From Eledone cirrhosa (Eukaryota): 64,000 bases of DNA. The stretch's first letter is position 1. Each line of letters opens with the position of its first letter. Location: assembly GCA_964016885.1 (NCBI GenBank), contig OZ024741.1, forward strand, positions 212,660,001 through 212,724,000. Reading direction: 5' to 3'. Position numbers and translations under genes: made by a program. The notes beneath the pieces are model-generated. The model did not search any database. It saw only the letters and a list, made by a program, of their open reading frames with translations, and had not been told where the DNA came from. Below, piece by piece: positions 1 to 64,000 of this stretch.

Positions 1-28845: not shown

Positions 28846-31190
28846 CGATCATTATCTACATCACAAATACACAGACATCACCATCATTATCTACATCACA
28901 AATACACAGACATCACCATCATTATCTACATCACAAATACACAGACATCACCATCATTATCTACATCACAAATACACAGACATCACCATCATTATCTACA
29001 TCATAAATACACAGACATCACCATCATTATCTACATCACAAGTACACAGACATCACTATCATTATCTACATCACAAATACACAGACATCACCATCATTAT
29101 CTACATCATAAATACACAGACATCACCATCATTATCTACATCACGAATACACATACATCACCATCATTATCTACATCACGAATACACAGACATCACCATC
29201 ATTATCTACATCATAAATACACAGACATCACCATCATTATCTACATCACGAATACACATACATCACCATCATTATCTACATCATAAATATACAGACATCA
29301 CCATCATTATCTACATCATAAATACACATACATCACCATCATTATCTATATCACAAGTACACAGCCATCACCATCATTATCTACATCACAAATACACAGA
29401 CATCACCATCATTATCTACATCACAAATACACAGACATCACCATCATTATCTACATCACAAATATACAGACATCACCATCATTATCTACATCATAAATAC
29501 ACAGACATCACCATCATTATCTACATCACAAGTACACAGACATCACCATCATTATCTACATCACAAATACACAGCCATCACCATCATTATCTACATCACA
29601 AATATACAGACATCACCATCATTATCTACATCATAAATATACAGACATCACCATCATTATCTACATCACAAATACACACACATCACCATCATTATCTACA
29701 TCACAAATACACAGACATCGCCATCATTATCTACATCACAAATACACAGCCATCACCAAAATTATCTACATCACAAATACACAGACATCACCATCATTAT
29801 CTACATCACAAATACACAGACATCACCATCATTATCTACATCACAAATACACAGACATCACCATCATTATCTACATCACAAATACACAGACATCACCATC
29901 ATTATCTACATCACAAATACACAGACATCACCATCATTATCTACATCATAAATACACAGACATCACCATCATTATCTACATCACGAATACACAGACATCA
30001 CCATCATTATCTACATCACAAATACACAGACATCACCATCATTATATACATCACAAATACACAGACATCACCATCATTATCTACATCATAAATACACAGA
30101 CATCACCATCATTATATACATCACAAATACACAGACATCACCATCATTATATACATCACGAATACACAGACATCACCATCATTATATACATCACAAATAC
30201 ACAGACATCACCATCATTATATACATCACAAATACACAGACATCACCATCATTATATACATCACAAATACACAGACATCACCATCATTATATACATCACA
30301 AATACACAGACATCACCATCATTATATACATCACAAATACACAGACATCACCATCATTATATACATCACGAATACACAGACATCACCATCATTATCTACA
30401 TCATAAATGCACAGACATCACCATCATTATCTACATCACGAATACACATACATCACCATCATTATCTACATCACGAATACACAGACATCACCATCATTAT
30501 CTACATCACAAATACACAGACATCACCATCATTATCTACATCATAAATACACAGACATCACCATCATTATCTACATCACAAGTACACAGGGGTGGATTGG
30601 CAGTATCGGTAGAGGGTCGGACGCCATGCTTTCCAGCATAGTTACGTCCCTTTACGATCTGAGTTCAAATCCCGCCGAGGTTGACTTTGCCTTTCATCCT
30701 TACGGGGTCGATAAAATAAAGTACCAGTAATGAACTGGGTATATGCTGGCCTTGTGCCTAAAGTAGAAACAATTATCTACATCACAAATACACAGACATC
30801 ACCATCATTATCTACATCACAAATACACAGACATCACCATCATTATCTACATCATAAATACACAGACATCACCATCATTATCTACATCATAAATACACAG
30901 ACATCACCATCATTATCTACATCACAAGTACACAGCCATCACCATCATTATCTACATCATAAATACACAGACATCACCATCATTATCTACATCACAAATA
31001 CACAGACATCACCATCATTATCTACATTACAACTACACAGACATCACCATCATTATCTACATCACAAATACACAGACATCACCATCATTATCTACATCAC
31101 AAATACACAGACATCACCATCATTATCTACATCACAAATACACAGACATCACCATCATTATCTACATCACAAATACACAGCCATCACCAT
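28846..31190 (+). repeat. 35-bp minisatellite ATTATCTACATCACAAATACACAGACATCACCATC, about 60 units, interrupted by a SINE
   Basis: Period 35 (28861, 28896, 28931...); degenerate (CAT/CAC)-rich flanks. Confidence 0.95.
30590..30776 (+). mobile_element. SINE family 1 inserted in the minisatellite
   Basis: A box, B box (gagttcaaatccc) and core intact. Confidence 0.9.
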
Positions 31191-31745
31191 CATCACCACT
31201 ACCATCATTATCTCCATCACAAATACACAAACGTTATCAGCACCACCATCATACATTATCACCTTCATCATAACCATCACCTCCACTTCTACGATTGTCC
31301 TCCTATTCAATAAAAGTAAACAGACGACACTACAATCGCCATCATTACCAGCAATATCACGATCATTTCTACTTCCGCCCTATATCATTATAAACTAATC
31401 GTTGCCGGCAGTTACATTCCTAGTATCGGTTGTTTCTACATTTAGTTGATATTATGACGCTTATATGGTCGGGTCAGGCTTCTGCCTGCCACGGGTAACC
31501 CAAAGCAAACTCCTGCATGGGCGAATGGTCGGCAATTAAATAGACTCCACCACGAGACTCTGGACTTGTGACGCGGGTAAGTCGAACGCCAGCAGCACAA
31601 AAAACAAGGCCTATTTAAAAGGAGTCAACGGTCATTCACCCCATATATGTGTTAAATAGCCCCACCAATCCGCAATTGGCCATGCGTCGTGAGTACAGCT
31701 ACATCGCTCACATGACCAAAATCAAAGATAAAGCAGTGGAGTTAA

Positions 31746-32105
31746 CCCTTTAGCATTTAAACCGGCAATATCAAGCCAGAATTCTCTCATCTCTTTCTGT
31801 TCAAACTGGCTGTAACCGGCCACTCATACCAACGTTAAAGTATTGTGCTCAAAATAAATAACATCAAAATCTCGTAGATTTGATATTATGTGAGATATTA
31901 TGTAAGATAAAGGCTTTACCACAAAAATACAATATTATATAGAGAATAATGTAAATATTATGTGAGATATTATGTAAGATAAAGCTTTTACCACAAAATA
32001 CAATAGTATATATAGAGTAATGTAAATGTTATGTGAGATATTATGTAAGATAAAGCCTTTACCACAAAAATACAATAGTATATAGAGTAATGTAAATGCT
32101 AAGGG
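31746..32105. mobile_element. piggyBac-like MITE
   Basis: TTAA|ccctttagcattta ... taaatgctaaggg|TTAA; internal ~70-bp unit repeated 3 times. Confidence 0.8.
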
Positions 32106-32879
32106 TTAAACTAGGGAGTGATTTCCCCAACAGGAGTGAGAAGAGTCTGGTTTGAATTGAAATAGATGAGTCTTATAAGAGGCATGGATGGTCAGCCTTC
32201 AGATTACTAAGGGATAGGTGTTGGCATTTGTTACACTACAGTTTAAGAACTGGAGGGCACAGCTGGAGTATTTAAAGCCTGTCTCGAGACCTGGGCCTCA
32301 TCAGGCCGATGTTTATCTTGGTCTCTTTGACGTTGACCGACTGAGAGTACAAGACAACCCCTGGACATGACGCCAGTCCATTGTAGGTTTTCAGCTGAAG
32401 ATAGCTAGCATATTTGAAATAGGCGGGGATATATGTTGCACAATGGTCTATGGGGAGGAGCATGGCTGGAGAGTATAAGTGGAATATGTCTTGGTATATG
32501 TTGCAACGTGAAGGGCATGGCTGTATAGCCTGTTAGGGAATAGATATGTTGCTATGAGGTGGAGGGCATGACTCTGTGCGATTACTATTGTTATGTTTCG
32601 CTAGGAGGTAGAGGGCATGGCCGGAAAGTCTTAGGACGTAACAGTCCGTAGTTAAATGCCACGAATAATTTTGTCAGACGCTCTAATGATTTTGTGAAAC
32701 CATCACACTTTCTCTTCTTTTCTTCTGATGTAGTCGAAAGGGCGCCGTATTGACATATGGTGTTTCTTTGGCATTTTTACGCCAGACGAAGCCCATCCCT
32801 CTCCAGGCGTGGATACAGCTGATTTCATCCAGAGTAGCATAGAAAGGAAGTGAGAAAGCGATATAGAGGTAGAATCGAA

Positions 32880-33968
32880 CCAAGTACTAGACTGGTTCTA
32901 TTTCATCGACCTCGAAATGATGAGAGGCCACGTTGACCACGGCGGAATTTGAACTCAGGGAGCCGAGCGCCGGATCGAATAACATAAAGCAATTTATCCG
33001 ACATTCTAACGATACTGCCAATTGGCCATCGTTATCAATCACATTACGTGAGTTTACATAACTCTTTCTAATATAGGCAAAAGATCGATAAGTTTTGGAG
33101 CGGAAAAAATCTATTATATTGATGATTGAGCTATGATGTATCGAACCCGATATGATGAACGATAAAATTGATCTTGGTGGGAATTAAAATCACAACTTAA
33201 AGAAATGGAACAAATAGTGCTAAAACTATGCCCGATCCTCTAACGACTCTGCTAATCCACCACACTATGTGTGTTTAAATAGTGATTTCCAAGTTAGGCA
33301 CAAGGTCAGCATAATCTGGGGAAGCGCAAAGTGCATTAAATGATCCACAGGACTTGACTGGTACTTTATTTTATCGACCGCAGAAGGATAAACTCAAAAA
33401 TGACTTCTGTGAAATTTGAACTCAGAATATAAAGAGCCAGAAGAAATGCTACAATGCCATATCATCCGATGATTTTCCAGTTCTCCCAAACTAACACACA
33501 TAAAATATAAATAAATTTGTCGATCGACTTTCGTCAAATCGGATCGAGGGAACAATGTTTCCGTTGGTCTTTCCAATTGCTAGTACTATCTATCGGTCGC
33601 AATTCCAGGTAGAAGGAGCAACGTGAAATAAAGTGTCTTTCTCAAGGACGTAACGCATCGCCCGGTGCAGCAATCGAGCTGACAATCTCAAGATTGCGAA
33701 TCCAGTTATCTAACCAATCAGCCACACGCCTATCACACGTATGCACGGTTAAGTAATTGTTTATACTTTAGGCACAATGCTAGCAATTTTAAGGGGAGGG
33801 AAAGTCGATTAAATCGACCCCAGTCTATCACAGGTGCTTTATTTTATCGACTCCGTAAGGATGAAAGACAAAGCTAACCTCGGCGGGATTTGAACTCAGA
33901 ACGTAAAGGGCCCTAACTCTATGCCGTCAAGCACTTGTCCGACGCTCTCGCGATTTTTCTAATCCACC
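32880..33968 (-). mobile_element. Cluster of SINEs, all on the minus strand (family 1 x4, family 2 at ~33520-33730)
   Basis: Repeated ttgaactcag / tttatcgac / gccaatccacc-like motifs; the family 2 copy matches 59841-60060. Confidence 0.75.
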
Positions 33969-34259
33969 TATGTGCGTTTAAAATGCCACGCGGAAGGTGC
34001 ATTACAAAGAATTCTTCGACATAGGTTTTCAACTTATCGGCATTGGTCAAAAGTAAAGAATTTTGAATAGCAGACTGTGACATCTGTATCGAAGAAAATC
34101 AATACTGCGGCATTTCCAATTTCAATCTTAACCGGGAGTCAAAAGAAATTTATAATTTGTAGAGAGCTCGTTTCAATAGAATATTGGGTCACACACATAT
34201 TAGAGACATGGATACCCCTACTTAAAAACACTCATACATACATGCATGCATACATACAT

Positions 34260-34307
<48 letters not shown>

Positions 34308-34344
34308 CACACACACACACACATGTATATGTACATATATATAT

Positions 34345-34760
34345 ATATATATATGTTGTTATGTAATAAACAACATAAGATAATTAATTCATTTACCAGT
34401 GGTTTCTTGAAGGCAGATATTTATAGCTGTCTTCAGTCGTCAGAAAGTATAAAATGGAATGTTTATTAAATATGGATTTGAAAACAAAATTTAGGAAATA
34501 TGAAAGTGAGGCTGAAATCGAATAACGGGCAAAACATTGAGGGGAAACAATTTATAAATAAATATCCAGAACATAAACATACACACACTCAAATACGCGC
34601 TTATACATAATAGTACGTAAAAGTATACATTCTCACATAAGTGTATGTGCGTCTACATGGAAATACGAACACACACACATATAAACGTGTTATCTTTTGC
34701 TCACACATGCGCACACACAGGCGCACATTCATACATGTACTCAATAATAGCGTAAAATCT
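34345..34760. repeat. Dispersed repeat; inverted paralog at ~43010-43467
   Basis: taataaacaacataagataattaattcatttacc...gcgtaaaatct matches the reverse complement of 43010-43467. Confidence 0.8.
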
Positions 34761-34767
34761 CTCTCTC

Positions 34768-34844
<77 letters not shown>

Positions 34845-34845
<1 letters not shown>

Positions 34846-35055
34846 ATTTAGTATATCTACTAACATATGCGTACAGATGTACGCTAATGCTAGCAAATAC
34901 ACAGATTATGTCATAGTACCTAGGTGGTTCAATGCAGGAGGATGCAGAACAATAATATAAAAGACGTAAAATAAGAAAATTTAAAAAAATTAACTTACTA
35001 AAATTTTCACTCCAACTAATTAGTTTCTGCAATGGGATAAAGACAGTTACGTAAT
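34845..35055 (-). mobile_element. RzC partial copy
   Basis: Matches 48775-48995. Confidence 0.85.
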
Positions 35056-35060
35056 TTTGA

Positions 35061-35093
<33 letters not shown>

Positions 35094-35727
35094 CAAAAGT
35101 ATGTCCATAGAATCATTTTATAAAATATATACACCATTTCCTCTCCCAATTAGCATAATTAACCACATAAAAAATCAATTAGACCAGGCTATAAGAATAA
35201 AGGCTCATATGAAGAAATATTTGATAAATAAACGACAGCAGCCTCAAGATTTTAACAGCATGTAGACATCGACTAAATATACCGTCGACAATACACAATT
35301 AGGTATAAAATTAAAGTTAGAAGAGATGCGTACACTCTTATCACGATTATGTCCTGACCCTGGGGTTTTGTTCGCGTTTTGAGATCTCCTATTAGGGATA
35401 AAATCTCGAGTTTCGAACTCATCCGGAGTCAAACTCATAGGACAGGTAATTTTCCAAAGCGATCCCCGCCAGAAATAGATTCAAAAATGGCTAAGAATCG
35501 TGACGTGGCAGTGGTCAAGTTAGAAAGAATATGATTAGTTGGTTACGGCGAGTGGGCTGGTTGCTAGAAAGCGCAGCCCAATATTGCCCAAATTGCATCA
35601 CAACCTAATGGGAGATTATTAGATATAAAGATTTACATATATACAAACTAAACAAAGTCACAGATATATACGTGGCAACCATTCACGATGTGGCTCAATG
35701 AAGAATTAATAAATTAAATAATCAGAG

Positions 35728-35784
<57 letters not shown>

Positions 35785-35789
<5 letters not shown>

Positions 35790-36630
35790 TTAATGAAAAC
35801 TTGTTCACGTGACAGCCATAATTTCATTTATAACCAATCAAATTACGTTTATTAAAAAAAGGCCTTCGTGAGCCCCTTTATTTTAAGTAAAAAGAAATGC
35901 AAACACACAACACACACACAAGCACACATATAAACATACATATCTTTACTTTCTTTATTTCAATAGAAAATCTGAATTCTGACACCCCAGCGAACTAACC
36001 ATATTCACTGAACCAGAACAATTCTCCCATCCCATTTCTCTTGACCATTATCTTTTGCTTGTCTTAAAATTCTCTGAAAAGGCTACAGAATACATTTCCA
36101 AATAAGGGCGCGAAATTTAATGAAAACTTGTTCTCGTGACAGGCATAATTTTATTTACAACCAATCAAATTACATTTATTTTAAAAAAGCCTTCGTGAGC
36201 CCCTTTGTTTTAAGTAAAAAGAAATTCAAACACTCATATATGAAAAAAAAACAACCAGAGAACCCCCCCCCCCACACACACACACCTTGTTTGAAGAACT
36301 TTGTAACGCGAAGTGGCGCGAAATTTATTATAATTATTGACCAACCAATCAAATACTTCTCTAAAAACCTGGCTTTTCGAGCCTCTTTTTTCCATATAAA
36401 ACAAGTAACATTCAAAGACCAACCAGATGTGAAAAAAACCACAGACCCTCCATCTCAACTCTACTTTTGAAAAGCAGAAGAACTGCGAAACCGGTAAAGG
36501 AACCAAATAAATATATATATATTTTTAAAAATAAGACTCCAGTTGCATTTTCGATTTCATCTTTTTTTCTTTATACTTTCACTCGTGTAGGACACCTCGG
36601 TTATTTTTCATTCTGTAAAAAAAAAACCTC

Positions 36631-36640
<10 letters not shown>
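35785..36640 (+). mobile_element. Family RzE non-coding element with U3-A8 HHR; paralogs at 43775-44300 (minus) and 2765-2940
   Basis: Internal duplication 35785-35905 / 36113-36232; 3' end aataagactccagttgcattttcgatttcatc...tctaatatata shared with 2765-2940. Confidence 0.75.
36464..36499 (+). ncRNA. Type I HHR, U3-A8 variant (RzE)
   Basis: ctt TTGAAAA gcag aagaa ctgc GAAA ccgg TA aag. Confidence 0.75.
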
Positions 36641-36671
<31 letters not shown>

Positions 36672-36719
36672 AACACACACACGTATATAAATATGTATAC
36701 ACACACATATATACATACA

Positions 36720-38570
36720 AACATCTTTATGAAGTCAATAACAATTTGTATAACCAACTATAAAAAGATAGCATCACTGCTAAATACCAAAAAGCTCACA
36801 TTAATCTAAACTATAATATAGGAAGGTCTGCGGTACTACGTACGGTTTATAATTGTTTATCCCATTAGTAAAATAAGTTGGATTACTTTGAATAAATAAT
36901 GAATGAATATTACATAATTTACCATTACTAATGAAGCTAAATCACTAGCTAGTATTTTTTTTTAATTATTAACCGAATTGAAAGCCTAGCCAAACGCATA
37001 TATTACCCTTAAATACCATAAATTAGTATTTACTAATCGACCCCGTTGTAGACAAATGAACCCTGCTATATCAGAAATTGGTCTTGCGAGTAAAAAAATC
37101 CTAAGAAATATAATACTTCAAATAAGAACTAAGACTGACTTATCCCAATGGTTAAATACATCCTCTGTTATTTCTTGGTTTAATAATATACAAGGAAAAA
37201 ATAAATGTAGATTTACCCAATTTAATATTGTTGATTTTTACCCCTCCATTACAGAATCCTTATTAACTAAAGCCTGAGATTTTGCTAGACTTTTCATTAA
37301 TATTTCTGAATTAAAAGATGTTATCTTACATGCTAGGAAAACACTACTTTTTGCTAATGAAGGTACTTGGGTTAAAAAATCAAGCGATGGACTCATATGA
37401 TGGACTCGTATGATAGCGCCGATGTGTGCGAGTTAGTAGGATTATCCTCCTCGACACCCTCAAAGAGAAATTTTCTTGCCATAATATCGGCTTTATACCC
37501 AGACGGTGGTTTGGCAGTTTCTCATACCACCAACGTCCATAACCTTGAAACATTCCGTAAAGACATAATCAATACCTTTGCTAACTTAAACCTAAAAATT
37601 ACTATAGATACGAATCTTACTAATACCAATTTCCTTGATATCAATCTTGAACTATTTACTGCCTCTTTTAAACCCTATCATAAACCCAATGAAAATGTTA
37701 GATATATACATAGAGTCTTGCCATCCCCCTATAGTCTTTAAACATCTTTTTCCTAACATTAGTCGTAGGATCTCTACCTTATCTTCGTCTATAGAAATTT
37801 TTAACAAATATGCCCCTTATTATAATAACGCCTTCAATAACAGCGGCTTTACCGAACAAATTAAATATTTACCCACTCCTCTTTCTAACACTAAACACAA
37901 TAGCAGGAAAAGAAAAATTATTTGGTTTACACCTCTCTTCTCTCTAACTGTTAAAACTAACGTAGGAAGAAAATTCCTCGAACTTCTAGACCCCCCCCCC
38001 CAAAAAAAAAAATAATAATCATAGATATAATAAGATATTTAATAGAAATTTAGTTAAAATCAGCTACTCTTGCTGTCCATCAATGACACTAAAATTACCA
38101 ACTCAAATGGTACGAAAGGAAATCCAGGATGCAACTGCAGGAAACCGGAAGAATGTCCATTACAGGGGAAATGTAATACCAAATCCATTTTGTATGAGGC
38201 CAAGTTGACACCGATGATTAATAACCAGCTAGCCAGAAGTGAGCGATATGTTGGCATGACTCAGGACAGATTTAAAACCAGGTATTATGCACACGTCTCT
38301 TCTTTCAAACACCCTGAAAAAAGAACAGCAACGGCGCTGGCAAATAAAGTGAGGAAGTTTAAAGACAAAAAACATTCCATACTCTATTGATTGGTCTATT
38401 TTAGACCAATCAAGAAAATACTAAAGGGACACAAAGAAATGTTCTTTGTGTACTACGCAGAAATTTAGAATTTTTCAAAACCTGAAAATCCCTCCCACTT
38501 GCCTCAACTCTAAGACCGAGATCTTTAGATGTTGTCCGCACCTGAAATCGCATCTACTTTTTAGCTAGAT
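36720..38570 (+). pseudogene. Old Naiad-like PLE RT + GIY-YIG, many frameshifts
   Basis: NPAISEIG, FNIVDFYPSI, YDSADVCELVG, NFLDINLEL, IIWFTPLFS, CNCRKPEECPLQGKC, ILY...YVG, KTRYYAH. Confidence 0.9.
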
Positions 38571-39127
38571 TAACACACCAACGATTACTCAACCACCCTG
38601 AGCTTCCTCTTTACATATTACGACTTCCACTCACTACCAATATCACCACATTAGGAACACTACTTCTTACCCAGTTTTCATAGAAACACATACTTTCTAC
38701 CAATATATACATTTTTTCTCCCTCATGTTTATCTATTTTATTCATTTGATTTATACCCCCCCCCCTATTTTCTACCATACATTTAACACTTACACATCCA
38801 CCACATTGATTCTGTTCTCTACATTTACCCAGATCACTTTTCAACTATATACCCTTATCCAGATCTCTTCACAAACACTTACTTTCTACCACAATTTATA
38901 CACCCCTTTTCTCCCTTTTCTCCCTCACCTCTTCCTCTTAATTTATTATATTATTTGATTTCAGTTATATTCTCTCATGTCCTTACTTACCTACAATGTT
39001 TTTAAGTGTACTCACATATGGTTCTATGTGGCCGTATATGCTGGTAGGCCTATGTGAACATACACATATATGTGCATTTATACATATATACATGTATGTG
39101 TGTGTATGTGTGTATATGTGTGTATAT

Positions 39128-39192
<65 letters not shown>

Positions 39193-39220
39193 ATATATAT
39201 ATACATATATACATACATAT

Positions 39221-39364
<144 letters not shown>

Positions 39365-39399
39365 GTATGTGTATTTATATAATATTATAATATTATTTG

Positions 39400-39588
39400 G
39401 GGTGGTGAATTGGCAGTATCGGTAGCGGGCTGGACGCCACGTTTTCTAGCATAGTTACGTCCCTTTACAGTCTGAGTTCAAATCTCGCCGAGGTTAACTT
39501 TGCCATTCATCCTTACGGGGTCGATAAAATAAAGTACTAGTAATGTACTGGGTAATTGCTGGCCTTGTTCCTAAAGTCGAAACAATTA
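39400..39588 (+). mobile_element. SINE family 1
   Basis: Full copy flanked by direct repeat aattataatattatttg. Confidence 0.88.
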
Positions 39589-39964
39589 TAATATTATTTG
39601 TTAATCTATAAGTATAATTTTTTTGCGCGTGTATCTGTGAGTATATCTTTTCATTTTTTGGTACCCCCTTTTTATACACCTACCTGCGAGTGTGTGTGTG
39701 TATATATATAGTTTGTCTGCCTATATGTTTATACACACACACGTACGTGTATGTATGCATGCATGTGTTTGTGTGTGTATATATATGTATATATGTGTAT
39801 ATATATATATATATATGTAATATGTATGGATTTATGTATATATGTATATATGTATGCGTGTGTTGATTTACTATTGCGTGTGTATGTGTGCGCGCGCGTG
39901 TGTGCGCATGTACGTGTGTTATGTACTTATGTTTACGTGGGAACGCATTTATATATATATATAT

Positions 39965-40005
<41 letters not shown>

Positions 40006-40017
40006 CGTATATATGTG

Positions 40018-40065
<48 letters not shown>

Positions 40066-40221
40066 TGTATATATGTGTATATATGCGTGTAGGGGTTTAT
40101 AATTATAAGGTTTTCCTTTCTATTTGTGTACATATTGAATGTATACATATATTTTGTCTTTCACGCGTGTTTACTCGTGTATATATGTGTATGCCCCCCC
40201 CCCCCCCTCTCTCTCTCTCTA

Positions 40222-40262
<41 letters not shown>

Positions 40263-40274
40263 ATATATATATAT

Positions 40275-41152
40275 AAATATATATAAATGAAAGTTATAGA
40301 AAACATTGTAGCGAAAAGCCAACAGTATTCCATAATATATATAATTTACTATAGCCTCAAAATGGGAAAAATAGTTAACGTAAGATGTGGGAAATATAAT
40401 TCAAACTCATCTCAAAGAGAATCAGGATATAGATTCATCCACAGAATTTAGTGAAATCCAGGGAAAAATCAATAGAGCCCTAACTCATGATAAAATAAAG
40501 TTTAAAATACTCATCCTTCAATTTGGAAAAACTTCAAATGCTCTGTATAGTCTTAAAGTCTATTTCACGAAAACTTTCAGTGGAGATGGTCACGGTTGGA
40601 ATTCGATCCTCAGCAGAGCTCAACTCGATAACCAAGATTCTCACAGATTAATATGCCAAAAAGGGAATTTCAAACAGGCTAGTTCACCATCATGCGTGAT
40701 TATGAAAAATAAAACTCACATGAGGAAAGACAGGGCTGGTGACGTCAGAATGAGATGAATGTTTGTTTACAAGAAACAACAGTCAAAAAACATTCCGAAA
40801 AAAACTCTACAATAAGGAGTTCAGCAAAAAGCAATATTATCGCGGTTTTTTATAAAAAAAATACCGGGATTAGTCACAAATAATTTAAGCACTCTAGGAA
40901 AGAAATCCGAGTATAAATATATAAATGAAATGTATAGAAAACATTGTAGCGAAAAGCCAACAGTATTCCATAATATATAAGTGACTATAGCGTCAAAATG
41001 GGAAAAATAGTTAACGTAAGATGTGGGAAAAATAATTCAAACTCATCTCAAAGAGAATCAGGATATAGATTCATCCACAGAATTTAATGAAATCCAGGGA
41101 AAAATCAATAGAGCCTTAACTCATGATAAAATAAAGTTTAAAATACTCATCC

Positions 41153-41157
<5 letters not shown>
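40275..41157 (-). mobile_element. Family RzD (~636-bp HHR repeat), 1.4 tandem units
   Basis: Direct repeat with period 636-638; inverted partial copy at 42565-42825; diverged copy at 61515-62130. Confidence 0.85.
40540..40619 (-). ncRNA. Type I HHR with extended stem II (RzD)
   Basis: gctctg CTGAGGA t-cgaa...ttcg-t GAAA tagactttaagacta TA cagagc. Confidence 0.8.
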
Positions 41158-41193
<36 letters not shown>

Positions 41194-41258
41194 CGTAAAA
41201 CAAGAAAATTTTTTAAAAAAATTAAAAAAAAAAATTAACTTACTTACTTAAATTTTCA

Positions 41259-41338
41259 CTCCAACTAATTAGTTTCTGCAATGGGATAAAGACAGTTACG
41301 TAATGAACTGTTGAGAATTTCATTGCGTCATCAGGGAG
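41259..41338 (-). ncRNA. Type I HHR (RzC)
   Basis: ctcc CTGATGA c-gcaatg...cattgc-a GAAA ctaattag TT ggag. Confidence 0.78.
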
Positions 41339-41782
41339 GTCATTCATTAAACATTTTTCTAATTTTACGTCTTTTATATTATTGTTCTGCATTCTCCTGC
41401 ATTGAACACCCTAGGTACTATGACATAACCTGTGTATTTGCTGGCATTAGCGTACATCTGTGCGCTTATGTTAGTAGATATATTAAATTATCTATATTTA
41501 TCTCCAAATCACTGATTTGTCGAGCAAACCTGCCAAAACCACTTCTAAATATTTTTTTTGGTGGGTGTTAGTAGGCGTCTGTCATCTTACCATCCCATTC
41601 CTACTGACTAGCCTCTGTGTCACGTGATTGATTCTTTAGAATCGGCCATATGATCAGTGGCAGTGAGAATTTTCGGTAGCTGGAATCCAGTCCTCGATAG
41701 CTGTTCCATTTACCGAATTATTATTATTTTTATATGAGCCCCCAGTGTCAGCGCATTGCCTGGAGACTCGGCTGAGAATGAC

Positions 41783-41862
41783 CTCCCTGATGACGCAATG
41801 AAATTCTCAACAGTTCATTACGTAACTGTCTTTATGCCATTGCAGAAACTAATTAGTTGGAG
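41783..41862 (+). ncRNA. Type I HHR (RzC)
   Basis: ctcc CTGATGA c-gcaatg...cattgc-a GAAA ctaattag TT ggag. Confidence 0.78.
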
Positions 41863-42045
41863 TGAAAATTTAAGTAAGTTAATTTAAAAAAAAAAAATTT
41901 TTTTTTAAATTTTCTTATTTTACGTCTTTTATATTATTGTTCTGCATTCTCCTGCATTGAACCACCTAGGTACTATGACATAACCTGTGTATTTGCTGGC
42001 ATTAGCGTACATCTGTGCGCTTATGTTAGTAGATATATTAAATTA

Positions 42046-42105
<60 letters not shown>

Positions 42106-42442
42106 CATATACACATATATATATAAACGCACCCATATATATACACACAAACACACTCACATACATATACATACAGACACAAATGTTTCTATACATATAC
42201 GCAGGTATATATACACACACATATACATATACACATATATACACATACATATCCATATATATATATATATGCACATACATATATTGATATGTATATATAT
42301 ATACTCATATACAAATACACACATAAATATATATAAATCAATTCATACATATACATGCATATACATAGACACACACACCTATATATATATATATATACAC
42401 GCACACATACCCACACAATCCCATACATATATATATACATAA

Positions 42443-42474
<32 letters not shown>

Positions 42475-42475
42475 G

Positions 42476-42564
<89 letters not shown>

Positions 42565-42569
<5 letters not shown>

Positions 42570-42825
42570 ATGAGTATTTTAAACTTTATTTTATCATGAT
42601 TTTTCCCTGGATTCCACTAAATTCTGTGGATGAATCTATATCCTGATTCTCTTTGAGATGAGTTTGAATTATTTTTCCCACATCTTACGTTAACTATTTT
42701 TCCTATTTTGACGCTATAGTCACTTATATATTATGGAATACTGTTGGCTTTTCGCTACAATGTTTTCTATACATTTCATTTATATATTTATACTCGGATT
42801 TCTTTCCTAGAGTGCTTAAATTATA
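42565..42825 (+). mobile_element. RzD partial copy (opposite orientation to 40275-41157)
   Basis: Reverse complement of ~40880-41155. Confidence 0.85.
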
Positions 42826-42868
42826 TACACACCAACACACTCACATACATACATACACAAATGTTTCT

Positions 42869-42965
<97 letters not shown>

Positions 42966-43625
42966 TATAAGTTTGTGTATGAGTATGGAGAGATATGCAT
43001 GTGTGTATATACAGATTTTACGTTATTATTGAGTACATTTGTGAGTGTGCACCTGTGTGTGCGCATATGTGTGCACGCGTTTATATGTGTGTTTGTATTT
43101 CCATGTAGACGCACATACACTTATGTGAGAACGTATACGTTTACGTACTATTACATATAAGCGTGTGTTTGAGTGTGTGTATGTTTATGTTCTGGATATT
43201 TATTTATATATTTTCCCCCTCAATTTTTTGCCCGTTATTTGATGATGTCAGCCTCACTTTCATATTTCCTAAATTTTGTTTTCAAATCCATATTTATTAA
43301 ACATTCCATTTTATACATTTTATCCATTTTATATCCATTTTATATCCATTTTATATCTATTTTAATAAACATTCCATTTTATTCTGACGACTGAAGACAG
43401 CTATAAATACCTGCCTTCAAGAAACCATTGGTAAATGAATTAATTATCTTATGTTGTTTATTACAGAACACTCTCCTTTCCTTTACCCTTCCTACGGAAA
43501 TACTTCATATATATATATATTTATATATATATATACAAAAAGCAATGAGAAATAATAAAGCAAACGACACAGTACAACAATGAAATATATTATTAATTTT
43601 GCGTTTGCTGTAGTAGGGAAAACGT

Positions 43626-43660
43626 TTTAAGGTTTCGGAGGCTCATCCTTCATCAGAAGA
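43626..43660 (-). ncRNA. Minimal HHR motif, partly decayed
   Basis: tctt CTGATGA a-gga tgagcc tcc GAAA cc TT aaa. Confidence 0.6.
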
Positions 43661-56635: not shown

Positions 56636-57487
56636 GATACATATATATAAATATATAGGATGGTGATTAGGACGGAACAAGACAAGAAAAAAAGAAACAA
56701 TCCTTCGTCTGCTGAAAACTCCGCGATCCAGATGTTTCGGCGCTGAATTACAGGACATCTGTAACGATCGGTTGCGCCCAAGGTCTTTTATTAATCAAAA
56801 GGCCAGGAGGAAAAGTAGAGAAAAAGGAGAGAAAAAGAGGAGAGAAAAAGGAAGGAAAAAGAGGGAAAAGAGGAAGAAGAACAAAGGGGTGAAAGGTGGT
56901 GAGGAGAGAGAGAGAAAGAGAAAAGGTAAAAAAAGGAGAAGAAAGGGAGACAAAAAAACAGGTGAACAGATCCCATCGTGGGAAGACACAGGAAAAAGAA
57001 ACAAACCAATGAGTAACCGTGAAAAAGCACTCAACTGCATGATACATCCCATATTACAACTGTTAGTCCAGACTGAATATATACAGTGATGAATGGATAA
57101 TGGAATTTTACAAAATTTTATTCGGAAATTTTCCATTACAAATGTTAACAGTATAAATATAGTTTTTGGTATTAACAGTGACTGTTTTCATTATTGACTG
57201 GTCGATATAGCCATAACTACATGTACATGTTCGTATAAGAATATGTGTATAGATGTTGTAAAGACCTTAGTGAGTTAGTCCAAATTATATCTGTTTTACA
57301 TTCAAAAATATATATGCATATATAGACACACTTAGATCTATTTACATATACACACACAAATACAGAGATACACATTATATATATATATATATATATTTAT
57401 ATATGCATACATATATATATATATGTATATATATATTTATATATGCATACATACATATATATATATGTATATATATATTTATAATAT

Positions 57488-57533
<46 letters not shown>

Positions 57534-59398
57534 TTATATATATGTATATATATGTGTGTATTGATTAGTTACGCGTTCGAATATTTCAAATGTGTTTTCC
57601 AATCGAATACATTTCTTTTCTATTCTTTAAAAATCACATTATATATCATGTTTTGTTCTATATTCTTTTATTAGATAGTTTGTCATATATTTGCGAAAGC
57701 TTTAATAGTTTACTTTAATCTCAATTTAATTTCATTAAAGTTTTTTAGAAGCAAATTACTAAACCAGAAAATACTGAAATTATTTGTATCTAGAATATTA
57801 TCACAAACGGTCATTAACTCTTAAGAAAATAAAATATACCCTCAATTCTCCTATGTACATTTAATACCCTAAATTCTGCACTGTTGTATTTCAATCAGAA
57901 ATTACACTATGAAATAATTTAATTAATTTTCTATAATTTTCAAAGTAATTTTGTGAAACTAGTCGCTATTTTGCTTTAGAAACGAAATAGCTGATCATGT
58001 TTGTCTGTAGATTAGTTTATTGATTAGTGAAGCATGTCATCTCATCTCATCACATTTCATCTCAGCCTGTCATCCGATCGAACCATGGAAAGCGAACTCA
58101 TACAAGATGCCTTCTTTTACTATGAAATTTTGCGTCTAATAGAGTCATCAGACCAGTGTCTTTCTGAAGTACTTTAATAACATTAGTGGGTTATCTTCCA
58201 CGATTTATTCGCTCATATATTGGCTGTGATAGCACTATAGATATTGGCTGCCATAGCACCAGATATATGGCTATAATACAACCAGATTTAGAGCTATTTC
58301 TTCAGGGTGTCTCACAATCAACTGCCAGTCGATATCCCCATTAAGTTATTTATTTCAGTTAAACATTGCTGGTGTAACTCTTTAAATTGATGTTAAAAAC
58401 CATCTGTATCAAGCAGGAATATTTACATTTGAATGGTTTTATAGATTCTCTGTAAGTTTCCATGTCTCACAGCTGTATATCAAGACAGATTAATTCGCTA
58501 AAAATGAGTCTGAACTTAATTCTCAAATGACTTCCAGATTTTTGAAAATTTATGATATACTTGCCAAGCGATTGCCTTGGATTTGTTAATATCTTGCTGT
58601 GTTGCTCGAATCTAGGAAAACAGAGCTTATTTAAATAAATCATACAGACCCAGAGATCATAAACTCACAATCTGGAGAACAACTAAAGTTTACAAATGTC
58701 AAATATTTTAGAACTTATCGAACCACTGCAAAACTATCTGGTAAATATCGAACTGTAACGTATGATTGTTTTGTTTTTAACATATTTGTCTTATATCATA
58801 TTTGGTTTCTAGCATCATATTTCTGTCTGTGATTTATTGACTTGGAAATTCACGTCACGTACTCTACCCTAGCAAAGGCGTGAGTATATTCCTCAGTCGT
58901 GCCTTTTTCATTGTATACATAATGTTTGTTGTATAATTATTAATTTAAAATGAAAACCAGCAAAATAAATAGAAATAGTCATGGCATGGCGGTTGGTTAA
59001 TAAGGTAGTTTTCTAACTGTATGATTACGTGTCCAGAAACACTGAGAAGCACCTTGGACAAGTGATTTTACTATATATTCGAGTTGACCAACACCCTTTC
59101 ATTGGTATATAGTTGAGTGAAACAGGGCCAGCTCACAAAAACATGATGGTGTAGGACAGAACAAAGGAGAGACACAAAATAAAATATTAGTCACTGGGGA
59201 GGTCACAGAATATGTGAAAAAAGAGATTTGACAGTGAACAAATACACAACCATTTGGTTATTAAACTAACCGACTGGACATTTACAAGAGCGTATGTTTT
59301 TTATTGGCAGCATGACCCTCCCAATGTGTATCAATATCTGTTTCAACACACATTTTCAGATACGAAATCTTACAAAATCGAATGAATATAAAAACGAA

Positions 59399-60060
<662 letters not shown>

Positions 60061-60199
60061 TCGATATATATATAAAATAATTCATACACAAAACGCCAGC
60101 AAGAGATGTCAACATGAATGGATCTGTTATTTTTTCTAAAGACATTTTTTTCCAATTCCAACCCACCCGTCTCCTCACTCTATCTTATTTCTCATTCTT

Positions 60200-60235
60200 T
60201 CTTCTGATCAAGGACTAGCGTCCGAAACGTTAAGA
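60200..60235 (+). ncRNA. Minimal HHR motif with G8C
   Basis: tctt CTGATCA a-gga ctagcg tcc GAAA cg TT aaga. Confidence 0.6.
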
Positions 60236-60335
60236 CCCTCTTCTTGCTATTTCAAGCGTTAACCTAATATATCCCTTCCATATACTGTACCGATTGTGTT
60301 GTTATTTCTGTTTACCTTTTACACACACACACACA

Positions 60336-60413
<78 letters not shown>

Positions 60414-60514
60414 TGTGTGTGTGTGTGTGTATAGGAAATCAATAGGAATAGGTATAACACTCGTTCGTTATGAAGTGCGTAAAAGCTCTATATATATTCA
60501 TACACACACACACA

Positions 60515-60608
<94 letters not shown>

Positions 60609-61514
60609 ATCTTTGAAGCCTTATCGAAAAATGTTTACTATAGAAAAGTGGTCTGAATTGTAGGGTGCCCTTTGTAGGGGCAAGACTTGTACTATCAGTC
60701 GCTTAACGTCAACGAAACCGGGAAAAACACCTTCCTAATAAAACTCAGAATCAGACACGATATAGACATGTTTTTAGTTGAGGAATATTTGTCTGTTCTT
60801 CTAGCAGATGATGGTAATTAGTACCTAGACCATCACACATTGGTCCGCTGTACCAAACTCACTATACGCACGTGGAAGATTATCTAACGTCATGTTTAAA
60901 TAGGAATAAAATGTTCCACAGCTGTGGATCTTGTAGTAAAATCTAATTTTCTTCACCACTGATTTTATCGATTGGCTTTTTAATGATTCGATTTTTATAT
61001 CCACATCTATGATCTACAACAATGCAAGCAATGCAGTGAAGAATCGATACTGACAAAGATGCCGATAAACATCGGAACAGCAACAACAACATCGTTTCTT
61101 CAATCAATACCACCGCAACGCTAAGGTTAAAATCATCCTGATTACAATGAAACTAATAGTGTATGTGAAAGTGCGTAGCTTGGTGGTTAGGCTGCTAGGC
61201 TCACGTCTGTAAGGCCGTTGGTATGTGGTGTTCTTGAACAAGACACTTTATTTTTCGTTGTTCCAGTCCACTCATCTGGAAAAACTGAAATGTCAGTAAT
61301 CCAGAGCACTAATGAGTTTGCTGTTCTCTTGAACAACATATATAGTGTATAAGCTATATATATATATATATATCCTTCTTCTCACTTTTCGTTGCTTCAC
61401 CATTTTTGTTTGTTTACACTCGTGTCCCCTTTATTTACGTGTCCCAACGACTTTTTTTAGCCGTTGCTCGCACCAACCGGAGGTATATGGACTTTAAAGC
61501 GATGAAATACCAAT

Positions 61515-62130
61515 GATTCCAACCGTGACTAAACCCACTGAAAAGTTTCGTGAAATAGTCTTTTAAGACTATATAGTGCATTTGAAGTTTTCCCCAAATT
61601 GTCGGTTAAGTATTTCTTGTTGATTTTATTTTGAATTAAGATTGTATTGCTTTTTCCCCAACTTACAGAAAGTCTTAGGATAAAGTTTTTCTTCTTGATT
61701 TGTTTTGAATTAAGATTGTATTACTTTTCCCTCATCCTACATTAAACATTTTTTCATCTTGATGGTATAGTCACTTATATGCCTGGATTATTGTTGACAT
61801 TTTGCTTACATTAATTTCTCTATTTTCATTTAGATATTTATACTCGAAATTTTTCTAGAGTGCTACTATTATTTGTGACTAATCCCAGTTTAAAAAAAAA
61901 CTGCGATAATATTGCTTATGCTGAACTCCATATTTTTGTTGAGTTTTTCGGAATGTTTTGACTGTTGTTTCTTGTAAACAGGTTTTCGTCTCATCCCGCC
62001 ATCACTAGCTTGTGTCCACGTGTGTTTTGTTATCTCATTTCTACACGCTGTCGCTTGCCTGCTTTTAATTCCCCTTCGGCATTTTAGCAGTGGTCATTTG
62101 GATAATGTGTTGTGCACTACTGAAGATCAA
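61515..62130 (+). mobile_element. Diverged RzD monomer, permuted within the ribozyme
   Basis: Collinear with the reverse complement of the 40275-41157 unit; the HHR halves lie at opposite ends. Confidence 0.8.
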
Positions 62131-62397
62131 CTTTTTAAAGATATAATATAGACACAAACACATATATATAGTCTAACAAAGTTCTTTCGTTGCACATCTG
62201 CAACATCGTCAGTGGTGCTATTATGTTTCTTCCTGTTGTATTGTATGTCTACGCCATCTTTATCTGTTTATTTATTTATTTATTTATTTATTTATTTTTG
62301 GCTTCTTATCTGCGCATGCGTTTGCGTGTGTGTATAGTGTTTGGTGTGTATAACAATATTTGTTTCGACACACGGTTTCATATCAAAATCTTCGCAA

Positions 62398-62439
<42 letters not shown>

Positions 62440-62444
<5 letters not shown>

Positions 62445-62660
62445 AATGAGGCTACTCACCCAATGTATACTAAAGAAAATACTATATATTATCAACCGTT
62501 CAACACATTGGCAGAGAGGTATATAGTCCTGATAAAGGGTAATGGCCCAGAAACATGTTGATTGTTCCTCACAGTCAGTGTTGAACAGACAGGTGACGTC
62601 CGGTAACCGGTACGGTACAGCTTCTATAGTGGCTCGTTTGTTTACAAACGTATCGAACAT
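62440..62660 (+). mobile_element. Diverged RzA relative with HHR at 62523-62565 (G8A)
   Basis: Shares atgcaaat, cgttcaac, ggcaga, gtcagtgttgaaca, aggtgacgt and gtttgtttacaaacg with RzA. Confidence 0.8.
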
Positions 62661-62682
62661 TATTATTAATATTCGATATAAG

Positions 62683-62873
62683 GGCGGCAGTTTGGCAGTA
62701 TCGGTAGAGGGTCGGACAACATGCCTTGCAGCACAGAGTTACGCCCCTTTCTGATCTGAGTTCAAATCCTGCCAAGGTTAACTTTGCCTTTCATCCTTAC
62801 GGGGTCGAATAAATAAAGTACCAGTAATGCACTGGGATAATTGGTGGCTTTGTGCCAAAAGTAGAAACAATTA
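62683..62873 (+). mobile_element. SINE family 1
   Basis: Full copy; direct repeat attattaatattcgata on both sides. Confidence 0.88.
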
Positions 62874-63339
62874 TTAATATTCGATACAGCCCATAGTTAC
62901 ATATTTATATGTATATATATATGTGTGTGTATATATATATACAGATATGTATGTATATATATATATGTGTGTGCGCATGCATACTTACTTATAAATACAG
63001 TATATATATATATATATACGTGTGTGTGTGTGTGCTGAGGTAACATAGGTGCCAAGTTGTATCAGATCTTACTTTTCCTTAGGACAACATCAGCGTCGTT
63101 GACAGGCAAGACATTCATGCATGGGCGATTGGTGACCTGCAGAAAACTTCCTGACCAGGCTTGAGCCACGAATAGGCAATCACATGGTCAGCCAGTCATG
63201 AATGCAAATGTCAAGTCATGTCATAACTGAAGTAATTTCTCTCCTTCGCTCTCTCTTCTCTCTTTTGCTCTCTCGCGATTCCTCTCTCTAAGTAGGGCAT
63301 ACTCCAACTACTGATGCTGTTGCCACTACGACTGCTGCT

Positions 63340-63340
63340 T

Positions 63341-63411
<71 letters not shown>

Positions 63412-63532
63412 GCATTCACCAGCACCACCACCACCACCACAACCACCACCACCACCACCACCACCACCACCACCACCACCACCACCACCACCACCACCAC
63501 CACCACCACCACCACCACCACTACTACTACTG

Positions 63533-63574
<42 letters not shown>

Positions 63575-63640
63575 TCACCACCACCAACAGCACCCTTCAC
63601 CACCACGACTCCAATACAACAACCACCCCACCACCATTAA
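63340..63640 (+). repeat. (CTA)n / (CCA)n trinucleotide repeats
   Basis: Direct reading. Confidence 0.95.
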
Positions 63641-64000
63641 CTGTACTACTGCATTTTCTTCGGCCCTATCTCACTCACATGGCCAGGGTCAACTATTGGT
63701 TTCTGGTACAGACGCTTGCCCAAAATCTCACGCAGTGACCTCGTTATTGTGAATTAAATCTTTAAGCCATTCGTCCATGCTTCCACTAATTTTAGTAATG
63801 ATATACACTTCAAACAGTTGAACACAATATATTTATGAAGTGCTGCTGTAAGTGATATTAACGTCAAAGTTTGAAGCCCCTCTGTAGATATAATATTAAT
63901 GTTTTAACCAGAAATATGACCTGCGTGCTGCAGCTCACCCAGTGGCACGTCACGCTCTGCACGTAAAATGTTAAAATTTCAACCAGAAATGCAACTTGTG

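Follow-up and report, generated by a model that had tools for sequence, protein, structure and literature searches.

A retrozyme-like tandem repeat family in Eledone cirrhosa and a single unit opened within its predicted hammerhead ribozyme

The window analyzed here is a stretch of 64,000 nucleotides of the Eledone cirrhosa genome (GenBank assembly GCA_964016885.1, contig OZ024741.1, forward-strand positions 212,660,001 to 212,724,000), and positions are counted from its first letter unless another locus is named. An octopus is also the probable host by protein comparison, a neighboring protein having its nearest named relative in Octopus vulgaris (68% identity). Near its right end, at 61515-62128 on the forward strand, lies one 614-nt unit of a high-copy tandem repeat family, here termed family D, whose units measure ~615-635 nt and carry a predicted type I hammerhead ribozyme. 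The unit, hereafter the split copy, is opened inside stem II/loop II, and its start at 61515 reads GATTCCAACC. It is one component of a composite in the order TA-E-D-F(inverted)-F-TA at 61355-62441, bounded by a TA tract at either edge and free of such tracts within (Table 1). The two ends of the split copy are junctions to two unrelated repeats, families E and F, a circumstance missed by the earlier note on this DNA.

Table 1. Components of the composite and of the split copy, with the other family D copies of the window
Feature	Position	Strand	Basis or remark
(TA)n, left edge of composite	61355..61373	.	
Family E fragment	61373..61517	+	98.6% to other copies
Loop II strands, predicted pseudoknot helix	61526..61540	+	pair counts, helices 1 and 2
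Predicted hammerhead, 3' half: stem II 3' strand, GAAA, stem III, stem I 3' strand	61548..61579	+	sequence, pair counts
Parts of the 3' half: TCGT; GAAA; stem III; UA; TAGTGC	61548-51; 61552-55; 61556-71; 61572-73; 61574-79	+	sequence
5'-flank strands, predicted pseudoknot	62088..62104	+	pair counts
Predicted hammerhead, 5' half: stem I 5' strand, CUGAAGA core, stem II start	62114..62128	+	sequence, intact junction elsewhere
Parts of the D copy end: GCACTA; CTGAAGA; TC	62114-19; 62120-26; 62127-28	+	sequence
Filler between D and F, 10 nt	62129..62138	.	
Inverted piece of family F (pseudo-LTR of a Penelope-like element), hammerhead-like core	62139..62349	-	
Terminal 'tail' of family F, 53 nt	62349..62401	+	
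(TA)n, right edge of composite	62402..62441	.	
Typical D copy, 1.39 units	40272..41156	-	canonical 3' end, TA both sides, intact hammerhead 40540-40619
Partial D copy, 0.4 unit	42564..42824	+	without ribozyme

Family E is a young 635-bp tandem repeat, and its fragment here ends ~40 nt before the nearer of its usual 3' ends. It joins the split copy through a 3-nt GAT microhomology, these letters being common to the left edge of D and to E, and the junction is unique in the genome. On the other side, the similarity of the 10-nt filler to D stem III, and likewise to part of E, falls short of significance. No TA or target duplication is kept at the internal junctions, and a 17-nt, 76% repeat (61493/62134) proved too weak to be taken as a target-site duplication around the unit. 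The remainder of a longer D copy was found neither downstream in the window nor in the next 6 kb. Private differences number 17 of 611 positions in D versus 6 of 375 in E and F together (p = 0.28, with few E and F copies for comparison); ages do not separate the D piece from the E and F pieces. Family E, which also occurs at 45012-45092 and at two further loci (L040, L042), is abundant; its copies target TA, have one or the other of two fixed 3' ends and include inverted pieces. A descriptor scan found no hammerhead in E, although CTGATGA and GAAA are present, and the family may carry another ribozyme. A fragment of a SINE-like repeat lies upstream of the composite at 61170-61290.

The split copy is 94.3% identical to the nearest full D unit. 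Its boundaries are uncertain by 0-4 nt, since 62129-32 could correspond to unit positions 1-4 with one CpG change, in which case the copy would reach 62132. The earlier note had rejoined the ends as tcaa|attcc, which leaves a mismatch in stem II; the ends do rejoin, and the clean join is TC|GATTCC (62128 to 61515), identical to the junction of the subfamily. Cleavage is predicted after 61573. The copy is atypical in that neither of its ends is a family D end. The intact ribozyme at 40540-40619, in the minus-strand copy of the window, belongs to a subfamily 73-75% identical to the split copy. The closest relative of the split copy was found inside an 859-bp inverted duplication with arms 99.5% identical (L341, 4343-6482), one arm of which also ends at unit position 4 and then TA, a coincidence for which we have no explanation.

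That ribozyme halves lie at the two ends of the copy and rejoin into a hammerhead, as the earlier note had seen, is borne out by the rest of the genome. A degenerate 24-mer spanning the rejoined junction occurs at 459 places in the 3.0-Gb genome and its reversed control at none; the end-to-start match to the intact junction is beyond chance. When the joined ends are folded at minimum free energy, stems I and III form and stem II does not (z = -1.0). Rfam returned no match at the gathering score for seven loci, and in the window no hammerhead among the matches listed (150 of 319), negatives that are uninformative for a hammerhead variant with a long loop. Because the fold of the joined ends lacks stem II and Rfam does not detect the motif, the structural case rests on comparison rather than on folding energy.

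The comparison used 76 of 96 natural intact copies, the other 20 having been dropped for deletions, mis-parsing or membership in an old array. The proposed structure pairs in 93.4% of cells across the 76 copies, and in 29-41% when it is slid along the alignment as a control. Changes on both sides are seen at eight pairs, each of which may reflect a single event, and this count was equalled by 1 of 500 shuffles, which ignore relatedness. Stem I holds compensatory pairs, UA in 42 copies and AU in 32 at one pair, AU in 69 and GC in 7 at another. The core, the GAAA and the UH are conserved over D copies, and each unit appears to contain a type I core with three stems. No indel occurs at the cleavage junction in 148 of 150 copies, which were selected by regular expression. 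Loop II may also pair with the 5' flank: this additional helix, paired in 92% of cells and with one position AU in 34 copies, GU in 28 and GC in 13, is a predicted pseudoknot; one private change of the split copy, at 62102, breaks one of its predicted pairs.

The earlier note had proposed that ribozyme pairing was under selection and had pointed to compensatory change in stem I of the split copy between strands ~540 bp apart. The first part finds support, in that stem I covariation across the copies points to selection on the source RNAs of family D. The second does not: the GCACTA/TAGTGC form of stem I is inherited with the subfamily and occurs in 18 intact ribozymes, so that it offers no evidence of pairing over 540 bp. 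The stem I changes define subfamilies and are found in intact ribozymes. A patch of 5-7 nt between the predicted pseudoknot strands (alignment columns 11-17; 62093-62097 in the window) varies among D copies much more than the sequence on either side of it, which suggests many source lineages or a hypermutable loop. Short deletions within loop II or stem II recur at seven D loci (L061, L079, L085, L091, L098, L226 and L239).

A search with the split copy as query gave at least 78 matches, with 37 of 2579 candidates scored, and nearly all of them begin at a variable point, run through the ribozyme junction and end at unit position 327/328 in (TA)n. Among 30 loci chosen solely by an intact junction, 29 end at unit positions 326-329. 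A mid-unit pattern with 738 matches was reduced to 97 distinct alignments, 80 of which have the canonical 3' end at unit position ~328. The pattern for this end followed by TA occurs 910 times, and 88 of its first 100 places yielded 87 insertions, five rows of which are less reliable in that the alignment stops short of the 3' end. The 5' ends of these 87 inserts are scattered along the unit; 16 inserts reach at least 600 nt, and 46 pass the predicted cleavage site, with only one stopping at unit positions 50-65. There is no pile-up of D 5' ends at the cleavage site. The other copies, which the earlier note supposed would all share fixed linear ends if the split copy were a chance truncation of a dimer, are thus mostly fixed at the 3' end and variable at the 5' end, which bears out that condition by half. 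Most 5' ends adjoin TA and cluster at AT-rich patches. Stops at the one-unit point (positions 307-333) account for 12 of 66 inserts and stops at an AT-rich patch (218-229) for 11 of 40, so that a stop after one lap as a general rule was rejected, the one-unit point being no stronger than the patch.

Tandem head-to-tail inserts of 1.95, 2.8, 7.5 and about 9 or more units are present. The 7.5-unit insert is a young TA-flanked array with units 0-2.2% apart (L301, 2028-6715; G000:C1:79095000-79099700) and is a candidate source locus. An old array, whose units (about 9 or more) are 12-16% apart, lies at L145 (1-5869) and L144 on C28 and also on C159. In 42 inserts longer than ~1.15 units, successive rounds differ by a median of 5.2% versus 10.3% to other inserts, and rounds within one insert usually have derived variants in common; the nearest neighbor is the insert's own other round in only 21 of the 42, which we count against the explanation preferred below. 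Because there are inserts of 1.95, 2.8 and 7.5 units that run across the ribozyme junction, a circular or multimeric template is well supported at the level of the family, and the similarity of rounds, the long inserts and the indel-free junction indicate that this template was continuous across the cleavage site. A religated circle would fit best if the ribozyme is active, with an uncut multimer as the alternative. The earlier note had argued for such a template from the split copy, which is the weaker ground, and ordinary D copies show it better.

Family D has no long open reading frame among the longest frames examined, in a region of ~34% GC. A search for family F, with 150 of 34,211 candidates scored, gave matches nearly all 93-95% identical to the query, and at one locus (L250) the repeat stands on both sides of an ORF of 1218 amino acids. 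This ORF contains reverse transcriptase (RT) motifs, a cysteine linker and a GIY-YIG-like C-terminal end. The C-terminal part matches GIY-YIG at E = 2e-4, just under the cut-off, and three homologs match RVT_1 weakly; the whole ORF gave no Pfam or PDB match. By these features F is the terminal repeat of an EN+ Penelope-like element, with a single ORF encoding RT followed by a C-terminal GIY-YIG, and with pseudo-LTRs. A second Penelope-like family, G (L354-L356, L365), has frames of 850-970 amino acids. Both F and G have open frames with RT and GIY-YIG, a visible cysteine linker, and ends in TA. Near its 3' end G has a minimal hammerhead-like motif with an altered core.

On C28 the old D array joins a broken RT fragment at unit position 507 without TA, an arrangement seen in three places. 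The fragment matches neither the F protein nor its profile (E = 0.016) and was assigned to G through its own family. At E <= 0.01 D has no match among F loci, and at E <= 1e-4 none among 15 loci of family G, and its interpretation as a terminal repeat of either was rejected; among the D copies seen, no fusion to the 3' end of a Penelope-like element was noticed. The mobilizer of D is accordingly proposed from anatomy only, there being no similarity to the terminal repeats of F and G. D has the anatomy of a non-autonomous Penelope-like element, namely a fixed 3' end, 5' truncation, partial tandems and a microsatellite target, and likely behaves as a non-autonomous Penelope-like passenger.

The explanation we prefer, and regard as probable, is that D is a high-copy non-LTR retrozyme with a predicted hammerhead, likely copied into (TA)n by a Penelope-like RT, that both ends of the split copy are junctions to other repeats, and that their exact one-unit spacing is likely coincidental. 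In outline, multimeric D transcripts would self-cleave and be ligated into circles, a nicked TA target would prime at the AU-rich stretch at unit position ~315-328, and the RT would go round the template through the cleavage site, mostly stopping at AT-rich microhomologies. At the locus of the split copy, a longer D insert would probably have lost its ends as F and E inserted into the same tracts, or afterward through deletions at microhomologies. Such a history of nested insertion plus deletion we hold to be about as probable as its opposite. Counted against it are the need for two separate trimming events and the low chance of an exact unit length, ~0.2% per copy from the stopping rate and 1.1% under random truncation of copies that span mid-unit. 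Since some hundreds of truncated D copies are likely by our estimate, one or more exact monomers would be expected somewhere.

The non-canonical copies bear on the same point. Once array views, one duplicate and three copies with internal deletions are set aside, ~9 non-canonical 3' ends are left of the 97 alignments. The lengths of these copies span 0.49-1.09 units; three of the nine fall at 0.96-1.09 units (P = 0.11 under random truncation), and none comes to within 4 nt of a full unit. Counted against coincidence are further permuted near-monomers that open elsewhere in the unit, at L012 (93 to ~89), which was found with the split copy as query and is a biased case, and at L288 (521 to 534). 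A break pattern at the split site has six matches, of which two are true breaks, one being the split copy itself, and stem II was rejected as a break hot spot on this ratio.

A plausible alternative, to which we give somewhat less than an even chance, takes all of 61373-62401 as one insertion, in which a Penelope-like RT began on its own RNA (F), passed to a D circle, went once round it, passed to E RNA and ended in TA. On this account the RT met its own start after one lap of D, and the exact unit length would be the footprint of a circular template. It agrees with the confinement of TA tracts to the outer edges, the lack of the usual 3' ends in both E and D, the microhomology between them, the similar age of the pieces and the missing D remainder, and the join between a D array and a Penelope-like RT fragment on C28 is a second direct one. 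Against it, the one-unit point is passed by 54 of 66 ordinary inserts and so is not where the RT usually halts. Also against it, almost the same F breakpoint adjoins an unrelated flank at L044, and the flanks of the 97 alignments showed no conspicuous case of D joined directly to E or F. L1 twin priming yields an inverted piece within an insertion, and by analogy the inverted F suggests that the DNA to its left was already present as target. L1 also produces template-switch chimeras, twin-priming inversions and target deletions, with several RNAs or an inverted piece per site and microhomology joins; the present composite differs in joining a retrozyme to a second tandem repeat and to a Penelope-like element, and in having neither poly(A) nor a target duplication. 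The full form of this alternative, in which the composite is a single frozen reverse transcription where a Penelope-like enzyme went from its own RNA to a retrozyme circle for exactly one lap and then to a third RNA, is possible and in our judgment rather doubtful. If it were true, the frozen one-lap event and the C28 join would prove, at the level of junctions, that retrozyme circles are copied in trans by Penelope-like RTs, and copying in trans would prime at one AU-rich site with a TA-repeat target.

The remaining explanations are far less probable. That D inserts are freely permuted monomers, with the split copy itself selected for ribozyme pairing, would account for ends that rebuild the ribozyme and for the near-monomers that open elsewhere; the fixed 3' end of most copies contradicts it, the stem I form is inherited, and the split copy has its 17 private changes, one in the predicted pseudoknot, all of which leave it very improbable. 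Equally improbable is that D spreads at the DNA level, as a satellite or by reinsertion of excised DNA circles, with RNA circles uninvolved. Long arrays do exist and the L301 array has signs of local duplication, its units 1 and 4 being identical, but dispersed, 5'-truncated copies with TA targets and a fixed 3' end are what retrotransposition would leave, and the compensatory ribozyme changes point to selection on RNA. An assembly artifact joining three repeats is the least credible of all. The three pieces are high in copy number, no contig spans the whole composite, and RAD reads leave the E-D junction unbridged. The D-F junction, in contrast, is crossed by RAD reads of two other samples, which end at 62067 and by their length run across it (105 at >=92% in X7 and 89 at >=99% in X8), although these reads have one common start and may be copies of one molecule per run. 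A contig joint spanning 61284-62143 (runs X1-X3) was discarded, having only 21 nt on one side and possibly deriving from another locus.

The preferred explanation places D in a known class. Metazoan non-LTR retrozymes are defined, and their circles shown, in PMC7229834, which also proposes Penelope-like elements as the mobilizers that make tandem cDNA. Like these retrozymes, D consists of apparently non-coding, AT-rich tandem units, each with a (here predicted) type I hammerhead, ranging from monomers to multimers, and co-occurs with Penelope-like elements. It appears to have the sequence characters of a non-LTR retrozyme and would be a further family of the known class, not a new mechanism. 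Its unit is longer than the ~220-400 nt of coral, mussel and axolotl retrozymes and lies within the 51-972 bp range given in bioRxiv 10.64898/2026.07.22.740005, and it differs in its ~31-nt loop II with a predicted 12-14-bp pseudoknot. The fixed 3' end and TA targeting mapped for D do not appear in the available portions of PMC7229834 and the bioRxiv paper. The latter reports co-occurrence of retrozymes with Penelope-like elements and homology of terminal repeats, leaves the mechanism open, and found one of nine predicted Xenopus elements to cleave in vitro.

PMC8557442 describes partial tandems, inverted pieces, tails and a (TA)n bias in Penelope-like elements. In what is available of it, the Neptune/Nematis elements and Chlamydomonas MRC1 resemble the D locus in their 5' truncation, partial tandems, inverted 5' pieces, tail and (TA)n targets. 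F and G would be Neptune/Nematis-type by their C-terminal GIY-YIG and cysteine linker. D differs from MRC1-type elements, and from 24 of 57 Xenopus retrozyme families, in that it has no apparent ORF and that no similarity to the terminal repeats of F or G was detected, and its predicted ribozyme is full-sized where the Penelope type is minimal. The portion of PMC7761336 available to us finds no motif that points to the retrozyme mobilizer. A literature search of articles, excluding supplements, returned no paper on cephalopod retrozymes, though the supplement of PMC7229834 or supplements on bioRxiv may list such a family, and it returned no relevant biochemical paper on Penelope-like priming. 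Because the retrozyme class and the circle model are already published, the split copy alone is of modest significance. The anatomy of D insertions is useful because the enzyme that moves animal retrozymes and the priming on circles are open in the literature available to us, and this genome could serve as a concrete test system, since it offers a defined putative site of internal priming, targets in TA, inserts that read through the predicted cleavage site, and, as candidate enzymes, two of Penelope-like type with open frames.

Other features of the window may be recorded here. A loose descriptor, used without a chance control, marks hammerhead-like motifs at 3699(-)/4119(+), 41334(-)/41787(+), 10077, 15071, 49672(-) and 50287(-), some of them in inverted or TA-flanked repeats. 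A perfect 136-bp palindrome occupies 45309-45444, with a related stretch after the L301 array, and a tandem repeat with a period of about 466 bp extends over 45763-48650.
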